Source: Pocillopora damicornis
Lineage: Eukaryota
NCBI RefSeq assembly: GCF_003704095.1
Contig: NW_020843495.1
Coordinates: 62,001 to 126,000 of the forward strand
DNA length: 64,000 nt
Reading direction: 5' to 3'
Every line of letters begins with the position of its first letter. Within the stretch, counting starts at the first letter, position 1. The translations under genes and the position numbers were made by a program. Positions 1 to 64,000 of the stretch are shown here, piece after piece. The notes under the pieces are model-generated. The model saw nothing but the letters and a program-made list of their open reading frames with translations, was not told where the DNA came from and ran no database searches.

Positions 1-320
1 CACTGCCACCATCGGACCTCCGCTTGGTTTGACGACTTCAGTGGACGAAGCTTTTGTGGTATTGTCCTCTTTAGTGCTTACGCTTTGGGTTGATTCAGAG
101 TTGCTGACAGGCACCTGTGACAAGGACGTGACACCAAGCTCATCGAGTTTCCCTGCTTCTAGCCAACGCCTTAAATAGCGACAAACTGATCCACCGAACT
201 TCACGTACAGAGGAAATACCACCACAGCCTATAAACATCAAGTCCACATTCTTGATGATTAACTGTTGATTAACTTCAATAGAATTTTTAAAAGCAAGGA
301 AGAAAAATAATGCAAAATTG

Positions 321-399
<79 letters not shown>

Positions 400-3300
400 C
401 CGTCTGTATAAATGTATGGTGAAACTAAAGATAATAACCTTTAATCGGGACTCTTGGTCTGGTTCTCCAAAGAGCCTTCGAAACACATCTCTAAAAACAA
501 AGAAAGAATCAACCTCACAGTTATTCAACAATTTCGTTACATCAAAGATAAATGATGTAAATTTCTAAGAGCTGTGATAGATTCATCAAAAACATAGCAA
601 ACTCAATCCCAGGCTACTGTCACTTTACACAAAATACCTTGTATCTTTGTGAACAAAGGGATCTTTGGCTGAGGATATAAAAATCAAATGTTTAACATAT
701 GTTTTAGACTGCAGAATTACTAGAACATGCAATACTACACATCTCTGGTAAGGTATCAATAAAGTACCCAGCAATTTTAACCCTTCAACTCACATGGATG
801 ACTAAGACAGAATTTCTCCTTACAATTTCAAAAACAACATCAAGCAGACAAGTGATGAGAATAAAGAAAAATATCAACTATTGTTATTTGACCCAATGCC
901 AAATTCACAGAACTGACATCATAAGAATTGTATGAAAGAGAGTAAGGAGAATTACTATTGAGATCTTGGGAGTGAAAGGGTTCAGAGCTTGTGATAAGAA
1001 GGAAATAATGGAGTTCCCAACACACTGTTGAGACAAATGTATTAATACAACAGTTAAAGAGCAAGTGAGAAGATGATGACTAAAAGCCCAAACTGGTTCA
1101 TATATTATAATTCATGGTAAAGCATAGAATGAAGAGTAAATAAGAGTTACAAAGTTAACCAAAATGAAATAATGTGCTGAAGATTGATGTTCCCCAAAAT
1201 ACAAACAAATCAGTAAAGGAAATCAACACTGCAAGATCATACTAATATCAAGGGCAGAACTGTTATGGGTTCACAGGTGCAACAAAAACAATTTCAGGTT
1301 TAAATAATTAAAGGTGTCTACCTACCACATGAGGAACTACCACCCAGGTTCTGAATCATGCCCCTGTTTTGAAGCAGACAAACAGCATCTGTGACCAAAT
1401 ATTTACCTTTGCTTGCCTTACCTGTGACAACATAGAAAAGTGCACTTTTAAACCTCAGAGAAAGTTTATGAGCAGAAAGGACTTAACAAATTGTATATAC
1501 TGCCAATGGGGCTCAAAAACAGAAAAGGAAAATGAACCATAAGAACATTATTTCTAGTTTTCCTGTGTTCTTTTGTGCTCTTCATTTTAATTTGCATTCT
1601 TAATGTTAGTCTGTTTTTTCAGTCAGCACCTATTAAAACCATGATACAGCTTCCAGTTAATTATTTCATTGACACTCAAATTAAGCAAAAAAAAAAAAAA
1701 ACAAATACAGTCCTACAGAGTTGTCAAAATATGCCAGCAGCCACTACATTTCACCACCCACCAAAAAACATGTCATCTTTTCCAAATGTTTATGTCACAA
1801 TTTTCAGTACTGAAGCATGAAATTCAGAGAAATAGAATTGCTTAATGCCACCCATTTTGTATCACAATCCAGTTACTTAAGATGTTATTAAAACTGTGGT
1901 CTTAAAAATGTTTGTTGTCTTAGGGTGCCTACTTTAGCTTCTTAACCGACTGCTTTAAATAGCAAAACTGAATATCACCTTCAACAAAACTTTTGGAAAT
2001 ATTTTCTATGACATCAACTATAAAGCTATGTTCATTCTGTCAAGAGAGAGCAAAAACAATTAAAAATCAAAAATTAGCTTTCTAAGATGAAAAATATACT
2101 TTCCTGTTGAGAATTTCATTATAAATAATTTGGTTCTTTGCCTCAATATTGCATCATCAATGGAGGATATTTAATTCAAAAGCTCAGAAGTTTCATCATC
2201 AATGCATCAATGCATCAATGCATTAATCAATGCATTAATGCATCAATGTTTGCATCATCAATGGAGGATAATTCAAAAGCTCAGAAGTTTCAATTAGTCA
2301 TATATATATATATATATATATATATATGGGAATATATATATATATATATATATGGGAAGTCTGTGTTTCAATTTTTCCAGTGTGCAGTGCTTGATTCATA
2401 GAAGTAGAGCACAATATATGTTGATATAGGGAAAAATAAAGAGACAATACTTTCATCCCTACAATCCTGTTTTGTGATTTCTCACTAATAAGGAGATTTT
2501 GAAATCCCTGAATTTTGGAATCCCTGATTTTAAAACAAGACTGTTTCATGATTACTAACTCACCATGGGACTTCAAAATCCCCTCATGAGTTAGTAATCA
2601 CAAAACAGGCTTGTAAGGAAAAAATTACAGTCTCTTCACTTTTCCCCTAACTCAATATATCTATATATATATAAACATATGTTCCTCCCATATATACCAA
2701 TTCCTAAAGAAAGGAGTAGATCTTAAATAATTTTATGCTACTGATATCAGGTTGACAAATCAACCACAATTTTCTATTTTCTATACCCTAATTGATCATA
2801 AAAGTGAAATCAACAATGTTCATTAAGATTTGTTTCTTTAAACAATACTGAGATTGAAATTTTTATCAAGGGTTATATACATACCTTAAGTGGAAAGTCT
2901 TTCATACAGCCATGATTTAATGAAAAATCCCTGAAAGCCTCAACAAACTTCTGCTTTCGTTCTTGTGTCTAAAATGATTAAAAATGTTAGAGATATTTAA
3001 AACCAGCAAGATCTTGTCAAAGTATAATCTGCCATTACAAGAGCAGAGACCCCGAGCTTGTTGCTGCAGTGTAAAACAGCTGATCATGTCACCTAGCAAA
3101 TGGAAATCTTTCCTGAATTGTATTTAGAAATGATTCAAATTTTCACATGGTGTACCACATGAGAATTACAATTTTGATGGCTAATACATCCATCACACAG
3201 ACAAAAACCACAATTCACCTCAGTGTTGGTGGCTAACATGATTAGCACCAACAAATCTTAAACCTTTTTTTTTCTGTGCCACAAATCAGTATGAAATTAT

Positions 3301-3953
3301 AAGCAACTGTTTGCAGACATTGCTGCTCCTAAAAGATTATTGAGATCCCTGTTATTTTTTTGTTTTGTTTCCAAAATATAGATTCAATCAGATAAGCAAC
3401 TAGGATAGAAACATTTGACAAAACTCTCAGGGGCAATTCTGACTCGAGCTGATTTTCATCAAAATATTAGTTGACAAATTATGTAAAAAATTGTCTCTTA
3501 CACTGATCGTGTTACGTCATGTACACGAAAGCTGATAGTTCAGCTGTTTTGTTCTTGAGGTAAGCTTGTATACTAGTTTTGGACTTACACTGTTTTTCAT
3601 GTGGGGAAGAGGTTTGGAGAATGAAGAGAAGAGTAACACAGTTATTGTTAGCCAGCACGATTTCAAATATCGGTAGATTAGATTGAAAATGAACCCACTG
3701 TCCTAAATGTACCAGAGAACGATTAAACTTGGTAGAAATGGAAAAACACGAATTCATATGATCGAACACCGATTTCGATTCGAGGTAGTTTCGATGGTAA
3801 TGATATCATTATTTTCACGGATCATTTCAATACCTGGTCTTCCAGTAAACTCTTCAATGCGTCCTTGTGCTTCTGGTAGAATTCATAGTCTTGAGGTGTG
3901 ATATCTGGGTCAAAGAGTTCGAAATCCGAAGAACTAAACAACACATTCCTCAT
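1..3953 (-). CDS. Uncharacterised multi-exon protein, 5' portion (continues beyond left edge)
   Basis: Phase-consistent GT-AG exon chain 3953-3834, 2968-2885, 2036-1979, 1421-1326, 719-638, 490-439, 228-<1 reading MRNVLFSSSDFELFDPDITPQDYEFYQKHKDALKSLLEDQ/TQERKQKFVEAFRDFSLNHGCMKDFPLK/NEHSFIVDVIENISKSFVE/GKASKGKYLVTDAVCLLQNRGMIQNLGGSSSC/VILQSKTYVKHLIFISSAKDPFVHKDTR/DVFRRLFGEPDQESRLK/AVVVFPLYVKFGGSVCRYLRRWLEAGKLDELG... In-frame TAA upstream of the ATG. No family recognised. Confidence 0.65.
324..397. repeat. (AT)n microsatellite
   Basis: Pure AT dinucleotide run, intronic. Confidence 0.95.
777..984. mobile_element. ~205 bp piggyBac-like MITE, family A copy 1
   Basis: ttaa-CCCTT...AAGGG-ttca ends; internal sequence matches copies at 22766-22970 and 33081-33293. 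Confidence 0.8.
2149..2353. repeat. Direct repeat flanking an (ATGCATCA)n-like run, followed by (TA)n
   Basis: ttgcatcatcaatggaggata..attcaaaagctcagaagtttca at ~2149 and ~2249; TA run 2299-2353. Confidence 0.8.
2414..2660. mobile_element. Degenerate foldback MITE-like element
   Basis: Arm acaatcctgttttgtgatttctcactaataaggagattttgaaatccc pairs imperfectly with gggacttcaaaatcccctcatgagttagtaatcacaaaacaggcttgt; pairing extends into the flanks. Confidence 0.65.
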
Positions 3954-6060
3954 TTTCTCTTCCACGCTATCTCTTACTGATGTACTTCTACCAGTTTAGC
4001 TCTATGGCTGCTTCATGTACGGAGGAGTGAAATATCAACTCGCAACCAGCTCTTCCCTCTCTTTTAGCGGCTCATTAAAGAGCGATGCCATTGCACTTTT
4101 CGTTGTTCTAAAGAATGACTTAAAGTCTGAAATCATCTGAATCGCTCGTGTATCCGATAGAGAGATACAGATAAATGTCGGAAACTAATAAAGGCCTTCG
4201 TACCGGCCCTTAGTTCAAGAATGCTGTAGCAGCGCTACTAGGGGTCAGCTCACCGAACATCAGCATAGCAGCGTAATATCGGTTACTTATCAAGATAGTT
4301 CGTTGACTTGACATGGTGAAATTACATATACATTCTATCCATGATGGCTTACAGAAGACTTCGACCTAATACTATCAATTTATGATTAGACTTTTAGGAG
4401 ATATTGCCATTAGAGATAATGAAGTTTTCAGTTTTTTCTTTCTGTTGTACTCCTTGGTATTTTATGCTCTTCGTTTTAGTAAATCTGTTTTTCTTTCGTA
4501 CTGTTTCATTGATCGGGGCGGTCCACTTTCATGATTTTCCATCCTTGCGAATCTTCAGGTAGATTAGAAATTTGTACCGGTCAAGTCCAGAACGAAGGAA
4601 TCCAGATGAATCTTCACCGAAAAAAAAACATTTACCTTATTTTTATTACAGGGTTTTAAAGGAGGAGTTAGGCAAATCACGCTCAACGGGAGGTTTTGCA
4701 CTGAACTTAAGGTCGACTTCGAAAACGAACCATAAAAGGTTACGGAAGGAATTCCTTCTTTACTCACTTGTTCAGATCTTCGAAGCGCAACTGGAGCTAT
4801 AAACTTAGTCTTTTTTCTTAACACAGTGAATACATTGTAAATAGATCGTGTTCTTCTAAATCAAATGAAACAAAGTAATTCACGTGTCTCATTATTTTGC
4901 TTTCAAGAGGATGCTGTGACAAAATCCCAATTACCGTTAGAAGAGAAGGGGCGCCGGAGGAGGAGCTGTAAATCCATTTAAAAGATAGTTTCTAAACTTT
5001 CAATGTTAAGTGCAGAATACTGACATCACTTGTTTGAGATTTATCAATCCGAAAGAGTCCCAAGAGCACAGTTTAACTGATAGTAAAATCTTAAAGACAT
5101 ATGAACCATAATGTGTCTCTCTAAGGTAGATCTATGCATGTGTGAAGTAAAGTTAAGACAAGACAGTCCTCCTTTCAAACTTTTTATTTAAGATTTCTTT
5201 ATACAATAATTTCAGGCTTTCAATTAACCAGTTACTCAATAAATCAGTTACACATGTCCACAATCGTCATGCATTCACGAGAAAAGAAGCTGATCTGCTA
5301 TATGCAAAAAGTGTCAAAGAAATAAAACTGAAATTCGTAAACCAGCCGAAAACGACAACAAAATATGTTTTCGGCGATGTAACAGCTTACTTGAGATTGA
5401 TTTTCAATCAAAGTTTACATAGTAAACATCACGTCCTGCTATTCAACTATTTCTTTAACAAAACTGAGAAGTCAAAGTGACGGAGAAACAAATGAAGATT
5501 GTTTTTAAAAACACGAATTCCTTACTTCAAAAAGGATCACTTCAAACGCAGCCATTCAACTCTGTACCATAGCTATTTCGTTCAGTCCAAACCGGTTCAT
5601 TACGAGTAAGACGTTACAACAAGGCCTGAGAATGTTGCATCGATATTTCTTCACATCCCCGTCACTTTTATATCAGCAGTGTACCCCAAACCCTACCCTC
5701 ACCCTATGCGATTCCAGCACAAGAAGAATAGCTAATCAAGAGAAGAGGATCATAGCGATAACATTTTCAACTATCAATTGTCGCTCATCCTATAACTTAA
5801 TCATATCTTGTTTCTTCACATGTTGTTTGTTTGTTGGTTGATCAAGTTCTCTTTCATTGCCTGCAAGTCGGAGAAGTTTTATCAAGTGGCCAGCACTTGA
5901 GATCAGTACAACAAACAAAAAATTAATCCCTTCATTCAACGTCTTTTAGAAACTCAGTGAACTTGACCTACCTCTAAGGGGAGGTGGGAAGCCGCCCGAA
6001 AAATATCAATACACGGAGAAACCCCATGGGGAAGTGAGACAGAACCTTGCGTCGCTATAA

Positions 6061-6240
6061 ACGATACCCTACAAAATTTAAAAAGTGCTAAATTTGCATC
6101 CTAAAGAAAAAAATGTACCATAAAAAAAACATGCTCTCAATTGTTGGATGAAGTCACTACACGATCCCCCCACAAAATTTAAAAAGTAATCATAGTACCT
6201 GTATAAAAAAAACATGTTCTCAAATGTTGGACGAAGTTAC
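6061..6240. repeat. Two-copy ~100 bp degenerate tandem repeat
   Basis: acgat.ccc..acaaaatttaaaaagt...aaaaaaacatg.tctcaa.tgttgga.gaagt.ac occurs at 6061 and 6161. Confidence 0.75.
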
Positions 6241-7609
6241 AACCGATAAAAATATTTTTGTATTTGAGTAAAAATGATTCCCTTTGACACGAGTCCCACT
6301 AAACACTGCCGTGTGAATCTTTGGTTTAGGACATATAGGGAACATATCGCAAAATTTCCGTTCAACCTCCCCTTACCTGGGTCACCCGTTTCTCTTGTGC
6401 CTCAAAGTTTTAACTCACTTTGTTAACAGAAACAGTAGGGTTTGCCACATACTAAGACTTGAGCGCCTGATGCAGCTTTGATACGAACCGGTCAGTAACT
6501 TATCGCGATAAACTTGAATTAAACTGCATTAGTTTAAATGCTATGGCCACCAATGATGCTGGTGGAACAGTATCACAATGTTGAACCTCGCAAGTAAAGC
6601 ACTAAATATGTATTCAAAACATTTCATCGGATAATCCAAGTCTTTTTTCTGCTGATACTTTCAAGGTTCTACCATTTTATTCCTTCCCTAGAGCGACAGG
6701 GGCCGTCAATACGAAAAAATGTGTGCGTTACACAGGGCGAAGTTCGCCTCGTGGACATAAAGATAAAAAGAATTAAACTTTCATAAAATATACAAAACTA
6801 CAATAGTAATGCAAAGGCAACAATGCCGGTCAATATCAAATAAAGTATAAAAGATGAAAGTATTCTCTACATACTGATGTGTCAAAACAAGTCTTTTGAT
6901 TTCAGTAGTTCAATCGATTCTAATGATCAGCCCTTTTTATAGACCTTTTGATGCTTATTAGTTGTTTTTCTTACTAAAATACCCCGATATAAGTTAAAAA
7001 ATATCACATATAAATCACAAATCATTGTTTTTGTAGCGACAGCTGTCTTCATGCTTGGAGCAAAGGCATATACGGTATGCACTATTATTTCCTTTTTGCT
7101 TTTTCTTTATCAAATGTAAACTTGTCGCTTAAACATAGAGGCACCTGCTTTGGCCTAATAGCTTTGAATTTACAAGACTCTTAGTTTTCTCTGATTGTTC
7201 AGCCCCAGAAAGTTTGAACATGAAAAGGTATGAAGATAAAAAAACTGAATTTCAAACGAAGGTAATCTGAAAACTTTGGGAGCACCCATGATTATCGTCT
7301 ACAAATAATTTTTACTGGCCAAAATATTCGTGGAGTGTTCTATTATCGATGAAGCAGCGAGGATGTCCCATGCACGGTAACCCCCTGAGTTGAAACACCA
7401 CTCAGTATTTTACAAATATGCCGAAAGCTCTTCATCTCGCAAGAACAATAACTATTGGCCTAAGTTATTGTCGAACGCTTCCAACAGCATTACACCTTTT
7501 CAAATACGTATGGAAGTATGCTGTGGTAAACTTGCTCGAAGTGATCATTTTAAAGCATAATCACTGCGGCTATTCGGCCGAATGATGCCGACATGTTTGG
7601 CAGCAGGAA

Positions 7610-10600
7610 TTACTTTATAGATAACGTATTCATCTTACGGCCAACAAAGTTCATTTTTTCCGGCTCCGAGAAGCTGATTCTTCTACGAGCAAGCTCTGGA
7701 GGGACCTGTGAATAAAAAAAAAAGAAAAAAAGATTAGCTCGAAGAATCAATCATGGTGTTATGTGGTGTTGTTGCATGAATTGTGGTGCATGGGTTCGGA
7801 GTGTCAGTTTAATTTTATCTCTGATTTTCAGTCCTGACCAGGCTAATCGTTGAATGTAAATGGATATCAGTTAATCGTTGACTACTCAAAAGTAACCATA
7901 AATATCTTTAAAAGTGCACGGATTGCTAACCCTAACCCCAAGCAATAAAGAAAAATTAGCTTTAAGAAGCGGTTTCTGAAAAAAAGGTCGATCAAACTGA
8001 GATACAAAGCCCGACGATCGTATCAAGGAAGAGATAACATAATCAGAATCCCAGTGAAATGTATTTATCCCAAGTGTCAGATGCCAAAGAAGTTATTAGA
8101 GTCAGTTACTGCGATGTAACCGATAACACGCACGTTCTGTTGCTGAAGAAACTCAGCGATCCGGCTGAATTCCGGTCGGCTTTTAGGGTTGTTACTCCAA
8201 CAGTCTTTTATAAGTTTCTGGAAAGAATGAAAATTAAGGTGAGTGGTGAAAAACACTTCTATGTTTTAATCACACAAAAACAGAGGTAAAGCGGAAACTG
8301 ATGATCATGGCTTTTTAGTCGTTCAACTGACCTTGAAGGATTCCGGGCACTGTAGATGTGCAACGCTTTCTTGTTTTCCTTTGCCGATCATCCATATGAT
8401 GGAATGTGTTGGGAAGTTTAAGGGCCATCTGCCAGTTAAAATCTCGTACAGGATCGTGCTATAAAACATGGCATTTTTTAACAAACAATTTAGCTCAAAT
8501 TGCAACCCTTTTGAGTGTTCGTAAGTATGTTTGGGTCGCTATCATAAGCGATATCGTATATCATATATCGTAAACCTTAAGATGACTATAGCTTTTGAAG
8601 TGCCAAAAGATTTTCCCCCGAGCAAATAACTCAAGCTAAGGCCCTTATTTTCTGTTTCAAATTTTAGGAAACGTACCTATACGCATACACGTTTGACCAG
8701 TCAGAGTTCTTTTCCTCTGTGGATAAAACACAGCCTTTCCTTGAAAGTGTGCGCATGAGCTCTGGAGCCAGGTATGTCAGGTGTCCTTGTGGTATGCTGG
8801 CATATCCCTCCCTGAAGTAACAAAAAGCGTTGCTTTAGTAATAGACTGGGAACGGCGTAAATAATAGACTAGGGTAATGTTGGCTCTCTCCCATCTTAAC
8901 TTCAGACCAATGCAAGTTTGTTTATTTTATTACTCGGGAATAAGCTCCCTAGTGCTTCAGATAAAACAGTTTCCTTTACCTTTCAACTCGTGTTGTCCTG
9001 TTGCAATATCCTGAAACACAGAGCTTGACTTTGGACTCTAGAAACACGTTCATGGTGGTAAGGGCCGGGAGAACGATGCCTTTTGCATGAAGATAGCTCA
9101 TACCCTGCAAAAAATTTTGAAAAATAACGATGGCCCAGTCAAGTGATCAGAAACAAACCTAATACCTGATCTAAGGGAACGGCGTCGGTTGACAAAAAAA
9201 AACAATGGCGTTTTCGAGACCTACGGAAAGTTCCCAGTAGGAATAGTATTTATAAAAAGCCGGTTCTTGTGCATTGATTTCCAGTCAACCTTTAAATTAA
9301 GGTTGATTTTCAAAGTAGAATTCTGGCGCATTTTGAAATCAACCTTAATTTTAAGGTTGATTTCTTTGTTTTCGATTTCCATCGGTGTCAGTCAAATAGT
9401 ACTAAAAATCAAATTCTTCTAGAGCGCAGCTGTGTAATCTAAGCGCACTTAACAGAAGATTTACCTCAACTAAAGTGAACTAATTTTGAAGATTCACTGA
9501 ATTGTGGACACAAACCTGTGCTATTTGCTTCGCAATAGAAATCTTAAACTGCCATGAGAACAAATCCTGCCGTACATGAAGATGGTTGTAGAGTGATAAA
9601 CCTCTTCTTACACTGGAAACAAAGATAACAATGCATTTAAAACATTGGTTTTCCCCGTATTGAATATCAATTTTTACTAACAATTCATATGAATATTCAA
9701 GAAGACAGACCGCAAAAAATGTGTACCTGGTGATGACTGCAAGGTTGGGTGGTTCAAGACACGCGCCCATGAAGAGAACAACATTTTCATGTCTGATCAT
9801 ACTCAACACAGACACTTCGTTAAGGAATTCCTCGACGTCTTCTTTCGTTGACCTCCGCCGCGTGTGAATCATGATGTCCCCATGCCATCTCCCCCTGAAA
9901 AACAAATTTTCAAGTAAATAAAACGGAATAAAGATTTGAGGCTAACTTTACAACAAAAGAGTTTTCAATATTTAAACCTTCTTCCCCTTCTCATTACAAA
10001 GTATTCCCAAAACTGGCACTTTTTTAGTTAATAAGGTGGATTTGAGGAATGTTTTTTTCTACACCGGTGCAGGTTAATCTATTAAGCTAAGGATGGCATC
10101 TCTTTTTGACATAATAAAAAAATTGAGGCTTCAACAAACTAGAAATTGTTTTTAAAGGCCTGCAAGAGCTGTTGCATCTTTCTTTGCCACAGCTGATTGT
10201 TATCACAATTCCACAAAGTAATTTTTTGTAAAAAAAAAAAAGCCGTAAACTCCAACAGTGTACAAAGAAATTTATCGTTAATAATGAACCTGAAGGAATT
10301 ACACACTTTTGACTGGCCAAAAAAAGTGCACTCACAAGTCACATGCTCGATTTTAAAGTTTTAACACGAGTGCAAATTACAAATAGAGCTTTCGAAATCT
10401 CGTCTATGTTGACTTTCTGTGATGTTTTTTCATGTACATTATTAACTAGTAATAACATGTTTTCTCTTGCAATTTGGCGTCAATGAACACTTGTCATTAT
10501 TTTAAAGACTACACGAGCTCGTGCAATTTTTTTGTATTTGAAAAATTTACTCCTGTTTATTAACGCCAAATTGCACTCGAAATCATGTTATCACCTATAC

Positions 10601-13600
10601 TAATGTGGATAGAATGCTCACTTGTAAACATATCCTTTGGGGCTGACACCCACTATTTCCCCAAACTGTAAGTCTGAATAAGGGATGCTCCATTCTCGAA
10701 GAGATTTCTGAAAGAACGATTAGAGAAGCTTCATGTAAAAAAGAGGTCAGAAGAACAAATAGGATCTTAAGTTATCCTTAACTTGCTATTGCATTTGAAG
10801 ACGAAGACACCAAGTTCACTTCTGCGCCCAAAGTTGTTGTCACTTACTAGTCTTGTACCTGATTCTCGAGCTCAAAGTCAAAATATTTCTCTAGGCATCA
10901 TACATGTAAGCAAACTTACATTCATAACGTTCGATCTGCATACGGAAATAGTCTTGCATGGGTGTTTTGGGTTAAATTTGGGGCGGCGCCGAAAGAATTG
11001 GAGAAGGAGGGTTGGGAGAGGAGGAGCATGTAGCGTGAACGTTACACATTCCCCATGCAATCGTGCTCGACATTAGTTAGCTGGAAAACACAATAACGTT
11101 GCAACGTTAGATGCCGCAAAAAAGTTCCCTACCTTGATATCCTCTTCATCCTGCTCATCTCTTTTCAAGCTGTAAAGAAGATTCAATAGAAAATATTCAG
11201 TGAGGCCTATAAAATTTACCGTCACTTATCGTACCAGACACATTACTCGGAAGATGCATTGCAGAATGTTTTAAATGAAAGCCAGAATGCTTCCGATGCG
11301 TGTGTCATAATATCTGACTGAGAAAACACCTCTGAAATGAAGTGCATATTGCTTGCGTCGTCTGGCAGTCCAGACAGCTTTTTGCATTAAGACTACTAAA
11401 TATGAATGTTACTAATCGCATGTGGCACCTATCCGTAATCAGCTTGTAGGCCAGACTCGCTTGGGACTTAGATTTTTTCCGGAAACAGTGGAGAATCTGT
11501 AGCATGTTTAAGGAACTGATGCGTGTATTCAACTGTAATTTTATCTTCTTGTTCATCTTGGATCGCGTCCGATTTCGCAAGAATTGACAAAGTCCTGCTT
11601 TCATGTCCAAAATATGACACTCACTAAACATACGATTTGAATTCAGCTCGAATTCAATTAAAGACGGCTAAAAATAGATCTTTACATAGAGGGTGGATGC
11701 TTTTTTGGTTTCTTTTCATTTTATATCCTGTCATTCATCAAAATATTAATCTAAAGCCTTTATAAAGCAAAGAAAAAAGTAAAGTCCCGCGCGAGGAATT
11801 TAAAATGCTAGAAATACCTCTAAACATTTATAATCGCATTTTTCAATTTATTGCGCAACAGTAACTTAATATATGTAAAAGTAAGCTTCAAAAGGGAAAA
11901 AAAAATTGAAAATCGCTTTGTTCTTTCGTTTTTTTTTTCTATTCTCCTTTTCGAGACTTACAAGATAAAATCATTTCCGAAATAGTGGTATCTAATTTAC
12001 CTTAAACCTTGAGGTACGAATTTTTTCTTCCTTCTTTCCTTTTTTTTTTTTTTGTGCATCCTTTAGCAGTTAATTGGTTGTACGTGATCCGTGAAGAGAT
12101 CCAGTCTTACCTTTTATTTACCGTGGGTAGTGGTTCGTGATACCTAAATGCCTGGAAGTCATCAGCTGCAGAAAAATAAATTGGTGCATTAATGAGAGAC
12201 AGACAGCATGCATTATTAATTGCAATTCGAAGAAATGCGATAACTTTATTGACGTGTCTTTTGAAAACGACAAGGTAAAAATGTGAAAAAGCGCAGATTT
12301 CTAATTCATAAGGTAGCATTCAATCTCAGTAAATTGTCTAAATGGAAAACGGGAAAAAATATCGCTTATCTATACGTCATGATCATTTTACGTCAGCAGT
12401 TGTAAAATGCTAGTTAATCTTCATCCAACTGGTGTGCGCATTAAAATCGACAAGTTGGACATCAAGCTGAGTAAATTTCTCGAACTACAGCTTTAGACCA
12501 CAACATGTTCTGGGGGATTCTTGTCATACAAATGAAGATAACACCAGTTTCATTGAACATTTTTTCCGGGGGATTTTCGCCAAACAAGAAAAATAAAAAC
12601 AGCATATTCATAGAGACTAAACAAAGTCCTCCGCATTTGCATTACCGAACGTGTCCCCTGAAGCAGTAAGATTTTTTGTCTTTTAAATTTAATATCTTAG
12701 TTAAAAGATAATAACAAGCATAACCCATAGTCAGCTTCGAATTCATTCGCTGGGTTTAAAGAGGGCCTTAAAATATTTTGATCAGATCAAAGAATCATTT
12801 CAGAAAAATTTGTCGCTTTACTTGTTAATTTCATATCCTTACTCAGGCCAGCGGAAGTGAATAGACTTCCATTTGACTTCTGATCATTAAAAAAAATTTT
12901 AGAAGTACTAAGCAGGTTTTCCGTGACTATAGGGTCAAAAATATGGCAGGAAAAAAATCTGATCTACAAACTCGCCCTCTTAAATTCCCAACTTTTTTTT
13001 AACTGAGCTCTGAGGGAATAATAGTGTTCATAGCTCTTAGAGCTATGAACACGCAACGATTAAAATTCAGTTGAATTGGGTTGGAATTAAAAACAACAGG
13101 CTCCAGAAACTTTTCATCTGAAGCTGGTTTTGCGAGACTTATTGAATGCTATCATCCAACCATGAGCAATTAATCCCGAGACGATTCCAAACTTGCATTA
13201 GCGCTACCGAGATAAACTACTGATTTGATACTGCTATAAGAATTTCTTTCCAGAACCGGTAATTTTTAGGAAATCCAGTCGATTTTAACGAAAAAACACT
13301 CCCGTGTAAAAATATATCAACATTGTAGGTTTCCATGTTTCAGTAAGCGACACTGAAGATACTTTACGGCGAATCGTGTCTCATGGCTGCTGCATGTAGC
13401 GAATGATATTTAATTCAAGTCCATAGGTCATGATCAAATGAGTCAGGTTTTTGCTCAGTTTTCGCCCCCGAAGGGCGGATGAATGATAAAAGAACAAACA
13501 GGTGGGCAACTTAGATCGACGGCGATCACAACAGGAAAATCATCATCAATAATATTGACTACGCGAGCGCACACTACTGAATACATATTCATGAAGAATC

Positions 13601-15481
13601 ACAAACGTGATTGAAGTGAAACTGATATTTTGTGTACTTAGCTATTTTTTCTGTCAGCAGAGACTTCATCTAAGTTTGGCATTTAAAATTAAGGAGTTCC
13701 TTGCTTGTATCGTCGCCGATACTCAGTACTTCAGCTTTGTCATGTTGGATAATGATAAACTAAAACAAGTTGATACTGCTAATATCGCATACACGCCGGC
13801 TTTTCTAGTTCTCCAGTTAAATTTTCCGCGAAAGAAACCTCTCTTCCTGAGATGCCCTTGGCAAAACGCGAAGTTTCAATGTGAACGGTAAACATGTAGA
13901 CACAACTTACCGGAAAATATTCGCTTGTTGACTCTGTGCTTGTCTTGCATTCTGTTCTTTTGAGGCCAAGTAGCAAAAAAATCGCAAGGTTCTGTTAAAT
14001 ACTCATCTCCTAAATCCACATCGTCAGTACCAATCCCTAGACCGCCATCCTCTGAAAAACTGTTATTTTCACCGTTGTAATCCTCTAAAGTTGCGCTTAA
14101 AAGTTTAATGTTGGAAAAATCTGGTGTAGGCGAGGTACTGCGGTGTGAATTAGCTGAAGAAGGACACGATGTATTCGCAGACGAATAGCCGGAAGAATAT
14201 GCACAACTAGCTGATGTTGACCAAGAGTTTGCACGGTGCCAGTTGGAGCTTGCCAAAAGATTTTCGTTAACCGCGTCGTCTTGGTCTATTGTGGTCAGGT
14301 TTTCACAAATTCGTGAAGGGTAATACCTTTCCGGTGAAGGATGTCGCTCAATTGTTACCGTGAGCGGTGTCCCTTGTAATTCATCCGAGTTATTCGGTCG
14401 AAAATCGAGAGCATGCCTCGGGCTGTAACAGAAGGACTCGTATAGTCCATTGATAAGTTTTTGTCGGATTTTACCTTTAGCACTTAAGGGTACAATTGTT
14501 TGTTGTGTTCCTTTCCGAGCGAGTTGTTCCAGGGTGACGTGATGTAATGACCACTTCCCACAAGCATTCTGCCTTTTTCGCCAAAATCGGTTAGCTCTTG
14601 TTTTTCCTGAATAGCCATTAAGTAAGAGAAAAAAATTGAAATTCATTACAAAACAAAACCATCCATACGCTGGGAAACTATTAATTCATACACATGAACT
14701 GGAAGGAAAAGAATTTGTCGAGTTAAAATAAATATTAATTACACCTTAAAAGTTATATTTTGTCTTTCTCTTACCGGCATGATGTTTTCGGCATCGACGA
14801 TCGCACTCCGCTGAAGGAGATGTCGAGCAATGTTGGTGATATTTCAACCTATAAATCAGAGAGATATTTGAAGATATTCGTTCTCGCCTGAACATTTAAA
14901 CACAAAACAGAAAGACTGTCAAGTCAGTTGTGCTCTGTATACACATTACTATTCATAGATAGTGAGTAGTTTTACAGTCAGGTCATTGCTGGTTAAATCC
15001 TCAAGCTTCTACCAACCTGCAATCCTGGCAACGCACCCCAAGAAATCGGATGACTTTTTTGCAACTGTCGCAATGGCTTCGACAGAGAATTTTCCGTGAA
15101 AAACTGCAAAGTAGAAGACAAAAAGCAGACTTAGATGACACAAATTGAATTTCACTCCTAACTCTGAGCAGGTGCGTGTTCATGACAATGAAAACCTTCC
15201 GCCGCTCAACTTTAATAAAACTATTGGGCATTTCCATCCGCAACTGCGAAATCTATTCCCGAAAAATATAGCCACCCCTGATGGAAAAATTGAAGGGCAA
15301 TTCCACGGAAGGAGGACCTTGACAATTTTTGCAATGTCCGCTTTTTCATTGAACATTTTTTGCTAAAACCAATTTAATGCTGTACGGTCGAAAAATCAAC
15401 ACAATCTCTGTGGTAATTGTTTTGATCACAGTATCCCTGAAACTCTTGCTTTGATTCTTACCTGTGAACGTCGACTTGCAT
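7610..15481 (-). CDS. KSR3: KSR/RAF-family pseudokinase (C1 domain, Ser-rich linker, degenerate kinase domain), KSR3-like, ~628 aa
   Basis: 14 phase-consistent coding exons: 15481-15462, 15103-15017, 14848-14775, 14606-13911, 12165-12111, 11169-11133, 10707-10622, 9894-9727, 9612-9516, 9104-8980, 8811-8677, 8458-8332, 8217-8134, 7705-7610. C1 domain HSF..CDSC..CQDC..HQHC..C; KSR-type kinase motifs EWSIPY, GRWHGD, RHENVVLFMGAC..PPNLAVITS, GMSYLHAKGI, YLAPEL, WP..IIWMIGKG; C-terminal ISFSEP. Family call is secure; the KSR3 subfamily call is from recalled motif loss. Confidence 0.88.
9285..9364. repeat. Pair of palindromes in a KSR intron (MITE-like remnant)
   Basis: tcaacctttaaattaaggttga (9285-9306) and gaaatcaaccttaattttaaggttgatttc (9335-9364). 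Confidence 0.7.
10345..10603. repeat. Interspersed repeat, related copy at ~58870-59120
   Basis: Shared blocks aacac.agtgcaaatta and aaatca...t.acctatact in both loci. Confidence 0.55.
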
Positions 15482-15484
15482 TCT

Positions 15485-16020
15485 CTAGCTCAGATTTCTG
15501 CTTGCTGAGGATTGTAAAAAGACATCGTCAAGTGTGAGTGAAGCCAACACTTTCGCTTGAAAACCTACGAGCTTTGCTCTAGTTTGCGCTGTAGTGCGTC
15601 TATACCTTGCCTCCCAAACTGTGAATATGCAAATAATAGCAAATAATGTGTGATCTCCAGCTGCCAAGGACTGGCCAATGAGGAGAAACGTCTCTATAAA
15701 CATCAGTGAGGAATTATGCTCATTGCATGAATGCTGCACGTCTTCGAAAACAAGGAGATCGGCCCGCCGCTCTAAACAAAATAACCAGATACTTAATTCC
15801 TCCCTTTTAAATCACTTCTTTCGTTGGTTTCCATCTCTAGGCGTTAGAACAAAACAAAGACAAGAACGACAACTAGATATGTAAAATAAGTCGCCATGAA
15901 TTGGATAATGGGATCCGATAGAATAGACTTTACATAAAAGAACAGAGTAAGAAATATGTATGAGAAAATCCCTTACTTACCTTGAATAAATTCCGTTCTT
16001 CTCATTACTAGTTTTATCAT
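15485..16020 (-). other. Putative spliced 108-aa ORF upstream of, and in frame with, the KSR3-like CDS
   Basis: Exon 16020-15981 (donor GTAAGT) joins in phase to exon starting 15771 (acceptor tttgtttag); frame open to TAG 15487-15485, followed by AGA-ATG. Confidence 0.45.
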
Positions 16021-19000
16021 CAAAACGCGTTCTTTGACTCATTTTCAAAAGCACAAATTTATCATGCGTTGTTATTGAGATAAGCAGTTTAATTCTCGAA
16101 GCAATGAATTCGCTGGCTCTAACACAAATTGTACTCCCATACTTTCAAATCGAGGATTTTTAAAATTTTTTTTTTAATTTAATTTTTTTTTAGTTTTTGC
16201 AAGAAGTTCTGAAGTGAAAACTCTTATATAGTTCTCAGGAAATAAAAGGGATCGAAAGATTAAAACGGCCCGTCAAGTAATGGTCGAGCGCAGAAAGACT
16301 CAATAACAATCAGTGTGGTTTCTTCAAGTAGCCGAACCAACCAGACTAAAAAAAAAACGCAACTTTAATGCAAATCATGTGAAAATGAAATAGCTTTAAT
16401 CGGTTTTTTAGTGCATGTGCGTCTAAAAGTTACAAAATAAAAATACAATTATATCATGCTGGACCAACTTAACCACTTAGCAGCCAGCCACGTTACGTAA
16501 CTAAAAGTGAAGCGTAAATGAAAAACACCATTTTAGTTGACTTGATATCCCTATTTCATTCCAGTAAAGGCTAGAAAAGTCATAGACATCTTTGGCTCGC
16601 CTACATTTTAACTTAAAACGTGGTGACCAATTAAATCAAATTTTAACGCTCTCGTACCCGTCTTTCCTCGTGTTTTATTCCCGCTTTGCTGAAGCATGTC
16701 CAAAGAAAAAGTTTTAGTTTAACGTTCATTCTCTTTTATAAGACAGAGCAACAGAAAGCTGATCATCAGCAAGAGTCTTAATAGAATTTTTACCATTTTT
16801 CTGGCGGTTCAACTTTTAGCAACCTTAAACATGAATATATTCATTTCGAGCCGGATCATTTTTAATCGTACAGCCAAATTCATCTAAATCTATAGAAAAC
16901 AGAACCTTAGGAATCTCTCTATCGTCTCTCTAAATAATTTTAATTCATGTTTGATGCAAAGCTAGATCTCCTGGCTGGGTGTCGCTTTCTGAGTGCTGTA
17001 CATTCCGAGCGTTTTTGAAAGAGCTAAGGAAACCAACAATTCGCAAAAATATTTTTGCTTTGGATAAAAGAGTGCGACCACAGTAAGTTGATTCGCCCAC
17101 CATGTACTCCATAATTTCTATTCAAGAGAAGTAAGTCCTTTCATGAAGCCTTGATCCGTACTCTGAAGAAACTTATGAATAAGACACGTGGGACTTGAAT
17201 AAAGTGCTAATTAACCCGATCACTCAATCATTGCATACTAATTTCCGCCTACAGCAAAATGAATGTAAGACTAAAAGCTTTATCGCCTCTTCATCTGGAC
17301 ATGATACTAGTGAGTCTGTGGAATTTAGGTTTGTTTGTATGTCTTCTTTTTGTATAAATATTGATTGTTTTAATAGCGGAATAATAATTTAGGATGGATG
17401 TCTCGTCATTTGATTATCATAATAAAAATTCATGCATTATTCAGCAGGAGGAAGTTACTTACCTTTGTTATATCATTCACTGGTGAAGACAAAGGGCTTA
17501 GAACTTCCCACAAAATTCTGTATTTTAACGCCCTTGGTTCTAAAGTCCATGAGAAACATGAAATACTCAACGTAAAATACTCAATGTGAAATACTCAAAA
17601 ATAAAAAAAATTAAAAAAAACCGAAATTCATAGTCATCTTGTTATCACCCTCCTTTATCATTTTTGGAAATTACCAATAAGTAAATAAGAGCCCGGGCGC
17701 TCAATAGAATCGTTACTGGAAGAACATTAACTTCTTGTAACACACAAGAAATTAGTGAAATCTGTATTTCAGGCCAAATGGACCGGACCACTCTAACGGA
17801 GGCTCTGTCTCAATGTGTCTATATTGTTTGTACATTATAATTTTGATCATTTCGTTATTTTCGCTAAGGGAGAGAAAATCCTGTAATTGACTGCCTTTAG
17901 AAAAATGTGTTTGCATTGACTGCGAAAGCTAACAACCGACTTGACATTTAAATGATACCTTGTTTAAGTCGGATTCACAGCTGACACGGAAAAGAAATCT
18001 CACCAACTGCACCGTTGACCAGCTTTGCACGATCAGCTCTACCTCAGGGTAGAAACTCAGGAAATCCACAGAAAAATCGCTAGCTTTCTTTTTATATGCT
18101 TTTAAATAGGATGCACATTTGACGTGCATTCCAGGTGAAGACGTTGGTAACCTATCATTAATTCTGGAACACGTTTCCCTCCTAATTACTAACATGTTTC
18201 ACTTGCAAATCATTAATCATGCTCGTGTCACGTTTCAAAAAACTCTTCCCTACCCTCCTGAAAGTGTGAGATTGTTTTTGTTACAATTCAAACCTTTCTT
18301 TCCGCTTCACCTGTGGAATGGTATTTTTGTCTCTGTTTGTTTCCGCCTCATGGAACTTCTCTCGATAAATATTTGGTGCTTTTTAGCGTTTGCGCTTTTT
18401 TTCGGATTGGAGGAAGTAAAGATCGAAAAACAATCTTTATAAACATACTACCAGACCGTTTAGGAAATGTCCACCCACAATGCATACATGCACGTTGCTT
18501 GGTTTAAGAGATTGTAGATTTTTCTTTGTCTCCAAGAGAGAAAACGTGCCAAACACATATGCACATGCAGCGTGAGACTACATACCAGTGCAAATAACGC
18601 AAAAAGGGAATGTCTTCCTCACCTTCTAATCGACCTTTAGATATGAGTGTCCATTAGAAAGCCAGTGTTTCACTTCCAACGGGATTCAACCATCTATTAT
18701 TCAAAAATTTAACATATGGAAGGGGGCTCTTACTATTGGTAACGCAATGAACAAACAATTCGTGGGTGTCGTGGGATCTCGTGCGAATGCTGGATGCGAT
18801 CTTTCCCCTTTCCAATGCCTTTTCACCCGTGGGTATAAATAGTCTCTGTGAATTATCGAGGTCAGCAAAAGGAAATAAATGCTGAGGCAGTGAGTGCGCC
18901 AGACCACAGCACGTGCTGCCGGCTCTTGAGCTTCAACCAAGATTTGTTTCAGAATGCTTTTATTATTTTACAGGAAACACATTTTGTGAGTAATCTCTTT

Positions 19001-19354
19001 AACAAATTTGTTTGTGAAACCCTTCAACCTCCTTTTTTCCAAATGTTTAGCTTTAAATACTTACTGTTTCCAAATTTGCCAAAGGAGCGAAGTTTGTGAG
19101 GAAACCTTCTTTGGGCTCTGACCAGTGGATTGTTACATTGCTGCAAGTTCATACTTGTATAGCCTCTGAAGACACATTGTTGTTTTGCCTCGAAATGACT
19201 ATATAGCAGTTATGACCGAAACGAAAATCAATAAAACGAAAATCAACGAGAAAGTTATATAGATTTATAGCTACGGCTATAACTGGCTAGGGCTGTTGCC
19301 AATGACCCATATCTGTTTACATAACACAAAACAACATTCAAACCATAATAATCA

Positions 19355-19590
19355 AGGGGGGTAGTTTCTAAAGAAATTGTGGTGCTGCGTCGGTGGGAGA
19401 ATATAGCAAGGTATTTGATATTATCAACCGAGTTGGTAACGGAAACTGGCCACCGTTAAGAGTCTGAAAGCTGACGTTTTGACTGATAGCCCTTCATTAG
19501 AGCGAATGACGAAGGACTAACGCTTGAAACGTCAGCTTTCAAACTCCTATACGCTATCAACTCGGTTGATAATACCAAATTACCTTGTAA
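19355..19590. mobile_element. Penelope-like element remnant: inverted repeat with degenerate hammerhead cores
   Basis: Inverted arms attatcaaccgagttg / caactcggttgataat and aaagctgacgttt / aaacgtcagcttt; plus-strand (C)TGACGA-aggactaacgctt-GAAA-cg-TC-agc. Confidence 0.7.
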
Positions 19591-20711
19591 CATTTAAACC
19601 ACTCAATTTGCGAGGAAATCTTCATGTTTATTTGATCAGTTTTCCTTGTATCTTTTTTTCCACAGCCGCTGTTTTGTTTATATAATCGATTTAGTTTTAT
19701 TTTTCTCCACCTCGTTTCTGCCAAGTCGTTCAAAATATTTTGTGAGGTAACAATAGAATTTGACATACAAAAAGAATCCTTCTATGGAATAATTAACATC
19801 CAGAGAGAATTAATTTATTCTCCTGTCAGAACTTGATTGTCAATTGACAGAGGTCAATAGTTTACGACAGCACTTACACATATCTCAGAGCTCCCCTTCC
19901 CATCTAGCAGCCAAGGTTGTGCACGAGAAAACTGGCATTTGTGAAAGAAAAAACTGGCGTCCATGCATCCATTCGTAACTTAACGAATGCAGACATACAA
20001 TATGACTGCACTTACAAATGTTACTTTATCTTATTTTCTCGATTGCTGATTTTTCCCAGTGTAACAATAAAGGGTTAAAAAAAAAAGGACATGGTTCCGG
20101 TGTAATAAGGAAAAACATGTGCATTAGAACGTTGGAGTCGTGTCAAAGTCGTCAACAGTGTCGCGCGCTCAAGTCACATTCGCGAGAGCCGTATAACAGT
20201 CGCGAGCCGTGTCTCGTTCAACAGTCGCTTGACGATATTTACATCCGATACCGTAAGAGATATATCTGAGGAAAGAAAAGAAAAACAGACTCACTTCCAA
20301 TCAGTATTTTTTGGATACTTTTACTAAACAAAGTACTAATATAATTTAGATCAAAAGAATGTTCGGACCCGCCACGTATTTCCTGTTTCTAAAATATATT
20401 TACTGGCTACAAGGAATAGGTTATTGACTCAGATCTAATAACTTGAAAGTATTTGTCCTAGTATTGTCTATTTACTATTTTAATACAACTTCTTACTTGG
20501 ACTCTGTATTTGATATCTATATCATATGAATAGCTAGACAAAACACTATGCGCCTATTTCTTTGAAGCCCTGCCTATACAACCGAAAACTACTGTAGTCT
20601 TTCTTCCAACTGAAAACCCCTACTACGATTCTTAATATTTTTTTTTTTCAATTGCCGTCTTCCCAAGCTTCCTTTGTGGGAACGATAGGGTTAATTTGTT
20701 GTACAATCACC

Positions 20712-20717
20712 TTTATT
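20712..20717 (-). terminator. Candidate polyadenylation signal for SNX27
   Basis: AATAAA on the minus strand ~500 nt after the stop at 21215. Confidence 0.45.
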
Positions 20718-21214
20718 TACACGCATCCAAGAATGGAAATTGTGTAGTACTCAAAATCAAATACAACATTATAAATGTGTTGAACTCTCCTAAGTGGATA
20801 AGGCGTGAATCCTAATGGTTCCTCTAACGAAAGATTCAAAGGTCAGAAACAGTGCAATCTTTCTTTAGGCATGAAAAATCATCGATGTCTTCTATCTGCC
20901 AAAGATGCGAGACTTTCAGACTTCATTCAAGGTTGCGGTTGTAGTTGATTACTAAGTTTTGTGTCAGAGTTAAAACGGTAAATCTTGAAGCAAATCGACT
21001 TTACACAGGCCTCTATCAGTAGAAGTTAGCCGTGAGTAAAAAAGTATTGTCTATCAGGAGCTGACAGTTCATATGCCTCGAAGAAGCCTCAATAATGATC
21101 ACTAGTAGCTTTTAAGGCACAAATTGAAGCTCTGTTGGCAACACACGTGCTTCTAGTGAAGTAAAAAATCCAGCGAGGAAAGCCAATCTCAGACCATTTC
21201 TACTTGTACTTAAT

Positions 21215-24200
21215 TCACAAGTCCTCATCTTCGATGGCGGAATTAAAATTCTTTGAGGACGTCCTTGGCATTGAAAATTTATTATTCTTGGCAGAGTATG
21301 GTTTGGTATGACTCTTCTGGTTGGAAGCGGCAGAGATCTCCTAAAGAAAGAGAGCATATAAGTTTACTGCTCAGCGGTCCTCCTATTCTCATGGTATTGG
21401 AACGTACAGTTCTCGACATACTCTGGCTGGAAACTCCAGAACATTAACTTGTTGAAATACATCGTGTAAATGGCAAGTCAGTACACAGGCGGCCCAAGCT
21501 CCAGCTGTGAGATGATCATCTTGCGAAATAAGAGTCATGGCGAAATTATAAGAGTTTGTATGGGAATATTTTACGACCGCTCTTAGGAGTAAAAATACAG
21601 TCAAATTCTCAATAAAAATACCTCACCTTACTTCCACAGTGCATCGCTTGCTATCTGACCGCTTACTATGTTGAAAAGAACCCATTTTGGCGAGTTATCC
21701 ATTTCTAGGTTTACTGCGTAAATAAGAAAAGCTTCTCTTGCGTACGTAGTAAACAGAAATTGATAACTCGCTAAAATGGGTTCCTTTCAACATAGTAAGC
21801 GCTCAGATAGCAAGCGATGTACTGTGGAAGTAAGGTGAGATATTTTTATTGAGAATTTGACTGTATTTTTTATTCCTAAGAGCGGTCGTAAATATTCCCA
21901 TACAAACTCTTACAATTTCGCCATGACTCTTATTTCGCAAGATGATCATCTCACAGCTGGAGCTTGGGCCGCCTGTGGTCAGTACAAGCAAAAATGACAA
22001 ACAAAATCGGGCAAGGAAATGCGAATATTTGGGTCACCGCTAATCAGTCTAAATTCAGATGTCTTAGAGCGTTTTGTCTTGTTTGTATTCTTTCACGTGA
22101 AACCTCTTACGGAAGAGTATCCATATGTAGGTTCAGTGGAGGAGGACTGGGTAAGAGGCACGACGCTCTCTATAAAAGTAATACGAAGACACTGTCTGGA
22201 ACAGTCATGGCGCTAATGTAAGACTTGAGTTCCGTAAAAGGGAGGAGATTTCACAAGATAAGGTAAAGAAAATAAAATCATGTTCAATTTATGATACTAC
22301 TTGCGACGAAAGCGAGTTACGTTGAAAACAAAGCAAAACAAAACAAACACATCCACGCTCGGTGCTTCAATGACCACACTGAAGTCGATCGAAGCTATTG
22401 AAGTATGTATAATGTACGCGTGACACAGTCACAGCTTGAGTAGATATCGTTCACCTACCGTTTCCTGTGAATCTGTAATGTCCCCAGTTGCTTCTTCTGA
22501 TGGCATGTTTGCCTTCATTCCGCCTGGATACAATGGTAAAATACCATCCTGTAACAAACCAGTTGGCAATTAGACACATCGTTTGTATCGTACCCCACAG
22601 TCGTGGATGTTAAAGCTCTCCACATTTCATTAAAAAAGTGAACACAGCAATCAATTGTAAGGTGGGGCTCGGGTGCTGTTATTAAGAAAATCAGTTACAA
22701 ATCGAACAAAATCTTGTTTGGCAAAACCTCTCCAAAAGAAAACAACAACTTACGACTGCCGTTAATTAACCCTTTAACTTCCATGAGTGACCAAGACTGA
22801 ATTTCTCCTTTCAATATCAAACAAGTGATGCCGGAGAATAAGAGAAAAACTTAAATTAGGGAATTACTGGTTGATCCAATACCAAATTCTCAGAATTAAC
22901 ATCATGAGACGAATCGCATGGCAGGTAGTAAAGAAAATCACTCATTAGATCTTAGGAGTGAATGGTTTAAGAGAGTGATCAGTAAGCCCATGCCTAACTA
23001 CAAAAAAACATTTCTCGCGGGAAAACTAAACTTTGTAACTAAGCTTTCTAGTTAAGAATACTATGGCCTTGCGTATCGAGACTTTTCGATGAAAAAACAA
23101 CTTCGCTAACTTTGTGGGTCACAAGCCTGTTGAGACCAGATGGAAGCATTTCAGTTTCTTGCAAACCTATCGACTTAAAGTCCAGTCGATTTCAGAAATA
23201 TAAAGTTGTGTATAAAGTTCCCCATTCTGAGGTAACCTTGTTATTCATTTCGATCTCAGCCATGACTCTGTCAACGCACGCATTCATATAAACATACTGC
23301 AAAAAAAAGACGAAAAAAACATTACGAAAAGAGCCCTGGCCAACAAATGTAACATGAAAAACAAGGTAAGGCCGGTGCACAGTCCAATTTCTCACTGTTC
23401 CCCACCATGACCCTCATACACTCGACCACACGCACTAGGGACGATATTTTACCCAGTCATTCAGACAGTCACCATTCATGCCAACCCTATCTATGGTGAC
23501 ATCGATTTCAGATAACCTTGGCCTTTAATATTTTCCCAATGACCACACGCTCTTGACATGTTGTAAAGCGACCTCTTCTCAATTAAATCACAACGTCTAT
23601 TTCTTAATTAGTGCCGAGACGATGAGGTTCTCTCACCAAGAAAATGACGAAACGGGCTGATTTCGCATTCTTTGTTTGTTAAGATAATTTCATGGTTTTA
23701 TAACCATTGAACTTCTCATCGAGTCTTTTTTCATAACGTTCTCAGCGCCACAATTCCGCAAGTCTCGGCGGCCGTCGCGATCGCTCACTCTGCTAGGAAA
23801 TATTATTTAGTTGGCCGGTCATTCATTAACGAATGGAAAAAGCACATAAAATATCTACTTACATATGTGGAATATACTTTAACCCATTTTGGCTTTTTAT
23901 CCCCCTTTTTGTACTCAAAACAAAATGCCATTGCTTCTCTATCAGCCTCCCATTGTGTCAGCTCCTCCCAGTTAAATGTGTGCTCCTGCTCCTGTTGAAA
24001 CAAAGAAGCCGGCCAACTCACTCGCCATTTTAATAATGATAACAAAATAAGTGGGATTTAGCAGAGGGAGTTCCACGAGGTGGCTCTTCTTGTCCGCTGT
24101 TTCTAGGTAGAATTGGACCCGGAGAAAAAACCCTCGGAGCAAGGACGAGAATTAACAACAAAACTCAACCCACATGTGACACCAGGTCCAGGAATTGAAC

Positions 24201-27200
24201 CCAGGCTAAAGAGGTAGGAGGCGAACGGTCTCTCCACTAAGCCATCCTTGTTCCCTCCCATTTCAAAATATTTGTTGCTACGACTTAGAAATCTCTTAAA
24301 TATTGCAGATCGTGACGTCAAGAAAATTGCAATAATAGGAAAAAAAAACGCTTCAAAAAAAATTAGGTGATGTATTCTGTCCCTCATATTGTTTTTGCAG
24401 TTTACAAATGCCACAAAAACTACAGGCATCAGAGGGTCTCAATAGGGTGATGGCTTTTACGGCTACCGGTTGAAACGCTAGCCATTTTACGGCTAATGGT
24501 TAATATCATTGCATTGTTGTCACCAGAAATTTTTTTAAACGGTGAACTAAATTTTTTGCCTCTTTTACAGTTATCGGTTAACCTCATCAAGACCCTCATC
24601 GCAGAAAATGGGTAAGACACTGGCATGTATGTGGATTGAGTCAACATTTGTGAATGAAAAATAGGACTATACTGACCTCTTTTTCACCCTCGGAGGAACA
24701 CGCTTGTAGTTGAAAACAGTTTAAACCGATAGAAACGATCACATGACCAGTTCTTCTCGCATCGCAACCACAGTGAGGAAAAACAACAGTTGCATATCCA
24801 TCCAACGTCCTTGCAACATCAAGATACTGCAAACATTGAATGAAAAAACCGCATGCTTTAAAAGGGATGAGTTTTTACTGTTTTTCGTGAGGTGTCGTGC
24901 CAATCATCTGTTTCTAAACTGACATCACTACAAAGACAAAGACAAAGACCACTCAATCCCCTTCTCCTACCCCCTACCTCCTATTTCACAGGACATGACT
25001 GACAGTGTGGCCATTGAAGAGGAGTCCCGGAGATGAGAAACATTTTGGTCTTGTTCTCACCTGATTCCAATTACATTTTTGGCGCCACTGTAACATGTCA
25101 TTAACTTTGCCTTAATTTCAAAAATAGGTCAGATTTTTCTTAACAGAGATTTCTCGTTTAAACTGTTTGCCATGACTGGATAATGCTCCATACAAATTAT
25201 ACAAAGAGATGGTGTATGCAGCGAGCATTTTCGTGCTGGTCTAAGTTAGTAACGGATTCGCAAACAAAATAAGCTAGGTTAACACATTGAATTCATTTTC
25301 TTCATCGATTCAACTCTCTCAGTGCCATTTGATTTGCACAAAATCTCGTAACAGCGGACGGTTTAATTAAGAAAGAGTTGTTAAAAACGGAACTGTGCAT
25401 TAAAAAGAACAAAGCACTCCACTGCAGGAAATCTTAAATGATCGGATCCAAATGAGTGAGCCATGTTTTGAACAAGCTCTGGAAGAACATTGCGAACCAA
25501 CTGAGTCAAATACTTCAGCCTGTGGCTGAATAGAACAAAGGCATACTTTACAACACAGCACATGTTTGTTCGGCAGAGTGCTCTATGCAAAAATCAATAC
25601 ACCAGGGAATCTCCTACCTCTTTCTTTTTATTTGCTGCCTGCAGGTCTTTAAGTTTTTGCAGGTTTTTTCCAGGGGACAATTTTCGTCTTCTCAAGTCAC
25701 TAACTGCCTGCGTGTGTTTTAAAATAACAACATAACTGTTAGAAAATATACGAACACTAAATAAGTTATTTATGAAATCATTTTTGCAGCGCTACAAAAA
25801 TCTCTTACTTTGGGATTAACGTTTGACAAATCATCACTAAAAAAGTACCAGTATGAGCGGACACTGGCACTCCTTTACATTATTTTCAATGATAAAAATT
25901 CAGTCTTGCGAATGAAAAACATTGCAGGTCAAGGGTTGAACTTCGATTCAAAAATGTAGCTTAATTTGCAATAAAGTTTGACCCTTTACTGCCCAACACG
26001 CAAACTGTTCAAAGAACAACATGGTTTCTCAAAAAGCTCATCACATATCATTCTCCTACAGTGTGGCTGGAGACTATGGTTCAATAGCTCTGAGCAATAA
26101 ACTATAACAGTTATAAACACATGCCAGTTTATTGACAAAAAGATCTGAGACTTAAAATAAGCAGCTAATGGTCTGGTTCAGTCCAAAACAACTGTGTACA
26201 AAGGACATAACAGAGAAAAAGGGGAAAAATCTTTGTAAACATATCTTTCTCCTGCTAAGGAGAACGGATACCTGAGTATATAGGAGGTTAACCGCACTCT
26301 CATCATTGTTCATCTGCACTTCCTGTTCAATTACACAACAAATACATAAAACACTTTCCTTTCAAATCCTCAGTACCACATTTCATCAAAGACTTTGAAT
26401 TCTACACACTCTAACCAACAGATGTCCTTGCATTTGTATGCAACCTTTATATAAATCTACCATCCCCTTCACCATTAAAGTGGATGTAATGTATGGGTTG
26501 GGTGAGCCACCCTACTTCAGCCAAAGAACAAATTAAAGGCAAAAACACGAAGTCACTTTTTGTTTTCAACTTAGTGGGGACAATTGAAAAACAAACATAG
26601 ATGGTAAATGCCCTCTCTTATGGACAAAAGCAAAAAGAAAACAAAAGTGAAATTGATATTTTCTTTCGCCCATTTGGAAACTGGTGGGAACTAAAGCACA
26701 AAGATTATTAAGACCACTCCTTTCCAGTACATCACTTTAAATTGGCTGAGGTGCTCTTTCATGAAACATTGAGTACTCTGTCTACTCTATATCTTGTGTA
26801 GAAACAGATCCAACCTGAATGACCAGGCTCAACATTAGGTAGAACATTAGCATACAAACCCTTGCTAGGGTAAATATCCACTTTCGAAAAGCAAGACAGG
26901 TTGTAGATGATGCAGTATAACTCTTGATATATAAGTTGTGGGGGAACTCATTCTGTTCAAGTTTGCGTTCTAATATGAGGGGAAAAAAAGCCAATAGAGA
27001 AACACCTTGAGCAAAGAGATTTTGGTGATAATAAAATTGAAAAAGTTAAGAGTTGAAAGTAAAATGTTATGCCTCTAACCCTTTAAAGCAAAATGAAAAT
27101 TACATACTCAGACAAGCCAAGCTAAGCTATTCAAGGAATAACTAGTACAAAGCTATACTAAGCAGTGGTGAAAACCTAGTAGTTTTAAGGTCAACTCAGG

Positions 27201-30200
27201 ACTGGTGGTGATCTGAAATATAAACAACAGCTTAGAGTCACATATCACTGAGACTCACACTACCAATCAGAAGAGCTAGTCTAACATATTCACTAAAACC
27301 CGACCTTCATGTTAATGGACAAAAGCATAACATGCTTCACTTACCAAAACCATCATCACCAATCTCAAAGAGTGCAAAGTTTGAGATGCTGTCTTGGTCC
27401 AAATTTAGCTTTTCTGTCATGGCCTTCCATAAACATAAAATCAAGTGAGACAATTTCTAGTTAACTATCAACTCTCATTATTAAAGCTTTTGTCTCAATC
27501 AGATTGTTGCTAGGAACCACAAATAACCAAAACTATTAATTTCTCCTTCATAATCAACATAGGGTACACCACATCCCTCTTTTTTGCATGTGATGTCACA
27601 CTTTATGTCAACAGAAATCTGTTTATACTATTGTTGCTCACAATAATAACTTTAATTTACTTTGGGTGGATGAGCTACCTTTCACCCTAGACCCTTTGCT
27701 TCCAGTTAATAGTAAATCTGTGGTTTTCAAAAACTTTAAAAAAAATACAACTTGGTGACTGAACCAAATGCACTAAACACAAGAGTTTGTGATCAGATAA
27801 ATATTTTGCCACAGGATTTGCATAAATTGAAGCTAGAAACGTTTTAACACAGTAAGGTTTTTGCTGTCCTTCAGTTCTCTGCTGCCCTATACATGATGCA
27901 TTAGGGGAATTAAGCCTAACCCCACAATGACATGGAGGATGTGGCAAAACAGAAGATCTCATGTGCAGAACAACAGCTCAGTATGTTTGTTTTAAAACTG
28001 TACATTTCTTTGCCATCCTCTGCAGAACAACTATGTGAAATCACAAATATTAAGTGGCCTGAGAATGGAAACCCAGAAGAAAATTATTCATGTTTCCATC
28101 TGGAACTAAATGCTGCTCGTATACATTAAGTTGAAGTGTAGTGCTGTTAGAGACCGTAAACACATCAAGCCATTCGCAAAATTCTTTCTAAAAACTTTAA
28201 TTCATTTTGTAATAGAAGTCTTCCTTACTATTGACAGAAACCGGAGAAAAAAGAATCAAGAAACATTACATGCATATTTGTGTAGATCACAGTGCATGAA
28301 TGTTTTTCACTGCTCACCTGATATACTTGAACTGTTTTGTGACATTTCAGAACAGTCACAGTCGTAATTGAATCATCTGGTAAAAATACTCTCAACTCAA
28401 CTTTCATTGAACCATCTTCCTCTTCTTTCTCTTGCTGAAATACAATGTTGGAAGAGAAAATGAAGAGAATCTCCTTGTTCTCATTCTCAACAATGTTGTG
28501 TTCACTTTAAGAAATTAGAGAAACTAAAGCTCATTCAATCCTGTCTAGTTATTTAAAAAGGTGAAGTGTGCAGGAGAGCCATGTAGCTTGTGAAAACCAT
28601 CAGATCTCCATTTCCATAACAGACACAAAATGAAGCAAGTAAGAGTATTGCTACTCCTCTATGGGGGATGCTGGTCCATCAAAGGTTACCCCCACTCACC
28701 CCACCTACCAGCCCTTTGTCCAGTTTCCTGGCAGTTTGTTGGTACCCACTTATACTCCCAGGTGAAGAGGGTCACTGTTAGAATACAATGCCTTGTCCAA
28801 GAACACAACACAACCACCGGAGTCCATTATGCATAAAAGAAGGAAAAAGTCTTTATACACTACAGAGACTTCTGCATCTAAATTTTGATGGCTTCAACAA
28901 TTCACCAGTAATTTGATTCAGATGAGGAAAATAATCTCCAAATGCTTTTAACTACTCTAATGCCCTTATATTCTAATCTAAAAACACTCAAAGACCCAAC
29001 TCAGGTTTAAACCTAGATGTAATTGGTTTAATAAAACTTAAAAATGCATCCACCTCCCTAATCTTGGACAAAAATTTGCACCAGAGACTGAGATAATACA
29101 CAATTTTTGTCTCACCATCTATGAACTATTATTAAATATCTTTCAAAATTTTAACATATCAATCTCAAGGCAAAAAAACAAACTTTATGTTCTTCAAAAA
29201 TACACAGACAAATACCATTTTACAGCATTACTTCAAGTATACTTGTAAATTCAATAAAACAAATTACTCTTATTCAAAGCCATCTCTGGGGAAAATTTAT
29301 TTTGAAACACACAAAATACCTGGAGTTGGTTTTCTGAAGACTTGAGAAAGTCTACCATGATGTCTGACTCTCCAATAACTTTCACTGAATTAACTGTTAA
29401 GAAAGTATAAAAAATTACTTGTCAATTCACACTTACTTACATCTAGTTGGAAAAAGTTCTTAAAATTGAAAATTTTTAGGGCAGTTGAATTTTTGTTTCT
29501 AATAGCCCTAATAATAATAATGACAATGACAGTCTACATCAAATGAAAATTAAAAGGGTTTAAATTTTTTGGTTCTCATCAATAAGTTTTTGTGTACGCC
29601 CTCCTCTTTACTAGGCAGTGGTAATCAATGAGACCCCTCCCTTCCAGCCAGGGCCTCATTACAGCATATGTAGTGATTAGGAGAGTTGTGGAAACATTTT
29701 GATACAAGCTGATAATGAAACATTTCTTTATCTTACTACAAGAAAAAATACTCTTGTTTGTAGTTAACTTCAAATTTTAGGGGTGCTTACAGAAATACCT
29801 GTCATATAGTTTGCTTTCGAAGAAACCTCAGATAACTAATATGATCATTTATGAAAAACATATGAACAATTTCTCAATGCTTAACACACTAACTAGGTAA
29901 TAATAGTTTATTTTAATTAATAAAATTGTAAGAAGAGAGAAGATTGATTTCAAAAGAAGAGTCAGGCCAGGTATCTGAATTACACACACAATTTGATTGG
30001 TATTTACTAAAAAATATATTGGAGAACAGACAACTAGACCACGTCATCACTGACAATTTTTTTTTTCTTATTTAGAATATAAAACAAATAGACTCTATAT
30101 TTCCATGGGTCTGTTAATAGATCAGAGAAGATATTAAAATGTGGTAGGAACATAAGTAACACACTTGGCTGCACCTTGTGTGTAGTGTGTAGAAGAAATG

Positions 30201-33200
30201 CAAAATTGCTTTCAGCATTGGTGTAAATATTATAATTTCCGTGGTCTGATATTCCATGGCATCTACCTTCCTCTTCACAAGACAGTCTGAGAGTACCGGT
30301 AAATCATTTCTTTACTATAACAAGAGTTATGAACTTATTGAACACATTTTCATTGAAAAACTACTGTCTAACCTTGATCAAAGTAAGATTCCAAAGCTTT
30401 TCTACGAGCTTCTATTTGTTGATCAGATAAGTGAAATGGCCACTTTCCAGGAAACTTAGGAAACTGGAAATCTCTAAACTCCTTCTTAAGCTGATAGCAA
30501 AGACAAAAGAAGCCTCAGATTACTTAAAGGTTAAAAATAATGTAATCAGTGATAATTAATTTGAAGATAAATTATCCCTGTATGTCAATGTGACTCTGTA
30601 TATCATTACCATGATGGCAAAAATAGATGTAGTTCAACACTTGGGCCAAGTGTCCCATCTGGCCAAAGCTTATTTTGGTTTCTGTGGCATGATGCCAGTA
30701 TTAGTATTGTTGCTACTCCCCCTTGATGCGAAGCTAGTCCATTACATGTTACCTTCCTGACAGTGCCACCAAACCCATTTATACTCCTGTTGTTTGAAGT
30801 CCATCCAAGCATCAAATTGTACACAAAAAAAATTATACTGAATTTTTCTCCTTAAGGTTCAGATTTCACACTAACCCTGAGTTATCTTAACCCACCTTTG
30901 AACAACAGTGCCCTGGGTGATAAAAAGGCACCATATGCCAGCCAGGTCTCAAACCTGGACAACTAGATGGCAAGTCCAACGTGCTAAAGTTGAAACTAGG
31001 ATAACTTTAAATTTGAAAATTTGAAAATGAAAGTATGATAGCTTACTGACTTTAAGTGAGGCTCTACATATCTATTCCAAGGAAACACAACTCTGCTGTA
31101 TTCAGCAAACAATTCAGTTATAAAATCTTAACCTCTTTACCTGGTTGTGCAAATTTGAAAATTCTTTGTATCTTCTGGAACAAATATGCTTGTCTCCATA
31201 GTAGATATTGTACACCTATAAAAAGGATATTCTTTCACCAAAAATAGATAAATATACCCTAGTTACAGCTTTTTATCAATTTATTTTTTTAAAGTAGTTG
31301 ACTGATTGCATTTCATTTGTAAATAACTTCCTAAAGAATACTGGTATATCAACATATTACTGACATATATCCTACTCTCACTAATGTGAGGTTAACAAAG
31401 GGGCAGTCCTGATCCCAATTTATGCACAAGTATTAGAAAAATTTACGTATCACATATATATGTAAAAGGAAACACTCCAAATCTCTCTTCTTGTCTACAA
31501 AGTTTTCAGGGAAATCTTGAGGTTTTTGAAATGAAAGAAAAATTTATGGTTCACACATATTTTGGGAGGCAAATCAAGCATTGTACTGGTTGATATACTA
31601 CTACATGTGTCACATACTAATTTAGGCTTTAAGTCATGCATCACATGTTAACCCTTTCCCTGACCCTTTGTCTCCCTCAAATACAAGTACACCACTTCAG
31701 GAGCAGAAACATCCAATCATGTTGCATAAATATTTATGCAGCTGGTTATTTGGTGAATTAAATTAGGCTTTCTTGGCAGGTTGACTGCCTTCATCCTATA
31801 AGCGCAAGATGACATCATGATAATCTTTAGACAAGAGATCTCATACTCTGCACAGAACTGGAACTGTACCATGCAAAAAAAAACCACACACACGCACTTT
31901 AGCATTTCTTACCACATATGTTTCACCATTGCTAACAACTTGTCTTGTCTCAGGTATTGATAATGGTACAGCTCTCTTGTCTGTATAATCATAATATTCT
32001 CCTCCAGATGAACTCTCACTCTCAAGTTTCTCAGCTTCATGTGAACTCACAGATATCACAACTAAAGTCAGTTTATCTCCGCCTTTCTTGATCAGGTTCA
32101 CTACATGTTTGTGAGTGGCACCTTCCACATTTTCACCATTCCTGTTGACCACATAATTTTCACTTTATAAATATGACAGAATTTTTCCTTACACTAACCA
32201 TTTACCCTTACCATTAATACCTATATTCTCCATCCTGTTCTCTTTGCATTTCCTCTGATATTAAAAAGGAGAATTTGTTTGACGATCAGGAGCTTCTTAA
32301 CTTGATGATTGTTTCCTTTATTCATGTGACCATACTCTTTGATTGAAGGGTGAAACGGCAAGGAGAAACTAGAAGCCAGTCACTCAAAAGGGTTAAAGAG
32401 TCCACCTAACAATAATTACTGTGAAACAGTGTCAACTTTTGCCTCAAAAAGAGATCTTTTACCCCTTTATCCCCTGTCAATAAATATTGAAAAAACTTCT
32501 TATATAAAAACACTGCTTACACCTGTGGTTTGCAAAACACCTTGTTTACCATGTCATAGAAAGGAAAATTTAAAGTAGTCTTATATTAAACTGTTGATTT
32601 CCAACACTTAGATAGCAAATTAGCCAAACATATATAATTTTATGATTTTACCCTGCAGTAGTTTTTATCAAATCTCCAATTTACTCCTTTAATTTCTGGA
32701 CTATACTACTCAGTCCATTATTTTTCACTCAAAGTGTACAGCTTTTAATAATTGCCCAGTGAAACTTTGAGGATTGTAATTTTCAACACAGTGAACTTTG
32801 AACAAATGGAATCTACATCTTATCTCCAACAGACAAAATCCAACATGAGCTAAGTGTGACTTCACATGTGACTACAGTGTTTATCTTACTTAAATATTAA
32901 TAACACTGTCATAAACCATTCAGGTATCTTTTGACAAAGGTTTCAATAACTTTTTCTATGAGTGGTTGCTAACAGTACAACAGTCCAGAAAGGACTGTAA
33001 GGAAAAACCCAAACACAAGACCTCTCTCACAAGCTAAACAGATGGCAGTTAAAAGTCTTATAGACAGTGGTAGACCACTTTTAACCCTTTAATTCCCACG
33101 AGTGACCAGGACATAATTTTTCCTTACACTACCAATACAATATCAAGCAAACAAGTGATGAGGATAAAGGAAAATATCAATCAAGAGATCATTGGTTGAT

Positions 33201-34364
33201 TCAATACCAAATTCTCCAAACTTACACCAGAAAAATTGTATGGCTATCAGTGAGAAAAATTACTAAATGAGATCTTAAGAGTGAAAGGGTTGACCAGTTC
33301 TTATGGAAGCTCCTATTTTGATAGAAACAAATCAAGCTAGATCAAATAGAAAAGACAAAATGGATTGAGATCCATCAACAGAAAGACTAACAATTTGATC
33401 AACAATGGCTGTTCAAAAAATAAAAACCTATCATCCTTTGAGTCAGCGTGGGCAAAAACGATTGTACACCATTATATGGGTTTCATAAGCAAAGTACCAT
33501 GTGGAATAAAGAAATAAGTTGCTTAATTAGCGAGGTAGTTTCTAGTTCAAAACAAAAAATCCCTCAATAAGCTCAAGATGTTTTCTTCATCCTGATGTAA
33601 TGACTTCAAATCTGAATATTCTTGTCAAATACATATCAAGTTAGAGTGGTACCATTGCATTCTAAAATTGAGACTTCTCATTCAAGAGGAAAGAATCAAA
33701 TAAAATTAAAGGTTAAAAGTTAAAAAATCACTTGTTAAATTAAACCATGATTTAAAGTGGAAACAACTACATGAAACTATTTCTCAACTGGAAAAATCTC
33801 AAAAAACAACCGGAGGTTAAAGAATGTTGGCAAAGATTACCACTTTCACCATAGCTCCATCTTAAGTCAAAAATCTGATTACTCCCTTCGAAAAAGCGAA
33901 AAGAAAAATTTCGGCTGATGAATCACAAGAGCAAGTATTGTAAATAGTCTTCAATTGGTAACAGCTGGCAGCGATATTTATCAATAATCACAGCAAAGAA
34001 GTACGTTTATCTACATTAACACCACGCAGGACCACTCTTGTAACTATCCGTCAGCCCCCGTTAAACAATCTGTGCATAATCATAATAGTCATAATATACA
34101 AAGTAAGTCATGTTTGTTTACGTACACTTCAAGGATTCGATCACCAATCCTAACCCCTCCGTTATGAGCGGGGCCACTCTCCAATACGGCGCTTACATGC
34201 TGCAACGGTGCATACAGTTCTCCATTTATTGACTTCAGTTGCCCCCCTTCTGATACCTGGCCACGGACGTTAAATCCAAATCCATTTTCTCCTCGAAACA
34301 ATTCAATTAACCTGGGTCCGTAAGGATCAGCTTGACGAGCGTCAGCTTCTTCATCGTCCGCCAT
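21215..34364 (-). CDS. SNX27: Sorting nexin-27 (PDZ-PX-FERM-like), ~578 aa (~599 aa with an optional exon)
   Basis: Exons 34364-34126, 32141-31913, 31215-31141, 30490-30373, 29393-29320, 28434-28318, 27423-27345, 26969-26860, 26322-26272, 25707-25618, 24826-24677, 23991-23863, 23296-23237, 22548-22459 (or -22455 plus 22169-22111), 21340-21215. Diagnostic [92 protein letters not shown]. Confidence 0.95.
21484..21977. mobile_element. 494 bp near-perfect foldback MITE, probably P-superfamily
   Basis: Whole element is an inverted repeat (CACAGGCGGCCCAAGCT...AGCTTGGGCCGCCTGTG, centre ~21730) flanked by 7 bp direct repeat gtcagta (21477-21483, 21978-21984). Confidence 0.9.
22766..22970. mobile_element. 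piggyBac-like MITE, family A copy 2
   Basis: ttaaCCCTTT...ttaa; same internal sequence as 777-984. Confidence 0.8.
24050..24256 (-). mobile_element. tRNA-derived SINE
   Basis: Minus-strand A box TGGCTTAGTGG (24244-24234) and B box GGTTCAATTCC (24201-24191) followed by a non-tRNA body. Confidence 0.75.
24432..24597. mobile_element. Short MITE-like element
   Basis: Terminal inverted repeats gagggtct...agaccctc; internal repeated tttacggcta units. Confidence 0.55.
28620..28815. repeat. SINE-like interspersed repeat, related to 30640-30790
   Basis: Shared blocks ttgctactcc, gct.gtccat, gttacc, accca.ttatactcc. Confidence 0.55.
30640..30987. repeat. SINE-like repeat apparently interrupted by a second short element (~30790-30913)
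   Basis: Similarity to 28620-28815 stops at atactcct and resumes near ggtga ~30916. Confidence 0.45.
32196..32400. mobile_element. piggyBac-like MITE, family B copy 1
   Basis: Shares atattctcc...catttcct...aaggagaatttgttt.ac.atca...aaggagaa.tag with 39618-39827. Confidence 0.7.
33081..33293. mobile_element. piggyBac-like MITE, family A copy 3
   Basis: ttaaCCCTTT...AAAGGGttga; matches 777-984. Confidence 0.8.
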
Positions 34365-35701
34365 GTTTGATTTGGCAATCACGTGACAGAAGACGAAAAT
34401 AAAACTTCCGCAAAGCTAAGGTAGTTTTTGCTTCCGGTTAATTTGATGGATCGATGGCACGGCTGGCGATTTCAAGACCTTTTCGTGAGGAAAATGTATT
34501 GAATATTTCAAAGTTGAGCGAATTTGAGCTACATCTTACGGTATTGACATTGTGGTTCATTAACACTGAGTACTAAACCAAGTTGGGTATAGCATATCGA
34601 CTTCTTGATCAAACTTTTCCTTGCGTTTTCCATGTAAATCCGTCAAGAACGAAGAAATATCTCACACAATAACATCAAGTCCATTGAAATGCGCATCAAG
34701 AAAACTAAGGATGAATAATGGTTCAATCAATTAATCGCCGTTTAATTATCACTTCAGCATCAGAAAATGAAAAAGTTTTTTTTCACTAATGAAACTATGC
34801 CAAAAACGGAAATACGACGAAACAGGATTATTGATTCTGACCAAAATCCCCATTTAGACCCACTGGAAATATGAAATAAAAAGCCGAAATATTTGGAATT
34901 AAATTTTTTCACACATGGTTTATTAATGTACCATGAGACTTTTTAAACCGTTAGAGTTAATAGTAAATTGTACACTGATTTGTTAATGAAAATTTCGTAC
35001 AAGCCCTTAGTTGTTTGTTCCATAAAATCAACGGTTGTTAAATATGGGTGTTAACTGAAGACGAAGAGCCTGAGATTCTGGATGCAACCGTATTCTGCTT
35101 AAACGCACCTGTCCGACTTTAAAAGTCCAAATTTGTCAGTTTTCCCTGGTTCCCATTATTCCTGGCCCTATGGAACTTCATCGTGGAAACATCCCTTTTC
35201 CTTTCTCTCTCTCTCTCTCCCTCTCTTATATTTTTGTTTAACCATAAAAAACGCCCCTCTTACAGCTCTTTATCCTATGAACTACTTCGCTAAAAGCCCC
35301 CTGGGGCGAGGAGACAGCGCATTGCAACATGGGACTAATTTCCGACGGTGATCCGAAAGAGTTACGAGATGTTCCGAAGTTGATAATTTTGGAAGGATTT
35401 GTCAACACGAAGTGATTGAGATACTGCCAAAATTTATTGCTTAAATTGATCGATTGCTTGATAGGGCTGACCCCTAAATATCTCTCGTTACTATTCAGCT
35501 AAAAAGTGACACTTTTCATAAGCATTAAATGCTTAGTTGAAAAAAGGCCCTACTTTTCGTCCTTTTAATTTGCATTTTGCGCAACAAGGAACGTCGTAGA
35601 GCTCTGTTTTACTGCTAGCTGATTGGTCGATGCACAGACCCCCTGTGACCAAATGGAACGCCGCTCTAGACTGACAACACGCTCCAACTTACTCTTCCAA
35701 T
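34365..35701. promoter_or_regulatory. Divergent promoter region SNX27/CRTC
   Basis: 1.3 kb between head-to-head ATGs; ATCACGTGAC E-box/CLEAR-like motif 34378-34387, ETS-like CTTCCG(G) motifs ~34405 and ~34432, reverse CCAAT ~35621. Confidence 0.6.
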
Positions 35702-38700
35702 ATGGCGAACCCGAGGAAATTTGCCGAGAAAATTGCCTTGCACAACCAGAAACAGGAAGAGGGAACGCGTGCTTTCGAACAGATTATGAAAGAGGTTTCC
35801 ATACTTGAGGTATTTTTAATTTTCTTGATTAACAGATATTTTTTTTATTCGTTTTGTTGTGCGTTGTTGACATGTCAGTAGCACAGCTGAATATGGATTT
35901 CTTCTCTGTTTTCAAGCCTACCAAAAAGCCCCAACACCAGCAGATGCAACAACAGTACTTTGGAGGATCGTTGCCAAATGTGAACATCAGTCTAGCGCAT
36001 GCACACCGATTAGACCTACAGGTAATTTTTGTTTTACACTTCACGATTGTGTTCATCTGCTATGGGATTATAGTACATTTCTGTGCATTTGTTTTGAGGT
36101 TCGATTCTAATGAAATGATACTGCTTTCGATCTTCAGACCGCGTTAGATAGTCTGGATCGTCTCACAGGGTTGCATCACAGCGTTGGTGATCGTATGCCT
36201 ATAAGTCATAAACAACGGTTCCAAGGCGGCCGAACTCAATTTAACCCGAACAATCGTTTTCGGGGAATATCCTTCTCATAGTCTGATAAAGAGTTCAGAT
36301 CGTCACCTTAGTCAAGTTAAGGGACTTTGGTAACATATGTCACGATACGGTTTACATATATCACAAGTTGTATTTTTTCAGTTCTCGATTACTTTTTGTT
36401 CCTGGTTATTTGATTTTCTCAGTCAGATTTACTAGAAAGTAAATACGTTAATGTTTCGTGAAATAGTTGTGTCAAGATCGTGACGGTGTAGAAAGAGAAA
36501 CGTTATAGGGTTCGTTGCAAAGAAGTTATTTAAAGAACATGACATAGTTTATACATCGATTTTTCGAAGCTTTAGTCAGCCTTAACCTTGATCACATAGA
36601 CACATCACCCTACCATGTGTCTGGTTGCCATTTATCACCTCCTCAAGATCGGTATTCGCAAGATCAAAGTTGGCGAGATAGAAGGTAGGTTCATTCAAAT
36701 CCCAACCCAGTGTGTCATAATAGTTTGATGAGCTTACTTAGCATTTTGCGTAGTTATTTAATTACTTACGCTGAGGAGTCCGTATACTGGTCTTTTGGAA
36801 ACAGTGATATTGTACTTACCTGTTTGGCTGTAGCAGATGCGCTTTCAGGAAGAGCAAAACGATTAATATGGTTCAAATTTTGTTTGGGTAGCGAAAGGCT
36901 CTAGTTGAAAGGTGAATTGACCTCTAGTTTCCCGCGCAAATTTATCATTGCACAAACATAAATTTTCTAAGCGAGTCTGTTCTCTTTTGGCAAGTGATTT
37001 GTTGTCATTACTACGGCAATAGTAGTGGTAATTTTGTTGTTTTCGATAAGATCTCATATTTTTGGGATTTCGTGTTCACCTGTTGGTTTGGTTGGGATAA
37101 TGGAAGTGTTTGTACAACTTATTACGATTGAGGAGTGCATCAGGCAATCGTAGTCAATTTGGTAACGGCCGCAAAGTCTAAATTAAACCCAAAATACAAT
37201 CAGAAAATTGGAAAAAAATTCCATGGATAATTCTAGAAGCTTGTTTTCTATTTTTTCCTCATTTGTGAGTCTATTAATTAAGTTATTGTTAGGAACTAGA
37301 AGTTCAAATACGAATTAATTATTTTTTATGTACTTAAAACTGTGTTTACATTTGGTGAAATCAAATGCTTACTCTTTACTCCTTGATGTTTTCTTTGACT
37401 CTCAAATCTTTGTTACTGGAGTAACACAGGTTAACAATTGCCATAGATATACAAAATTACTTTTGTTATACTATGATGTGTATTGTCTTTTATATCAAAG
37501 TGCAGTTTTAATATAGTGAAAAGAGTGCATGTGATGTAGATTAGCTTTGTGTTATGCATGGGAAGCATGGGGGTGCTGATCAAGGCTCAGTCACAAATTT
37601 TAGAAAAACTCACTTATCACATGCACTTTATACAATATTCCACACATCATAAATTTAAATGTAAAACTTCACATCTCACCTTACTTTGCCTTTCTGTAAA
37701 GTTAACACATCACATATTAATTTTAGGCTTAATTGATTGTGTCATGTATGAAGGCTTTGCCACCCTCTCATGTCAGTCTCGCACCCAAAATCGCCAGATC
37801 ATCTATAGGAAAAAGCAGAACTCTATGATAGAAACAATTGGTCCTGTTTCACACTGACTTTGGAATTATTGTAAGACCTTTACTTTTTAACTCTTTTCTA
37901 CAGGAAATGTATTAACCAAATTGTTGAATGGCATTTTAAACTGGCTCATTAAAGCACTGAGCAGTACAAACAAGGAGTGAAGAAATGTCATTAAACTTAT
38001 TTTCACACAAAGAGATGTGCTTTTTTTCATGTGATCATCTGATTTTAAGTATAGTTTAGAAAAAGAAACCACTGAAAAGTCATGGGGCTTGTAAAATTTG
38101 TCTTGATTGAAAAATTTTAAAGTGCTCTCCAACCAATCTCAATGAGAAATCATTTAATCGCTTTAATTTATTATACATTGATTTCAACTTTTTGCAGTAG
38201 TTTTCAATTTCTGCACTATGTCACTATTAGACACACTCAGTTATACTTTTGAATAAATAATATTTTTTAAGAATATTAGGGGTAAACCCTTTTAATTCAC
38301 TGTGACAGTCTTTTTCCTTTGTGTGTCCCTTGCTTCATGTTTGAAACTTTCTCTAAATTATTTGCCTTTCCAGACCCATTTTAGTCATATTACTATACCT
38401 CTCTGAACATTCCATGAGGCATGAGGTCAAGATGGCTGAATGTTGGCCAAGGTTTTTTTTTTCTTGCATTTCTTTGGACAGAGAAAAAGTTGAGGTCCAT
38501 AAAAATGAAAAAACAGAACAAGGCTAATATTCAGCCATCTTTGCCAAACAAGCTTGGTCAGTAAAGAATCTACTATATTACAGAGATTTTGCGCTTTAAC
38601 ACAAATCAAGAATGACTTGTTTCTTCTAAGAGCTGGGAAAGAAAGTCAACTGTGCTTGTGACACAATGAACCCACCAGATTTGTGTTTGTCTTCTTTATT

Positions 38701-41700
38701 TTGACTGTCTTCTGCTACTTTTTGCTTCTCCATTGCCAACAATGCCCAAGAATCATGAACATTGTTTTTCTGTTCCACACAATTTCTTTCTTGAGCAGGA
38801 TCAAAGCAGGCAACCCTGAGCCTTGCTCACTCAAGTAGCCAATCAGAACACAGGATTTGCTTCATATTTCCCAAGGGTGCTGCCAGCTATATAATAAAAA
38901 TACTTATTGTCATTCTACATCTACAGTTTTTATATTTAACACCAAATATTCTCAACACGATGTAGATTAACTGGACCCAGATTCTACTCAAACAACTAGA
39001 AGATGCATGCATAAATTGTAAAAATTTAAGATTAACAGAGAGTGGAAAACACTGTATAGAATTGAAAACTAAAGATACAAATATGCAAGTTGGATGAAAA
39101 GAAATAAGGAAATGAGAAACTATTGTTGAAAAGTGACCCATCCCAGTCAACAGAAATAACTTTTTCAAAATCAAGACTATGTACTTATCACATAACCTTT
39201 TTATGCTCACTGAGTATCAACCAAATATTATAGGTTAATGATTAACTCATCATGTGATTTCTCCATGGGGTAGAGAGGAAATATACTATGGAACAGCACC
39301 TTTAGCATGCTATGGTGTATTTGAATATATAAATGGTATCTTACCCAGTACATTGAGTATCTTTTGTTGGTTTTAGTTGACATGCATCTGCTGAAATGCA
39401 TTTTTGCTTCTTATTATCTTCTACAGAATTGCATCTGATTCTGCTCTCCATGATAGTGTTGTCCGTGCAGAGGTGAAACCCAAAGGTAGGACTTCTATCA
39501 GCTTTACATTAAAGTGAGACTCAAACCTTACTGGTGCTCCTAAAAACTAACTTTTGTGTAGCAAAAAGGAAAGAAGTGGAAATCATTAATTAGTATTACT
39601 GAGAAAGGCATCAGTATCAACCCAGTAAACCCTAGCATTAGTTTCCATATTCTCCTTACTCTTTTCTGTACATTTCCTTTGGTACTGGCAAGGAGAATTT
39701 GTTTAACAATCAAAACTTCATAGGTGTAGTCATTATTTCCTCTGTTCCCATAATCTTAATGAATGATTCAGCAATATCACTGTAAGGAGAAGTTAGATGG
39801 TGATTTCTCTCAGGGGCCCAAAGGTTAATACCTGGACATAGGATTTTGTGTGCTTAGTTATCTTGTTATTTAGTGTGTAGTTATTTAGTTATGATTTTAC
39901 TCAACCTACTTGAAGCAGTCATAACCTTTCGATAAAATTTCTATCATCTATTTCTGTCAAATTATAGAAATTGTACCAAGAAGATATATTAAAAAATGCC
40001 TATATTCGTTGAAATTTTTTTTATATTTAACACATTTCAATTTGGGAGTGCAAAAATATGGATTGAGTAAACAAGCACTAAGGTTATTTGGAATGAAAAT
40101 TTATTTTGTTAACTGTCACAACATAAAAGGTACAAAAGATTTCACAAAAAGAATGATTTGAATTTGGGGCTTCATTTTAAGTTCCAGAATGAGTTTTTTT
40201 CCTTGTTATTTTTACAATTATTGTATAAGGTAACTTTGTAGATATAAGGTAAATTTGTAGTAAATAGTTTGTTAGTTTACACTGAGAACATTTTACATTT
40301 GGGTTTTCTCTATCCATTGACAATGAAAATTATCATTAGTACCACAGTAGTGTCCTCAATATTTTTTTCCGTGACTCAAACTTTGCTAAATGGTTTACGT
40401 GATTGATAAACAATTGAAAAAGTGGTATTTCTTCTTATCTCCAATATGGAAGTGGTCATAATGAAAAAATAGAATTTATTGCTTGGACTTGCAACCAACA
40501 GTTAAAATGGTGTTTCCAAATACAAAGGCTTGGAATAGTAGTCCAGAATAATGGCAACAAGTTTTTCTAAAGTAGATCATGTAACTACACATGGGAAGCT
40601 TTTTGAAGACAAGCCATTCTTGCTAAAACTTTTCTCTCTTCCCTGTGTCTCCTTTTAGTGCCAGTGGCCATTTATTATATTTTTATTTATTTTGTAAATT
40701 CCACCTCAGTAGTGATGTAGTAATGTTGTTTGATTACAATTTGACATTGGTCATCATGTTTATTTCCAACAAGACAACATTTAATTATTTTTTGTACCCC
40801 TGTTTATTTAGAAAAAACATTGCCATCCCATGAAAGAAAGGTGAGTGTAGAATTAGTACATATTCACAGAGTATCTATTGTCTTTTATAAGGTGAAAAAG
40901 AAAAAACTCTGCTTTTGCATTCAGTGAAACTTAAGCATTAGTAAAATTGTTACTGAAATGTAAAGAAAGATTTCAAGATAACTCTGTCTTCTTTTTGGCA
41001 ATAAATTTATTTTAAAAAAACTTTTTTGTAACAAACTTATTTAATTTTTCAAATGTTTGAAGTCAAATCTATGTCTGTAGGTTTTTTTGAGGATATAATG
41101 AGCATGGACTGTTTAGAGTTTGGTTACTCATTAATTTCACGGTATTCTACTTTGCTCTCTGTTAATGTTCCTGTTTGTAAACTTAAAAAGATTATAAATG
41201 CACTTTTCAAGTTTTTTTTTTCAAATTGTACTAAGATTATCTAAATGTAAATCAGGAAAAGATGGAGTTGAAATTTCTACTAAAACTGAAAGGAAAAATT
41301 CACTTCTCTATGTTTTCTTTACTCTGAAAATTTGTAATAATGATATCTTTTTAATTTAATCAGAGGTACTTGTGTCCTTTCTTTTGTCCTGAACCGATAT
41401 AACAAAAAAAAACCCACTGACAGTTACTTTTCTTTTGCAGGTTCGCAGTCCATCTAGACCAAAGTCTTGTGAAGTGCCTGGAATGTAAGATTTCAATTTT
41501 TTCCTTCCTTTGGAGTGTATTGATCTTATATTGATAATCTACAATATTTATGTGTATTGTGCTTAGTAACTAAAATGTGTAGTTATTGTAGGATTGCAGA
41601 GGAAAATTTCAATAATAATAATAATTAGTAATTGTAAGTAGACAAAGAGGTTAAAAATCCAAATTAGCGGAAGGCAGACCATTTTGCCAGAGCCAAACCA

Positions 41701-43349
41701 TTTGGCCAAATACAAAGTGCAGCCAAGGAGTTGATCTCTGGATAACCAAGAACAATTGGAGTGAGGAGCAGGATGAAGGGCTTAAACCTAGGCCCACCAG
41801 ATAACAAGTCAAGAACTCTAACCACTTGGCAGGTTGCCTCCTCTAATTCCCTGACCCAGGATGTCATTGTCAGAAATGATCACATAATGGAGCTGATTTA
41901 CTTGCTAGACAGAGCAACAACTTTCCAATCCTTCTATTTTCCAGTTTAGTGGGGTTTTCAACTCTCCTGTTATCTTGCTTTTTTTAATGGTTGAAAGTTT
42001 TGTCACTAAAGAGCTTTTGCATTGTTAGAGGCTGATAAACCACTTCTGGTGTGTTAGAACTTCTTTCTTTGACAAAGCCACTTTCTCAACTATCCTTAGA
42101 TAATTTTGAACCCAAATTAAAAATGCAGTGAGGCAAAGTGATGTCTGGGTGTTTTGTTTTGGCATTAGGTAACAGCTTCAAGTGATTCTTTAAAATTTGT
42201 TAAATTGTACTTAAGAAATGTATTGATTCAGTCAAAATGTATAGAAAGGGAAACTGATATTATAATATAATATAATTCTTGGTTTAAAATATTGCCTTGT
42301 CCCAAACACTAATGACTATTTTTGTCAAGAATATGGCAATGTTTTAAAATTTTATGTGTAATCTTTTGTTTAATTGCTATTTGACTGAAGTTTCACTTCT
42401 TCTTCATATTTTGATTACTAGGACTTTCCCAGCAGAACATGTATCACAGACAGGCCCCAACTTACCAATAGCCACTGCCAGTACAGGTGGTTCTCTTCCA
42501 GATCTCACAAACCTGAATATTATTCCCTCTCCACTGATAACACCCCTTGACAATGATGAACATGTGAATCAAGCCTTGTCTTCAACCCAGCTTCAAATGT
42601 CACAAAGACAGAGTCCTGTTCGACGGCCAGTAGCAAATCAGCAGCAAATGAGGAAACCACAATACACAGACCAAATACCATTAATGGATGCCAATCTACG
42701 GCCTCTTGAAAGCAGGTTGCAACAATTCCAGTTTTATCCTCAGAATAACGATTTCGGTTCACATGGAGGCTCAGCAACTACTACAAGTGCTTCACCAACA
42801 CTTTCCCCTACATCATCAGCACCTATGACTCCACTCTTTGGTAGCCTTCCCACTAGTCCACTGTCTTCATTTAATCCTGAGCTCTACTTTAAACAGCAAC
42901 AACAGCAGCAATCAAATACACAAGCTTTACAACAACAACAACTAGAACAATTTTCTATGCATCGCCCAGTGGCAGTAGGAGGGATGTTGAATTCTTCAAT
43001 GCAACTGCCCTTCCAAACTTTGTTGGCACAAACACCAACTACTATTCCAGGTCAGGGAATGCCTAGCTTAGCACATTTTTATGGTCCAGGCCATGCAAGG
43101 GTACCAGATTTAATTGTGACTGGTTCAGATGATGACGGAGTCAAATCAGACTTTGCAAAAGATCTTAGTACAGCCATGGGCCATATTGGTGGTGATGATT
43201 CTGGCGATATGTATGCCCCTGATGATCCATTACAAAAAGTTGTGCTTGATCCATTGGACATGGAAGGCTTTCAAATGTTGTCTGGCCAGGATTCAGAGCT
43301 CACTGATGCTGCAACTGAAGATCAGTTTCGTCTGGACCGCCTTGGGTAG
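35702..43349 (+). CDS. CRTC: CREB-regulated transcription coactivator (TORC/CRTC), ~496 aa
   Basis: Exons 35702-35809, 35917-36021, 36138-36266, 36596-36684, 39427-39485, 40812-40840, 41441-41484, 42422-43349. [81 protein letters not shown]. Confidence 0.95.
36267..36595 (+). other. U12-type (minor spliceosome) AT-AC intron in CRTC
   Basis: 5' site ATATCCTT at 36267, branch CCTTAAC 36580-36586, terminal AC 36594-36595; removal joins ...NRFRG to IDTSPY...LSPP in phase. Confidence 0.9.
38420..38885. repeat. Interspersed repeat, inverted copy at ~52855-53250
   Basis: gaggtcaagatggctg...aacaagcttggtca...gtagccaatcagaa is the reverse complement of blocks at 52860-53243. Confidence 0.7.
39618..39827. 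mobile_element. piggyBac-like MITE, family B copy 2
   Basis: Matches 32196-32400; ends aaaggttaa. Confidence 0.7.
41700..41841 (-). mobile_element. tRNA-derived SINE (degenerate)
   Basis: Minus strand ggaggcaacctgccaagtggttagag...ggtttaagccc resembles a tRNA head with A and B boxes. Confidence 0.6.
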
Positions 43350-46300
43350 GTTGAAAGTATTTTTGAGTCTTTCACTTGCAAGATCTCTTTTACAATTCTC
43401 CATGCTGTCTGTCATACACTGCTTATGATTTTCATTCGGAGAATTTAATATTGGCTTCAATGATAGTCTTTTGATTGAGACTTTTCTTTATCTCATCAGT
43501 TGTCTCCCTGATATTATCCTAAAGTTGTAAAGAGAAAGTATGTCTTGGATACTGTTGGGAGTAAAAGAGTTAAGCCCTTCACCTCAGTGTTCAAATATAC
43601 TTCTCTCAGAATCCACATCAAAATAGTCCCTCTTTCTCTGGAATCCTTGGGAAAATGCCTTCTGCCTTTTTTCCTGAAAATGTTTGCATGTTGTAGGAGT
43701 GAATTGATAATTGACAGTTTCACACTGCATCTCCTCAGTCATGTGTTAAATTGATATGTCATCTCATTGCAGAGCTACAAGATTACATTAACAATGGAAA
43801 AAATACTTCTTAAAGAAAGATGCTGTATGTTTGCCTTGAATCAGCAAGGAAGATAATAGTCAGAGTGCTTCACATTTCCATGTGGAATTGCTGTAGTAAT
43901 GTCATTATTGTGGTGACCTGTTTTTATCCTGCGGGTAACTTATTTTTTAATGTACATGTATATCAATTAATCAATGAAAATGCCATGCTATGTAAAGTTA
44001 AATAAGTTCTAACTAGTATTTTATTCAGGGTTAAAAGTAAAAAGCAATAAGATGGTCCTAACCAAAACACAACCCTTTTGTATTCATAATTGTTAACATA
44101 TGTGTATCATAGAGCAAATGGAGTTATGTATTCCAAAGGAGTTCTTTCTTCTGCCACAGAACAACTGCCTATCTGCAGCATCTGTACATGCATTATGTAA
44201 CAATGTATAATTTATATGTGGGAATGCTAACAGTTTCACTGTAAAGATTTATTTTAACCAGAGACATTATAACAAACATGTTTCCAAAAAAGTCATTCTT
44301 GTTAACTGGTACTCCAAGGAAAAGCTAATCAGTTAAGATAATGGAAAAGTAACACCTAGTCCAAGTCAACATGTTAACCCTTTGTTCACCTACTGCTGGA
44401 ATTGGCAGCTTGGCTGTGGTTTTCAGACAGTCTGCGCATTTGAAGATAGGCAATGGAAATACCAAATGAGCTTTTTCATGTGTAAAAAATGACTGATGTC
44501 AGTAACATGGAGGGTACGTGTACATCTCAGATACCCATAGGGGGCTTGAAATCTCTGTCCATAGTTTGGATTGATATATTATAAATTGCAATTTTGCTTC
44601 AAATTTTCCTGGGCATTTTGGCAGTCGAGAATACATGAAACTTGGTTACCTTTTCATTTTGTAAAATATCAGTGTGTGGACTTTGTGTTTTACATATCAG
44701 ATGGTATTAAAGAATTCATGAACACCAAATTATCATTTCTTTCAATGCTAATAGAGTACTCATTTGTCCATTACTCTCACTTGAGTTGGTTAAAAATGAT
44801 ACCCAAAAAAAATGTCTTTGACCAAATTACCATCTAATGAGTTAGCTACTCATGAGAAATAGTATATTTTAAACTTGATTGCAGAACAAAGAAGGTGCTA
44901 TTCATTTCAGCAAACAATAACTTTCTCAAGCCTCAAATGGTGTGCTTATGATTAACATGTGTGAAATTTTCAGATTATTTAGTGCTGATGGTGGACTGAA
45001 CGTGGATGTCTGAGAAGAGTTCGATTGTCACTAATTAGTATTTTGCAAATGTTTCACGGTTCTTGCTTAAAAGATAGTGTGGTTATTTTGTGATCATTTG
45101 GTGATTTTCATAGTTAAAGATGCTAGTTCATTTTTTGCATGAAGTATTTGCTAGAAGGGGTCGTAGATACTAAGTACAGGAATGTGAAAAAGAAAGAGTA
45201 AGACTCGTAACTAATAAGTAATGCAGGTATAATGCTTTTCCCATCCCATTTCATTGTGATACGTTTATAATTATTCTGGCACATCCTGACATTGCTGTGT
45301 TTTATCTGACATAAGAGATTAGTCATTATTAGGTACTTTTCCACCATTTACTGATGGTGAAGTAGAAGTCCTGGCTTGTCACGCCTAACCCAAACCATTC
45401 AATTTGTCACAGTTTCCTGTGTATAGTGAGGGATACCACCATAAAAAGCCTTTGACTCGGCTTGTAAATAATGTACATTTCTGTATCCATCAAATATTGG
45501 CTAAATAGTTGAAAATATATTAGTTTCATATATGAAAGACCACGGGAAATTATCATTGTCACATGAAACAGTTCGGTTTGTGGCTAGTTGAGATACGCAT
45601 GTTAACCATTTGAAGCCATGTCCCCAGCGTAACAGATCTGACATGGTTTTAGGTGGTGTGGTGGATACCTCCCTATTCTGAATATTATTTTAACGTTATT
45701 TTTGTGATAAAAATCCAGTAATAACTTAAGTCAGTTAGGCAAAGCTAGGCTTTCTTACGTACTAAGTGAGCAGATCTAAGAGAAGTGAAGTATTTAAACA
45801 GTAGGACACATACTTAACTGATATCGAATTTGTCCTGGAGTAACATTAAAAAGTCACAATTTAGTGCTCGATTTCTTGGATTTCTTTTCCTAAAGGTCAT
45901 GTATAAAGTGATATGAGTGAAAATAATTTTTCATCTCGCGCTTTCTTTTCTTCGACAGCTCGCGATTTTTTTAGATTCCCTTCCAACCCAAAACAGTGTA
46001 ACAATTCTACTTGACCAGTGGGCGTTTCACAGAAGGGGTGACTAGTGAGGAGATAAATGTCGTTAAAGACACGCAACATGTGACGCATGTTTGTGAACAA
46101 ATTTTTAGTTTTTCCTTACACGAGTCATTACATTTACGTGTTAAATTTGAAAGGAAACCTTTCACTTTGTTTTCCATCAATTCGCCTACATCAACGTGTT
46201 AGTTTTAATCGTTAAGCACGATATGCTGGAAGTTGTATCAAGCCTTCAATAGGACATATCTCTAATTTAATTACATCTGCTTTGAAATCGAAAGCGATCT

Positions 46301-47189
46301 TTGGTTTTTGATTGGCTCTCAGAGCAATTATCAATTGAGTGTCGAAAGAAGTCTAGGATTGCGTTAATTTTGCTTAACTTCGTCCTGTAATTTGTCCAGA
46401 AAACACGCGCCATTCTCAGCCAATTAGAAAACGAACAAGAGAGACCACTTAGAGCAAATTTTTAAAGTATTTGTCGCATATGAGAGCACCTGTCCATACG
46501 TCAATGGTGCCTGACCTACTTCCCACTCCCCCCATCCTAGACCATTGGGAACTTTTCTCTGCGGCTTATGTAGGTTGTACATTCAAGTTGTGCATCGTGG
46601 CACATGGCGCATGGGTACTTTTCACTTCAACCTTGGGGAAGAGGGATCGCCGAGTAAGTTATACATAAGTTTCTCTCTCATTTAATGGTGCCTGCATTCA
46701 TCAACATTACGAGAGCAAGTAAGGGGTTTGTAGTTTTTGAACAGTTTTTAAAGGTTTTTGACTTGTTATCTAATGTAACTGTGGCATTAAATTATTAAAA
46801 TCATTGCATTCATTCCTTTTGTTTGTCTATATATTTTTTTTTGGCCTGAATTTTATTTCGCCAACGTAACATTTATTGTTCTTAAAAAGAGGCGTTTACC
46901 AGAGATATGGGGGTAGGGTTATTTTTAGGGAAAGACTTGTGGTTCGAACGCACCTCTGACATTTTCGCCTCGATCATTGTGAGAAATTTCCGACAGATAG
47001 GTACAGTTTATCTTGTATTTTTCCTTTAATGAAGTCACTTTGTTTTAACAAACACGATTGCTCCGTAAAAAAGTTGTATTTATGAAGCCATTAGGAAGAC
47101 CTGATGGAAAATAAAAGATGTCCGGCCGGCGTGTTAAATCGCTAGCTAAGTGAATTCAAATAACAACACTCTTAATTCCTTTTAAAATA

Positions 47190-47828
47190 TTTTCCTCAGA
47201 CGGTGTCGTAACAGCGGAGGTCAAAGGAAGTAGAGCATTAAATTTTAAGAAGTGATTATGGTAAGGTGGTAAACATTCTTGTTTGCTCGGATGGTTTTGT
47301 GATAATAAAAGATAAATTCAACGATTAGACGCCACTAATCAAGTTCAATCAGCATATTCATTTTATAAACTTCACAAAATCGTATTTTTCCTAACACATA
47401 GCGTTTGAAACGAACTGCAAACAAGAGCTGGTAACGAAGAGTCTGAATGGCCTCCTAGTTTAGCGATGCACAGAATAAGTTATTACTGAGGCTGGAAGTT
47501 GAATTAAAAGTCTTAAACAATGTTTTCCTCAGATAGTGTCATAACAAAAAAGGTAAAAGGTAGCAGTGCATTGAAATAGAGTAAAGAAGGTGAATATTCT
47601 TGTTTGCTCCTATGTTGTAGTAAAAATAAAAGATGAATTCAATGATTAGAGGTCATCAATCAAGTCCAGCTAGCACATTCATTTCATAACCTTTTCAGAA
47701 AATCATATTTTCCTATCCTGGAGTGTTTGAAACGGACTGCCACAAAAGCTGGTAACGAGAAGTCTGAATGACCTCTCAGCTTCGCAGTGCACAGAGTAGG
47801 TTTTTACTAAGGTAGAAAATTAATCAAG
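47190..47828. repeat. Diverged two-copy ~330 bp tandem duplication
   Basis: Units ~47190-47522 and ~47523-47828 share ttttcctcaga, attcttgtttgctc, aataaaagat.aattcaa.gattaga, agctggtaacga, agtctgaatg, tgcacaga. Confidence 0.85.
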
Positions 47829-48694
47829 ACAAGAAAAGGGTTGTAAATTTGACCTAGACGGTCTTAAATTATTTCAAGGCCGGGAAACGGTGAGAGCCAA
47901 TGCAACTGAACAAATATAATTTTTTTATGTCATTTATTCTTAAAAAAAAGCTTCTTTCTTATTCCAAGTTAATATTGATTTACATCAAACACGGTAAGTA
48001 AGCTCTGGTTTGCTCTAAAGAATTTCAAAACAGAGTGAAAAACATACACTCCAAAATCACTTAGCAATCCAAAATACTACTCATTATTCCCTTAGGCTGT
48101 TCTTTAAATAATTGCAGTTAACAGTCTGTCCACCGGAGGAGAGGGCAGGCGTGACACATGCCATCTCACCGATTTCACAAACTTTCACAGTTTATGAGGG
48201 TCAGTAAGTTATTCAAGAATCCAGAGTGGTTCGGGTTCGCGAGTAATCCCAGGGGTATTAAAGCCCCCACATCAATTCCCTGAGATAAAAGGCTAAGATT
48301 AGCTCGAAAAATGCACTTCCAACGAATCTCTCTTTCACGAACAGAAGGCGATGGATTTCAATCTTATTGAGTCCAATGGATGTTTGAACCTTAAGAAAAC
48401 AATTCCTTAATACATAAATTAATAAACTGATGTTTATTCACTCAATTTCAATTTGAGAATGGGATCGCCGACGTTAGCTTTTGTGGCATTAATGTCTAAA
48501 AACAACAGATGTATAGCTGCCGAGCTAAGGGGTCACTTATCATAGAAATCTGTGACGCTGACACAATCTATTGGAAAACAGAAACAGCATAAACGCCCCT
48601 TTTACTCACGCTGAAGTTAATTATTCCATAGATTATTCACTGAAGAAGAAGATTATCTTACAATCGCATTTACAATTATTTTTGTACCGGTGAT

Positions 48695-49520
48695 AAATTT
48701 CTAGTTCTCTTCCTTATTTGAAATCTCTTCTCCATCGTATCTCCACTGTTGACGTAGTGATCGTATATTCATCCTCCAAGGAGGCACTTACTGACTCCAT
48801 TCAGGAGATCGGCCTTATGAAGGGCTGATAACCTACTGAAATATCTAGCAATTTGAACGACTGAAAGTCATTCCTCCTTGGTGAACAGTTTGTCTCCATT
48901 TGCTTATCTTAGACGCTTCATTTTAGCTTCAACATCAGAATATCTGACATGGTTTGATGCTACTCTGGTTTATAGATTTAATGAATGTAACCGAAGAAGT
49001 TACAATTCATAGACCCAACGTTTCGATACTCCTGTCTAGTGCCTTCATCAGATAATCTATCGATAATCTTCTTCATCACCTCTTATGAGGGCACTAGACA
49101 GTCGAAACGTTGGGTCTATGAATTAACTTCTTCGGTTACATTCATTAAATCTGTAAACCAGAGTAGCATCAAACCATGTCTGATTGTCCACCTGGTTGCC
49201 GTGTGAACTTTTATATATTTTATCAGAATATCTCTTGCAAAAATGACCACACTCGTTGGCTTCTTCTCCTTCTTCAAAGCTCAACCCCCTCTAAAGATGG
49301 ACTGTTGGCTGTTGCTACAGTCGATTCTGTTGTTGTAAGAGATATTATTACGTTGTTGACAGAGAACCACCAACGGTTGCACCTTGCACATAATTTTTAC
49401 AGGTTTCTTCCCACCTTGCAAGGTTAAGTGAAGTCCATCATCGAGATGTTTCTCAAGACTCTTCAATTCCTGGTAAATTTTCACGCACCTTGCGCAGAAC
49501 CGTAATTCTTAAGCTTTCTC
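48695..49520 (-). pseudogene. Decayed transposase-like C-terminal region, interrupted by a Penelope-like insertion
   Basis: Minus strand CVKIYQELKSLEKHLDDGLH (C2H2-like), G*ALKKEKKPT, and beyond the insertion SDVEAKMKRLR*ANGDKLFTKEE*LSVVQIARYFSRL, with stops and frameshifts. Confidence 0.65.
48946..49221. mobile_element. Penelope-like insertion: inverted pseudo-LTR with two hammerhead ribozyme cores and 12 bp TSD
   Basis: Inverted arms spanning 48946-49180; atcagaatatct duplicated at 48934-48945 and 49222-49233; cores CTGATGA..GAAACGTT (minus) and CTTATGA..GAAACGTT (plus). Confidence 0.8.
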
Positions 49521-49769
49521 AGACATAGGAACTTGCCCACATTGTACGCTTTTCCAAGCTCTCAGACTCAAAGGAAAAGTTGTTCAAGGCTTTAATGCCA
49601 GCCATGCTGTGCTTCTTTATATTTTGGAAAGAGTCTTGAATTTCTATGTCTGTGGCGTACCGCCCCTTCATCCCTCTCCTTTCTCTGGCGGCGTTGTTTT
49701 AGCCGTTTCCTTCTTTATGAATCGCCTCATGTGACTTCTAACTGAGAGTGGCTTGACGGCGATCGCAGA

Positions 49770-50045
49770 CATATTTGCTGGCTTGGGGATCGCTGAAGTC
49801 GTATTGTAAGATTCTGATTCGAGTAAGCTTACGAAGGCTTGGCATTGTCAAAAGGACACAAAAATTTGAGATTGAAATTGAGAACCTGGCCAACAACCAA
49901 GGGCTCATAATTATGAAATGGGCCATGAAATTCCCTTTATTTGATTACCGGGAAACATAGAGAAAATGGTTTGGGATAAAGGGAAAGCCATGGTACGTTT
50001 TTGTCGCGGTCAAAACGCACGCGGATGGTGAAGTTGAGGTAGAGT
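49770..50045 (+). pseudogene. Decayed DDE transposase core fragment (DWAMK-motif family, possibly Sola-type)
   Basis: Reads LANNQGLIIMKWAMKFPLFDYRET*RKWFGIKGKPWYVFVAV, matching a recalled DWAMKFLP..YRE.Q..WFGK.G..WH motif, with a stop and loss of the Asp. Confidence 0.6.
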
Positions 50046-50402
50046 TCTAAGTCCGAGATGATAATTCTAAAAATGCTGCAAAGAAAAGTTTAAAATACGT
50101 CGATGGACTAAAGATGATAAGTGCACATTACACAAGCTTAAAAGGACATGTAATAAAATAAAGCAGTGGTCATTATCTGGTGACACCATACATTGAACGA
50201 AAGGGATTAGCTGGAATAAGTCGAGAAGTAATCTTCACTCTTCCAAACTATTTGATCAGTGAAATTCCCAGGATTTTAAAAGTGAAAATATTTCAGAAAG
50301 TGTACAAACAAATACCGTCTAGCTTTGTATTTCCACTTAATTATCCTTTGATGAACCCTCCTGGCACAAGATAGCAAAACCTTTTCATGCTGTGTGATTT
50401 TA

Positions 50403-50633
<231 letters not shown>

Positions 50634-50706
50634 GCAAATGATGTTACTGGAATAGTCTGCCTTATTGCACTAGCAGACAATATCCGATAATCACCCGACT
50701 CGGGAA

Positions 50707-51728
50707 CTCGTTACTAGTGCTCCTCGGGCGTACCTCTAGCCGGTAGAATTTAGGCACTTTGCAGAAAAGTAAAGTGTGGAGCAAACGAATTTAACCCTAA
50801 TAAAAATTGGGCAAAGTCGACTAAGTATGTAAGCTTTACCTCTGGCCGGTAGTATATTCTAAGCCTCTTGAGATTCTACCGGCTAGAGGTACAAGACAAT
50901 AGAAATTTCATCTTGAGGATCTATCCCATCAGTAGCACTATGACAAGGGCATTGTAGTGGCGATACTATTCATGTCGAGAACGATTTCTTTATAATTAAT
51001 GATTAATCTTATAAATTGTCACACAATGTAGCGAAATACTAGACTGATCGTAACGCGAATAGGAAGATTTCGTGACATGATATTTCACAACGTTGTAAAC
51101 AAAGTTCAACACTGATTTGCATGCGTACAGTGAACTAAATAAGGGAAAGAAACGTGTAATTGTGAAATTGCAACTAAAATAGGGTATATTACAGTACTTT
51201 GAGATTGGGAATTTACTGAACTCGTGATTGTGGGAAAATTACTTTATTTCGCAACTAGAACTGTAAAACGAAGTAGCACTGAACTGTAAGGGCAGATTGG
51301 TTTTAGATCGTTAGAGTGTTAGTATGTTCAGATTGTCAGGAGTGATGGAAGAAAATAAACGCGTTTAGAAAACAAAGAAGTATACAGTCCTCTTGATTCC
51401 GCGACAATTCATAACTTTTGTTTACCTTAGCAAGCGTAGGTCTTATCGGCTACAGTGTTCAGCTAAAACTCTGTTGAACAAGAAACTTGAGATCGACAAG
51501 GGTGAAGGAAACAGCCAAACAAAATTTAGCGAAGTTTCCTTGATTTAAACTCAAGAATGTATTCTTCACGTATACAGCATGTTATAATGTTCATGTCTGG
51601 TTCAATCACGTCGTTTGACTATTGGTAAAAACTAGAATCGTCCGCCATGTTGGAATAGCTGACAATGTCCGCTAATCCTCGCTACTAGTACTCCTCGGGC
51701 GTACCTTTAGCCGGTAGGACTTAGGCAC
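50707..51728. repeat. Cluster of TACCTCTAGCCGGTAG motifs: 20 bp inverted pair plus 51 bp direct repeat
   Basis: Perfect IR 50730-50749 / 50873-50892, third copy 50837-50852; 50707-50757 repeated at 51678-51728. Confidence 0.8.
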
Positions 51729-51818
51729 AACTTTGGATCAGATGTCATTTCTGAGGTCATGTTCATTATCATCACACAAACACATCTCTTCGATACGCTG
51801 CGATTCATTAATTGAACT

Positions 51819-54800
51819 ATGAATCGAAGGTTATGGTGTGTGATTACTGTACTTTCTGTCGTTGCTCTTGTATTTGTAATGTCAACGAATTATAAGGACT
51901 TACTTGTCAGAAAACTAGGGGGAAGGAAAGGTATGTTCAAGCCGACTGTCTTAAAATGACTCACCTCTTCATCAAACAACTTTGCATTTAGAGAAATAAT
52001 TTAAGTGGAATGATCTACAGGAAGTCAGTCAAGCACCCACCATTCCTTATAGTAATATTAGTAACTTATTTATGCCTTGTCACTGCATATCCAAAGATGA
52101 AATTATGACTGATGCCGGCTCTTTTACACTTCAGAAAAAATTCGATTGGCTTCTTTCTTTCATCGTGGGGACGATATCTCCCATGTTTTATCAAGAACTA
52201 GATTTTAATGGATTTTAACTGTCATTGCCATATTATACTACCCGGTTTTCCTCCTCGTCACTAGTGATTGACTCAAAATCTTTACGGCAAGGAGCCATGT
52301 GCGATTTCTCACGTTCATTTTAGATGGGAATTATTAACTAAGAACAGAGAGTAACGCAAGTCTTTTCTAGTTGTATTATGATATTCCCAGGATAGTCTTG
52401 ATTTGATTTTAATTGTTGTTTATTCATTTCCGACGTTCTTCGATCTGGGTTTGGTCGGGTTACTGATTTTTCTCTCCTGGTCTTTCACAAATGATTGTTG
52501 TTGCTCTCGCGTAGCGTTGCGAGAAAAAAAAAACAAACAAAGAACAATGTAGCTGAAAGGTTGAGAAAATCCCTTAGTCGGTTTACGACAAATTCTTATC
52601 TATTCATAAAAAAATTGTCAGGTGTAGATGTTTGATTGATAAGATAATAGTCTTGATCTTTCTGTGGACAGATTCTGCATTAAAAAGGATAAAGTGCGTA
52701 AGATTCAGGCAAATCAGCGATTACCCGTAAGCTCATTATCAGATACCTTCCTTCTTCATCTAAGTATGTTCAGGAAAGGTTCCGTGGCAAGGTCCACTGC
52801 ACCTTAAGTACACACCAAACAAACAATTACTACAATGTGCATCTTGATGGAACTAAATCTCTGATTGGCTACCCGAGCGGACAAGATGAGCCCTTCTTTC
52901 CTGTTCGGAATTGCCCGCTTTGATCCCGCGCAAAGAAGTAAGAAAATTCCGTAGAGCTGACTAACAAATTGTCACACAATGTCTGCCATAGACTCGCAAA
53001 AAGCTGGAGAAGACAGTCAAAACAAAGAAAAATAGCTGAACAAGTTTCGTGATAAGTGTTCATTTATTGCTCAGCACTCAGAACTAATCAAGTTATTCTA
53101 AACGAAATATTTTTGCAATGTGACAAATCCTTCATTGAGCAAGCTTGTTTTGTCAAGAAGGCTGGATGTTAACCTCATTCTTTGTTTTGCGTTTTCACGG
53201 ACCTCAATTACACCTCGGCCAATATGCAGCCCTCTTGACCTCACAGTTTGTCCTACATAGCGCATACAACTTTTATTGAGCTGTTTCGAGCGACGTTGTC
53301 GGAAAAAAGCGTAAAAGAGCGCGCAACAACCCCGAAAGGTATTGTATATAGTTTTCTGGTCACGGTTCTTTGACTTCAAAATTTCAGGAAAATGTAAGGA
53401 AACATCACTGTAAGGACCAAGCATCGTGGGTTTGTTGCATTTATTTATTTATTTGACTTATCCAAGTTCATTGATTCTCAGATACCCAGATTACCTTTCG
53501 AGATTGTCGCGTGCAGTTCTGTCGTTTTTCCTACAACCTTTCTCGAAACAGCTGTATGTCGGATATCACTTTATCGTATCCAGCTGTTGAGGTCGATGCT
53601 GTTATGTCTCCCTACTGTCTCACTGTATGTATAACTAAATACAAACATGTACCAATTAGAGCGATAGGAAACCTTATAGTCATGGTGTATTCCACGCATC
53701 TAAATTATTTAGCCGTACTTTATAGTTCCTATTGAACATAAAATCGCAACCGGTGGTTTCTACAACAGAAACAAAGAAATACACAGAAGGCTTAGGTAGA
53801 TAACAAGGGTAGTGTGAACAAAAGGTAGTAAACAACGATACCAAAGACAAACTGTTAGCATGAAGGTAGCATGACAGCATGAAGGTACCTGACAGTTTAG
53901 ATACATGAAGTAAGCAACAAGCGAAACTGGTAGGATTACAATTTCTAATCTTAATTAATTTTCGCGCTACAGAATATTTAACCGAGATGAAGCTGGTGCT
54001 CAGTGCTTGAACGGCTGTAACGTTAAACATTTGTTGCAACATCCAGGCGTAAGTGACTTAACACAAATGTAAATTTTCTTGTTCCTCAAGGCTTACGCCG
54101 AATACGACAATATGGGATCAGAAATGAGGATAAACTTAATCGTGAACTGTATGACGGTGTGGAAAGTTTTCTAATGTTCATCGGCTATCCTCGCAGTGGC
54201 CACACCCTGGTCAGCTCCTTGTTAGACGCTCATCCTAACGCCTTGGTTGCAAATGAGTTTGATGTAATTGGTGAATGGCAAAAGTGGACTAAAACCAACA
54301 GAAACAAGTATTACCTATTTGACCAGCTGTACCTGAACTCTAAAATGGAAGCTGATACCGGTTACCGATCGGCCACGGTCCCACATCGGTTCAATTATTC
54401 AGTGCCAGGCCAATGGCAGGGAACATTTAATCAGAAGATTTTGGTGAGTTCCAGTTACCTCGTCCCTATGCATTCCTTCTCTAGAGCCTGGGTGCAAGTC
54501 AATCATTGATTAATGGCGCCGGCCGGGGGAGCAATTGACTTCTTAGAATCCCCTCATATGGGTCGTGAGTGCTATACGTTTTGATACGGAAGTTTTTTCT
54601 TTTGAAGACCATGGTACATTGGATTGTACGTAATGATATAATTTTATTTTTTTAATATCATTGACTTATTATTTGCCAAAATTTGCTTGAATCTGCTTCA
54701 GCGCCGTATGTCTCTGTTTCCCCAAAGAATAATGTTGCAGTTCCTTGTCATAAGTGTAAAGATCTAAATGTCGTGGCTGTCTATGAAAAGCTTATTGGTG

Positions 54801-55908
54801 ATAAGATAGTTAACTGTATTCAATTCCTTACAGTGATAATTGCTTCCATTAACGAATAGGTAATGGGAGCTAAGAAGGGTGGTCATACAACCAGACGGCT
54901 TATGAAACGAGAGAACCTGAAAGTACTAAAAGAAATTCACCAAGTTCTCAAACTCCCGATGAAGTTTCTTCATGTCATCCGAAATCCTTACGACAACATT
55001 GCAACCATGATGCTAAGAGATCTGAAAAAGAGACCGGACGCCGGAGAGAAGGTGATAAAATTATTTGACCGTGGGCTTCTAACTTACCTTATATTTAACT
55101 GTAAAGTGTTAATAAGTTCTTGCTGAAATAAAAACAAGCCACAAGCAACTCGGGAAGTATGCAGGGAAGTTAAATTCTGGTCCAGACAGTGATTCATTTA
55201 ACCACTTCTATATTGTTTCTGTAATTTTGTTTACGCCAAATTGTTTGTTTATCTTTCTTTCTGATCAAATACGTCGAGGATGAGGGTCACTTATAGTAAC
55301 CTCTTAGCTTGAAATCCTCAAAATGATCGATTCCTTAAACTGTACAATGGTAAAACGCTTGTTCCCAACTGATTCTGAATTCAATGAACTGTTCATCTTT
55401 TCTTATCTTCGTATATTTGAGAGATAAGCTCTCGGACGTCAGCAGTTGCATTTCTACCTCGTTTTTCATATTTAGGGTCCCTTTTGCCCGCTTTCACTTA
55501 ACTATTGTAATCACTATCTAAGATACTCATGTTGAATTTCAAACGTAACATATGAATTGTTCCTACATTCGATTTCAGATCAATGATACCGATAATTTGG
55601 ATAAACAAATAGCAAAATATATGGCTTTGGCGGAAAAAAACAATCAACTAAAGAAAGTTCTCCCTGGGGAAGTTCATGAGATCCACAGTTCAGAGCTGAT
55701 CAAAGAACCAAAGAAAATTCTGCTGGGAATTTGTCACTTTTTACACCTCACTTGTTATCAGAAATATATCGAGGATTGTTCTAAGAGAATATATCCAGAG
55801 GCCAGTAAAACGCGTCACAATGTGATTTGGACAGATCAGCAAAAGGAAATGGTTAGAAAAGAACTGCAAAGATTTCAATCCACAAGAGGCTATGATTTTG
55901 ACGATTGA
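51819..55908 (+). CDS. Type II membrane (Golgi-type) PAPS-dependent sulfotransferase family protein
   Basis: Exons 51819-51930 (MNRRLWCVITVLSVVALVFVMS signal-anchor), 54091-54443, 54860-55051, 55579-55908, phase-consistent; 5'-PSB FIGYPRSGHTL, LDAHPN, 3'-PB HVIRNPYDNIAT. Extra stem exons possible. Confidence 0.88.
52855..53250. repeat. Interspersed repeat, inverted relative to 38420-38885
   Basis: ctgattggctac...caagcttgtt..gtcaaga.ggctg...tcttgacctca. Confidence 0.7.
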
Positions 55909-57424
55909 ATTTTCTTCTAAGGCCTTTACTAGGTAGAATTAGTGAAAAATGTGGTTTTAAATTTTAAGCGATAGAGATCAAAATCTCGTTGTTCTTGTTC
56001 TAATGGACAGTCAACACCATCTCATTCCCTTTAAAAGTTTATCGAAAAAGAGATCAGGGACCGTTCGCTTCCGTGGGGGTAGGAAGAGGGTTTTGGGGGG
56101 GATAACGTGGTTTGAAAGGGAAACGAAGGAGGAATTGGTTGTCGTTAACAGAGTTTAAAGGGGGGGGGGATGGGGCTATAGAAAATTGACTGCCAATTAA
56201 CTTTCCTAGCAATAAATAATGACTGATTACTAATACCAAGATTTACATTGGAGTGTTTCAGCATAATTGTAAATAGGACTTAGCTAAGTGTTGGTCCTAC
56301 GCGTTACTCATTTGTGTGGCATTCATTGTTATCAGTTTTCTTTACCTAGCTTAACCGTGAATGTATTCGGTTTTTCATGTATTTTATGTGTATTTATCGA
56401 TAAAAGATTACTTCACATTTTTAAACGTCGTTCTTTCTTACGAAACAGCATCCACAGGATTTGGTCGACCATCCAACCAAAGAAAATTGACCACAATGGA
56501 CAAATTTTAAAATATTTGTTCCACATGAGAACAACTCTCCGTGCCTCAATGATGCGTGACCTTCTTCCCCTATCCCAGATTTGTGCATGATAGCATGACA
56601 CACTGTGCAAAGGTGATCTGGAGGGTTCCGTTGATCTGCGATGATGGCTGTCGTTAGTGGAAAAGACCTTGGTTAAAGTGAATCGAAGATAGCAGTCATT
56701 ATTCCGCCCTAATGAAGAACTTATAGGCACTTTTCACAAAGAGGCAGGCAACATCGCGGGACAAACTGCCAAGTTATTTACGCATAACTTTTTTTATTTA
56801 AATGAATGCATCTATTCATAACATCACGACGGTAATATGGGGTCCAGTGCCAGACCCTTCCTCACGGGCGAAGAAACATACGAGCCGTATTGCCAATAAT
56901 TAGGTCCTGCTGGCGGGGTTGTCCTGAGGTTGTTGGGGAAGGGAGAGGAGGCTGGGCAAGTGTAAGGGTGGTACCTTACACAGTCGATATTCTTAAGTGG
57001 TTGGGAAAGCGGAGCGCCTTGTGATGTAGAATTAATTGTACGAAGAAACAACAGAAGTAGATCACTCCCATGGACGATTTGCTTTAGCCAACGGCATTCG
57101 GTGGCCCTTGCTCTGAAAGGTTTACCTGAGAGGACCCCTACATGTTACCGCAAATTACACGGAAAAATTAACAGATTGCTTTTGCCTGGCGAAACGGAAA
57201 AAGCTAAGAAGGAGGGGCTGCTTGTAGTCTACTTATAAGTGCACAACGAATTAAGCTGTTCCCATTTGATCCTAGGTTGATTCCCAGTCTGGCTTTCCGG
57301 AGAAAGCAAGAGGCGGCTCAGCTGTTAGCCCTTGTCGATCTGCAAAAAGACAGGAAATCCTGGTCGCAGGTCGATTCGGATGGATACTACACTCTGCTGT
57401 ACGAATCTACAGTTATGAATGTAG

Positions 57425-57430
57425 TTTATT
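57425..57430 (-). terminator. Candidate polyadenylation signal for ATP5F1A
   Basis: AATAAA on the minus strand 160 nt after the stop. Confidence 0.6.
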
Positions 57431-57589
57431 AACAAAGCACTGTTAACACGACGCAGCATGTATCTTGTCTCCAGTTCAGTTTCTTTTTATTTTCCTAGCA
57501 CCGCCAAAACAACTGGCAAGTTGATTTCGTAAAAGGACACATTTAACACAAGCTGCGGTTGAAAAAAATATTAACACTTTTAAGAAAAA

Positions 57590-63897
<6,308 letters not shown>

Positions 63898-64000
63898 GAT
63901 TGCAAAGACTATTTTCCGGCAAATGTCCACGCTGCTACCTCTGCCAGAGAGAAGTATATCAGACCACGTGACCTTCTAGTGGGGCGAACAAAGGGCAACC

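Follow-up and report, generated by a model that had tools for sequence, protein, structure and literature searches.

Does the sorting nexin 27 (SNX27) of a coral carry, besides the PDZ domain that serves Retromer, a C-terminal tail of the kind that SNX17 offers to Retriever? In models based on mammals, SNX27-Retromer and SNX17-Retriever run in parallel, each pathway being served by an adaptor of its own. A literature search found no paper reporting a Retriever-type tail on SNX27. I analyzed a window of 64,000 nucleotides from the genome of Pocillopora damicornis, in which an SNX27 gene had been proposed to end in such a tail. The reading favored here, to which I give a probability of roughly 0.6 from sequence comparison, is that coral SNX27 is an adaptor of Retromer and a predicted adaptor of Retriever, with a tail ancestral to SNX27.

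The terminal exon is part of the SNX27 gene

As listed in Table 1, the SNX27 gene of Pocillopora has 15 exons on the minus strand, the last coding one at 21215-21340. Exon 1 supplies the ATG at which translation starts (34364-34362) and encodes the PDZ domain's N-terminal half with the beta3-beta4 hairpin. The acceptor ctctctttctttag precedes the terminal exon, whose minus-strand translation is exactly the one initially claimed: 41 codons with the end AIEDEDL, then the stop codon TGA (21217-21215). A database protein (P0153; P. damicornis pdam_00014060, 578 aa, UniRef name Sorting nexin-27) was mapped on the window from 34364 to 21218, and this translation equals its final 41 residues.

The proposed splicing of the terminal exon to SNX27 was confirmed, as the joint 22459/21340 is present in Logan contigs from each of four RNA runs that come from separate studies (X1, X5, X13, and X14). 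The upstream joints 23237/22548, 23863/23296, and 24677/23991 were likewise found in all four runs, and the four introns at the 3′ end are all GT-AG introns in phase 0. Poly(A) RNA libraries connect the terminal exon with the FERM exons through four GT-AG joints in a row, so it is neither a part of another gene nor a retrocopy. In one run the cut at exon 23863-23991 was placed one base off, and an RNA contig with a loose end at 24828 continues there in sequence from the exon upstream of the FERM F3 exon 24677-24826.

In the initial annotation, the small exons 23237-23296 and 22459-22548, which lie between the FERM F3 exon and the terminal one, had been overlooked. A segment with very high RNA depth, 22652-22848, is a dispersed repeat and not a gene. 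The contigs of the 3′ untranslated region reach approximately 20378-20432 in three runs and 19724 in one, and such contigs cannot fix the true end. AATAAA matches in the window were not above chance, and none adjoined the points where the contigs stop. An Rfam search over 21000-25000 returned only one hairpin, with a score below the gathering threshold.

Table 1. Exons and 3′ untranslated region of the SNX27 gene, in window coordinates
Feature	Position	Strand	Basis
SNX27 exon 1	34125-34364	-	ORF; tblastn with P0153 residues 1-80, 100% identical; 3′ boundary approximate
SNX27 exon 2, C-terminal half of PDZ	31904-32152	-	Extent of tblastn match; boundaries approximate
Eight exons, PX and FERM F1/F2	25522-31215	-	tblastn with P0153; boundaries unrefined
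PX and FERM F1/F2 matches, first four	~31132-31215, 30374-30511, 29320-29403, 28303-28464	-	tblastn
PX and FERM F1/F2 matches, last four	~27340-27447, 26848-27021, 26239-26334, 25522-25755	-	tblastn
FERM F3 exon (...SSEGEKE)	24677-24826	-	Acceptor cag 24829-24827; joint 24677/23991 in four RNA runs
FERM F3 exon (...VKVYSTY)	23863-23991	-	RNA joints on both sides; GT-AG, phase 0
F3 C-terminal helix exon	23237-23296	-	Joints 23863/23296 and 23237/22548; aligned to human FNYMHECFERVFCELKWR
First tail exon	22459-22548	-	Joints 23237/22548 and 22459/21340 in four RNA runs; pLDDT <50
Terminal coding exon, with NNKF box and RICT-type motif as last six residues	21215-21340	-	Translation, RNA joint, P0153
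SNX27 3′ untranslated region	20378-21214	-	RNA contigs that run on from the terminal exon

A canonical SNX27 body with the Retromer-binding hairpin

By sequence, the gene in the window is the Pocillopora orthologue of SNX27, with a canonical PDZ-PX-FERM body. The best PDB matches of the protein are the PDZ, PX, and FERM domains of SNX27 (E 1e-36 to 1e-75). Residues 16-111 match SNX27 PDZ chains (3qgl, 4p2a, and others) with E 8e-37 (range 1e-36 to 1e-38), and the PX domain matches that of SNX27 (4has) with E 9.5e-41. For the FERM domain (residues 253-505), the match to SNX27 (8ttt, E 1.1e-75) is far stronger than that to SNX17 (4tkn, E 2.4e-16). The domain order is the same as in vertebrate SNX27 (4P2A, 8TTT, 4HAS), at a whole-protein identity of about 48%.

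The hairpin between beta3 and beta4, which binds VPS26, is invariant in an alignment of 21 SNX27 sequences from many phyla. The coral hairpin equals the vertebrate one apart from a single K/R change (GGQL[KR]...). Thus, the intact SNX27 PDZ domain with its hairpin, noted earlier in exon 1, stands, and the hairpin would engage VPS26 of Retromer.

The tail and its motif

The coral protein differs from vertebrate SNX27 in having an extra tail of 70 residues with the end IEDEDL. Vertebrate SNX27 isoforms end in ...KWRKEEY, ...NIFQMARSQQRDVAT, or ...GWRHLGGEIATS, and none of them, lampreys included, has an acidic-Leu end; these ends agree with the earlier statement that vertebrate SNX27 lacks the tail. 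In the coral, I-E-D-E-D-L is directly followed by TGA, so that the Leu is the true C-terminus. The six residues fit both the pattern [ILV]-x-[DEQN]-x-x-L and the strict form [ILF]-x-a-a-a-L (a, acidic). From typical amino acid frequencies, a strict end of the form [ILF]-x-[DE]3-L is estimated to arise by chance at about 3.5e-5 per protein. In an AlphaFold2 model built with a 43-sequence alignment, residues 513-578 have a pLDDT <50 nearly throughout (513-574 and 576-578) and lack secondary structure. The motif thus closes an unstructured tail, as the definition of the RICT motif (short for Retriever-interacting C-terminal tail) demands (PMC11589680).

The terminal Leu is essential in SNX17, SNX31, and LRMDA (PMC11589680, PMC11339278, PMC12491506). 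The footprint of Retriever on the tail comprises 12 residues, and the residues at -9 and -10, with Phe462 in SNX17, take part in the binding (PMC11589680). It was also pointed out by Singla et al. that a well-formed RICT motif is no guarantee of binding, as the preceding sequence can block it, for example in HYOU1 (PMC11589680). Among the corals and sea anemones, Phe occupies position -10 in Pocillopora, Acropora, Montipora, Nematostella, and Actinia, and is absent from Oculina and one further coral found in Logan contigs. The aromatic residue at -10 rather than -9 in Pocillopora, and its absence from these two corals, may count against the Retriever-binding reading.

SNX17 and SNX31, the adaptors of Retriever/Commander, share with coral SNX27 the PX-FERM family, a disordered tail, and an end of the form [IL]-x-acidic-acidic-acidic-Leu (IGDEDL in human SNX17, IGDDDL in coral SNX17, and IEDEDL in coral SNX27). 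SNX17 differs in that it lacks a PDZ domain and is not a Retromer adaptor. The same six-residue end is found on the unstructured tails of LRMDA, PATE1, and weaker binders, whose folds are unrelated (Singla et al. 2024; Butkovic et al. 2025). Since unrelated folded parts carry the same motif, the RICT motif is portable. Binding to the Retriever pocket has been shown for the LRMDA/PATE1 group, none of which is a Retromer adaptor, while the coral SNX27 tail is a predicted binder.

Distribution of the tail among animals

Is the tail a peculiarity of this coral? A protein search with the F3 exon yielded chiefly genomic ORFs of one exon and fragments from vertebrates, whose tails were unreadable; a partial Nematostella sequence from this search (P0016) was used as the seed of the informative searches. 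No contigs encoding the spliced cnidarian-like fragment P0013 were on record. The motif is kept in SNX27 of all six named anthozoan genera seen, with the ends AIEDDDL in Nematostella and Actinia, AIDDEDL in Oculina, TIEDEDL in Montipora, and NIDDEDL in Acropora. The check for conservation in other anthozoans was thus positive among those seen, and the motif exists outside Anthozoa as well.

SNX27 sequences with the motif were found in five phyla, namely Cnidaria, Echinodermata, Hemichordata, Cephalochordata, and Nemertea. The ends are KIFDTLNEDDL in sea stars, DVFEDINDGDL in hemichordates, KVFETINDPDL in amphioxus, and SIGDGDL and NIGDLDL in nemerteans. In sea stars, hemichordates, and amphioxus, Phe is located at -9; this Phe and the acidic residue at -8 are common to the deuterostome SNX27 tails and SNX17 (human NFAFEGIGDEDL; this coral's NKVFEGIGDDDL). 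The acidic-Leu tail was not found in any vertebrate, arthropod, mollusc, or annelid SNX27 seen (isoforms included where checked), and the SNX27 model of the crinoid Anneissia lacks the tail. The survey covered animals, with Anthozoa as the non-bilaterians and with vertebrates and amphioxus as the chordates.

These sequences bear on whether the resemblance to SNX17 is a coincidence, the motif being a neutral or convergent acidic C-terminus. The motif is just six residues long, disordered tails evolve fast, and SNX27 of several lineages is devoid of it. Sea anemones and stony corals are two deeply separated anthozoan orders. Between them the end has been kept while the remaining tail has drifted: in eight anthozoan SNX27 tails, the pairwise identity is 77% in the last 7 alignment columns versus 34% elsewhere in the tail. 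In addition, the end recurs in four bilaterian phyla as part of a longer pattern that resembles SNX17, F-[ED]-x-[IL]-N-[DE]-x-D-L, and the chance expectation estimated above for the strict motif is very low. I therefore consider coincidence very improbable. As the motif is short, acidic-Leu ends could nevertheless have evolved more than once.

The SNX27 tail is conserved and probably ancestral to SNX27, because it recurs in Cnidaria, Echinodermata, Hemichordata, Cephalochordata, and Nemertea; its putative function is deduced solely from the motif and this conservation. The distribution over the phyla fits the earlier suggestion that the tail is ancestral and that vertebrates lost it; on this reading arthropods, molluscs, and annelids lost it too. 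The tail may even have been present when the SNX17/27/31 family arose.

Other roles for the tail

The end of the tail may be read in another way, as a PDZ-binding motif of type III, recruiting a PDLIM-type actin-associated protein or another PDZ protein instead of Retriever. By its sequence, the end E-D-L satisfies the type III form [DE]-x-hydrophobic, EDEDL placing Glu at PDZ position -2, and a metazoan distribution is common to SNX17 and the PDLIM proteins (Healy et al.). In SNX17, the PDLIM contacts are the last eight residues, EGIGDEDL (Healy et al.). However, the same residues of SNX17 bind both Retriever and PDLIM, and therefore PDLIM binding is compatible with Retriever binding. Moreover, the Ile/Leu six residues from the end and the Phe at -9 or -10, kept in the SNX27 tails of the five phyla, match the 12-residue Retriever footprint, whereas the PDLIM contacts cover eight residues only. 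A PDZ ligand that works in place of a Retriever ligand is thus unlikely.

It is also conceivable that the tail acts within the molecule without any outside coat, the acidic-Leu end or an NxxF box folding onto the protein's own PDZ or FERM domain and regulating the binding of cargo or Retromer. SNX17 is autoinhibited by an NFAF box in the F3 groove of its own FERM domain (PMC11339278). A box of the form N-[NQ]-[KR]-F is kept in scleractinian SNX27 tails, and an aromatic box lies at the aligned place in hemichordates (RNIFGRL) and vertebrates (KNIFQM). On the other hand, the N-x-x-F box is absent from the SNX27 tails of sea anemones. The PDZ domain of SNX27 belongs to class I, which accommodates a Glu at position -2 poorly. 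Healy et al. give reasons why Glu at this position does not suit a conventional PDZ groove.

The initial annotation had likened the NNKF box of Pocillopora to the autoinhibitory NxxF of SNX17, and this found no support. In SNX17 the box abuts the motif (NFAFEG-IGDEDL) and docks in the protein's own FERM domain, while the coral NNKF box is located about 25 residues upstream of the motif. The AlphaFold2 model leaves residues 513-578 disordered, with no strand, no confident segment, and nothing docked, although a monomer model is a weak negative. In contrast, models of apo SNX17 always dock NFAF (PMC11339278). SNX17-type autoinhibition by NNKF is thus unsupported, and I regard a purely intramolecular role of the tail as quite improbable.

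Partner machinery and a proposed dual-adaptor model

Retriever binding by SNX27 would call for a Retriever in the same genome. A VPS26C exon was found (G000:C853), whose only PDB match is VPS26C (8p0x_P, E 8.8e-16), as well as CCDC22 (contig C4207). A separate SNX17 gene on contig C1462 ends in NKVFEGIGDDDL; the check for such a gene was thus positive, and it has an IGDDDL tail of its own. With the VPS26C exon, CCDC22, and an SNX17 with a canonical tail, Retriever/Commander appears to be present in the coral. VPS26 and VPS35 are also encoded; the Pfam Vps35 model, searched against the coral genome, matched VPS35 on contig C2576 only and gave no VPS35L match.

According to the dual-adaptor reading, the terminal Leu and the acidic residues of the tail would insert into the pocket of Retriever where VPS35L meets VPS26C, which is reported to be highly conserved (PMC11339278). 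In human, residues R248, W280, and K283 form this pocket. Coral SNX27 may then engage Retromer by its PDZ domain and Retriever/Commander by its tail, simultaneously or in turn, and supply the two recycling routes with PDZ-ligand cargo and cargo of the NPxY type.

A wider proposal is that SNX27 was ancestrally a dual adaptor, of Retromer through the PDZ hairpin and of Retriever/Commander through the tail, and that the mammalian split into SNX27-Retromer and SNX17-Retriever is derived. The split would have arisen when vertebrates lost the tail, a loss that arthropods, molluscs, and annelids would have undergone independently. This proposal is tentative, and I rate it at slightly less than an even chance. 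If it is true, SNX27 of many animals could hand PDZ-ligand cargo to Retriever/Commander or bridge both coats, and the mammalian arrangement would be a secondary simplification. The loss of the tail would be a case in which the loss of a linear motif rewires trafficking. The natural variants I-E-D-E-D-L, I-N-D-G-D-L, L-N-E-D-D-L, and I-G-D-L-D-L help to refine the motif.

Splicing and identity of the tail-bearing SNX27

Directly after the polypyrimidine acceptor ctctctttctttag, the minus-strand terminal exon at 21215-21340 was found to encode a 41-residue frame followed by TGA. Lacking its own start codon, this frame is missing from the ORF listing. Splicing was examined with Logan contigs, which are assembled from RNA runs, placed on positions 19500-25400 of the window. 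They came from four RNA runs of four different studies, covering coral and marine metatranscriptomes and poly(A), oligo-dT, cDNA, and PCR libraries. The joints 22459/21340, 23237/22548, and 24677/23991 (donor/acceptor) are present in all four runs, and the joint 23863/23296 is exact in three runs and shifted by one base in the fourth. The last introns of SNX27 each run from GT to AG on the minus strand, and all junctions are in phase 0. The RNA joints and these introns therefore define the last five coding exons. The initial annotation was right to attach the terminal exon to SNX27 but missed two small exons, that for the F3 helix and the first tail exon. The first of the five starts at 24826, behind an acceptor cag at 24829-24827, while the open frame alone suggests 24835.

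Features of the SNX27 locus and protein, and the SNX17 gene of the same genome
Feature	Position	Strand	Evidence
FERM F3 exon	24677-24826	minus	RNA joints
FERM F3 exon	23863-23991	minus	RNA joints
Exon for F3 C-terminal helix (20 residues)	23237-23296	minus	RNA joints
First tail exon	22459-22548	minus	RNA joints
Terminal exon	21215-21340	minus	RNA joint
3′ untranslated region	terminal exon to ~20378-20432; one run to 19724		contigs, which cannot fix the true end
PDZ	P0153 residues 16-119		best PDB match SNX27, E about 1e-37
PX	P0153 residues 129-239		best PDB match SNX27, E 1e-41
FERM	P0153 residues 253-508		best PDB match SNX27, E 1e-75; SNX17 only 1e-16
Coral SNX17 gene	G000:C1462:53900-61117	+	loci L003, L004

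Exon 1 lies on the minus strand with its ATG at 34364, and the encoded protein begins MADDEE. With a fragment of Nematostella SNX27 as query, the database protein P0153 of Pocillopora damicornis (pdam_00014060, Sorting nexin-27, 578 aa) was retrieved, which maps onto 34364-21218 in 15 pieces and whose final 41 residues are identical to the terminal exon. The window is therefore Pocillopora DNA. The tail-bearing SNX27 model is already public in the annotation. The frame was checked by translating the last four exons joined, and whole-protein analyses were performed on P0153. The VPS26-binding hairpin of the PDZ domain, read as intact from the DNA, is invariant from coral to mammal in the alignment. 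AlphaFold2 with a 43-sequence alignment folded PDZ, PX, and FERM confidently and left residues 513-578 disordered.

A Retriever-type motif and its possible partners

The SNX17 tail docks in a VPS35L pocket at the VPS35L-VPS26C interface, and its terminal Leu470 is essential (PMC11339278, PMC11589680). Singla et al. first described the motif as [ILF]-x-acidic-acidic-acidic-L, and mutagenesis led to the looser [ILV]-x-[DEQN]-x-x-L, named RICT, which is reported as necessary and sufficient in SNX17, SNX31, and LRMDA (PMC11589680). The coral SNX27 end IEDEDL matches both the strict and the relaxed definitions. The same paper cautions that the surroundings of a motif decide whether it binds: residues at -9 and -10 add to binding, and the HYOU1 tail does not bind despite a well-formed motif (PMC11589680). 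From the motif and its conservation, I put the probability that coral SNX27 has a working Retriever-binding tail, besides its Retromer-binding PDZ, at roughly 0.6. The acidic-Leu end may also be bound by a PDLIM-type PDZ protein, alongside Retriever or in its place. The protein models are public, but no description of this SNX27 tail or of its implications turned up in full-text literature that pairs SNX27 with Retriever, RICT, Commander, evolution, or PX-FERM. The tail alignment in Fig. 8a of Singla et al. holds SNX17, SNX31, and LRMDA only (PMC11589680).

Does the coral also have a separate SNX17? A whole-genome search with the FERM F1 family of SNX17/27/31 revealed a second gene on another contig, C1462. 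SNX17 is the sole match of its F3 exon among solved structures (E 7e-11), and its last open frame (L004:2999-3121) ends in NKVFEGIGDDDL and a stop, nearly identical to human NFAFEGIGDEDL. Thus, a canonical SNX17 is also present. The genome has VPS26C (an exon on contig C853, sole PDB match VPS26C, E 8.8e-16), CCDC22 of the CCC complex, and Retromer VPS26 and VPS35.

The tail also carries an N-x-x-F box, NNKF, which had been likened to the autoinhibitory box of SNX17. SNX17-style autoinhibition by this box gets no support: it lies 25 residues from the motif, is absent in sea anemones, and is undocked in the AlphaFold2 model.

Distribution of the motif among animals

Searches and cluster look-up yielded 286 SNX27 homologues of at least 430 aa, whose C-termini were compared. 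A RICT-type end was found in 30 of them, and its distribution is not random. Conservation in other anthozoans was borne out: the protein ends in AIEDDDL in Nematostella and Actinia, AIEDEDL in Pocillopora, AIDDEDL in Oculina, TIEDEDL in Montipora, and NIDDEDL in Acropora. In anthozoan tails, pairwise identity is 77% in the last seven alignment columns versus 34% in the rest. Sea stars (Acanthaster, Patiria, Asterias) end in GKIFDTLNEDDL, hemichordates (Saccoglossus, Glandiceps) in DVFEDINDGDL, amphioxus in KVFETINDPDL (10 of 12 cluster members of at least 430 aa), and the nemerteans Lineus and Tubulanus in SIGDGDL and NIGDLDL. Among the 286 homologues, the motif is absent from vertebrates, lampreys included, as had been proposed for the vertebrate protein, and from insects, crustaceans, one myriapod, chelicerates, about twenty molluscs, and the annelids Capitella and Owenia. 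Since every cluster member was checked for oysters, scallops, mussels, octopus, horseshoe crabs, and lampreys, absence in these six groups is not an artefact of isoform display.

That a motif this short arose by convergence is conceivable. Two features speak against it. Deuterostome SNX27 tails resemble SNX17 beyond the last six residues, with Phe at position -9 and an acidic residue at position -8. Upstream, a second box can be aligned from phylum to phylum: stony corals have N-x-[KR]-F, hemichordates RNIFGRL, and the long vertebrate isoform KNIFQM. This box is a hint of homology of the terminal exon across phyla, with only its end lost in vertebrates. As judged from this distribution, the best reading is that a Retriever-type tail besides a Retromer-binding PDZ would be the ancestral state of SNX27.

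In vertebrate P0198 and P0179, the KNIFQ box aligns with RNIFGRL of hemichordate P0173 and P0178 and with NNKF/NQRF of corals, P0153 among them; after it, the long isoform ends in RSQQRDVAT instead of the acidic-Leu motif. What vertebrates have as a terminal exon may thus be the remnant of the ancestral tail, truncated or diverged. Ambulacrarian SNX27 (sea stars P0350-P0352; hemichordates P0173 and P0178) has 25-45 almost purely acidic residues (E/D) between FERM and the terminal motif, a run absent from cnidarians, amphioxus, and nemerteans.

Motif-less isoforms and intronic repeats

Some motif-bearing species also have a predicted isoform that lacks it, namely X3 of Acropora palmata (P0157) and X4 of Lineus (P0445). 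In the coral, low-depth RNA contigs cross the last donor (22459) unspliced, and a protein read through it would end without the motif. Since motif-less isoforms exist, SNX27 might gain or lose its Retriever-type tail through alternative splicing.

In the intron between the F3-helix exon and the first tail exon, RNA contig depth at 22652-22848 exceeds the flanks by a factor of 10 to 100 and stands at about 51,000 in X1, one RNA run. This segment (core about 22765-22825) is a dispersed repeat: its candidate copies in the genome number at least 520, and the 40 that were scored have in common a core of ~60 bases (90-96% identity). The repeat is probably an element of SINE or MITE type and no gene. 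Within the last intron there is an inverted duplication with arms at 21392-21622 (minus) and 21857-21997 (plus), the same pseudo-ORF in both, and a hairpin at 21682-21779. Rfam mir-4662 matches its centre on either strand with 41 bits, far under the gathering score of 97. By its look, the duplication is a foldback or MITE insertion rather than a microRNA.
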